From Clostridia bacterium (GTDB lineage: Bacteria > Bacillota > Clostridia > UMGS1810): a stretch of DNA of 25,396 bases. Each line of letters opens with the position of its first letter. Within the stretch, counting starts at the first letter, position 1. Location: positions 1 to 25,396 of the forward strand of contig JAZSJF010000139.1 of the NCBI GenBank assembly GCA_045534195.1, in the 5' to 3' direction. Positions 1 through 25,396 of this stretch are shown here, one piece after another. Made by a program: the position numbers and the translations under genes. Under the pieces are notes generated by a model, which was not told the DNA's origin, did not search any database, and was given only the letters and a program-made list of their open reading frames with translations.

Positions 1-108
1 CAGGCGGTGCATTTAAGAAAAAAGGTGAAGGAAATAGATCCTCATGCTTTTGTTATAATTACCAATACAGGAGATATAATTGGAAAGGGTTTTCGTGAAT
101 ACCTGTAG
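1..108 (+). CDS. YitT family membrane protein, C-terminal DUF2179-like end (partial, 5' truncated by window)
   Basis: Frame 1 reads QAVHLRKKVKEIDPHAFVIITNTGDIIGKGFREYL then TAG at 106-108; matches the typical YitT ending V..IDP.AF.......V.G.GF. Not in ORF track. Confidence 0.75.
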   Translation, partial: QAVHLRKKVKEIDPHAFVIITNTGDIIGKGFREYL

Positions 109-300
109 GAAATGTAAAAATTCCCCATAGTGCAAACCGTCAAAGGTGTATAATAAGGATATATTTCCGATTGTTGAAATGTCAATTTTTTAAGGTTGAA
201 AAGCACTTGATTGTGCTTTTCTTTTTTTGTGTGACGGTTTACTTTGAACAAACTTACACTCTCGGCGTATCATATACGCCTTCGGTTCAGTTTGTCCAAT
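108..300. repeat. Dispersed structured intergenic element, copy 1 (short form)
   Basis: Shares ordered blocks with 15433-15726: GGAAATGTAAAAA..CCATA; GTGTATAATAA; TAAGGTTGAAAA-hairpin-T-tract-GTG; CTCTCGGCGTATCATATACGCCTTCGG; TCGGTTCAGTTTGTCCAAT. Confidence 0.8.
198..228 (+). terminator. Intrinsic terminator-like hairpin inside repeat copy 1
   Basis: GAAAAGCAC-TTGATT-GTGCTTTTC (9 bp perfect stem) followed by a T run; lies downstream of the YitT stop. Confidence 0.7.
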
Positions 301-439
301 ATGAGAAATTTTTTTAATTTCCTGATTCAGTATCACATACTGCTTCGGATTCTGTTATAAATTAATCTATTGTATTTTGTTTTTAAATGTGTTATTATAT
401 AATAGATGTATTATATTTAAGGGGAAGGATGTGTGACAA

Positions 440-1696
440 ATGAAAAAAACGGACAAAATCATTGCGCTGATTGTATCTGTTATGATACTTATGTGTATTA
501 TATCTCTGCCTGCAACGGCATCTGCTCCCGACATTCATTCGGAGTCATATATTCTTTCGGACATAAACAGTGATGAGATTCTTTATCAGAAAGGTACATA
601 CAAAGAGGTTTTGCCTTCGGTATCTTCTAAGTTTATGGCAATATATACAGCCATTAATTCCCAATCGGAAGAAAATGTGATTGTTAAGAAAGAATGGCTG
701 GATGAACTTACCAATGATAAACCCAGAATGGGGATTTCGGCGGGAGAAACTTATGCAAAAAAAGATCTTATAAGAGCGTTGTATCTTACGGATTTTTATG
801 ATGTGTATCTGTGTATTGCAAATCACATAGGTGAATCCGGTAAGGGATTTATCGGTATGATGAATGACAATGCAGCGAAACTATCAATGGTAAGCACACA
901 TTATGAAACTCTTTCGGGATACGAACAGGGCAAGGAGTATACCACTCCATATGATGTGCATCTTCTTATGAAATCACTGACAAAAGACAAAGCCTTTGGT
1001 GAGATTACAAAAGATGCATCATATATTGTGAAACCGCTCAAAGGCAAAAGAGAGCCACTGGAAATAAAGCAGATGCTTAATATCAACGATCCGCAGAGCC
1101 AGTGGTATATATCGGGAAGCAAGGTTGCCCGAAGCGATTATAATAAGAACTACGGATACAGTATAGTATTTTCGGTGTTGAGGGATAACAGAGAGATTCT
1201 GTGGATTTCTTTCGGCAACGAAAACGGCGATATGTGTGCAACAGAAGCGGCGGAAGCGGCGGAATTTGCTTTTTCTGATTACAAAAGGGTTATATACACC
1301 AAAGAAGAAATAAAGAAACTCTATAAGGGAGAAAAAAATCTTTATATAGAACCTGCATCTGATATTTATGTGACAGTTCCTTCAGGGGTGGAAAAGGCGA
1401 ATCTTATCGCAACAGTGAAAGAAGATAACCGTATCGCCACATTCAAAGCAGTGGGAAACGGTGTTGATTTTGAGGTGGAGATATCCCGTGTGAAGGCGTC
1501 GGGAATAAGATTTTTGTGGGAAGGATTTCTTACGGTAATCCGCTGGATTCTTGCAGGAATAATCTTTATTATAGTTGCAATTTGTATTTTGTATATTCCG
1601 TTGTCTTTTGTGTCAGAAAAGAAGGCAAAAAAATTAAGAGAGAAAAAAGAGGAAAAAGTCCGCAGACTAAAAGAAAAAATGAAGGAAAATGAATAA
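440..1696 (+). CDS. Peptidase S11 (DacB-like D-Ala-D-Ala carboxypeptidase) fold protein, predicted catalytically inactive, signal peptide plus C-terminal membrane anchor
   Basis: Colinear with S11 enzymes (SESYILSDINSDEILYQK; G.S.GE.Y..KDLI.AL; F...MN..A..L; YTTPYDV) but SxxK reads VSSK, SxN reads DFY, KTG reads KVA. Hydrophobic C-terminal helix and basic tail. SD GGGGAAGGA. Confidence 0.8.
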   Translation: MKKTDKIIALIVSVMILMCIISLPATASAPDIHSESYILSDINSDEILYQKGTYKEVLPSVSSKFMAIYTAINSQSEENVIVKKEWLDELTNDKPRMGISAGETYAKKDLIRALYLTDFYDVYLCIANHIGESGKGFIGMMNDNAAKLSMVSTHYETLSGYEQGKEYTTPYDVHLLMKSLTKDKAFGEITKDASYIVKPLKGKREPLEIKQMLNINDPQSQWYISGSKVARSDYNKNYGYSIVFSVLRDNREILWISFGNENGDMCATEAAEAAEFAFSDYKRVIYTKEEIKKLYKGEKNLYIEPASDIYVTVPSGVEKANLIATVKEDNRIATFKAVGNGVDFEVEISRVKASGIRFLWEGFLTVIRWILAGIIFIIVAICILYIPLSFVSEKKAKKLREKKEEKVRRLKEKMKENE

Positions 1697-1714
1697 AGAT
1701 AAGGAGAAAAAGTT

Positions 1715-2404
1715 ATGGAAAATTTGATTCTGGTAGTAGATGATGAAAAACCTATCGTGGATATACTCAAACTCAACCTTACCAAAAGCGGATATAAGGT
1801 TGTAGAGGCTTATGACGGAGAAGAAGCAGTAGAAAAGGCAAAATCCTGCGATCCTGATCTTATTTTGCTGGATGTTATGCTTCCTAAGATGGACGGATTC
1901 GGCGTGTGCAAAAAAATCCGCGAAACATCTTCCACTCCCATAATTATGCTCACTGCAAGGGAAGATGAAGTGGACAAGGTACTGGGACTTGAACTTGGTG
2001 CCGATGACTATATGACAAAGCCTTTCAGTCTGAGAGAACTTCTGGCAAGAGTCAAGGCAAATTTAAGAAGAACAGTTATAGCCGTTACAGACAACAGTCA
2101 GTCGGATATAATGGAATTCGGTGCGATTAAGATTATCCCCGAAAAGTACGAAGTTACAAAAAACGGAACAGTAATAGAACTTACATTCAGAGAGTTTGAA
2201 CTTCTCAAATTCCTTGCTATGCAGAAGGGTAAGATTTTTTCCAGAGAATCCCTTCTCAACAAAGTATGGGATTATGAATTCTACGGTGATGTAAGAACAG
2301 TAGATGTTACCGTAAGAAGACTTAGAGAAAAGATAGAAGACAACCCGAGCGAACCACAGTACATAATGACAAAAAGAGGTGTGGGATACTACTTCCACGA
2401 CTAA
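1715..2404 (+). CDS. walR: OmpR-family response regulator WalR (YycF)
   Basis: Receiver VVDDE...LLDVMLP...MLTA...KPF; DNA-binding segment GDVRTVDVTVRRLREKIEDNPSEPQYIMTKRGVGYYF closely matches WalR; followed by walK, yycH-like and yycI-like genes. SD AAGGAG. Confidence 0.88.
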   Translation: MENLILVVDDEKPIVDILKLNLTKSGYKVVEAYDGEEAVEKAKSCDPDLILLDVMLPKMDGFGVCKKIRETSSTPIIMLTAREDEVDKVLGLELGADDYMTKPFSLRELLARVKANLRRTVIAVTDNSQSDIMEFGAIKIIPEKYEVTKNGTVIELTFREFELLKFLAMQKGKIFSRESLLNKVWDYEFYGDVRTVDVTVRRLREKIEDNPSEPQYIMTKRGVGYYFHD

Positions 2405-2406
2405 TC

Positions 2407-2415
2407 TGATATAAT
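2407..2415 (+). promoter_or_regulatory. Extended -10 (TGATATAAT) between walR and walK
   Basis: Exact TGnTATAAT just upstream of the GGAGG SD of walK; no good -35. Confidence 0.4.
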
Positions 2416-2437
2416 TTATATATTGGAGGACATTCAG

Positions 2438-4225
2438 GTGGTTCAGGACAAAAAGTTTTTTAAATCCAGTGTCCGCTATAAGATTATGGCGATGTTTGTG
2501 CTTCTTACAATATCCGTAATCATTATTATCGGGACATTTATGATAAACAGAATAGACAGGTTTTATAATGACGAGTTTGAAACTCTTATGACCAATGTGT
2601 TCAGTGAGGATTTTCAGAGAGAACTTGATATGAAACTTTCGGGAGAAGATCCCCTCTCAAGTATTGATTCCAGTATTACTGCATATCTGGGACAACTTGG
2701 TATAGATTCTTTCAGAAATTACTATATTCTCGATGCATATAACGGAAAGGCACTTTTGTCATCAAACAGTGCTCTTGCAAAGACTCTCATTGCCACACCC
2801 AATATTATTGCGGCTATGAACGGCAAGGTGGGAGATATGTCGGGATATACCTCCAAATATATGGACTACAGTGTGCCTGTAAAAGACGGAGCCGATGCGA
2901 AATATATCATATACATAAAGGATTCCAAGGAAGAAGTTGATGATATGGTCAACAACATTCTTTCCATTATCTTTATGGCGCTGGGACTTGGAATCATTAT
3001 TTCCATCGCATTCGGATTTCTTCTTTCCAAAACCATTATATCACCTATATCATCCCTTACACAGAAGGCACAAAAAATCACTTCAGGTGATTTCGGCGAC
3101 ACAATCGAAGTGAATTCTTCTGATGAAATCGGTCTTCTTACAAAGACATTCAACGATATGGCGGTGGAACTTAACCAGACTCTCGGCGAAATCAAAGGAG
3201 AGCGTGACAAGGTAGAAACGATTCTCAGACATATGGCAGACGGGATTATGGCGTTTGACAACCACGGCAGAATTATCCATATAAACCCTGCTGCAAGGGA
3301 GATTCTCGGAATCGAAAAGATTGAAAAACTGCATTTTAACGAAATATTCAAAATCACCGATCTTACTGTTACAAGAGTAATGTTTTCCGGTGAGTACAAC
3401 GCTATAGAAAAGCAGATGGAAGTGGGCGAAAAGGAAATCAAACTTCTTTTTGCCAAGTTTAAGACAGATGACACACCGGGCGGTGTGGTGGTGGTTATCC
3501 AGGATATCACTCAGCAACAAAAACTGGAAAATTCCCGTAGAGAATTTGTTGCCAATGTTTCCCACGAGTTAAGAACTCCCCTCACTACAGTGAAAGGGTA
3601 TGTGGAAACAATGATGGATTCTGTTGAAGAGAACGATATTGACAGGGATATGTTCCATACATTCCTCAGTACCGTAAACAAAGAAACCGACAGAATGACA
3701 AGACTTGTAAAGGATCTTCTTACCCTTTCAAAACTGGACTACGGTCATAGAGAACTGAAAAAAGAAGATGTTGATGTATCAAATCTTGTAATGAGTATCG
3801 TTGATAGAATGAAAATCAACGCTTCCTCAAAGGATATCGAACTTGTTTATGAGCCTACAAATCAACTTCCTGTTATTTCGGGAGATAAAGACAGACTTGA
3901 ACAGGTGATAGTAAATATCATATCCAACGCCATCAAATATACTCCCGGCGGAGAAGGAAGGGTATTTGTTTCCACCGGAAGAATGTATCAGAATGTGTAT
4001 ATCAAGATAAGGGATAACGGTATGGGCATACCAAAAGACGATCTTCCTCATGTGTTTGAGAGATTTTACAGAGTGGATAAAGCAAGAAGCCGTGAACAGG
4101 GCGGTACAGGTCTTGGCCTTGCAATATCCAATGAAATCATCAAGGAACACGGCGGAAAAATCACTATTTCCAGTGATTACGGTGTGGGAACAGAGGTTAT
4201 TGTTATGCTTCCTGTGGATGAATAA
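2438..4225 (+). CDS. walK: Sensor histidine kinase WalK (YycG): 2 TM, extracellular domain, HAMP, PAS, HisKA, HATPase
   Basis: RREFVANVSHELRTPLT H-box, NIISNAIKYT N-box, DNGMGIP, FERFYRVDKARSREQGGTGLGLAI. Start moved from track TTG 2423 to in-frame GTG 2438, which lies 8 nt after GGAGG (2425-2429). Confidence 0.88.
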   Translation: MVQDKKFFKSSVRYKIMAMFVLLTISVIIIIGTFMINRIDRFYNDEFETLMTNVFSEDFQRELDMKLSGEDPLSSIDSSITAYLGQLGIDSFRNYYILDAYNGKALLSSNSALAKTLIATPNIIAAMNGKVGDMSGYTSKYMDYSVPVKDGADAKYIIYIKDSKEEVDDMVNNILSIIFMALGLGIIISIAFGFLLSKTIISPISSLTQKAQKITSGDFGDTIEVNSSDEIGLLTKTFNDMAVELNQTLGEIKGERDKVETILRHMADGIMAFDNHGRIIHINPAAREILGIEKIEKLHFNEIFKITDLTVTRVMFSGEYNAIEKQMEVGEKEIKLLFAKFKTDDTPGGVVVVIQDITQQQKLENSRREFVANVSHELRTPLTTVKGYVETMMDSVEENDIDRDMFHTFLSTVNKETDRMTRLVKDLLTLSKLDYGHRELKKEDVDVSNLVMSIVDRMKINASSKDIELVYEPTNQLPVISGDKDRLEQVIVNIISNAIKYTPGGEGRVFVSTGRMYQNVYIKIRDNGMGIPKDDLPHVFERFYRVDKARSREQGGTGLGLAISNEIIKEHGGKITISSDYGVGTEVIVMLPVDE

Positions 4226-4227
4226 AA

Positions 4228-4282
4228 TGTCAAGTTAATGTAATGACGCTGTAATATATCTGTAACAAAAGGATAGTATAAT
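4228..4282 (+). promoter_or_regulatory. Tandem WalR-type boxes plus -10 element upstream of the 4339 gene
   Basis: TGTCAA-N5-TGTAAT-N5-TGTAAT-N5-TGTAAC (4228-4266, exact 11 bp period); last three fit the B. subtilis WalR half-site TGTWAH; TATAAT at 4277-4282; the boxes cover the -35 position, which has no consensus. Confidence 0.75.
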
Positions 4283-4338
4283 AGTAAATGTAGAAATGAC
4301 GAAAGTTGGAATACTCTTTTTTGCGGAGGTAATATATT

Positions 4339-4794
4339 ATGAAAAAATTTGTTATAGCAATCCTTTGTATGATGATTGTTATCATTCCGTTTGGTGCAAT
4401 GGCTGCACCGGAATTTGTAGGTACCGGTTATGAAGGAAACACCAATGCGCTCTTTACAGTGCTCAATCCTGATTCTTTCAGTACAACCACATCAAGTTCT
4501 ACCTGTATCGTATCTGCTGCAGGTACAAAGAACTCTACAATGGCTGTATATCTCTATGATGCTTCTACAGGTATGTACAGAAAGATCAATACATTTATCA
4601 ACGATGTGAAACAGAATGAAAAGGTTGTTGGAGTAAGCGGTCTTTATGCAGAACAGGTACTCCTCAGAAATGGCCTTAACAAAATTCTTGTATATGCTCA
4701 ACTTGGTTCTGATATTCAGACACAAAGACTTGAAGTTACTCTTGTTTCCGACAAGTTCGGCGGCAATCTCAAGGCTTATGTAATGGGCAAATAA
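4339..4794 (+). CDS. Secreted hypothetical protein, single beta-rich domain
   Basis: SD GCGGAGGT; signal peptide MKKFVIAILCMMIVIIPFGAMA-A; L..G.N.I.VYA pattern typical of Ig-like beta-sandwiches. Confidence 0.8.
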   Translation: MKKFVIAILCMMIVIIPFGAMAAPEFVGTGYEGNTNALFTVLNPDSFSTTTSSSTCIVSAAGTKNSTMAVYLYDASTGMYRKINTFINDVKQNEKVVGVSGLYAEQVLLRNGLNKILVYAQLGSDIQTQRLEVTLVSDKFGGNLKAYVMGK

Positions 4795-4824
4795 CAAAAT
4801 CTGATCGGGAGCGAGGTACCGATT

Positions 4825-6261
4825 ATGAGAAAAATACACTTAAAAAACGCTGTACTGGTAGTTCTTATACTGTGCAGCGTTATTTTAGCCTTTAATACCT
4901 GGACGGATGAAAAATTATGGTCCGATGACTATAATTTTTTTTCTGTTATTAAACAGAAACTGGGACTTTCGGATAAATACGGTGCTTTTGGTTCATTGTC
5001 AAAAGAGCGTCTTGCCATGCCCCACAGAATAGTGGTGAATAATTCTGCCAAACGAAGTGTGTATTATCAGAATGAGGAAGGATTTGAAGAACTTTTTCAT
5101 AGTGTGAGAACAGTTTTTGAAAAGGCACTCCAGACTGAGAAATACCAGACTGTATCTGAATCCAAGTGGTACTCTGCTATCAAAAACAAATCTGTGTTTG
5201 TCACATATCCGGCAGTGTATGATATATCCATTATAGGGGATATATTCAGAATAAAAGATCCGGAAATCTCCGTAGGCAGTATGAAACAGTTTGTCATCAC
5301 TTCCGAGTCGGACTATGACGATACACTCAGTGTGTATATCAGAGATGAGAAGGATGGCAGTTTCAAATTGTGTTATGTGGATTATGAAATTGCCAAATTT
5401 CTTGATGTGGTTGAGGGCAGTGCGAAGGATTCCGCAGGTGCTCTTCCATATTCCTTTGAATTGAATTTTGACAAAGGCGGCGACAAAAAGCAGAACACTC
5501 TTATCGGATCGGAAGTTCTTTTGAACATTGTTCCCACAAAGCACAAAGGAATCGCACCTTCAAACCATATTGTGGCATCAGACGGAAGGTTCAGATCTGA
5601 TGTTGTGGAAAAAATCCTTAAATGCTTTGACTACAACACTTCATCCCCGAGAAAGTATCCGGACAAGGATGATGTTGTTTATGTAGAAAATTATTCCACC
5701 ATCAGATTTTATAAATCAGGTGTTGTAGAATATAAGGCAATTGCAAATGATAAGGGGATTTCCCTTGATGTTTCCAACAAAGACAATATCAGAGAGGTAT
5801 ATTCTGCATCTCTCGGTTTTGTGTCAAAACTGTGGCAGACCGCAGTGCCTGACCGTGAACTGAATCTTATGGTGTCTTCCGATGTGGTGGGACTTAATAA
5901 AAATTCCACTTTCAAAATCACTATGAATTATTACAACGACGGATATATAATAAGAGATGATATAAATATGGACATAAACAACAGTGTTATGACCAATGCG
6001 GTAGAAATGGTGATTACTTCCGGCAAGATTGTTTCATACCGTCAGGTGATGAAGTTGTATGATGAAACAAATGAAACTCTTATGAATATGTCCACAATAG
6101 ATGCCATAGACGAGTTGTATCAGAATGAGGAGTTTTCTCTGGGCAAGGCAGTTGTAAGCATTACTCCTGCATATACCTTTGACGAAAACGGCAACTGCAT
6201 TATGACTTATATTGCACTGGATGACAAAAAACAGGAATTCCTTTTGAAACAGCGGGGATAA
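4825..6261 (+). CDS. yycH: YycH (WalH)-like membrane-anchored WalK regulator
   Basis: N-terminal TM (K.AVLVVLILCSVILAFNTW), large extracellular region, position between walK and yycI-like gene; sequence identity itself is weak. Confidence 0.6.
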   Translation: MRKIHLKNAVLVVLILCSVILAFNTWTDEKLWSDDYNFFSVIKQKLGLSDKYGAFGSLSKERLAMPHRIVVNNSAKRSVYYQNEEGFEELFHSVRTVFEKALQTEKYQTVSESKWYSAIKNKSVFVTYPAVYDISIIGDIFRIKDPEISVGSMKQFVITSESDYDDTLSVYIRDEKDGSFKLCYVDYEIAKFLDVVEGSAKDSAGALPYSFELNFDKGGDKKQNTLIGSEVLLNIVPTKHKGIAPSNHIVASDGRFRSDVVEKILKCFDYNTSSPRKYPDKDDVVYVENYSTIRFYKSGVVEYKAIANDKGISLDVSNKDNIREVYSASLGFVSKLWQTAVPDRELNLMVSSDVVGLNKNSTFKITMNYYNDGYIIRDDINMDINNSVMTNAVEMVITSGKIVSYRQVMKLYDETNETLMNMSTIDAIDELYQNEEFSLGKAVVSITPAYTFDENGNCIMTYIALDDKKQEFLLKQRG

Positions 6262-6275
6262 GGAGGTAAGATTTT

Positions 6276-7019
6276 ATGAACTGGAATAAGTTAAAGACAT
6301 TTCTTATTGTGCTTTTTTCAGCATTGAATATTATCCTTATTATCACTATGCTTACAAAGGATTACAAAGAAACGGTTGTGCCTCAGACCACTATACAGGA
6401 CACTGTGGAAATCCTTAATAAGAGAGGGATAAGCATAGATAAATCCATTATTCCCGACAGGGCAAAAAATATGGAAGGATTCCCTATGCAGACTATAGAT
6501 TTTGACAGGATTCCATACAGAATAAGCCATCCCGGCGGCGGAGTTTTTGAATTCAGTGTGCCCATAGAGGTTGATACGGTCAAGGAGGTAAAGAAACTTA
6601 CCGAAAAACTGGGTATCGGATATGCGGAATTTACATCAGATGCATCTGATATAAAGAATATCAGAGCAGTTCAGGTAATAGATGATTATACAATATTCGG
6701 AAATTATCTGGATATAGAAGTGCTTGACAAAATAGTAAAGGTCAAAGGCGAATGGCTCAATCCATCAAATCATACACTTGAAAATGAGGATGAAGTCGAG
6801 CCTTCCCAGGTCACAAGCATACTTATGGAATTTATATCCAACCCTGACAGACCTCAGGGAAATATTACTATAAAAAATATACAATTCGGATATTTTGCAC
6901 CTGAATATACTCTTTCGGAAGAAATACAGACAATGACTGTTGTACCTTGTTGGGAAATAGCACTTGACACGGGAGAGAATTTCTATTATGATGCAAGAAA
7001 CGGAGAATATCTCAAATAA
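6276..7019 (+). CDS. yycI: YycI (WalI)-like WalK regulator
   Basis: N-terminus MNWNKLKTFLIVLFSALNIILII fits the YycI MDW.K.K.IFI..FL.LNI pattern; C-terminal VPCWEI...F.YDA; SD AAGGAGG. Confidence 0.7.
   Translation: MNWNKLKTFLIVLFSALNIILIITMLTKDYKETVVPQTTIQDTVEILNKRGISIDKSIIPDRAKNMEGFPMQTIDFDRIPYRISHPGGGVFEFSVPIEVDTVKEVKKLTEKLGIGYAEFTSDASDIKNIRAVQVIDDYTIFGNYLDIEVLDKIVKVKGEWLNPSNHTLENEDEVEPSQVTSILMEFISNPDRPQGNITIKNIQFGYFAPEYTLSEEIQTMTVVPCWEIALDTGENFYYDARNGEYLK
6964..6992 (+). promoter_or_regulatory. sigmaA promoter inside the 3' end of yycI, pointing at ybaB
   Basis: TTGACA (6964-6969)-17 bp-TATGAT (6987-6992). Confidence 0.6.
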
Positions 7020-7048
7020 TATAATATCACTTTAAGGAGGATACAAAA

Positions 7049-7402
7049 ATGGCAAAAGGCGGTAGATTTCCCATGGGAGGCATGGGCGGTATGGGCAATA
7101 TGAGTTGAATGATAAAGCAGGCACAGAAGATGCAGCAGGATATGCTCAAAATGCAGGAAGAAATGGAGCAGACAAGTTATGAAGCATCATCAGGCGGCGG
7201 AGCAGTGACAGTAAAAATGTCAGGCAAAAAGGAACTTCAGGAGATTATATTGAAGCCCGAAGTTGTGGATCCTGATGATATCGAAATGCTTCAGGACCTT
7301 ATTCTTGTTGCAGTGAACGATGCTATGAAAAAGGTGGATGATGAAAATCAGACACAGATGTCAAAACTTACAGGCGGTATGAATATTCCCGGTCTGTTTT
7401 AA
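7049..7402 (+). pseudogene. ybaB: YbaB/EbfC nucleoid-associated protein with in-frame TGA at codon 20 (7106-7108); possibly expressed from ATG 7109
   Basis: AAGGAGG SD 7034-7040 then [31 protein letters not shown]...[41 protein letters not shown]...[12 protein letters not shown], the canonical family sequence. Confidence 0.85.
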
Positions 7403-7430
7403 TTTGCCTGATAAATAAAAATGTGATAAG

Positions 7431-7464
7431 AAGAGGTGCGAAAGAGTTTTTGCATCTCTTTTTT
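7431..7464 (+). terminator. Intrinsic terminator after ybaB
   Basis: AAGAGGTGC...GCATCTCTT stem (one G-U) followed by T run. Confidence 0.75.
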
Positions 7465-7465
7465 G

Positions 7466-7494
7466 TTGCAAAGAAACAAAAAAAGTGGTATTAT
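7466..7494 (+). promoter_or_regulatory. sigmaA promoter of the PHP gene
   Basis: TTGCAA-17 bp-TATTAT with TGn extension. Confidence 0.5.
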
Positions 7495-7533
7495 GTGTAT
7501 AATATTTCTTGATTTTTGGAAAGAAGGATATAA

Positions 7534-8553
7534 ATGAAAAAATACTTATTGCCCCGGGAGGGTATGTTTTATAAAGCAAATCTTCATTGTCATACTACTG
7601 TTACTGACGGACACCTGAGCCCTGAAGAGATAAAAGAAGAATATATGAAAAAGGGCTACTCGGTTGTGGCATATACTGATCATAATGTTTTTCTTGATTA
7701 TCAGTATCTTACTGACAAAAACTTTGTTGCCTTGAACGGCGTGGAATCCAACACCCCCGCACCCGGCGAAAAACTGGGAAAAAAAGACAAAGTCTGTCAT
7801 TTCTGTGCCATAGCAAAGGACAAGACAAATCTGGTTTTGCCATGCTACCACAGAGAAAAGTACTTGCATGTGGGCAATGCAGAAAGTTACAGAAGTCAGA
7901 TCAAGTTTGATGAAACACAGCCTGATTACGAAAGATACCATTGCCTTGCCTGTGTCAATGATATGATGCAGAGGTTCAGATCTGCGGGGTTTTTTGTTAC
8001 ATACAATCATCCGGGATGGTCACTGGAAAGATATCCTGACTATATCGGATACCGTCATATGGATGCTATAGAAATGTATAACGGCGCCTGTATCCATTCG
8101 GGATATGCAGATTATAATTTCAAAGAATATGATGACTTTCTTATGAAGGGCAGAAGGATTTTTTGTGTAGGAGCAGATGACAATCACAACAGATGTGCCG
8201 TTGACAGTGCGGGATGTGATTCCTTTCATGCATTTACATGGATAAAGGCAGAGAGCCTTACATACGAAGGTATAATGGAGGCTTTGGAGAAGGGGAATTT
8301 CTATGCTTCTCAGGGACCTGAGATATACGAACTTTATTATGAAGATTCAAAGGTGTATGTAAAAACTTCTCCCTGTGAGAGAATCACAATGTCCACAGAT
8401 GCCAGAGGAAACCGCAATGTAAGAAATGATGGCAACGGTCTTACAGAAGGGGTATTTGAAGTAAGTGAAGATGATACATACATAAGAATAACCGTTATGG
8501 ATAAATACGGAAAGACTGCAAGCAGTAATGCTTACTTTTTGGATGAGTTTTAG
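7534..8553 (+). CDS. PHP-domain metal-dependent hydrolase
   Basis: NLHCHTT..DG, YTDHN, NHPGW and DDNH metal-binding motifs; substrate unknown. Confidence 0.85.
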   Translation: MKKYLLPREGMFYKANLHCHTTVTDGHLSPEEIKEEYMKKGYSVVAYTDHNVFLDYQYLTDKNFVALNGVESNTPAPGEKLGKKDKVCHFCAIAKDKTNLVLPCYHREKYLHVGNAESYRSQIKFDETQPDYERYHCLACVNDMMQRFRSAGFFVTYNHPGWSLERYPDYIGYRHMDAIEMYNGACIHSGYADYNFKEYDDFLMKGRRIFCVGADDNHNRCAVDSAGCDSFHAFTWIKAESLTYEGIMEALEKGNFYASQGPEIYELYYEDSKVYVKTSPCERITMSTDARGNRNVRNDGNGLTEGVFEVSEDDTYIRITVMDKYGKTASSNAYFLDEF

Positions 8554-8558
8554 GTGAT

Positions 8559-8587
8559 TTGTCCGGTTGATGGTTTTTGGATAGAAT
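8559..8587 (+). promoter_or_regulatory. Possible sigmaA promoter of the RpiR gene
   Basis: TTGTCC-17 bp-TAGAAT. Confidence 0.35.
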
Positions 8588-8627
8588 GCTATCATAAATC
8601 CGATACAGTAAAGAAAAGAGTGATTAT

Positions 8628-9494
8628 ATGCCAAAGAAACAGTGTTTGTCAGAAATAACAAAAAAGTATTCAATGCTTTCTCCTGTGGAGAAAAAAATTG
8701 CAGATTATATTCTCAAAAATCCTCAAAAAGTGTTGAATATGTCGGTGCGAGATATTTCAAAAGAGGCGGATGTGGTTAATTCTGCAGTGATACGGTTTTG
8801 TAAATCTGTAGGGTTTGACGGGTTTCCCGAAATGAAAATCGCCCTTGCTATGGAAAATGCAAAAAATGAAGAACTTGATTTCAGTCCTTTTGTATCAGAG
8901 GATGACAACGAAGAAGAGGTATTGAAAAAGATTTTTTCTGCCAATGTAAAAGCCCTTATGGACACTCTTGATGGTGTGGATAAAGATGCTTTCAAAAAGG
9001 CAGTTTCACTCATAAATACATCAGATAAAATATTTATATACGGTATTGGCACATCTGCTTTTCTTGCAAATGAACTGCAGTACAGACTTATGCTTCTGGG
9101 TTATAATGCCCATTCATTTACCGATGTGATTAAAATGTGTACATCCTCTGTTGCCATAAAAAAAGACGACCTTGTGATAGGTATTTCCTATAGCGGGAGA
9201 ACAACTTTTGTATGTGATTCGGTTATGTGTGCCAAAGAAAACGGCGCAAAAACAATGTGTATTACAAGTTTTGAAGAAAGTCCTCTCTATGATATGTGCC
9301 ATATAAGACTTGTAACCCGTTCTGATGAGATAAATTATCCTGTAGAGGCATTGAGTGCAAGAATGGCGCAGTTAAGTCTTATTGAGGCAATGACCGCGGC
9401 GGTATCGCTTAAGTCATATGAAGATGCCAATGAAAATATGATAAGATGTCATGATGCAGTCAATACTATGAGATATAAAGCAAAAAAGAAGTAA
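8628..9494 (+). CDS. MurR/RpiR family transcriptional regulator (HTH plus SIS)
   Basis: LSPVEKKIADYIL...V..SAVIRFCKSVGFDGFPEMK HTH; SIS domain IYGIGTSA, GISYSGRT. Confidence 0.92.
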   Translation: MPKKQCLSEITKKYSMLSPVEKKIADYILKNPQKVLNMSVRDISKEADVVNSAVIRFCKSVGFDGFPEMKIALAMENAKNEELDFSPFVSEDDNEEEVLKKIFSANVKALMDTLDGVDKDAFKKAVSLINTSDKIFIYGIGTSAFLANELQYRLMLLGYNAHSFTDVIKMCTSSVAIKKDDLVIGISYSGRTTFVCDSVMCAKENGAKTMCITSFEESPLYDMCHIRLVTRSDEINYPVEALSARMAQLSLIEAMTAAVSLKSYEDANENMIRCHDAVNTMRYKAKKK

Positions 9495-9498
9495 ATAG

Positions 9499-9549
9499 TA
9501 ATCAAATGTGCACCAAAAGGGTCTGTCCCTTTTGGTGCACATTTGATTA
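9499..9549. terminator. 23 bp perfect inverted repeat between convergent genes (probable bidirectional terminator) with GGGTCTGTCCC core
   Basis: TAATCAAATGTGCACCAAAAGGG-TCTGT-CCCTTTTGGTGCACATTTGATTA. Confidence 0.8.
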
Positions 9550-9586
9550 TTGATATGTCCCGCCGTTGCGGTTTCTGATTTATTTT

Positions 9587-9841
9587 TTATGCCGCATATT
9601 TATTGTTTTCATAACTTGATGCAAATTTTGCAACTACAACTTTTCTTTTTGGTGTGCAGATGAGCCTGTTTACAAATACTTTGGCGGTATAACCCACAGA
9701 TATAAGTGATATTCCCGAAAGCAAAAATGTGAATATTTCGGATATCGCAATATCAGTAGTGTCTGAACTTCCTGCCGCACCGAGAATCATAAATACGCCG
9801 AGAGCAATAATAACATTAAATACAAAATTGATTTTTTTCAT
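9587..9841 (-). CDS. Small hypothetical membrane protein (two hydrophobic segments)
   Basis: SD AAGGAG upstream on minus strand; occupies its own intergenic space; ends at the 9499 hairpin. Confidence 0.75.
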   Translation of the reverse strand: MKKINFVFNVIIALGVFMILGAAGSSDTTDIAISEIFTFLLSGISLISVGYTAKVFVNRLICTPKRKVVVAKFASSYENNKYAA

Positions 9842-9944
9842 AATTTTTATCTCCTTTTTTGTTAAGTTTTACCTTATGGCTTTATTTTATATGTTTCACT
9901 ATCCCATAAAAAGGACAATTGAAAGAAAAATTTGCCCAAAATCA

Positions 9945-9974
9945 TTGCATAACACCTCTTTTCTGTGCTATACT
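9945..9974 (+). promoter_or_regulatory. sigmaA promoter of mutS2 operon
   Basis: TTGCAT-18 bp-TATACT with TGn extension. Confidence 0.55.
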
Positions 9975-10015
9975 TTAAATAATCAGGCTAAAGATTTAAA
10001 AAAGGACGGATTTTT

Positions 10016-12385
10016 TTGATAAAAGAAAAAGTTTTAAAGACTCTTGAATTTGATAAAATACTTAATTTGTTGTCGGAAATGGCGGTAATGGAAACCACGA
10101 AGGAAGAAATTTCCCGTCTTATTCCCCTGACAAATATAAAAAAGATAACCGAAACTCTCAACGAAACAGATGAGGCGGCAATGCTTGTTACCAAAAAGGG
10201 ACATCTTCCCATTATGTGTTCCCGTGATGTAAGAAGCGCCCTCAAACACGCTTCTATGGGCGGTGTTCTTTCTATGGGAGAACTTCTCGGTGTTGCAAAA
10301 CTGCTGGATACTTCTGTCAGAATCAAAAAGTATCCCGACGATACAAAACTTGAATTTCTTGAAGAACATATTGACTCTCTTTATGATGACAACAAATTGA
10401 GGGACAAAATTACATCCTGTATCATAGACGAAGAAACTATGGTAGACGGTGCATCTTCCGAACTTAATGATATCAGGCGGAAGATTCGCGGTTCATCTAA
10501 CAAAATCAAGGACACTCTGCAGAAATTCACTACAAGCACCACCTACAGAAAGTACCTTCAGGAACAGATTGTCACAATGCGTGACGACAGATATGTTATC
10601 CCCGTAAAAGCGGAATACAAAGGGGAAATCCGCGGTATTGTCCACGATGTGTCACAGACCGGCTCTACAGTGTTTATTGAGCCTGACAGTGTGGTGGAAT
10701 TAAACAACGAGATAAAAAGACTTTCCATAGAAGAAAAAAAGGAAATCGAAAGAATCCTTATGGAACTTTCCTCAGATGTTTCTCTTGTATCGAAACTTCT
10801 TGAGATGACCTACGAAACAGTTATTCTTCTTGATATGATATTTGCAAGGGCAAATTTTGCACACAGATACGATTGCTTCAAGCCCCTTATAAATCAGGAC
10901 GGGCACATTGACCTGATCAAGGCAAGACATCCTCTCCTTGACAGACAGAAAGCAGTCCCCATAGATGTGCATCTGGGAGATGAATATGATACTCTCATCA
11001 TCACGGGCCCGAATACCGGCGGAAAAACCGTTGCACTAAAGACAGTGGGACTTCTTACCCTTATGGCACAGACGGGATTATTTATTCCCGCAAAAGAAGG
11101 TTCAAAAATAAGCGTGTTTGAAAATGTATTTGCAGATATCGGTGACGAACAGAGTATCGAGCAGAGTTTGTCCACATTTTCTGCCCATATGGTAAATATT
11201 GTGGACATACTTGACAAGGTGGACGGCTCATCCTTGTGCCTTTTTGATGAACTTGGTGCAGGTACTGATCCTGTTGAGGGTGCGGCGCTTGCCATAAGTA
11301 TACTTGAATTTGTCCGTACAATGGGGGCAAAGTGTATGGCTACCACTCATTATTCAGAACTCAAACTCTATGCCCTTTCCACTGACGGAGTGGAAAACGG
11401 CTCCTGTGAATTTGATATAAAGACGCTTATGCCTACCTACAAACTTCTCATAGGTATTCCGGGCAAGAGTAATGCATTTGCCATTTCAAAAAGACTTGGT
11501 CTTTCTGACCACATAATAAATAGTGCAAAAAATCATATAAATACAGAAAACATCAAGTTTGAAGACATCCTCTCCGACCTTGAAAAAAACAGACAGAAGG
11601 CAGAGGAAGAAAAGAAGAGAGCCGAAGCATACAAAAAAGAAGCGGACAGACTCCGCCGTGAAATGCAGGAAAAGAACAAGGCTCTCAGTGAAAAAACAGA
11701 AAAAATCGTAGAAAAAGCCCGTAAAGAAGCCAAGGACATTATAGACAAGGCGAAGGACGAGGCAGATGAAGCACTGAGTGAAATCAGAAAAGCACAAAAA
11801 ATGAAGGACGAAAGAGAGGCAAACCGTGCCGCAGAAAGGGCAAGGCAGGATCTTCTTAAAAAATCCAAAGAACAGGCTTCGGGAATCGGGAACAGTGTCT
11901 TTGAAAAAAAGACATCCTCAAAACCGCCAAAGACTCTGAAAGCGGGAGATACAGTTCAGATTGTAAACTTAAATCAGACCGGGACAGTTATAAACCCTCC
12001 CGATTCAAAAGGTGATGTACAGATACGGGTAGGTATTATGAAGATAAAGGCGCACATATCAAACCTTAAACTCATAAAGCCACCTGAAGAGAAAAAGCCT
12101 GAAAGAAAAGTGTATTCAGAAAGACTCAACAAAACTATGTCCGCCTGTACAGAAGTGGATATCAGAGGACAGAATGTGGAAGATGCCATATATATACTTG
12201 ATAAGTTTATAGACGACGCTATGCTATGTTCACTTCATCAGATTCGTATTATTCACGGCAAAGGAACGGGAGTCTTAAGAAACGGTATACATCAGTACCT
12301 CAAAAAACATCCCGGTATCCGCACATATCACCTTGCTGCATTCGGCGAGGGAGATTCTGGTGTTACCATTGCCGAACTGAAATGA
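10016..12385 (+). CDS. mutS2: Endonuclease MutS2 (MutS ATPase, coiled coil, KOW-like, Smr)
   Basis: TLEFDKI N-terminus, GPNTGGKT Walker A, DELGAGTDPVEGAALA, TTHYSELK, C-terminal Smr IIHGKGTGVLR...EGDSGVT. TTG start. Confidence 0.95.
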   Translation: MIKEKVLKTLEFDKILNLLSEMAVMETTKEEISRLIPLTNIKKITETLNETDEAAMLVTKKGHLPIMCSRDVRSALKHASMGGVLSMGELLGVAKLLDTSVRIKKYPDDTKLEFLEEHIDSLYDDNKLRDKITSCIIDEETMVDGASSELNDIRRKIRGSSNKIKDTLQKFTTSTTYRKYLQEQIVTMRDDRYVIPVKAEYKGEIRGIVHDVSQTGSTVFIEPDSVVELNNEIKRLSIEEKKEIERILMELSSDVSLVSKLLEMTYETVILLDMIFARANFAHRYDCFKPLINQDGHIDLIKARHPLLDRQKAVPIDVHLGDEYDTLIITGPNTGGKTVALKTVGLLTLMAQTGLFIPAKEGSKISVFENVFADIGDEQSIEQSLSTFSAHMVNIVDILDKVDGSSLCLFDELGAGTDPVEGAALAISILEFVRTMGAKCMATTHYSELKLYALSTDGVENGSCEFDIKTLMPTYKLLIGIPGKSNAFAISKRLGLSDHIINSAKNHINTENIKFEDILSDLEKNRQKAEEEKKRAEAYKKEADRLRREMQEKNKALSEKTEKIVEKARKEAKDIIDKAKDEADEALSEIRKAQKMKDEREANRAAERARQDLLKKSKEQASGIGNSVFEKKTSSKPPKTLKAGDTVQIVNLNQTGTVINPPDSKGDVQIRVGIMKIKAHISNLKLIKPPEEKKPERKVYSERLNKTMSACTEVDIRGQNVEDAIYILDKFIDDAMLCSLHQIRIIHGKGTGVLRNGIHQYLKKHPGIRTYHLAAFGEGDSGVTIAELK

Positions 12386-12400
12386 TAAAGGAGGATTTTT

Positions 12401-13405
12401 ATGCCAAAGGAATCAAATCAGAAACTCAAGATGCTTTATCTTTTGAAAATCCTTTCAGAAAACACAGACGAAACCCATCATCTTGGTATGAATGAGATTA
12501 TAGACAAACTTGCCTTAAACGGTATCAAAGCAGAACGAAAGGCAATCTACTCAGATATAGAAGAACTTAAGTTCTTCGGTGTGGACATTATCTGTGAAAA
12601 AAACAAAACCTTCGGTTACTATATAGGAAGCCGTGATTTTGAACTGCCTGAACTTAAACTTCTTGTTGATAGTGTGCAGTGTTCCAAATTCATCACAGAA
12701 AAAAAGAGTATGGAACTTATTCACAAACTTGAATCTCTTACCTCCAGACACAATGCCAACAAACTGCAAAGACAGGTGTATATTGCAGACAGAGTGAAGA
12801 ATATCAGTGAAATCATATACTACAATGTGGACAGTCTTCACGAGGCGATTTACAACGGGTTCAAAATTGCCTTCAAGTATTATGAATATTCTCCCGACAA
12901 AGAAAGGGTATTGAGAAACAACGGCGAGGATTATGTGGTGTCACCTTATTCACTTACATATTCCGATGACAATTACTATCTTATCTGTCATTATCCTAAG
13001 CACGAAGGCGGGCTTTCCCACTTCAGAGTAGACAAGATGGCAGATATAAGGATACTCAATGACAAGTGTGACGACATCCGCTCTGTTACAGATGAAGATT
13101 TCAATCTGGGCGAATATTCCAAAAAAATATTTTCAATGTATGCAGGTAAACTTCAGACGGTGCAGATACTCTGCCACAATTCTGTGATAAATCCTGTTAT
13201 TGACCGTTTTGGCGAAGGTGTAATGGTAAGAAAAGAGGGTGAAGAACACTTCATCGTCACTGCAAAGATATTTGCATCACCTACATTTTTTGCCTGGGTA
13301 TTTACATTCGGAGAAAAGATGAAAATAATATCTCCAACCGATACAGTAGACAAATTCAAAGAAATGGTAAAAGGAGTGTACAACAATTATGAAAAAAACT
13401 TATAA
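12401..13405 (+). CDS. WYL-domain transcriptional regulator (wHTH-WYL-WCX)
   Basis: N-terminal wHTH (LYLLKIL...ERKAIYSDIEEL), WYL region VSPYSL...NYYLIC...FRVDKM, WCX-like C-terminus (VIDRFG, F.AWVF.FG...IISP). Confidence 0.88.
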   Translation: MPKESNQKLKMLYLLKILSENTDETHHLGMNEIIDKLALNGIKAERKAIYSDIEELKFFGVDIICEKNKTFGYYIGSRDFELPELKLLVDSVQCSKFITEKKSMELIHKLESLTSRHNANKLQRQVYIADRVKNISEIIYYNVDSLHEAIYNGFKIAFKYYEYSPDKERVLRNNGEDYVVSPYSLTYSDDNYYLICHYPKHEGGLSHFRVDKMADIRILNDKCDDIRSVTDEDFNLGEYSKKIFSMYAGKLQTVQILCHNSVINPVIDRFGEGVMVRKEGEEHFIVTAKIFASPTFFAWVFTFGEKMKIISPTDTVDKFKEMVKGVYNNYEKNL

Positions 13406-14057
13406 GGCACTTGTATTTGACTTTGACGGCACTCTTGCCGATACCATAACAACAATAACCTATTATTGCAACGACGCTCTTCGGAAATTCGGATTTCCCG
13501 AGATAGACAAAGAAAGATACAAATACCTTGTAGGTAACGGGTACAAAAATCTTGTGACGGGTATGCTCAATGAATTCGATGCTTACACTGATGAACTTTT
13601 TGAGAAGATTGGACAGTACTATTATGACAAATACGAGGAGGATCCCCTTTATCTTACAGGTCTTTATGACGGCATAGAAGAACTTATCGGATATCTTAAA
13701 GAAAACGGATACAGGATTGCAGTTCTTTCAAACAAGCCCGTAGGTGCTGTAGTTGGCGGACTGAATGCGTTTTTCCCCGAGGGAACATTTGATATTATAA
13801 GGGGAGATGACGGAACGATTGATCTTAAACCCGCTCCCGGCGGACTGAACAAAGTAATTGATGATCTCGGATTTACAAAAGAAGAAATCATCTATGTGGG
13901 CGACACTTCCACAGATATGAAAACGGGAAAAGCCGCCGATGTATTCACCGTTGGATGCGAATGGGGATTCCGTACATATGACGAACTTAAGGATAACGGC
14001 GCAGATTTCATAGCAAAAACACCGTCGGATATTATAGATTTTTTAAAAACCAACTAA
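13389..14057 (+). CDS. HAD-family phosphatase (Gph-like)
   Basis: FDFDGTLADT, LSNK, KPAP, YVGDTSTDM motifs; overlaps the WYL gene by 17 bp. Confidence 0.9.
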   Translation: MKKTYKALVFDFDGTLADTITTITYYCNDALRKFGFPEIDKERYKYLVGNGYKNLVTGMLNEFDAYTDELFEKIGQYYYDKYEEDPLYLTGLYDGIEELIGYLKENGYRIAVLSNKPVGAVVGGLNAFFPEGTFDIIRGDDGTIDLKPAPGGLNKVIDDLGFTKEEIIYVGDTSTDMKTGKAADVFTVGCEWGFRTYDELKDNGADFIAKTPSDIIDFLKTN

Positions 14058-14097
14058 AAATAAAAAGGAAAAATATATCTTTTGTTGAATAAATAAC

Positions 14098-14126
14098 TTG
14101 ATAAATTTCAAATCAGAGTGTATAAT
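14098..14126 (+). promoter_or_regulatory. sigmaA promoter of pyrH-frr
   Basis: TTGATA-17 bp-TATAAT. Confidence 0.65.
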
Positions 14127-14150
14127 CTTAACAGAGAGGATTGATGATAA

Positions 14151-14855
14151 ATGAAACCAAAGTACAAAAGAGTTCTTTTGAAATTAAGCGGAGAGGCACT
14201 TGCAGGTCCTAAAGGCTTCGGTCTTGATACGGAAACCATATCAGAAATTTCCAAAACTATCAAGGAATGTGTAGATATGGGTGTGGAAATCTGTATCGTA
14301 GTGGGCGGCGGCAATTTCTGGAGAGGCAGAACAGGAGAATCTATGGACAGAACAAGAGCAGACCATATGGGTATGCTTGCAACTGTTATCAACTCTCTTG
14401 CTATGCAGGATGCTCTGGAAAATGTGGGTATTCCTACAAGAGTGCAGACTGCTATAGAAATGAAACAGATTGCAGAACCGTACATAAGAGGTAAGGCAGA
14501 AAGACATCTGGAAAAAGGCAGAGTGGTAATATTCGGTTGCGGAACGGGAAATCCGTTTTTCTCCACAGATACTGCAGCAGCATTAAGAGCAGTGGAAACA
14601 GGTTGCGAAGTAATCCTTCTTGCAAAGAAGGTAGACGCTGTATACGACAGTGATCCTAACATCAACCCGAGTGCAAAGAAATATGACAAACTCAAATTTA
14701 TCGATGTGCTTAATCAGGGCCTTGGTGTAATGGATTCCACAGCATCCACACTTTGTATGGACAACAATATTCCTATCAGAGTATTTGGTCTTGATAATCC
14801 TGACAATATCAAGAAAGTGCTTCTTGGCGAAGAAATCGGCACATTGGTATATTAA
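14151..14855 (+). CDS. pyrH: UMP kinase
   Basis: [47 protein letters not shown]. Confidence 0.97.
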
Positions 14856-14878
14856 TATAATATAAAGGAGATATAATT

Positions 14879-15433
14879 ATGGCTACAAATTTAGAACAGT
14901 TTGAAACCAGAATGGGAAAAGCAATACAGAATCTTGAAAGTGAATATAATTCTATCAGAGCAGGCAGAGCAAATGCGGCAGTTCTTGACAAAATCACTGT
15001 AGAATACTATGGTGTGGCATCACCTCTTGCAACAATCGCAAGTGTAAGTGTACCTGATGCAAGAACACTTCTTATCCAGCCCTGGGATGCTTCTATTCTT
15101 TCAGAAATAGAGAAATCTATCCAGAAATCAGAACTTGGTATCAATCCAACCAATGACGGTAAGGCAGTAAGACTCAACTTCCCGCCTCTTACAGAAGAAA
15201 GAAGAAAGGAAATCGTAAAAGATGTTTCCAAAAAGGCAGAAGCAGCAAGAGTTGCAGTGAGAAATATCCGTCGTGATGCTATGGATTATTTCAAAAATCA
15301 GAAGAAGGCAAATGAAATTACAGAAGATGATCTGAAGGCAGCAGAAAAGGATACACAGACACTTACAGATAAGTATATCAAGATGATAGACGATGTATGT
15401 AGTAAGAAGGAAAAAGAAATCCTTTCCGTGTGA
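14879..15433 (+). CDS. frr: Ribosome recycling factor
   Basis: IRAGRAN, GINPTNDG..VRLNFPPLTEERRKEIVK, RVAVRNIRRDA, KEKEILSV. Confidence 0.97.
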   Translation: MATNLEQFETRMGKAIQNLESEYNSIRAGRANAAVLDKITVEYYGVASPLATIASVSVPDARTLLIQPWDASILSEIEKSIQKSELGINPTNDGKAVRLNFPPLTEERRKEIVKDVSKKAEAARVAVRNIRRDAMDYFKNQKKANEITEDDLKAAEKDTQTLTDKYIKMIDDVCSKKEKEILSV

Positions 15434-15726
15434 GGAATGTAAAAAAAGTCCATACCGTAAAAAAGGCAAGGACAGTATATAAGTGTATCATAAAAGATAA
15501 ATAAAATAATAAAAATATTAAGGTGGAAAACATTGCCATAAAGCGCAATGTTTTCTTCTTTTTTTGTGCCTTTTTTACTACGAACAAGCCTCACCTCTCG
15601 GCGTATCACATACGCCTTCGGGAGGACCTCACTCCGTTCGGTTTCGTGTTGTCCGTTCTGAACATTTTTTCCTATTCCTCAGAAATTCGCGATGCACAAG
15701 CACAGCGTCGGTTCAGTTTGTCCAAT
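15433..15726. repeat. Dispersed structured intergenic element, copy 2 (long form)
   Basis: Same ordered blocks as 108-300, with about 90 extra nt between two TCGG tetramers (about 15622-15707). Confidence 0.8.
15526..15564 (+). terminator. Intrinsic terminator-like hairpin inside repeat copy 2, downstream of frr
   Basis: GAAAACATTGC...GCAATGTTTTC 11 bp perfect stem followed by TTCTTTTTTT. Confidence 0.7.
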
Positions 15727-15824
15727 CCAAGGCGTTTTTTCTCCCTCTTACAGTTCTTCCAAATGAACTAAACTGCAGACATAAAAGTCTTCCCTGCTAA
15801 AATTATTAATCGTGAAATTTTGTG

Positions 15825-15853
15825 TTGCTAAAAAATGTTTTTTGGTGTATAAT
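15825..15853 (+). promoter_or_regulatory. sigmaA promoter of the candidate sRNA
   Basis: TTGCTA-17 bp-TATAAT. Confidence 0.6.
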
Positions 15854-15858
15854 AAATC

Positions 15859-16013
15859 TGCGCACAACAATTATATATCGAATACAAACGACAATTCAGG
15901 TGCATTGTAAAAAATGTACGTACTCTTACAACGGAATTGTCTTATTTGTATTCTTTTGTTGTGCGCAAAAAGAGTCGTATGTTTTTAGCGTCGGTTCTTC
16001 CGGCGCTTTTTTT
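15859..16013 (+). ncRNA. Candidate small RNA or leader: 109 nt rod plus intrinsic terminator, family not recognised
   Basis: Nested perfect stems 15859-70/15956-67 (12 bp), 15880-88/15945-53 (9 bp), 15890-97/15934-41 (8 bp), 15905-10/15926-31 (6 bp); begins 5 nt after a -10 box; terminator AGCGTCGG-TTCTT-CCGGCGCT-T run at 15987-16013. Confidence 0.6.
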
Positions 16014-16029
16014 AATGGAGGGGTTAACT

Positions 16030-16311
16030 ATGTATACACTCGGCGAAGATATGGTTTACTATATTTATTCCAGACAAAAAAAGACGATTGAACTGGACAA
16101 ATGGCGGGATCGGGAATATGCCAAATATTATACTCGTCTGAATGAATGTATAGAAAATCTGAGAAAAGAACTTACTCCCCCGCAGGAGGAACTTATGGAG
16201 AATCTCCTTTCTGCAATGCGCACATTCAACGATTACAATGAGTTCAGAAGATTCGGCAACGGTATGAGATGTATGCATGATTTCAGTGAAAATCTTAAAG
16301 ATAACTATTAA
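16030..16311 (+). CDS. Small helical hypothetical protein (93 aa), loosely resembling DUF6809-type proteins
   Basis: SD GGAGGGG 16017-16023 then ATG 16030, in frame with track ORF 15937; amphipathic helices; F..G...M ending. Family call is tentative. Confidence 0.6.
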   Translation: MYTLGEDMVYYIYSRQKKTIELDKWRDREYAKYYTRLNECIENLRKELTPPQEELMENLLSAMRTFNDYNEFRRFGNGMRCMHDFSENLKDNY

Positions 16312-16320
16312 TAATTTCAA

Positions 16321-16362
16321 AAAACTTGTCAGAATGGGACTGTTCCAAAAATGACAAGTTTT
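16321..16362 (+). terminator. Hairpin after the orphan ORF with GGGACTGTTCC core
   Basis: AAAACTTGTCA...TGACAAGTTTT 11 bp perfect stem followed by ATTTTT. Confidence 0.6.
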
Positions 16363-16412
16363 ATTTTTGCCGTATAACAAAATATGAATGCCGTTATTTT
16401 TACATCTCTATC

Positions 16413-16441
16413 TTGCAGTTCTTTATATTTTATTGTATAAT
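16413..16441 (+). promoter_or_regulatory. sigmaA promoter of uppS operon
   Basis: TTGCAG-17 bp-TATAAT. Confidence 0.6.
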
Positions 16442-16517
16442 ATATTTAATAATGTGCATTTTTTGTTTTGTGCATCAGATAAAGTTACAACTCACAGAAT
16501 CTTTTTGGAGGACGGAT

Positions 16518-17264
16518 ATGTTTAATATTTTTAAAAAGAAACATCTTTCACAGAAACTCGATATGTCAAATATTCCAAACCACGTTGCGGTTATTATGGA
16601 CGGCAACGGCAGATGGGCAAAAAAGAGAGGACTTCCCAGAAGTGCAGGGCATGTTGTGGGAGCGAAAAATCTCGAAAAAATCATTCAGTATGCAGGAGAT
16701 ATCGGTATAAAGAATATCACTCTTTACTGTTTCTCTACCGAAAACTGGAAAAGGCCAAAAGACGAAGTAAATGCTCTTATGAATCTTTTTGTCCAGTATA
16801 TGCACGATTATGATAAACTTATGGGTGACAAAAAGGCGAGAGTAAGATTCTTAGGCACAAGAGAGGGCATTGATCCTGAAATATGCGCTTTGATGGAAGA
16901 AGTAGAAAAGAAATCAGAATTAAATGATGAACTTAATGTAAACCTTTGTTTGAATTACGGCGGAAGAGAAGAACTTGTAAACGCTGTGAAACTTATTGCA
17001 GAAGATGTGGCATCGGGAAAAATAAACCCGGATGATATTACAGAAAAGGATATCAACGACCGACTCTACACTTCATTTGCTCCCGATCCTGATCTTATCA
17101 TAAGACCAAGCGGAGAACTTCGTCTTTCAAATTTCCTTCTCTGGCAGTGCGCTTACAGTGAATTCTGGTTTTCTGATATTCTCTGGCCTGACTTTGTGCC
17201 AAAGAGAATGGAAAAGGCTATTATAGATTTTCAACAGAGAAACAGAAGATTTGGGGGAGTTTGA
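16518..17264 (+). CDS. uppS: Undecaprenyl diphosphate synthase (isoprenyl transferase)
   Basis: HVAVIMDGNGRWAK, FSTENWKRP..EV, NYGGREE, IIRPSGELRLSNFLLWQCAYSE. Start set at ATG 16518 after GGAGG rather than 16326. Confidence 0.95.
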   Translation: MFNIFKKKHLSQKLDMSNIPNHVAVIMDGNGRWAKKRGLPRSAGHVVGAKNLEKIIQYAGDIGIKNITLYCFSTENWKRPKDEVNALMNLFVQYMHDYDKLMGDKKARVRFLGTREGIDPEICALMEEVEKKSELNDELNVNLCLNYGGREELVNAVKLIAEDVASGKINPDDITEKDINDRLYTSFAPDPDLIIRPSGELRLSNFLLWQCAYSEFWFSDILWPDFVPKRMEKAIIDFQQRNRRFGGV

Positions 17265-17265
17265 T

Positions 17266-18093
17266 ATGAAAACCCGTATTATATCAGGAATTATTATGGT
17301 TATAATTGCCATTACCATATTGTCACTGGGCAAACTTACACTTGGCATTTCTATGGCGGTTATTTCAATGATTGCAGTGTATGAAGGCTCAAAAGCAATC
17401 GGAGTTTTTAAAAATGACAAAATGCTTTTTGCGCTAAACTTACTGTTTTCGCTGAGTGTAAATCTTATATATATTCTGAACACACTGAAAGTGTGCAATC
17501 TTAACTTTGAAGAAACACTTATGCCTGTATCAGTATTGTTTATCATAGTATGCCTTGTATACGGTGTGACTAATTACGGAAAGACTGATTTTTCTGTGAT
17601 TACGGAAAATATCTTTTTTATCTTCTACATCGTGGTGTTCTTTTCATATATTGTGCTTATCCGTGCATCAAGAGGCGGAGAGGTACTTATATGGCTTGTA
17701 CTCCTTTCTCCCTGGGCTACGGATACACTTGCATATTTTAGCGGAGTATTTTTTGGTAATCGCAAACTTATAGAAAAAGTCAGTCCAAAAAAGACAATAG
17801 AAGGAAGTATCGGCGGCACTGTGGGATGTGTGGCGGTTGCGTATATCTATGGAGTTATTGTGTCAAAATTGGGATATTTTCCTAAATTTTCAAATCTTCT
17901 TATATTCGCCGCGGTATCATCCGTAGTTTCACAGTTTGGCGATCTTGCCGCATCCTGTATCAAAAGGGAACACGGTGTGAAGGATTATGGTTCACTGATT
18001 CCGGGACATGGCGGAATACTGGACAGATTTGATTCTGTTCTTTTTGTAGCGCCGCTTATGTACTACTTTATGCAGTATCTTCCAATACTTTAG
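17266..18093 (+). CDS. cdsA: Phosphatidate cytidylyltransferase
   Basis: MKTRIISG start at ATG 17266; WATDTLAYF.G, VSPKKTIEGSIGG, GDLAASCIKR, KDYGSLIPGHGGILDRFDS. Confidence 0.95.
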   Translation: MKTRIISGIIMVIIAITILSLGKLTLGISMAVISMIAVYEGSKAIGVFKNDKMLFALNLLFSLSVNLIYILNTLKVCNLNFEETLMPVSVLFIIVCLVYGVTNYGKTDFSVITENIFFIFYIVVFFSYIVLIRASRGGEVLIWLVLLSPWATDTLAYFSGVFFGNRKLIEKVSPKKTIEGSIGGTVGCVAVAYIYGVIVSKLGYFPKFSNLLIFAAVSSVVSQFGDLAASCIKREHGVKDYGSLIPGHGGILDRFDSVLFVAPLMYYFMQYLPIL

Positions 18094-18114
18094 ACAAAAG
18101 GCAAGTGATAATAT

Positions 18115-19266
18115 ATGAAAAAAATATCTATATTAGGTTCTACCGGTTCTATCGGTACACAGGCTCTTGATGTGATAGGAGATGTTACCTCAAAGGCAGA
18201 GGTAGTGTGTCTTACTGCAAACAGGAATACAAAACTTCTTGAAGAACAGATAAGAAAGTACAGACCGAAGTTTGCTGCAATCGGTGACGAAAGTCTGTAT
18301 TCCGATCTGAAAACAAGATGTGCCGACCTTGATGTGAAACTTTCTGCAGGTTCGGAGGGTATAATTGAAGCGGCAACATTTCCCGAAGCAGATATGGTAC
18401 TCAATTCACTTGTGGGTATTTCAGGGCTTGTGCCTACCATTTCTGCAATCTGTGAAAAAAAGCAGATTGCCCTTGCAAACAAAGAAACTCTTGTTACGGG
18501 AGGAGAAGTGGTTACACAACTGGCAAGGGAAATGGGAGTAAGTATTCTTCCCGTTGACAGTGAACACAGTGCAATATTTCAGTGTTTAAACGGGGAAAAT
18601 CGGGATAAAATAAAGAATATATGGCTGACTGCATCAGGGGGACCTTTCAGAGATAAGACAAAAGAATTTCTGGAAGATGTCACCAAGGAGCAGGCGCTTA
18701 AGTATTCTAATTGGGATATGGGAGCAAAGATTACCATAGACAGTTCTACCCTGATGAATAAGGGGCTTGAGGTTATTGAAGCCAAGTGGCTTTTTGATGT
18801 GGATTGCGACAGAATCATTCCTGTAGTCCATCCGGAAAGTGTTATTCATTCTATGGTTGAGTTTGAAGATAATTCCATTATAGCACAACTTGGTTCTCCC
18901 GATATGAGATTGCCTATAAGTTATGCAATTAACTATCCTGAAAGAAAGTATTCTGTGTCAAAACCCCTTAATCTCTTTGAGGTAAATGCACTTCATTTTG
19001 AAAAGCCTGATTATGATACATTTCCATGTCTCAGACTTGCTTTCGACGCCATAAAGGCAGGCGGTCTTATGTGTGCCGTTCTCAACGGTGCAAATGAGGC
19101 TTGTGTGGAACTGTTTCTGAAAGACAAAATCAGATATACCCGTATAAGTGAATTTATTAGCAGAACTATGGAAGATTTTGACAATGATTCCATGGTTACT
19201 GTGGAGGGAATCCTCAATGCCGACAGGTATGCGAGAGAAAAGGTATATTCACTTTCAAATAAATAA
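18115..19266 (+). CDS. dxr: 1-deoxy-D-xylulose 5-phosphate reductoisomerase (active-site loop reads YSNW instead of HPNW)
   Basis: ILGSTGSIGTQ, LANKETLV, PVDSEHSAIFQ, LTASGGPFR, MGAKITIDS.TLMNKGLEVIEA, NGANE. Confidence 0.95.
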   Translation: MKKISILGSTGSIGTQALDVIGDVTSKAEVVCLTANRNTKLLEEQIRKYRPKFAAIGDESLYSDLKTRCADLDVKLSAGSEGIIEAATFPEADMVLNSLVGISGLVPTISAICEKKQIALANKETLVTGGEVVTQLAREMGVSILPVDSEHSAIFQCLNGENRDKIKNIWLTASGGPFRDKTKEFLEDVTKEQALKYSNWDMGAKITIDSSTLMNKGLEVIEAKWLFDVDCDRIIPVVHPESVIHSMVEFEDNSIIAQLGSPDMRLPISYAINYPERKYSVSKPLNLFEVNALHFEKPDYDTFPCLRLAFDAIKAGGLMCAVLNGANEACVELFLKDKIRYTRISEFISRTMEDFDNDSMVTVEGILNADRYAREKVYSLSNK

Positions 19267-19284
19267 TATGAAAGGTAATATGAA

Positions 19285-20325
19285 ATGCTTACATTGATTG
19301 CATCAATAGTTGTATTTTGCTTATTAATATTTATTCACGAATTTGGTCATTTCATTGCCGCAAAGTCGGTGGGAGTTACCGTTCACGAGTTTGCTATCGG
19401 TATGGGGCCGAAACTTTTTGGCTTTAAGGGAAAAGAAACTGCATATTCCGTAAGACTTCTTCCCATAGGCGGATATGTGAAACTTGAGGGAGAGGACGAA
19501 GAAAGCAATTCTCCCGGTGCACTGTGCAACAAATCACCCTTAAAGAGATTTCTTGTGCTTTTTGCAGGCGGTTTTATGAATCTTTTGCTTGGATTTATAA
19601 TATTCGTGTTTCTTATGTCCAATGCGGTTATCCCTACATCTGAAATATCCTATATATATGAAGGAAGCGGACTGGATAAGGCGGGGATTGTGCCGGGTGA
19701 CAAAATCATCCGTATGGAGGGTGAAAACTATTCTTCAAAGATAGGTTCATATAACGATATCACATATTTTGAGTACAAAAACAAATACGGCAAAGAAGTG
19801 AATATCACATTTGAAACAAAAGGCGGCACTGTGACAAAAACAATTCAGAAAACTGAAGAAATAAATGAAAATGGTGAAAAAACCGGCAGATTTATATATG
19901 GTTTCAGGCCGCAGATTGCACAAAAGACCGTTGGCACGGTTGTCAGAGCCGCTATAGATGAATTCTCTTTTATGACCAAACTTATTGTGGTGAGTTTTGT
20001 GGATTTGTTTACGGGAGATATACCTGCAGAATCCGTTTCAGGACCGGTGGGAATCGTCAAAGAGATTGGAAATGCGGCGCAATCGGGACTTATGAGTCTT
20101 ATGTCCCTTATGGCAATGCTTTCGGTAAACTTAGGCATTATGAATCTTCTTCCACTGCCTGCACTTGACGGCGGAAGGATATTCTTTGTTGTCATTGAGA
20201 TGATTTTCAGAAAACCCGTGCCTCAGGATAAGGAAGCCTGGGTGCATTTTGTAGGATTTGCCCTTCTCATGCTTCTTATGATAATAATCACCTTCAATGA
20301 TATACGGAGATTGATAGGGTTGTAA
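19285..20325 (+). CDS. rseP: RIP metalloprotease RseP
   Basis: IHEFGH zinc motif, EFAIGMGP, LLPIGGYVKL, PDZ-like region, SGPVGI, NLLPLPALDGG. Confidence 0.95.
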   Translation: MLTLIASIVVFCLLIFIHEFGHFIAAKSVGVTVHEFAIGMGPKLFGFKGKETAYSVRLLPIGGYVKLEGEDEESNSPGALCNKSPLKRFLVLFAGGFMNLLLGFIIFVFLMSNAVIPTSEISYIYEGSGLDKAGIVPGDKIIRMEGENYSSKIGSYNDITYFEYKNKYGKEVNITFETKGGTVTKTIQKTEEINENGEKTGRFIYGFRPQIAQKTVGTVVRAAIDEFSFMTKLIVVSFVDLFTGDIPAESVSGPVGIVKEIGNAAQSGLMSLMSLMAMLSVNLGIMNLLPLPALDGGRIFFVVIEMIFRKPVPQDKEAWVHFVGFALLMLLMIIITFNDIRRLIGL

Positions 20326-20346
20326 TAAATGTAAATAGTTTTTCAT

Positions 20347-20378
20347 AAAGATGTACCAAAGGCGGTACATCTTTTTTA
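20347..20378 (+). terminator. Intrinsic terminator after rseP
   Basis: AAAGATGTACC-AAAGGC-GGTACATCTTT plus T run. Confidence 0.8.
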
Positions 20379-20385
20379 ATTTTTT

Positions 20386-20446
20386 CAAAAAAGGGTCCGT
20401 CCCTGAATTGATTAAATTTGACAAAAAGGGGTCCGTCCCTGAATTG
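20386..20446. repeat. Two 25 nt direct repeats (period 36) with GGGTCCGTCCC core
   Basis: CAAAAAAGGGTCCGTCCCTGAATTG (20386-20410) and CAAAAAGGGGTCCGTCCCTGAATTG (20422-20446), one mismatch. Confidence 0.9.
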
Positions 20447-20465
20447 TAAAAACGACGGAGGATGA

Positions 20466-21359
20466 ATGTTGAATCTTTATAATTTTGATTATGCCAAACT
20501 TACATTGTGTCTGAAAAATCTCACTGCACAATATCCTTTTTTAAAAATGTTTTCCGTAGGTAAATCTGTTATGCAAAGAGATATATGGTGCATAAAAGTG
20601 GGAAAAGGAAACAAAAAAATCCTTGTAATTGCCGCGCATCACGGTCTTGAGTGGATAACAAGTGCACTTGCGGTGGGTTTTGTGAGGGATTTTTCTTATT
20701 GCCTGAGAAACAATATGGTTTTTGAAGATGAGATGGCATATGACATTTATTCCCGTGGGGAGTACTACATCATTCCCATGCTCAACCCCGACGGCGTGGA
20801 CATTGTGATAAATTCCATTGATAAAAGCCATCCTTTTTTTGAGTCGGTGAATTCCATTGCACCCCCTGACAGAATCCCTTATCTGTGGCAGGCCAATATA
20901 CGGGGAGTGGATCTTAATCACAACTACGACTGCAGATTTCAGGAGGGTGTGATTCTTGCACAAAAAGAAGGGATAACCGCACCTCATTATACAAGATTTT
21001 CCGGAAATCACCCTTTCAGTGAGCCTGAAACACTTTCAATAAAGAATCTGTGCGAAAAAACAGTGTTTCATTCATCCCTTGCCTTCCACACTCAGGGAGA
21101 AGTTATATATCCCGGGAATTGGATGGATAAAAAATACATCAGTGTTTCAAAAGCACTTTCTGATGTATCCGGCTATGAATTAAGTGTTGCTCAGGGAGTT
21201 GCGGATTGCTCAGGATTTAAGGACTGGATGATGGATAAACTGAATATTCCCTCGTTTACAATAGAGTTTGGTATGGGAAAAAATCCTCTTCCCTTTTCAC
21301 AGTTTGAAAAAATGAAAAAACCGTGTTATAATGTGATGAAAGAAATTTCAAAACATTAA
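20466..21359 (+). CDS. M14-family zinc peptidase, gamma-D-glutamyl-meso-diaminopimelate peptidase-like
   Basis: HHGLEW (HxxE), PMLNPDG, ANIRGVDLNHN, SEPET, FHTQGEVIY, GFKDW, FTIE.G; no signal peptide or LysM seen. Confidence 0.85.
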   Translation: MLNLYNFDYAKLTLCLKNLTAQYPFLKMFSVGKSVMQRDIWCIKVGKGNKKILVIAAHHGLEWITSALAVGFVRDFSYCLRNNMVFEDEMAYDIYSRGEYYIIPMLNPDGVDIVINSIDKSHPFFESVNSIAPPDRIPYLWQANIRGVDLNHNYDCRFQEGVILAQKEGITAPHYTRFSGNHPFSEPETLSIKNLCEKTVFHSSLAFHTQGEVIYPGNWMDKKYISVSKALSDVSGYELSVAQGVADCSGFKDWMMDKLNIPSFTIEFGMGKNPLPFSQFEKMKKPCYNVMKEISKH

Positions 21360-21374
21360 ATATGGAGTTGCATT

Positions 21375-22343
21375 ATGAAAAAGATTGCCCCGATATTTGC
21401 CATAATACTTATAATCTCACTTTCTGTGGGAGGATATATGTATTTCGGCAACAGACCGGATGTGAAAAAAACTACATTCTTTGCTTTTGACACTGTTATA
21501 AACCTTACTCTGTCATCAAAAGATGCACAAACTATCCTGGATGAATGTGAAAAAGAAATTTACAGACTTGACGGCATTTTTAATGTTCATTCTCCTGAAA
21601 GTGAGATATATATGCTCAATGAGAGCGGGGCGGAATCCCCTGTTGAGGTGTCAGAAGAACTTTACGGTGTGATTGAGAGAAGTATAGGGTATTCTGCAGA
21701 CACCCGGGGTGCTTTTGATATTACAATCAAGCCCCTTGTGGATTTGTGGGATATAAAAAACAAAAAAACCACCCCTCCGGAGGATTTTCGTATAAAGGAA
21801 ACCGTCAAAAAAGTTTCCTATAATAATATTGTATTGTATCCGGAATCAAAAATCGGATTTTCCCATCCCTCCACAAAACTCGATCTTGGCGGTGTAGCCA
21901 AAGGCTATGGTGCAGACAGATTGTGTGAGATAATAAAGGGACATTCTTTCGAATGGGCACTTCTTGACCTTGGCGGGAATATCTATTGTATGGGAGATAG
22001 GGAGTTCAATATAGGTATACAGCACCCCGACAGAGAACGGGGAGAATATTTCCGTACAGTCAAAGCGAAAAATAAGTCTGTAGTAACCGGTGGAGGATAT
22101 GAGAGGGGTTATGAAGCAAACGGCAGATATTATCATCATATTATAAGTCCTTTTGACGGATATCCTGCTGATTCAGGATTGAAAAGTGTTACCGTGACAG
22201 GAGATTCAAGTGAGATGTGCGATGCATATTCAACGGCGGTTTTTGTATACGGAAAGAATCTTGCAAAAAAACTTTGTGAAAAAGAAAAAAGCATTTCCTT
22301 TATAATAATGGATAATAATGGAAATGTGGAAGAAATAAAATAA
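21375..22343 (+). CDS. apbE: FAD:protein FMN transferase (ApbE family)
   Basis: GAFDITIKPLVDLW, LDLGGVAKGY, LLDLGGNIY, SVVTGGGYER, YHHIISP..GYP, DAYSTA; N-terminal hydrophobic anchor without an evident lipobox Cys. Confidence 0.92.
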   Translation: MKKIAPIFAIILIISLSVGGYMYFGNRPDVKKTTFFAFDTVINLTLSSKDAQTILDECEKEIYRLDGIFNVHSPESEIYMLNESGAESPVEVSEELYGVIERSIGYSADTRGAFDITIKPLVDLWDIKNKKTTPPEDFRIKETVKKVSYNNIVLYPESKIGFSHPSTKLDLGGVAKGYGADRLCEIIKGHSFEWALLDLGGNIYCMGDREFNIGIQHPDRERGEYFRTVKAKNKSVVTGGGYERGYEANGRYYHHIISPFDGYPADSGLKSVTVTGDSSEMCDAYSTAVFVYGKNLAKKLCEKEKSISFIIMDNNGNVEEIK

Positions 22344-22349
22344 TTTTCG

Positions 22350-22400
22350 GGTGCTTTCGGAATCTATATATTGTATATATTGATTTCGGAGGCACTTTTT
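22350..22400 (+). terminator. Intrinsic terminator after apbE
   Basis: GGTGCTTTCGGAATC pairs fully with GATTTCGGAGGCACT when G-U is allowed (strand-specific), followed by T run. Confidence 0.65.
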
Positions 22401-22474
22401 ATTTGTGAAAATTACTAAAAAAATATGTATAAGTTTATGCATAATAACAAAAACAAAATTATTTAAAAAAACAC

Positions 22475-22503
22475 TTGAAAAATAGACTTTTATCGTATAT
22501 AAT
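22475..22503 (+). promoter_or_regulatory. sigmaA promoter of the surface-protein genes
   Basis: TTGAAA-17 bp-TATAAT preceded by an A/T-rich UP-like tract. Confidence 0.65.
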
Positions 22504-22626
22504 GAATATGTATCTTTATGTGGTGTGGGGAAACTGTACCCAAAAGTGCGGATTTCCGTACATCACCGCTTAAAAACATTTTATTATACTGCTTTTTAAA
22601 GAAGTGGAAGGAGATGGAGAAAGGTT

Positions 22627-23838
22627 ATGAAAAAATTCCTTACAAGAGTACTCGCTCTTGCACTCGTTTCTCTTATGTTCGCTATGCCATGTATGGCAGC
22701 AAGTTACACAAGCGTAACATATGAGGGCGACACAATCACAGTATCACTTGATGGTTACAGCCAGGGTGATGAAAGTACAGTTATCATTGTTAAAAGCGGC
22801 GTAAATCTCGCTAATGTTGCTGACGGCGAAATTGTAAACATTGACCAGAAGCCTGTATTGAATGCTGACGGTACAGTTTCGTTTGATCTTCCTGTTGACG
22901 AAAGAGCACAGGAAATCGGTGTTACTGCTGTAGACATTTATGTCGGCGGTACTTCACTTGATGAAGCCGTTAAGTATTCTGAAACAATCACACTTAATCA
23001 GCAGTCTGTTATTTCATACACATATGAAGCATCTTACAAGACAAGCACAACAGGTGAATTTGAATCTGTTGCAGATGCTAAAGCAGACATCCAGGTGTTG
23101 AGAACAAAATCTGTTGACGGTGTTGCAGACGAAACAAAAGACGATGTTACATCATCTTGTGAACTCAGAGACGCAGGCAACGGTGTTATCGAAGTATACT
23201 ATGCAGGTAATAAGGTAGATGATATCACTTATACAATCGTAAGTTTCACATATACATATGAAGCATACTTTGTAAACAACACATCAAACTTCATTTCTGA
23301 TATGGATGCAAAGACAAGCGTAAAAGTTATCAGAAAAGAATATAAGAACGGTGAATACACAGGCGCGGCTAATGATAAGGATGTAACAAGCCGTGCAACA
23401 ATCACTGCTGCAAACGGAGTAGCAACGGCAGAAATCTTTGAATACGGTTTCAAACAGACACTTAACTACTCACTTGTAACACTTGGTATCTCCGGTGTTG
23501 TTAACAGTCCTGAACTTGAAACTGTTATCGAAAATGCACTTGTTTACCTCTATGAAGGTGAGACACTCAAGGGTGCGACACTTACTAAGGAAGACGGCTC
23601 ATATTCATTCAATATCGGACAGGGTAAATATACAATCGTTGTTTCTGCATCATTTGTAGATACATTCGACTTCTCTGTATATCAGCTCGCTCCAATCGTA
23701 GAAGAAGTAGAAATCACTGCTGATGGCTTCGCTACAAAGAACTTTGAAGTTATGTTCCCTGTTTACGGTGATGTAAATCTCGACGGTAAAGTTAACATCG
23801 AAGATATGTACGAAGTAAGAGCATCTTACACAGAATAA
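22627..23838 (+). CDS. Secreted multi-domain surface protein: beta domain, two ~78 aa repeats, carboxypeptidase-regulatory/CnaB-like domain, single dockerin-like loop
   Basis: Signal peptide ending AMA-A; repeats at about 23005-23238 and 23239-23478; A.VYLY......T.T.EDGSYSF...G.YTIVVS; C-terminal YGDVNLDGKVNIEDM. Confidence 0.8.
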   Translation: MKKFLTRVLALALVSLMFAMPCMAASYTSVTYEGDTITVSLDGYSQGDESTVIIVKSGVNLANVADGEIVNIDQKPVLNADGTVSFDLPVDERAQEIGVTAVDIYVGGTSLDEAVKYSETITLNQQSVISYTYEASYKTSTTGEFESVADAKADIQVLRTKSVDGVADETKDDVTSSCELRDAGNGVIEVYYAGNKVDDITYTIVSFTYTYEAYFVNNTSNFISDMDAKTSVKVIRKEYKNGEYTGAANDKDVTSRATITAANGVATAEIFEYGFKQTLNYSLVTLGISGVVNSPELETVIENALVYLYEGETLKGATLTKEDGSYSFNIGQGKYTIVVSASFVDTFDFSVYQLAPIVEEVEITADGFATKNFEVMFPVYGDVNLDGKVNIEDMYEVRASYTE

Positions 23839-23852
23839 TTAAACATATTAAT

Positions 23853-23888
23853 ACTTTAAGAGGTTTCGTATCCGAAGCCTCTTAAAGT
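23853..23888 (+). promoter_or_regulatory. Stable intergenic stem-loop without U-tract
   Basis: ACTTTAAGAGGTTTCG-TATC-CGAAGCCTCTTAAAGT, 16 bp with one G-U. Confidence 0.7.
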
Positions 23889-23910
23889 GACTTTATAAGG
23901 AGGAAGGATT

Positions 23911-25396
23911 ATGAAATCATTTAACAAACTTCTTAGCCTTGTGCTTACACTTACAATGATGGTTTCCCTTGTGGCTGTACCAAGTGCATATGCTGCAATC
24001 AAATACTCTGTAGGTGATACATCTGATTATGAAGTTGCAGTTTCTTTTGTAGATGCAAGCGGTACTTCAGAAGTGACAGAAGCAGAAGCAGGGGCTACAG
24101 TTTATTTAAGACTTGACCTTAAGAAAATTTCCACACTCAACTCGGGTGCGGTAACTGTTACTCTTGATGGTGCTACATTTGCGGAACAGACAGATAAACT
24201 CACAGGCGGCATTTTCAAGAATGAAACTATGACATCAAGTTTTGCTGCAGGAACAAAAGAAGCAATTTACGGTCTTGCTACAGATGTAGGAAACCTTACA
24301 AGCACAAATAAAAAAGTTAAATACCATTCATTTGCAGAGCCTACAGATATGTACCTTGCACTTTACAAGGTAACTGTAGACCAGAATGCAACTGAAGTTA
24401 AAGCAACCGTATCTCAGAATCTTAAACTCGGTGATGCTAACGGTGCAACCGGTAATATCGCTGCTACAGCAGAAGGTATCATTCTTACAAATGATACACT
24501 TGCAATCGGTGCAGGCGGCGGTGCTCCAAGCGACCCTGTAACAACATATAAGTATGTTGCTCAGTGGGAAGACGGCAACAATGTATTCCCTGCAGGTACA
24601 ACAGATGAAGTAATCAAAGAATCTGTATGGGTATATATGGAAACATATCTTGACGGCGTGTTTGACAAGAGAGAATTGTTGGCTACAGGTTATAAGGTGG
24701 AGCTTGACAATGGTAATGTAGATGTTACTATTGATAACGAACCTGATGCTGATATCACTTGTGACCTTACATATACAATCACTGCTCCGGATCCTGTAAT
24801 TACATATGATTATGATGTAGAATGGATCGGTGCGAATTCATTTGAATTCGGTACATCTGATGCATATATCAAATCAATGGTTAAAGTTATAAAGTACACA
24901 TTCACAGATGGTATAAAGACAAATACAGAAACTCTTACTACAGGATTTACCGTAGAACTTGACAACGGTATTGCAGTAGTACGTGTAGATGGTAAAATAT
25001 TTAACCTTCCATATACAAAAAATGACAAGGTTGTATATAAGAATGCGAAACTTAACGCTGATACAGAATATGAATACACATTTACTACAGGCGATATTGA
25101 AGAATCAGTATCAGTTACTGTAGAAAAATGGGTTAACGATGCACTTGATTCAACTATCACTTTAGTGCCGGGCGATGATTATGAACTTACAATAATCTTT
25201 GACGAAAACTACAATGACGGCAGAATCGATGTAACACTTATCGGGGATTATATAAATGTTGTTGCACCGCAGAGTGTAATCTTCGAAAGAATCAATCCTA
25301 CAATCACATACAGTGATGCATCTGCAGCACTTACACAGAGAGAATTCCACGAAAGTGCAACAGAAGCAGATATTGAAACAGCAGTTTCAGCAAAGG
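23911..25396 (+). CDS. Large secreted surface protein, N-terminal cohesin-like domain then tandem ~80 aa repeats (partial, runs off window; absent from ORF track)
   Basis: SD AAGGAGG; I translated 495 open codons: MKSFNKLLSLVLTLTMMVSLVAVPSAYA-AIKY...AEAGATVYLRLDL...; repeats start near 24535, 24793, 25027 and 25297. Cohesin call is tentative. Confidence 0.85.
   Translation, partial: MKSFNKLLSLVLTLTMMVSLVAVPSAYAAIKYSVGDTSDYEVAVSFVDASGTSEVTEAEAGATVYLRLDLKKISTLNSGAVTVTLDGATFAEQTDKLTGGIFKNETMTSSFAAGTKEAIYGLATDVGNLTSTNKKVKYHSFAEPTDMYLALYKVTVDQNATEVKATVSQNLKLGDANGATGNIAATAEGIILTNDTLAIGAGGGAPSDPVTTYKYVAQWEDGNNVFPAGTTDEVIKESVWVYMETYLDGVFDKRELLATGYKVELDNGNVDVTIDNEPDADITCDLTYTITAPDPVITYDYDVEWIGANSFEFGTSDAYIKSMVKVIKYTFTDGIKTNTETLTTGFTVELDNGIAVVRVDGKIFNLPYTKNDKVVYKNAKLNADTEYEYTFTTGDIEESVSVTVEKWVNDALDSTITLVPGDDYELTIIFDENYNDGRIDVTLIGDYINVVAPQSVIFERINPTITYSDASAALTQREFHESATEADIETAVSAK

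Follow-up and report, generated by a model that had tools for sequence, protein, structure and literature searches.

WalRK is the essential wall-homeostasis system of the Firmicutes, but what sets the activity of its kinase WalK, signals and helper proteins alike, varies by lineage and is only partly known. B. subtilis WalH (YycH) and WalI (YycI), which act on WalK through their transmembrane (TM) helices, are single-pass proteins with an extracytoplasmic domain and are encoded in the wal cluster. In C. difficile the first gene of the wal operon, co-transcribed with walRK, encodes the lipoprotein WalA (PMC9210968); modulation of WalK by this protein has been proposed and is unproven (PMC9210968). 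Neisseria DacC is a homologue of the type-5 low-molecular-weight penicillin-binding proteins (PBPs), described as having lost SxxK, SxN and KTG while its gene was kept, and a non-enzymatic scaffold role is put forward in the same report (PMC6365954). BlaR1/MecR1 and Bacillus thuringiensis PbpP are beta-lactam sensors with a PBP fold (PMC8092216).

We analysed a window of 25,396 nucleotides (the whole stretch of DNA introduced above) in which a gene for an S11-type pseudoenzyme stands immediately in front of walR. As in DacC, the three motifs are lost in a retained type-5 low-molecular-weight PBP homologue. DacC, however, is a Gram-negative periplasmic protein tied to pilus assembly and, as far as its report goes, not encoded with a two-component system, whereas the window protein is that of a Firmicute, is encoded by the first walRK cistron and combines a true TM anchor with a conserved cytoplasmic tail; judged by what that report describes, the losses in the two proteins are independent. 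With WalA it shares that it is a seemingly exported, lineage-specific protein encoded directly upstream of walR, but WalA, a lipoprotein, is predicted to contain a beta-propeller lyase domain, a fold unrelated to that of the S11 pseudoenzyme, and C. difficile is without yycH and yycI, both of which are present in the window's operon. The likeness to WalH and WalI (single-pass, extracytoplasmic domain, encoded in the wal cluster) stops at the anchor, which is C-terminal in the pseudoenzyme and N-terminal in the B. subtilis proteins; it is homologous to neither of them, having the S11 fold, and yycH is a gene of its own at 4825-6261. Dead type-5 PBPs (DacC) and lineage-specific first genes of the wal operon (C. 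difficile walA, PMC9210968) are thus already known. What is new is the combination, in which the loss of S11 catalysis coincides with capture as the first walRK cistron beside a yycH/yycI set.

Architecture of the encoded protein

The pseudoenzyme gene is the sole long frame in its region (440-1696, forward strand, 418 aa; Table 1); its ATG follows 10 nt past a GGGGAAGGA Shine-Dalgarno site and its TAA occupies 1694-1696. Residues 26-252 match Pfam PF00768 (Peptidase_S11) with 74.6 bits (cut-off 27.6), and the NCBIfam models for DacA/DacC/DacD match only far below their cut-offs. An AF2 model (pLDDT 90) has the two-domain fold of PBP5, with a penicillin-binding domain and a C-terminal beta-sandwich, and Foldseek returned DacB, PBP5 and PBP6 as top matches over both domains (330-370 aligned columns). 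The architecture is that of B. subtilis DacB (3mfd), E. coli PBP5 and PBP6 (1nzo, 3it9) and P. aeruginosa PBP5 (4k91), with E-values of 1e-19 to 1e-22 against these active type-5 PBPs and TM-scores of 0.75-0.86 by target length; signal peptide and C-terminal membrane attachment are shared as well. In contrast, the active enzymes all carry SxxK, SxN and KTG, and their identity to the pseudoenzyme is just 17-22%. Two S11 paralogues with intact motifs are kept in the same genome.

At the N-terminus the model has a hydrophobic helix (3-20), probably part of a cleaved signal peptide, and at the C-terminus a single long helix (355-417) with a 23-residue hydrophobic stretch. From these two helices the protein is predicted to be membrane-anchored with an extracytoplasmic domain. 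Both the TM helix and the cytoplasmic tail are conserved at the protein level; indeed, no segment of the protein is more conserved than the final 15 residues of the tail (80% invariant). Because two thirds of the invariant codons in these 15 residues vary synonymously, the constraint on the tail acts on the protein.

Table 1. Features of the locus and of the encoded pseudoenzyme
Feature	Position	Strand	Basis or remark
Terminator-like hairpin after upstream yitT-type gene	198..221	+	9 pairs, then T run
Genus-invariant upstream block with candidate sigma-A promoter	366..420	+	Alignment of six lineages
CDS of S11 pseudoenzyme, 418 aa	440..1696	+	ORF, Pfam, HMMER, AF2 model, Foldseek
Signal-peptide-like helix	aa 1-27		
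PBP domain	aa 28-280		
Beta-sandwich domain II	aa 281-352		
TM helix	about aa 367-390		
Charged cytoplasmic tail	aa 391-418		
Val61-Ser62-Ser63-Lys64 replacing Ser-x-x-Lys	620..631	+	HMMER, MAFFT, hhalign; AF2 helix start
Asp118-Phe119-Tyr120 replacing Ser-x-Asn	791..799	+	HMMER, MAFFT, hhalign
Arg231-Ser232-Asp233, most likely Lys-Thr-Gly equivalent	1130..1138	+	MAFFT, hhalign; model strand 227-235
Cytoplasmic tail, coding region	1610..1693	+	Conservation analysis
Junction between pseudoenzyme gene and walR, 18 nt	1697..1714	+	walR ribosome-binding site AAGGAGA (1701-1707)
walR, YycF-type response regulator	1715..2404	+	Pfam; NF040534 339.8 bits, cut-off 340
walK-type histidine kinase	2423..4225	+	Pfam; HK_WalK 472 bits full length, cut-off 725
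Three overlapping TGTWAH-N5-TGTWAH matches ahead of accessory genes	4228..4266	+	Motif scan
Small secreted protein, 151 aa	4339..4794	+	Conserved between walK and yycH family-wide
yycH homologue, 478 aa membrane protein	4825..6261	+	Fold match only
yycI-like gene	6276..7019	+	Pfam YycI 28.9 bits, just below cut-off 29.7

Replacement of the catalytic residues

The register of the motifs was determined by three routes: HMMER against solved PBPs, MAFFT with the genome's two intact S11 paralogues and 20 relatives, and profile-profile comparison (hhalign) of the genus clade with 16 intact enzymes (probability 100, 403 columns). All three alignments place Val61 (codon 620-622) on the nucleophile serine and Lys64 on the lysine of SxxK, with P-S-V61-S-S-K64 aligned to P-A-S-x-T-K; in the AF2 model, helix 61-72 opens exactly at Val61, the position of the serine in PBPs. 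Likewise, SxN corresponds to Asp118-Phe119-Tyr120 in each of the three, and Asp118 and Tyr120 are invariant across the genus. KTG is absent in every register. In the ungapped hhalign and MAFFT alignments its place is taken by Arg231-Ser232-Asp233 (K/R-x-D/E in the genus as a whole), and Lys228-Val-Ala, three residues upstream, appears at this place only in gapped pairwise HMMER alignments; as the ungapped spacing to Gly239-Tyr240 matches that of PBP5, residues 231-233 are most likely the KTG equivalent. Valine at the serine position, D-x-Y and K/R-x-D/E recur in 6/6 congeneric lineages, and Lys64 is replaced by Arg in 3/7 congeners. Structural invariants of the intact S11 enzymes are retained (Pro59, Asp121, Phe137, Met141, Asn142, Gly160 and Asp172), and only the catalytic positions are replaced.

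The earlier note on this DNA had described the same gene as a carboxypeptidase homologue without catalytic residues. Its placement of Val61 on the nucleophile serine is borne out by HMMER, MAFFT and hhalign and by the start of helix 61-72, and its reading of SxN as DFY recurs in the same three alignments. For KTG it was right about the loss, but its register (Lys228-Val-Ala) gives way to Arg231-Ser-Asp233 in the ungapped alignments. The note had also taken frame, signal peptide and anchor to be intact: the frame of 418 aa holds, the model contains the anchor, and the cleavage of the signal peptide is presumed. With none of SxxK, SxN and KTG present in the product of 440-1696, it does not qualify as an active D,D-carboxypeptidase; with all three motifs gone from an intact gene under purifying selection, it belongs among the S11 pseudoenzymes, for which DacC is the precedent (PMC6365954). 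The protein probably descends from a D,D-carboxypeptidase of the PBP5 type, has ceased to function as an acyl-enzyme and is likely non-enzymatic. A literature search by phrase for carboxypeptidases without a catalytic serine found nothing.

Distribution and selection

Among 1.8 billion representatives searched, just six proteins fell below 1e-30. The close relatives make up six further lineages with 68-73% identity, from metagenome-assembled genomes labelled Oscillospiraceae or Clostridia. Most of the DNA and RNA runs that bear the locus come from gut or faecal metagenomes, bovine and other, and one is labelled terrestrial; the host belongs to an uncultured Oscillospiraceae genus from animal guts that is known from metagenomes alone.

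Intact frames of 418-436 aa were found in 7/7 lineages. Across six lineages, dN/dS of the pseudoenzyme gene (pairwise NG86) ranged from 0.07 to 0.14 at dS of 0.9-2.8, and the least saturated pair (dS 0.91) gave an omega of 0.09. These values are comparable to those of yycH (0.05-0.12) and below those of yycI (0.13-0.19); for walK, 0.03-0.07 was obtained. In segments of the mature protein, 46%-61% of codons are invariant and synonymous change is plentiful. Judged by these substitution patterns, the gene is under purifying selection and not decaying, and together with the retained fold and structural invariants they agree with the earlier picture of an intact gene kept by selection.

Phylogenetic position

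The stem branch of the dead clade is long (1.68 changes per site), compared with 0.05-0.2 for its terminal branches; the clade appears to have passed through an accelerated phase and to have been conserved since. In a first tree it falls inside a well-supported group with intact proteins of genera g2, g4, g8 and g13, which are of equal length, TM-anchored and of the same family. In a second tree, the dead clade and the orthologues of g2, g4 and g8 form one clade (support 91). Identity between the dead clade and these orthologues is 21-28%, and 35-44% among the orthologues themselves; WalK shows no such asymmetry between the dead-clade genus and other genera.

A second dead clade, with PGGFTK / DAGE / KTS, is spread over at least six further genera within the family. 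The best tree separates it from the window's clade, and independent loss of catalysis in the two is favoured; the AU test does not reject a single clade (p 0.11). The nucleophile serine is missing in about one in five of the 164 relatives examined, and dead S11 homologues appear to be common in Clostridia. No two-component systems were found near the other dead Clostridia S11 proteins inspected (P0052, P0064, P0087 and the PGGFTK clade); loss of catalysis in the S11 family therefore needs no Wal connection.

The walR junction and the cluster downstream

No terminator-like site was found in the 18 nt between the TAA and the walR ATG at 1715, and a separate walR promoter does not fit into this space. 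A junction of 17-18 nt is present in every congener with downstream DNA in hand: four lineages have a full walR there and a fifth a partial one (first 29 residues), and in the sixth a gene is called at this distance whose identity as walR is not assigned. The intact orthologue of genus g8 (G009) is likewise found upstream of walR, but as a separate unit: about 300 bp with a strong terminator-like hairpin and with promoter-like sites lie between the two genes. Adjacency to walR hence predates the loss of the motifs, because this intact orthologue adjoins walR too, and since it is set off by the terminator and promoter gap, the fusion is specific to the dead lineage. Loss of the motifs thus seems to have been accompanied by operon fusion. 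The intact orthologues of g2, g4 and g13 are not beside walR (in g2 and g4 they lie near hydrogenase maturation genes). The nearest outgroup protein (P0013; 32% identity, with T-K-N and K-S-G) has a walR start 71 nt downstream; it is known from a single 5'-truncated gene on a 1.3-kb contig, and a search for relatives of its lineage found none. Other S11 paralogues adjoin walR as well, on the same strand in G020 and divergently in G027, so that a search of 29 genera yielded at least three separate arrangements in which an S11 gene neighbours walR.

Downstream, NF040534 is the best walR match by 76 bits, and WalK has, in order, TM1, an extracytoplasmic domain of about 137 aa, TM2, HAMP, PAS, HisKA and HATPase. 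The 478-aa protein had no match in Pfam and PDB sequence searches; by fold, however, its AF2 model corresponds to B. subtilis YycH (2fgt; E-value 1e-14, TM-score 0.68). The cluster, which is followed by ybaB after the yycI-like gene, is for this reason a genuine walR-walK-yycH-yycI set with one extra gene at the front.

These data agree with what the earlier note had said of the junction, namely that the gene ends 18 bp before walR with no terminator, and of the gene as an addition to the B. subtilis wal layout. The co-occurrence of motif loss and walR synteny, which it had named as a check, holds within the genus but not strictly, given the intact G009 orthologue beside walR.

Promoters and RNA-library coverage

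A hairpin (198..221) separates the pseudoenzyme-walRK unit from the upstream gene, whose identity as yitT is taken partly from the congener locus L039. Upstream of the pseudoenzyme gene, the block at 366..420 comprises about 50 invariant columns across six lineages with dS > 1. It contains a putative promoter, with TTGTAT at 370-375, a 17 nt spacer and an extended -10 element TGTTATTAT at 390-398, which is the only candidate ahead of walR; other genera have similar TTGAnT-17-TG-TTATnAT sites immediately 5' of walR. A search of 230-440 for WalR boxes (TGTWAH-N5-TGTWAH, at most one mismatch) found none. Since the only WalR-box cluster is at 4228-4266, autoregulation by WalR at the first promoter is without support. 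Depth in the RNA libraries increases about 5-fold at 4117-4400, before the accessory genes begin, and the three phased WalR-type repeats located there suggest that 4228..4266 is a second, internal promoter region.

In three bovine gut metatranscriptome libraries, contigs cover the pseudoenzyme gene at a word depth similar to that of walR and walK; that depth is uneven along the cluster speaks for RNA as the source of these contigs. Two RNA-library contigs (1589-1970 and 1667-2372) bridge the junction to walR, which is not proof of a single transcript, and such contigs may include DNA. The link of the gene to walRK that the earlier note had proposed is upheld by the conserved 17-18 nt junction and the bridging contigs. 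By junction, conservation and bridging contigs the gene has the wal-operon placement expected of a WalK accessory.

Possible roles of the pseudoenzyme

We propose that in one Oscillospiraceae genus the pseudoenzyme gene became the promoter-proximal cistron of the walR-walK operon; from this position, its product would be made together with the wall-homeostasis kinase. After export the protein would stay on the outer side of the membrane, anchored by its one C-terminal TM helix, with a short conserved tail in the cytoplasm, and would most likely act by binding rather than catalysis. It could then serve the WalRK/YycH/YycI module as an accessory anchored in the membrane, tuning wall-homeostasis signalling or feeding information into it. 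We hold this role in the Wal module tentatively as our leading explanation. We infer that the protein binds a partner, which would be WalK, YycH or YycI; that it modulates WalK directly is doubtful. The evidence for an accessory role is circumstantial and includes the loss of the motifs, selection, the fusion in the dead lineage, the upstream promoter block, the bridging contigs, the conserved TM helix and tail, the repeated occurrence of S11 genes beside walR and the precedent of walA. Against it count that the organism already has YycH and YycI, that the WalK sensor domain bears no apparent sign of co-adaptation, and that adjacency to walR is older than the motif loss, with orthologues in g2, g4 and g13 located elsewhere. 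Co-acceleration of the extracytoplasmic domain of WalK was not seen, its divergence between this genus and others (52-59%) being no greater than among the others (53-57%), and a complex prediction for WalK residues 1-210 with pseudoenzyme residues 28-418 scored 0.00, which counts neither way on binding.

Nearly as likely, and ranking just below the Wal-accessory role, is that the pseudoenzyme scaffolds or regulates other peptidoglycan enzymes, e.g. one of the two intact S11 carboxypeptidases or a synthase, and that its place in the wal operon provides co-expression with wall-homeostasis genes but no input to WalK. Such a role has been proposed for DacC, as its report describes the protein (PMC6365954), and would fit the frequency of dead S11 clades that are unlinked to two-component systems (the PGGFTK clade; about 20% of relatives without the serine), the two intact paralogues in the genome and the lack of co-acceleration in the WalK sensor domain. 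However, a scaffold would leave unexplained why the operon fusion is limited to the dead lineage and invariant there; no gene for a partner enzyme is linked, and it is not obvious what a scaffold outside the cytoplasm would do with so conserved a cytoplasmic tail. Far less probable is an enzyme with altered chemistry, using Ser60 or Ser62 as nucleophile or hydrolysing a new substrate with Asp118 and Asp233. Both serines adjoin Val61 and do not vary within the genus, selection is strong, and Asp118, Tyr120 and the acidic residue 233 are conserved rather than random replacements; but the nucleophile-bearing helix begins at Val61 in the model, the general base Lys64 is Arg in 3/7 lineages, SxN and KTG are both gone, and the Gly position of KTG bears a side chain. 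Known PBP chemistry requires the SxxK lysine, SxN and KTG, and with the lysine not conserved and the other two motifs lost, Ser60 or Ser62 is unlikely to support residual activity.

The earlier note had also considered a beta-lactam sensor. A protein of PBP fold that sits outside the membrane and whose gene adjoins that of a sensor kinase could in principle pass drug binding to WalK, and sensors of the PBP type exist (PMC8092216); the pseudoenzyme would then share with BlaR1/MecR1 and PbpP the use of a penicillin-binding fold for sensing instead of wall synthesis. But BlaR1 signals through a covalent bond to the beta-lactam, after acylation of its transpeptidase-like domain (PMC8092216), and here the serine needed for this is replaced by Val61, the cleft motifs are replaced, and the cytoplasmic part is a 28-residue tail without an output domain; the protein has neither the acylatable serine nor the output domain or dedicated partner that mark BlaR1/PbpP-type sensors. 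With the acylatable serine missing, sensing of the BlaR1 type is very unlikely, and this part of the note is not supported. Equally slight is the chance that the gene is a relic drifting to loss that is retained between the promoter and the essential walRK. The long stem branch and the loss of catalysis would suit a relic, and a position before essential genes could shield the frame from polar disruptions; neutral decay is nevertheless disfavoured, as the selection data contradict it, with dN/dS of 0.07-0.14 at dS of 0.9-2.8, frames of 418-436 aa intact in 7/7 lineages, and 46%-61% of mature-segment codons invariant amid abundant synonymous change.

A more specific and unlikely form of the Wal-accessory role is that the dead PBP5 module represents a new class of WalK co-sensor, a non-covalent reader of the state of the wall on the outer face. 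It would read e.g. uncross-linked stem peptides and relay this to WalK or YycH/YycI via the TM helix and the tail. Asp/Glu at the Gly position of KTG and Tyr at the Asn position of SxN would argue against canonical binding of stem peptides.

Implications

As dead S11 homologues appear to be common in Clostridia, the annotation 'D-alanyl-D-alanine carboxypeptidase' is probably often wrong there. If a co-sensor as outlined above did exist, it would be a natural case in which the essential wall-homeostasis kinase had gained a receptor derived from a carboxypeptidase. Taken together, a wall enzyme that seems to have lost its chemistry, evolved fast, been frozen by selection and been fused to the front of walRK amounts to a natural experiment; its link to WalK is circumstantial, and it points to a candidate new helper of WalRK.

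Wal proteins and the walK-yycH interval

The walR and walK genes of the window (region 1715-4225) gave full-length matches, in a context that includes yycH and yycI. Even so, walR scores 339.8 bits where the NCBIfam YycF cut-off is 340, and walK 472 bits where the cut-off is 725; these Clostridia Wal proteins therefore miss the curated equivalog thresholds, narrowly in the first case and by a wide margin in the second. The 478-aa ORF downstream is a YycH homologue by predicted fold alone (match 2fgt, E 1e-14); no sequence relatives of it were found in Pfam or PDB sequence searches, and its annotation would therefore read hypothetical. From the WalR-type repeats that follow walK (see table) RNA-library depth rises about five-fold, which fits a putative internal promoter for the accessory genes.

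Further upstream, one contig from a DNA run (X1) runs from window position 104 straight on to 328, so that 223 bases are left out. Some strains may therefore lack the element at 108-300 described in the earlier note, as would be expected of an insertion or mobile element; with 29 letters on its shorter side, versus the 30 advised for metagenome joints, the joint is weak evidence.

S11 homologues outside the window

The catalytically intact orthologues in two other genera of the family, g2 and g4, adjoin [FeFe]-hydrogenase maturation genes, their neighbours being a TM1266-like regulator, radical-SAM HydE/HydG-like genes and HydF. The gene of the nearest outgroup protein, P0013, lacks its first ~110 codons, and the first 277 bases of its contig are part of an unrelated minus-strand frame; the 5' loss reflects either genuine truncation of the gene or a chimera in the assembly.

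Coordinates of features in the window and at other loci (L-numbers)
Feature	Coordinates	Context
Three phased WalR-type direct repeats	window 4228-4266	ahead of the 151-aa secreted protein gene
151-aa secreted protein	window 4339-4794	between walK and yycH, conserved there across the family
478-aa YycH homologue	window 4825-6261	
g2/g4 orthologue locus	L013:1387-4091	
g2/g4 orthologue locus	L015:8968-10245	
g2/g4 orthologue locus	L017:7421-8632	
P0013 gene	L041:1-1339	
Catalytically intact S11 paralogue (genome G020)	L042:4768-5901	directly beside walR, same strand
Catalytically intact S11 paralogue (genome G027)	L043:2072-3235	directly beside walR, divergent

The paralogues adjoining walR in L042 and L043, which come from other lineages, suggest that the association of S11 genes with walRK is recurrent within the class. 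The same family holds a second TM-anchored S11 clade, larger than the dead clade of the window and spread over at least six genera, in which P-G-G-F-T-K, D-A-G-E/D and K-T-S replace SxxK, SxN and KTG. Its genes seem monocistronic, and no conserved neighbours were found at loci L020, L022, L024-L030 and L032 (genomes G004, G007, G011-G013, G015, G018, G020, G022 and G024).

In about one fifth of the 164 relatives examined (top matches), various other residues stand in place of the nucleophile Ser (e.g. P0052, P0064, P0087, P0107, P0109). Three such genes lie in an ABC/Wzt polysaccharide cluster, beside an M50 peptidase gene and beside a Band_7 gene, respectively, with no two-component system nearby in any of these three contexts. 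Given this proportion of Ser-less relatives, many Clostridia proteins annotated as 'D,D-carboxypeptidase' may be pseudoenzymes.

Follow-up and report, generated by a model that had tools for sequence, protein, structure and literature searches.

The 25,396-nucleotide stretch of DNA from a Clostridia bacterium that is analyzed here (hereafter, the window) carries a gene cluster built around a WalRK-like two-component system; in Firmicutes, WalRK is essential, maintains cell-wall homeostasis, and is a drug target. The cluster opens with a gene for a Peptidase_S11 homologue (440-1696), and inspection by eye of the region upstream of this gene (222-440) turned up no convincing WalR box. Next, on the plus strand, come the genes for a walR-like OmpR-family response regulator (1715..2404; 229 amino acids, with the Pfam domains Response_reg and Trans_reg_C) and for a walK-like histidine kinase (2423..4225; 600 amino acids, with the Pfam domains HAMP, PAS, HisKA, and HATPase_c). 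The regulator, which we presume to be the binder of the array described below, is matched best, among 103 models, by the NCBIfam YycF model, with 339.8 bits (cut-off, 340), and an end-to-end alignment of the kinase with the WalK model of NCBIfam scores 472 bits, under the cut-off of 725.

Beyond the kinase gene, on the same strand, lies what appears to be an operon for accessory proteins of WalK. Its first gene (4339..4794) encodes a 151-amino acid exported protein that consists of a signal peptide, an Ig-like beta sandwich, and a C-terminal helix and belongs to no known family: it has no match in Pfam or NCBIfam, and its AlphaFold (AF2) model, derived from aligned orthologues (pLDDT 79), retrieved generic Ig-like or CARDB-like matches only in a Foldseek search. 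We flag this protein as a new candidate for a third WalK accessory protein. The adjacent gene (4825..6261) codes for a 478-amino acid protein, for which Pfam and NCBIfam likewise gave no match, and a profile search of PDB sequences produced just one hit, with E = 0.03, that we judged spurious. The AF2 model of this protein, built on 15 orthologues (pLDDT 82.8), recovered in Foldseek, as the top match, 9a5d_B, a WalK-YycH model (1.6e-20), along with 2fgt, the YycH protein of Bacillus subtilis (7.5e-17, TM 0.73), and YycI ranked after; judged by the modeled fold, the protein is YycH (WalH), at about 10% sequence identity, and only the fold search identified it as such. The accessory genes linked to walRK thus include both yycH, recognized by fold, and yycI (WalI), the latter through a 247-amino acid product (6276..7019) with a sub-threshold score for the Pfam YycI family (E = 1e-6, 28.9 bits vs a cut-off of 29.7). 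The 3' end of the YycI-like gene contains, at 6964-6992, a near-consensus, promoter-like site, TTGACA-17-TATGAT, that faces the ybaB/ebfC gene (7109-7402).

The half-site array and its promoter

Between the walK stop codon (TAA, 4223-4225) and the first accessory gene, the plus strand of the window reads TGTCAA-N5-TGTAAT-N5-TGTAAT-N5-TGTAAC (4228-4266), an array of four half-sites in the same orientation that begins 2 nt 3' of the stop codon, keeps an exact period of 11 bp, and is followed, after a spacer of 10 nt (4267-4276), by a perfect -10 hexamer, TATAAT (4277..4282). The predicted transcription start is located 6-8 nt past this hexamer, at 4288..4290, and a start at ~4289 would put the array at -61 to -23. 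Unit 1 (TGTCAA, 4228..4233, about -61 to -56) fits the WalR half-site TGTWAH in 5/6 positions, with C at the W position, and the fit is 6/6 for unit 2 (TGTAAT, 4239..4244, about -50 to -45), unit 3 (TGTAAT, 4250..4255, about -39 to -34), and unit 4 (TGTAAC, 4261..4266, about -28 to -23); the direct repeat TGTWAH-N5-TGTWAH that is used to define WalR sites is matched exactly by units 2-3 and by units 3-4. There is no -35 hexamer in the window at this promoter, with spacings of 16, 17, and 18 bp matching TTGACA in 2/6, 1/6, and 2/6 positions, respectively, and the usual place of that hexamer is occupied by unit 3 and the spacer. Thus, the phased array, the perfect TATAAT 10 bp downstream of it, and the overlap with the expected -35 position that an initial annotation of this DNA had described all hold, to the base. 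Further downstream, a GGAGG sequence (4325-4329) precedes the ATG at 4339. An antisense promoter with the reverse complement of unit 1, TTGACA, as its -35 was considered as well and dropped, given that the matching -10 position reads AAGCAT and that unit 1 is TGTCAA in just 5/84 related sequences.

The chance origin of the array is excluded. The four-unit pattern, TGTNA-N6 repeated four times, has 1 match in the window vs 0 in 100 dinucleotide shuffles, and this is the only match on either strand of the 2.04 Mb genome assembly (464 contigs, 37.6% G+C, 82% complete); the exact TGTWAH-N5-TGTWAH sequence is found 3 times in the window vs 0.33 expected. One exact match to the latter, at 22703-22719 on the minus strand, lies within an open reading frame (22627-23838), lacks promoter context, and is probably due to chance.

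Conservation of the module and its attachment to the accessory operon

Protein searches detected the YycH-like gene in 24/24 genomes of the same family as well as in 4 further families belonging to the class, and in nearly all of these loci, TGTAAY-N5-TGTAAY and a -10 hexamer are located between the kinase gene and an ORF of 150-170 amino acids. When 61 genomes of the same family were scanned with the strict composite TGTAAY-N5-TGTAAY-N8-12-TATAAT, exactly one match was found in 37/61 and never more than one in any genome, with 0 matches for the reversed control; among the loci with a match that were fetched, 29/30 represent the kinase-small ORF-YycH locus. The sole match off the locus (L032, G055:C4:17610-17642) is in an AT-rich sequence. 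A scan of species-representative genomes yielded 78 loci, all from uncultured gut Clostridia, Oscillospiraceae or Candidatus Aphodoplasma metagenome-assembled genomes, and about 68 of these have the exact box in the same place. Altogether, the module is present at 101/106 loci that carry the YycH-like gene. The counts from the family and the species-representative loci overlap in part, so that the safe count is 84 distinct sequences, and the related loci and sequences are not phylogenetically independent samples. The proteins encoded downstream have diverged to 21-40% identity among the related loci.

The 84 distinct sequences yield the consensus TGTTAT-N5-TTTAAA-N5-TGTAAT-N5-TGTAAC-N10-TATAAT. 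When the fit to TGTWAH was scored at each offset from unit 3, against a background of about 2.6 of 6, the mean scores were 5.52 for unit 1 (offset -22; consensus TGTTAT), 4.73 for unit 2 (offset -11), 5.90 for unit 3 (offset 0), and 5.98 for unit 4 (offset +11), where, units 3 and 4 having served to find the sites, only the scores of units 1 and 2 are independent; at offset -33, the score is 2.39, the background level. The score peaks at four in-phase offsets only, that is, the module consists of exactly four phased units. Unit 2 is degenerate, with the consensus TTTAAA outside the genus of the window and the full TGTAAT mostly confined to that genus. Unit 4 and the -10 hexamer are separated by 10 bp in 98/103 loci and by 11 bp in 5, and the -10 hexamer itself is TATAAT in 64/84 distinct sequences, with near-consensus hexamers in the remainder; no -35 hexamer emerges in the consensus of the related promoters. 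A canonical TGn extended -10 is found in 19/84 sequences.

In 78/106 loci, the module is located 3' of the kinase gene, the stop codon and unit 1 being a median of 9.5 bp apart. Terminator-like hairpins are present between the kinase gene and the module in only 4 of the 78 linked loci, and in the window, there is no terminator-like site between the kinase gene and the 151-amino acid ORF. Another 15 loci retain the module although the upstream 2 kb, at least, contain no kinase gene (the unlinked accessory operons L073, L104, L109-L112, L119-L121, L123, L124, L127, and L134-L136). Five of the unlinked genomes carry walR-walK elsewhere, with a regulator that is 65-67% identical, and in these 5 genomes, the walR-walK loci have neither the box nor accessory genes alongside. 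Because the module is kept where walRK is unlinked, it appears to belong to the accessory operon and to be its own, autonomous promoter. The initial annotation had held that yycH, yycI, and the small ORF before them are controlled separately from walRK and had pointed to orthologous regions as the place to look for the array; there, the array recurs, in 84 distinct related sequences and at the same operon, and its staying with that operon in the unlinked loci is in keeping with separate control. The TGn extended -10 is more common in the unlinked (8/15) than in the linked loci (11/63), a difference that is confounded by phylogeny, and may compensate for the loss of read-through from walRK. In linked and unlinked loci alike, the gene for the Ig-like protein is always the first in the accessory operon.

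The WalR-type regulator and its predicted regulon

The DNA-binding domain of the regulator encoded next to the array points to WalR as the probable binder. Its five best PDB matches are all WalR/YycF/VicR proteins (1e-35 to 1.5e-33), followed, at 9e-22, by RegX3, and the stretch GDVRTVDVTVRRLREKIEDNPS, which comprises the recognition helix and its flanks, is identical to that of B. subtilis YycF, in agreement with the initial annotation, which took this regulator to be WalR. As B. subtilis WalR has the identical helix, predictions on this promoter should be testable in a model organism, the hosts themselves being uncultured.

Boxes of the same type occur at cell wall hydrolase genes of the clade. 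In the genome of the window (G000), TGTTAC-N5-TGTTAA is located 6 bp upstream of TTGACA-17-TATAAT in front of an NlpC/P60-SH3 gene (C85:1627-1680; L150/L207), and this arrangement of box and promoter is conserved in 15/19 orthologues from the same family; the gene is a hydrolase gene predicted to be activated by WalR. More generally, TGTWAH-N5-TGTWAH placed 5-7 bp before TTGACA has 35 matches in 32/61 family genomes vs 2 for the reversed control, and the matches that do not involve P60 genes are upstream of genes for M23 peptidases and DUF348-G5-3D proteins, which are predicted to be further members of the WalR regulon. In related genomes, examples of the box with a -35 before M23 genes, whose products include a copper amine oxidase N-terminal-like domain, or before a DUF348-G5-3D gene are L190, L193, L197, L198, and L185. 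Hydrolases of the P60, M23 (LytM-like), and 3D (YocH-like) types make up the classic WalR regulon, and TGTWAH boxes at the hydrolase genes of this clade, therefore, lend independent support to TGTWAH being the WalR operator here. With these observations in hand, it seems highly probable that WalR is the protein that binds the array, and that 4228-4282 is a WalR-controlled promoter can be considered quite probable. In the same genome, at a contig start (C432:16-60), TGTTAT-N5-TGTCAT is followed, after 10 bp, by TATAAT upstream of a glycoside hydrolase (MGH1-like) gene; with one mismatch, the geometry of this site is that of the 4228-4282 promoter.

Proposed feedback on WalK and the sign of regulation

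By a modest preference, we read 4228-4282 as a sigma-A-type promoter without a -35 that would be activated by WalR~P and would create feedback on WalK through its accessory operon; that WalR binds, where transcription begins, that binding activates, and which way the feedback runs are all points that we infer from the DNA sequence. Under the proposed mechanism, the WalR orthologue from 1715-2404 would have the array as its operator, with two head-to-tail WalR~P dimers on the four half-sites, in 11-bp phase, covering about -61 to -23, although occupancy by the second dimer is uncertain given the degenerate unit 2 (TTTAAA) outside the genus. The promoter-proximal dimer, on units 3-4, would be positioned where sigma region 4 normally reads the -35 hexamer and, from that position, WalR~P could recruit RNA polymerase and switch on the operon for the exported Ig-like protein, YycH, and YycI. 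Once made, these proteins would associate with WalK in the membrane and adjust its activity. Given that there is usually no terminator after walK, we propose, in addition, read-through from the walRK promoter, which would provide the basal level of the accessory proteins, to which their own promoter would add a WalR-dependent level. A more far-reaching version of this mechanism, in which WalR~P, as two tandem dimers replacing the -35, sets the level of a WalK accessory complex that includes the Ig-like protein as a third subunit, and the array may also gate the read-through from walRK, uncoupling the stoichiometry of kinase and accessory proteins, is offered more tentatively; if it is true, such gating would release a stoichiometry that in Staphylococcus aureus is fixed by translational coupling.

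A close precedent for the geometry of this promoter comes from PhoB, an OmpR-family activator that contacts sigma region 4 at pho boxes. The Escherichia coli pho box, TGTCAT-N5-TGTCAC, ends 10 bp before the -10 hexamer, replaces the -35, and often occurs in tandem. The resemblance extends to the orientation of the repeats, the 10 bp to the -10 hexamer, which is the distance in 98/103 loci here, and the lack of a -35, whereas the regulator and the signal differ; activation by WalR from the -35 position is putative, by analogy with PhoB. The structure 3t72, a PhoB-sigma4-DNA complex, was listed in the PDB search with the DNA-binding domain of the regulator.

Compared to the known WalR (YycF/VicR) operators of Bacillus, Staphylococcus, and Streptococcus, the array shares the half-site, the spacing, and the direct repeats TGTWAH-N5-TGTWAH, the recognition helix of the regulator is identical, and the hydrolase genes of the clade have the same box. 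What sets the present case apart is that there are four phased units rather than one pair, that these replace the -35 instead of lying upstream of it, and that, in contrast to the published wal loci, the target is the WalK accessory operon itself. In S. aureus, walRKHI forms one translationally coupled transcript that has no WalR box and is not autoregulated (PMC4801191), and a study of walA-walR-walK-truA2 in Clostridioides difficile states that autoregulation of wal operons is absent from this species and from other Firmicutes (PMC9210968). Since the wal operons studied so far are reported not to be autoregulated, a WalR operator at the accessory genes, with four units in place of the -35, would count as new wiring that employs a known regulator and a known motif. 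The order walR-walK-yycH-yycI and the YycH fold are shared with the walRKHIJ operon of B. subtilis (PMC7299342), from which the locus differs by the additional exported gene between walK and yycH, by the predicted promoter and operator between walK and the accessory genes, by the separation of the accessory operon from walRK in some genomes of the clade, and by walJ, which was not found adjoining the accessory operon.

The sequence comparisons make it very probable that genes encoding the helper proteins of its own kinase are under the control of the Wal regulator. Response regulators that induce inhibitors of their own kinases, such as PhoP with mgrB and CpxR with cpxP, represent a common design, and the likeness consists in a response regulator controlling a gene that acts on the cognate kinase and so generates feedback; here, the accessory proteins are of the YycH/YycI type, together with a new Ig-like protein. 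WalH/WalI inhibit WalK in B. subtilis (PMC7299342), and two reports on S. aureus describe them as activating WalK (PMC5013275, PMC7355866). Because the accessory proteins can act on WalK in either of these ways, feedback would arise whichever the sign, and if they are inhibitors, as in B. subtilis, it would be negative feedback of the MgrB/CpxP type. The setting of the WalH/WalI level has not been previously considered a control point; if the proposed scheme is true, the WalRK system of a large clade of uncultured gut Clostridia has an extra layer of feedback that is absent from the model Firmicutes.

The main alternative concerns not the operator or its binder but the sign of the regulation. 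A ChIP-seq and transcription start site study of S. aureus associated activation with WalR sites located upstream of the -35 hexamer and repression with those located between the -35 and -10 hexamers or downstream of them (PMC10746227). With units 3-4 covering -39 to -23, this positional rule, which holds for S. aureus and B. subtilis (PMC10746227), predicts repression: WalR~P bound at -61 to -23 would occlude RNA polymerase, and the bound array would possibly also block read-through from walK, such that the accessory proteins would be made mainly at low WalRK activity. Consistent with this possibility, the hydrolase promoters of the clade, which are presumably activated, have the box upstream of a full -35, unlike the promoter analyzed here, and the TGn extended -10, present in 19/84 sequences and in 8/15 of the unlinked vs 11/63 of the linked loci, would supply intrinsic activity, independent of WalR, on which a repressor could act. 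However, most of these promoters, having neither a -35 nor the canonical TGn, would offer a repressor little activity of their own; no change in the direction of a -35 has evolved in the N5 spacer that separates units 3 and 4; and a distance of 10 bp that stays near-invariant over deep divergence suits a stereospecific contact between an activator and the polymerase better than it suits occlusion. Repression appears rather unlikely. The absence of a -35 in every relative, the lack of the canonical TGn in most of them, the near-perfect -10 hexamer, and the near-invariant, pho-box-like spacing between it and the box tilt the balance slightly towards activation by WalR~P. The initial annotation had maintained that activation and repression cannot be told apart from the sequence, and this was largely right, the evidence leaning towards activation. 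If WalR does drive the accessory genes from here, the promoter would be a clean natural example of WalR at the -35 position and, as such, a test of the positional rule for activation and repression.

Another caveat expressed at the outset was that a different OmpR-family regulator could be the actual binder; one such candidate is the PhoP-like regulator encoded on contig C19. There are at least five OmpR-family regulators in this 82%-complete genome, cross-recognition of sites between PhoP and WalR is known in B. subtilis, and the half-sites differ between the accessory promoters (TGTAAY) and the hydrolase promoters (TGTTAA). Yet, the WalR consensus TGTWAH, which was established by experiment, accommodates both variants, walK is linked to the box in 78 loci, and the WalR-type helix VDVTVRRLREKI is found only in the regulator adjacent to the array, the other four reading VDVHI or VDTHI, all of which makes a different binder improbable and speaks for WalR.

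Finally, it seems most improbable that the conserved element is not a regulated promoter at all but, for instance, a promoter with constitutive activity and a chance-like upstream repeat or, in a transcript shared by walRK and the accessory genes, an RNA element or processing signal: co-transcription is likely, given the lack of a terminator after walK in the window and in 74/78 linked loci, but Rfam gave no match at E <= 1 in 3900-4600, and the RNA fold of 4226-4338 is no better than that of shuffles, with no structure beyond chance (z = 0.55), on which grounds the RNA-element reading was dropped, and the four half-sites stay in register over 84 sequences, in a module that is kept even where no walK lies upstream.

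Follow-up and report, generated by a model that had tools for sequence, protein, structure and literature searches.

A rod-shaped leader RNA between frr and uppS of a Clostridia bacterium, a probable transcription attenuator of a widespread family

Introduction

The gap between frr and uppS in the window (the whole stretch of DNA analysed, 25,396 nucleotides long) contains a long hairpin that is preceded by a promoter and followed by a terminator and a small gene. The question raised by this locus is whether the hairpin belongs to a functional RNA and, if so, whether this RNA acts by itself or upon the gene behind it. The original prediction, made from the DNA letters, left several readings side by side: a discrete sRNA of ~155 nt, an attenuator or a protein-binding leader that gates an orphan ORF. 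Comparison with homologous loci indicates that the hairpin is a real conserved leader RNA of the + strand. We consider it fairly likely that the region is a cis-acting + strand transcription attenuator, a short-rod and divergent member of a large Clostridia leader family absent from Rfam 15.

Position and structure of the leader

The leader is located inside the frr-uppS gap, where the frr terminator and a dispersed repeat precede it (Table 1). Its promoter, predicted as TTGCTA-17-TATAAT, is present with 10 of 12 consensus matches and ranks first among the promoter-like sites of 15300-16600; neither hexamer varies among five homologous leaders. The predicted transcription start (~15859-15860) coincides with the base of the rod, and the first paired base follows the end of the -10 element by 5-6 nt, a distance also seen in other copies. 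The MFE of the 15855-16013 region is -54.8 kcal/mol versus -28.8 +/- 3.2 kcal/mol for 200 dinucleotide shuffles (z = -8.2), none of which equalled it, and the rod of 109 nt was found as described. Helices of 12, 9, 8 and 6 bp had been proposed for it; the first three are recovered (11-12, 9 and 8 bp), whereas the last comprises 7 bp and not 6. The GC-rich terminator with its T run just before the SD is also present: its stem consists of 8 pairs, 6 of them G-C, with a 5-nt loop and seven U behind it (terminator scan). The distance from the terminator is 11 nt to the SD and about 16-17 nt to the ATG.

Table 1. Features of the leader and its surroundings (positions in the window).
Feature	Position	Strand	Description
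pyrH	14151-14855		upstream of frr
frr	14879-15433		followed by a 600-nt gap
frr terminator	15525-15556		terminator scan
Dispersed repeat	15552-15690		~125 nt, within 15433-15726
Promoter, sigma-A type	15825-15853	+	-35 TTGCTA 15825-15830, 17-nt spacer, -10 TATAAT 15848-15853
Rod hairpin	15859-15967	+	109 nt; MFE, compensatory changes in paralogs, recurrent layout
P1	15860-15870 with 15956-15966, plus U15859-A15967	+	11-12 bp
Asymmetric internal loop	between P1 and P2	+	9/2, in rod
P2	15880-15888 with 15945-15953	+	9 bp
Internal loop	between P2 and P3	+	1/3, in rod
P3	15890-15897 with 15934-15941	+	8 bp
Apical hairpin (P4)	15900-15906 with 15913-15919	+	7 bp; A-rich 6-nt loop 15907-15912
3'-side bulge	15920-15933	+	below apical hairpin
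Spacer with U run	15968-15986	+	U run 15982-15986; strand common to AAT and AT
AAT, 5' strand	15910-15927	+	A run of apical loop, 3' strand of apical hairpin, CUCUU bulge
AAT, 3' strand	15970-15986	+	spacer and its U run
AT, 5' strand	15970-15982	+	spacer
AT, 3' strand	15988-15999	+	5' strand of T and loop
Intrinsic terminator (T)	15987-16013	+	stem 15987-15994 with 16000-16007, loop 15995-15999, U run to 16013
SD GGAGGGG	16018-16024	+	ORF analysis
93-aa ORF	16030-16311	+	ATG at 16030, stop ends at 16311; divergent DUF6809 protein, predicted all-helical
Hairpin with T-rich tail	16324-16369		3' of the 93-aa ORF, read from the sequence
uppS, cdsA, dxr			3' of the 93-aa ORF, in this order

The gene behind the leader had been called an orphan, which proved to be wrong: its 93-aa product scores above the gathering threshold of Pfam DUF6809 (PF20648; E = 6.7e-7, 30.5 bits, cut-off 27). 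It can be assigned to a divergent DUF6809 subfamily that has several copies per genome in this genus. Canonical DUF6809 members reach 80-93 bits, occur in mobile-element contexts and are not preceded by the leader. AlphaFold models the 93-aa protein as three helices (pLDDT 75). Foldseek returned no structural relatives from the PDB, only noise was obtained with PHROGs and NCBIfam, and no mention of DUF6809 was found in the literature searched. It was considered that the ORF might extend N-terminally through the terminator, since upstream frames are open in several homologs. This candidate was rejected: the conserved terminator is read in differing frames, and each ATG has an SD of its own. As the frames differ across the homologs, the conservation of the leader does not come from coding, and the leader RNA is judged to be non-coding.

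A hairpin formed by ACTTGTCA ... TGACAAGT and followed by a T-rich tail is located 3' of the 93-aa ORF. It is likely the terminator of this gene, although the terminator scan did not call it (its stem has too few G-C pairs). If so, promoter, leader and ORF would constitute a self-contained insertion between frr and uppS. The dispersed repeat between the frr terminator and the leader promoter has at least 24 BLAST matches in its own genome; many of them lie at contig ends, so that the repeat probably breaks the assembly. Both sister species and several other families of the class contain copies with 70-92% identity, and the repeat has no Rfam match.

Alternative helices of the window copy

Besides the rod and the terminator T, two further helices can be formed by the leader: an anti-antiterminator (AAT) between the rod apex and the spacer, and an antiterminator (AT) between the spacer and the terminator (Table 1). 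The apical hairpin shares a strand with AAT, AAT shares one with AT, and AT with T. Five segments thereby make up four mutually exclusive helices arranged in a chain. The AAT of the window comprises 16 bp with a 2x1 internal loop and has an energy of -17.2 kcal/mol (RNAduplex; z = -4.8, 0 of 200 shuffled spacers equal). The AT, which occupies the homologous position, comprises 12 bp (4 of them G-U) with -8.2 kcal/mol (z = -1.5, 14 of 200 shuffles equal), and T has -11.4 kcal/mol.

The energies of the complete states are -54.3 kcal/mol for rod with T, -47.8 for rod with AT and -39.1 for AAT with T. When the 5' strand of the rod is left out, AAT with T is the MFE structure. For a polymerase at the end of the U tract (16013) that covers 10 nt, the remaining free RNA has rod with AT as its MFE structure. 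By nearest-neighbour terms the AAT state lies 15 kcal/mol above the rod state. For AAT to form, a rod-opening factor would thus be needed, or else the geometry of a pseudoknot, which is not scorable with these tools.

Conservation and covariation

In both other species of the genus the whole unit, promoter through ORF, is syntenic with 73-74% identity. The identity between species is distributed unevenly: 95% from the apical loop to the terminator (spacer included), 82-84% in the promoter, 74-79% in the 5' half of the rod and 66-67% in the ORF. The 3' half of the leader is nearly invariant because each of its segments is constrained by several partners.

The leaders fall into about ten sequence types (A and A2, B, C, D, E, F, G, H, I, J), several of them from related genomes. 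Each type has its own pair of AAT sequences, for example AAAAAUGCAAAUUCC with GGAGUUUGCGUUUUU in type D, AAAAACAUUGGUCUC with GAGAUCGGUGUUUUU in type B and AAAAUACCGGCUUU with AAGGCCGGUGUUUU in type E, and the pair always maps to the A run and to the 3' side of the apical hairpin. AAT was assessed by duplex calculation for each leader, since a single model aligned the apical regions of non-D types at low posterior probability. The energies across types are from -15 to -24 kcal/mol with z from -1.7 to -6.3, most of them below -3. Each type also has its own AT, with -13 to -23 kcal/mol outside type A. AT of types A and A2, which comprise the window and its relatives, shows no variation that bears on the pairing. 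A matrix of swaps between types was not cleanly diagonal; it is only partly informative, as the G/U-rich spacers pair promiscuously.

The type-D alignment comprises 19 sequences. P1 of the rod, the apical hairpin and T are 89% paired in it with 17 two-sided pair changes, and none of 500 shuffles was equal. AAT is 98.6% paired versus 28-60% in slid controls, with one-sided changes only and with the pairing kept. AT is 96.2% paired versus 25-51% in slid controls, and a U-A to A-U swap is present in three sequences. The sequences of AAT and AT have been replaced about ten times in a compensated manner, which is strong comparative evidence that both are real. Both extra helices, spacer with apex and spacer with terminator, are kept by compensatory change across the types. 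The original prediction had named a lack of conserved pairing in homologs among the outcomes that would speak against it. The opposite is seen, with compensatory changes in P1 and P3 and with AAT and AT preserved.

The balance between AT and T differs among the types. AT is more stable than T by 1-6 kcal/mol in types B-F, most type-D leaders included; T is favoured in some leaders of type D and in types G, H and I. In types A and A2, to which the window copy belongs, T is more stable than AT by 4-6.5 kcal/mol.

Strand and nature of the element

The minus strand of the 15855-16013 region folds as well as the plus strand. The fold alone therefore gives no strand; this is given by the orientation of the promoter and terminator together with the G-U pairs of the homologs. 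In close paralogs P1 changes from GCGCAC/GUGCGC to GCACGC/GCGUGC or GCAUAC/GUAUGC, and P3 from GACAAUUC/GAAUUGUC to CAGGG/CCCUG, compensatory changes in both helices. The G-U pairs of these paralogs would be A-C mismatches on the opposite strand. Owing to G-U pairs, AAT and AT of the window are each weaker by ~5 kcal/mol on the minus strand. Despite the equal fold, a minus-strand RNA was rejected on the orientation of promoter and terminator and on the G-U pairs.

The equal folding of the two strands would also be compatible with an inverted repeat that acts at the level of DNA, namely a miniature mobile element, an invertible switch of cwpV type or a cruciform, beside which the promoter and terminator would be coincidental. 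The rod indeed sits between a promoter and a gene, as do the invertible switches (cwpV type) of Clostridioides difficile, and the family often precedes surface-protein genes in other genomes. This explanation is nevertheless extremely improbable. The pairing extends along the whole element and is not limited to its ends; in paralogs of unrelated sequence the structure is preserved, G-U pairs included; AAT and AT are G-U rich and specific for the + strand. Moreover, BLAST finds only four copies in the own genome, each of them with a promoter, a terminator and an ORF, and the frr-uppS gap contains no ORF of at least 60 aa besides the 93-aa gene (ORF list). A cwpV-type switch in particular was rejected: the whole element is paired, with G-U pairs and compensatory changes, and no ORF of recombinase size is present in the gap.

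Distribution of the family and its cargo

A unit of promoter, rod, spacer, terminator and ORF precedes every divergent-DUF6809 paralog examined, namely those of three genomes (three species) of the genus and of two genomes of another genus. The rod sequences are unrelated and the layout is the same: a TATAAT-type -10 element (often TG-extended), the rod 5-7 nt further on, a short spacer, five or six U, a GC-rich terminator with U tail, SD and ORF. The four leader copies of the own genome are that of the window and those of contigs C312 (cut by the contig end), C346 and C249. It had been proposed to check by BLASTN whether paralogs always precede similar small ORFs; in the own genome all four stand before DUF6809-like ORFs. 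The 37 leaders analysed agree without exception in their layout: above P1 lies a large loop on the 5' side or a three-way junction, then an upper stem, a bulge on the 3' side and the apical hairpin. The rod itself is 107-109 nt long in the window versus 140-165 nt in type D; types B, C, E, H and I are near the length of the window copy.

A covariance model was built from the 19 type-D copies only and includes no type-A sequence. It matches the window over its full length (15841-16013, + strand) with 26.1 bits and E = 0.0035 in 48 kb; this score is modest, noise reaches at most 19 bits, and both the calibration and the E-values are rough, with no curated threshold. Other non-D paralogs are matched with E = 2e-5 to 1e-3. 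At E <= 1e-6 the model is found in 33 of 150 (22%) sampled genomes of the class, belonging to 24 of 108 genera, and a single genome may carry as many as 13 copies. Among 401 sampled genomes of the class, 145 contain the spacer motif of type D, ATCGGAGTTTGCGTTTTT, when up to 2 mismatches are allowed, and the match is often exact; the reversed motif, used as a control, gives far fewer hits. The genes behind the copies of ATCGGAGTTTGCGTTTTT type are diverse and encode lipoproteins, secreted and LRR proteins and small membrane proteins. In the genus of the window the cargo is almost always a divergent DUF6809 gene. In nearly all copies examined, the U run is followed at a distance of 15-110 nt by an SD and a co-oriented ORF; in another genome, two copies lack any ORF within 200 nt. 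Judged by layout, model match and helix overlaps, the window element is a short-rod, divergent member of a leader family widespread in gut Clostridia.

The leader had been described as unrecognised, and this holds for Rfam 15: neither the window nor eight further loci of the family gave a match at gathering score, and permissive searches returned chance miRNA-like matches with E > 0.1. The best of them was a plant miRNA precursor model with 22 bits versus a gathering score of 120. The gathering thresholds of 6S RNA, T-box and the known riboswitch classes in Rfam 15 were not reached. The family was not found in the literature searched by keyword and by motif string. The SLH motif (Stav et al. 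2019, PMC6429828) was considered and set aside as a separate motif with a different distribution.

The leader as a transcription attenuator

From the mutually exclusive helices and from the fixed place of the leader before genes we infer that the helices act as a switch, as well as the direction of this switch. Transcription from the strong promoter would start the RNA at the base of the 109-nt rod. As long as the rod and its apical hairpin are closed, the spacer would be free to form AT, and the polymerase would read through into the DUF6809-like gene. If the apical hairpin is opened, or if it is invaded by the spacer with the single-stranded A-rich loop and CUCUU bulge as points of entry, AAT would sequester the spacer. 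T could then fold, and an RNA of ~150 nt would be released. The attenuator named in the original prediction is the best fit to the data: a co-oriented ORF with an SD lies directly 3' of the leader, and the spacer is complementary both to the rod apex and to the terminator, with compensated changes in both pairings.

AT of the window copy is weak relative to T. This copy is thus probably OFF-biased, so that termination would be the default and the ~150-nt RNA is expected to be abundant, probably as the main product. The short RNA of the original prediction is in this sense still expected, even though attenuation fits best. It is possible to go further and to regard it as a stand-alone sRNA (15860 to ~16013) that acts in trans, with the spacer or apical loop pairing to other RNAs, perhaps to the apices of sister copies, and with incidental read-through into the ORF. 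The strong promoter and the strong terminator would suit such an RNA, as would the preference for T in the window and the conservation of the RNA, which is far higher than that of the ORF. The U run directly 5' of the terminator hairpin and the U7 tail 3' of it resemble, together with this hairpin, the Hfq-binding module of enterobacterial sRNAs. Leaders of the same type within one genome have identical apical and spacer sequences, so that pairing in trans is possible. Tandem arrays in which every unit has its own promoter and terminator, as well as the two copies lacking a nearby ORF, point in the same direction. We nevertheless regard a purely trans-acting sRNA as unlikely. An SD and a co-oriented ORF follow nearly all copies examined, the complementarity of AT is conserved and covarying, which a plain sRNA does not need, and AT is more stable than T in most types, which implies that read-through is built in. 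The two roles do not exclude each other.

Binding of the leader by the downstream protein, another suggestion of the original prediction, is not likely to be the general rule, because leaders of this family also stand before unrelated genes elsewhere. General autoregulation by the DUF6809-like protein was rejected: the leader also stands before genes of lipoproteins, LRR, secreted and small membrane proteins, and canonical DUF6809 genes lack it.

Another explanation concerns the way in which AAT forms. The leader might be a riboswitch that senses a ligand or a protein, with AAT as a tertiary pseudoknot: the rod would bend at its asymmetric loop, and the bound factor would choose between the pseudoknot and the apical hairpin. 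The 5'-side loop or three-way junction above P1 and the 3'-side bulge below the apical hairpin, common to all leaders analysed, could serve as a hinge. Single-stranded toeholds, namely the A-rich loop and the bulge, flank the strand to be displaced on both sides, and AAT alone is much stronger than the apical hairpin (about -6 kcal/mol). A hinge at the asymmetric loop may make the geometry of such a pseudoknot possible. However, no conserved unpaired pocket was identified in the leaders, the hinge loops are A/U-rich with a sequence that varies even among orthologs, and the downstream genes are too diverse to indicate a metabolite. A sensing riboswitch of this kind is accordingly quite improbable.

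Returning to the attenuator, a broader interpretation may be put forward tentatively, and we hold it to be possible rather than likely. The leaders would constitute a modular class of riboregulators with a conserved five-segment switch, in which copy-specific rods answer either a trans RNA of their own or a shared rod-opening factor. Spreading of the cassette would place accessory genes under one signal, in the present case genes of small DUF6809-like proteins.

Among the structured leaders of the gut and rumen Clostridia sampled, this family is one of the more frequent ones. The genes that it controls, or that it at least stands in front of, are accessory, and many of them encode surface and secreted proteins. 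The window copy demonstrates that the length of the rod is not fixed (109 nt). Subtypes that favour AT or T represent natural ON-biased and OFF-biased variants suitable for experiments. The identity of the signal, if found, would explain the regulation of a class of accessory genes in many uncultured Clostridia.

Comparison with known systems

The logic of the proposed attenuator is known, while the family is new to Rfam and to the literature searched. The S-box/SAM-I platform and the pyr leader of Bacillus subtilis, bound by PyrR, are terminator/antiterminator/anti-antiterminator leaders of Firmicutes. They have in common with the present leader an own promoter, an intrinsic terminator just before the gene, an AT strand and an AAT strand further upstream. 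In contrast to them, the present leader has no match to their Rfam families and contains a fourth layer, as the 5' strand of AAT is locked in the apical hairpin of a rod of 90-165 nt. Its cargo is also diverse, with no single pathway evident.

The chain of overlapping hairpins resembles the trp leader of E. coli (1:2, 2:3, 3:4), where occupancy of the first segment decides the fate of the last. Unlike the trp leader, the rod contains no leader peptide and its reading frame is not conserved; the number of segments is five instead of four. Pairing of a distal loop with a strand adjacent to the terminator, in competition with the expression platform, is shared with the ZTP, fluoride and preQ1 pseudoknot riboswitches. 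The long-range helix of the present leader differs from theirs in its length of 15-16 bp and in that it must displace a hairpin; no conserved ligand pocket was identified in the leader and no match to their Rfam models was obtained. Compared with typical members of its own family (type D), the window copy has the same layout and the same overlaps of helices. It differs from them by a short rod, by its own (type A) AAT and AT sequences and by a weak AT.

Individual copies of the leader

One of the copies in the own genome (G000:C249:4330-4470), a type E leader, is located directly behind a gene whose end resembles sigma-70 region 4. The ORF that follows this leader runs for at least 109 aa up to the contig end without a stop and matches DUF6809 weakly; the AAT of the copy (AAAAUACCGGCUUU with AAGGCCGGUGUUUU) is wholly unlike that of the window.

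Tandem arrays of two or three leaders are present at L139 (G148:C6:110960-111700) and L141 (G099:C14:12040-12430). Each unit of these arrays has its own consensus promoter and terminator and a different type of AAT; an ORF, coding for a small protein, follows only the last unit.

At L029 (G002:C57, 1625-1855, minus strand) a duplicated type-A2 leader with the truncated start of a DUF6809-like ORF lies just upstream of an intact leader-ORF unit. This arrangement suggests that the cassette of promoter, leader and gene duplicates as a block. Degenerate copies were observed at L088 (G174:C3) and L062 (1564-1677, G002:C50). Both have lost most of the rod but keep an intact 3' end of P1 as well as spacer and terminator. 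These copies are still located after a promoter and before a small gene.
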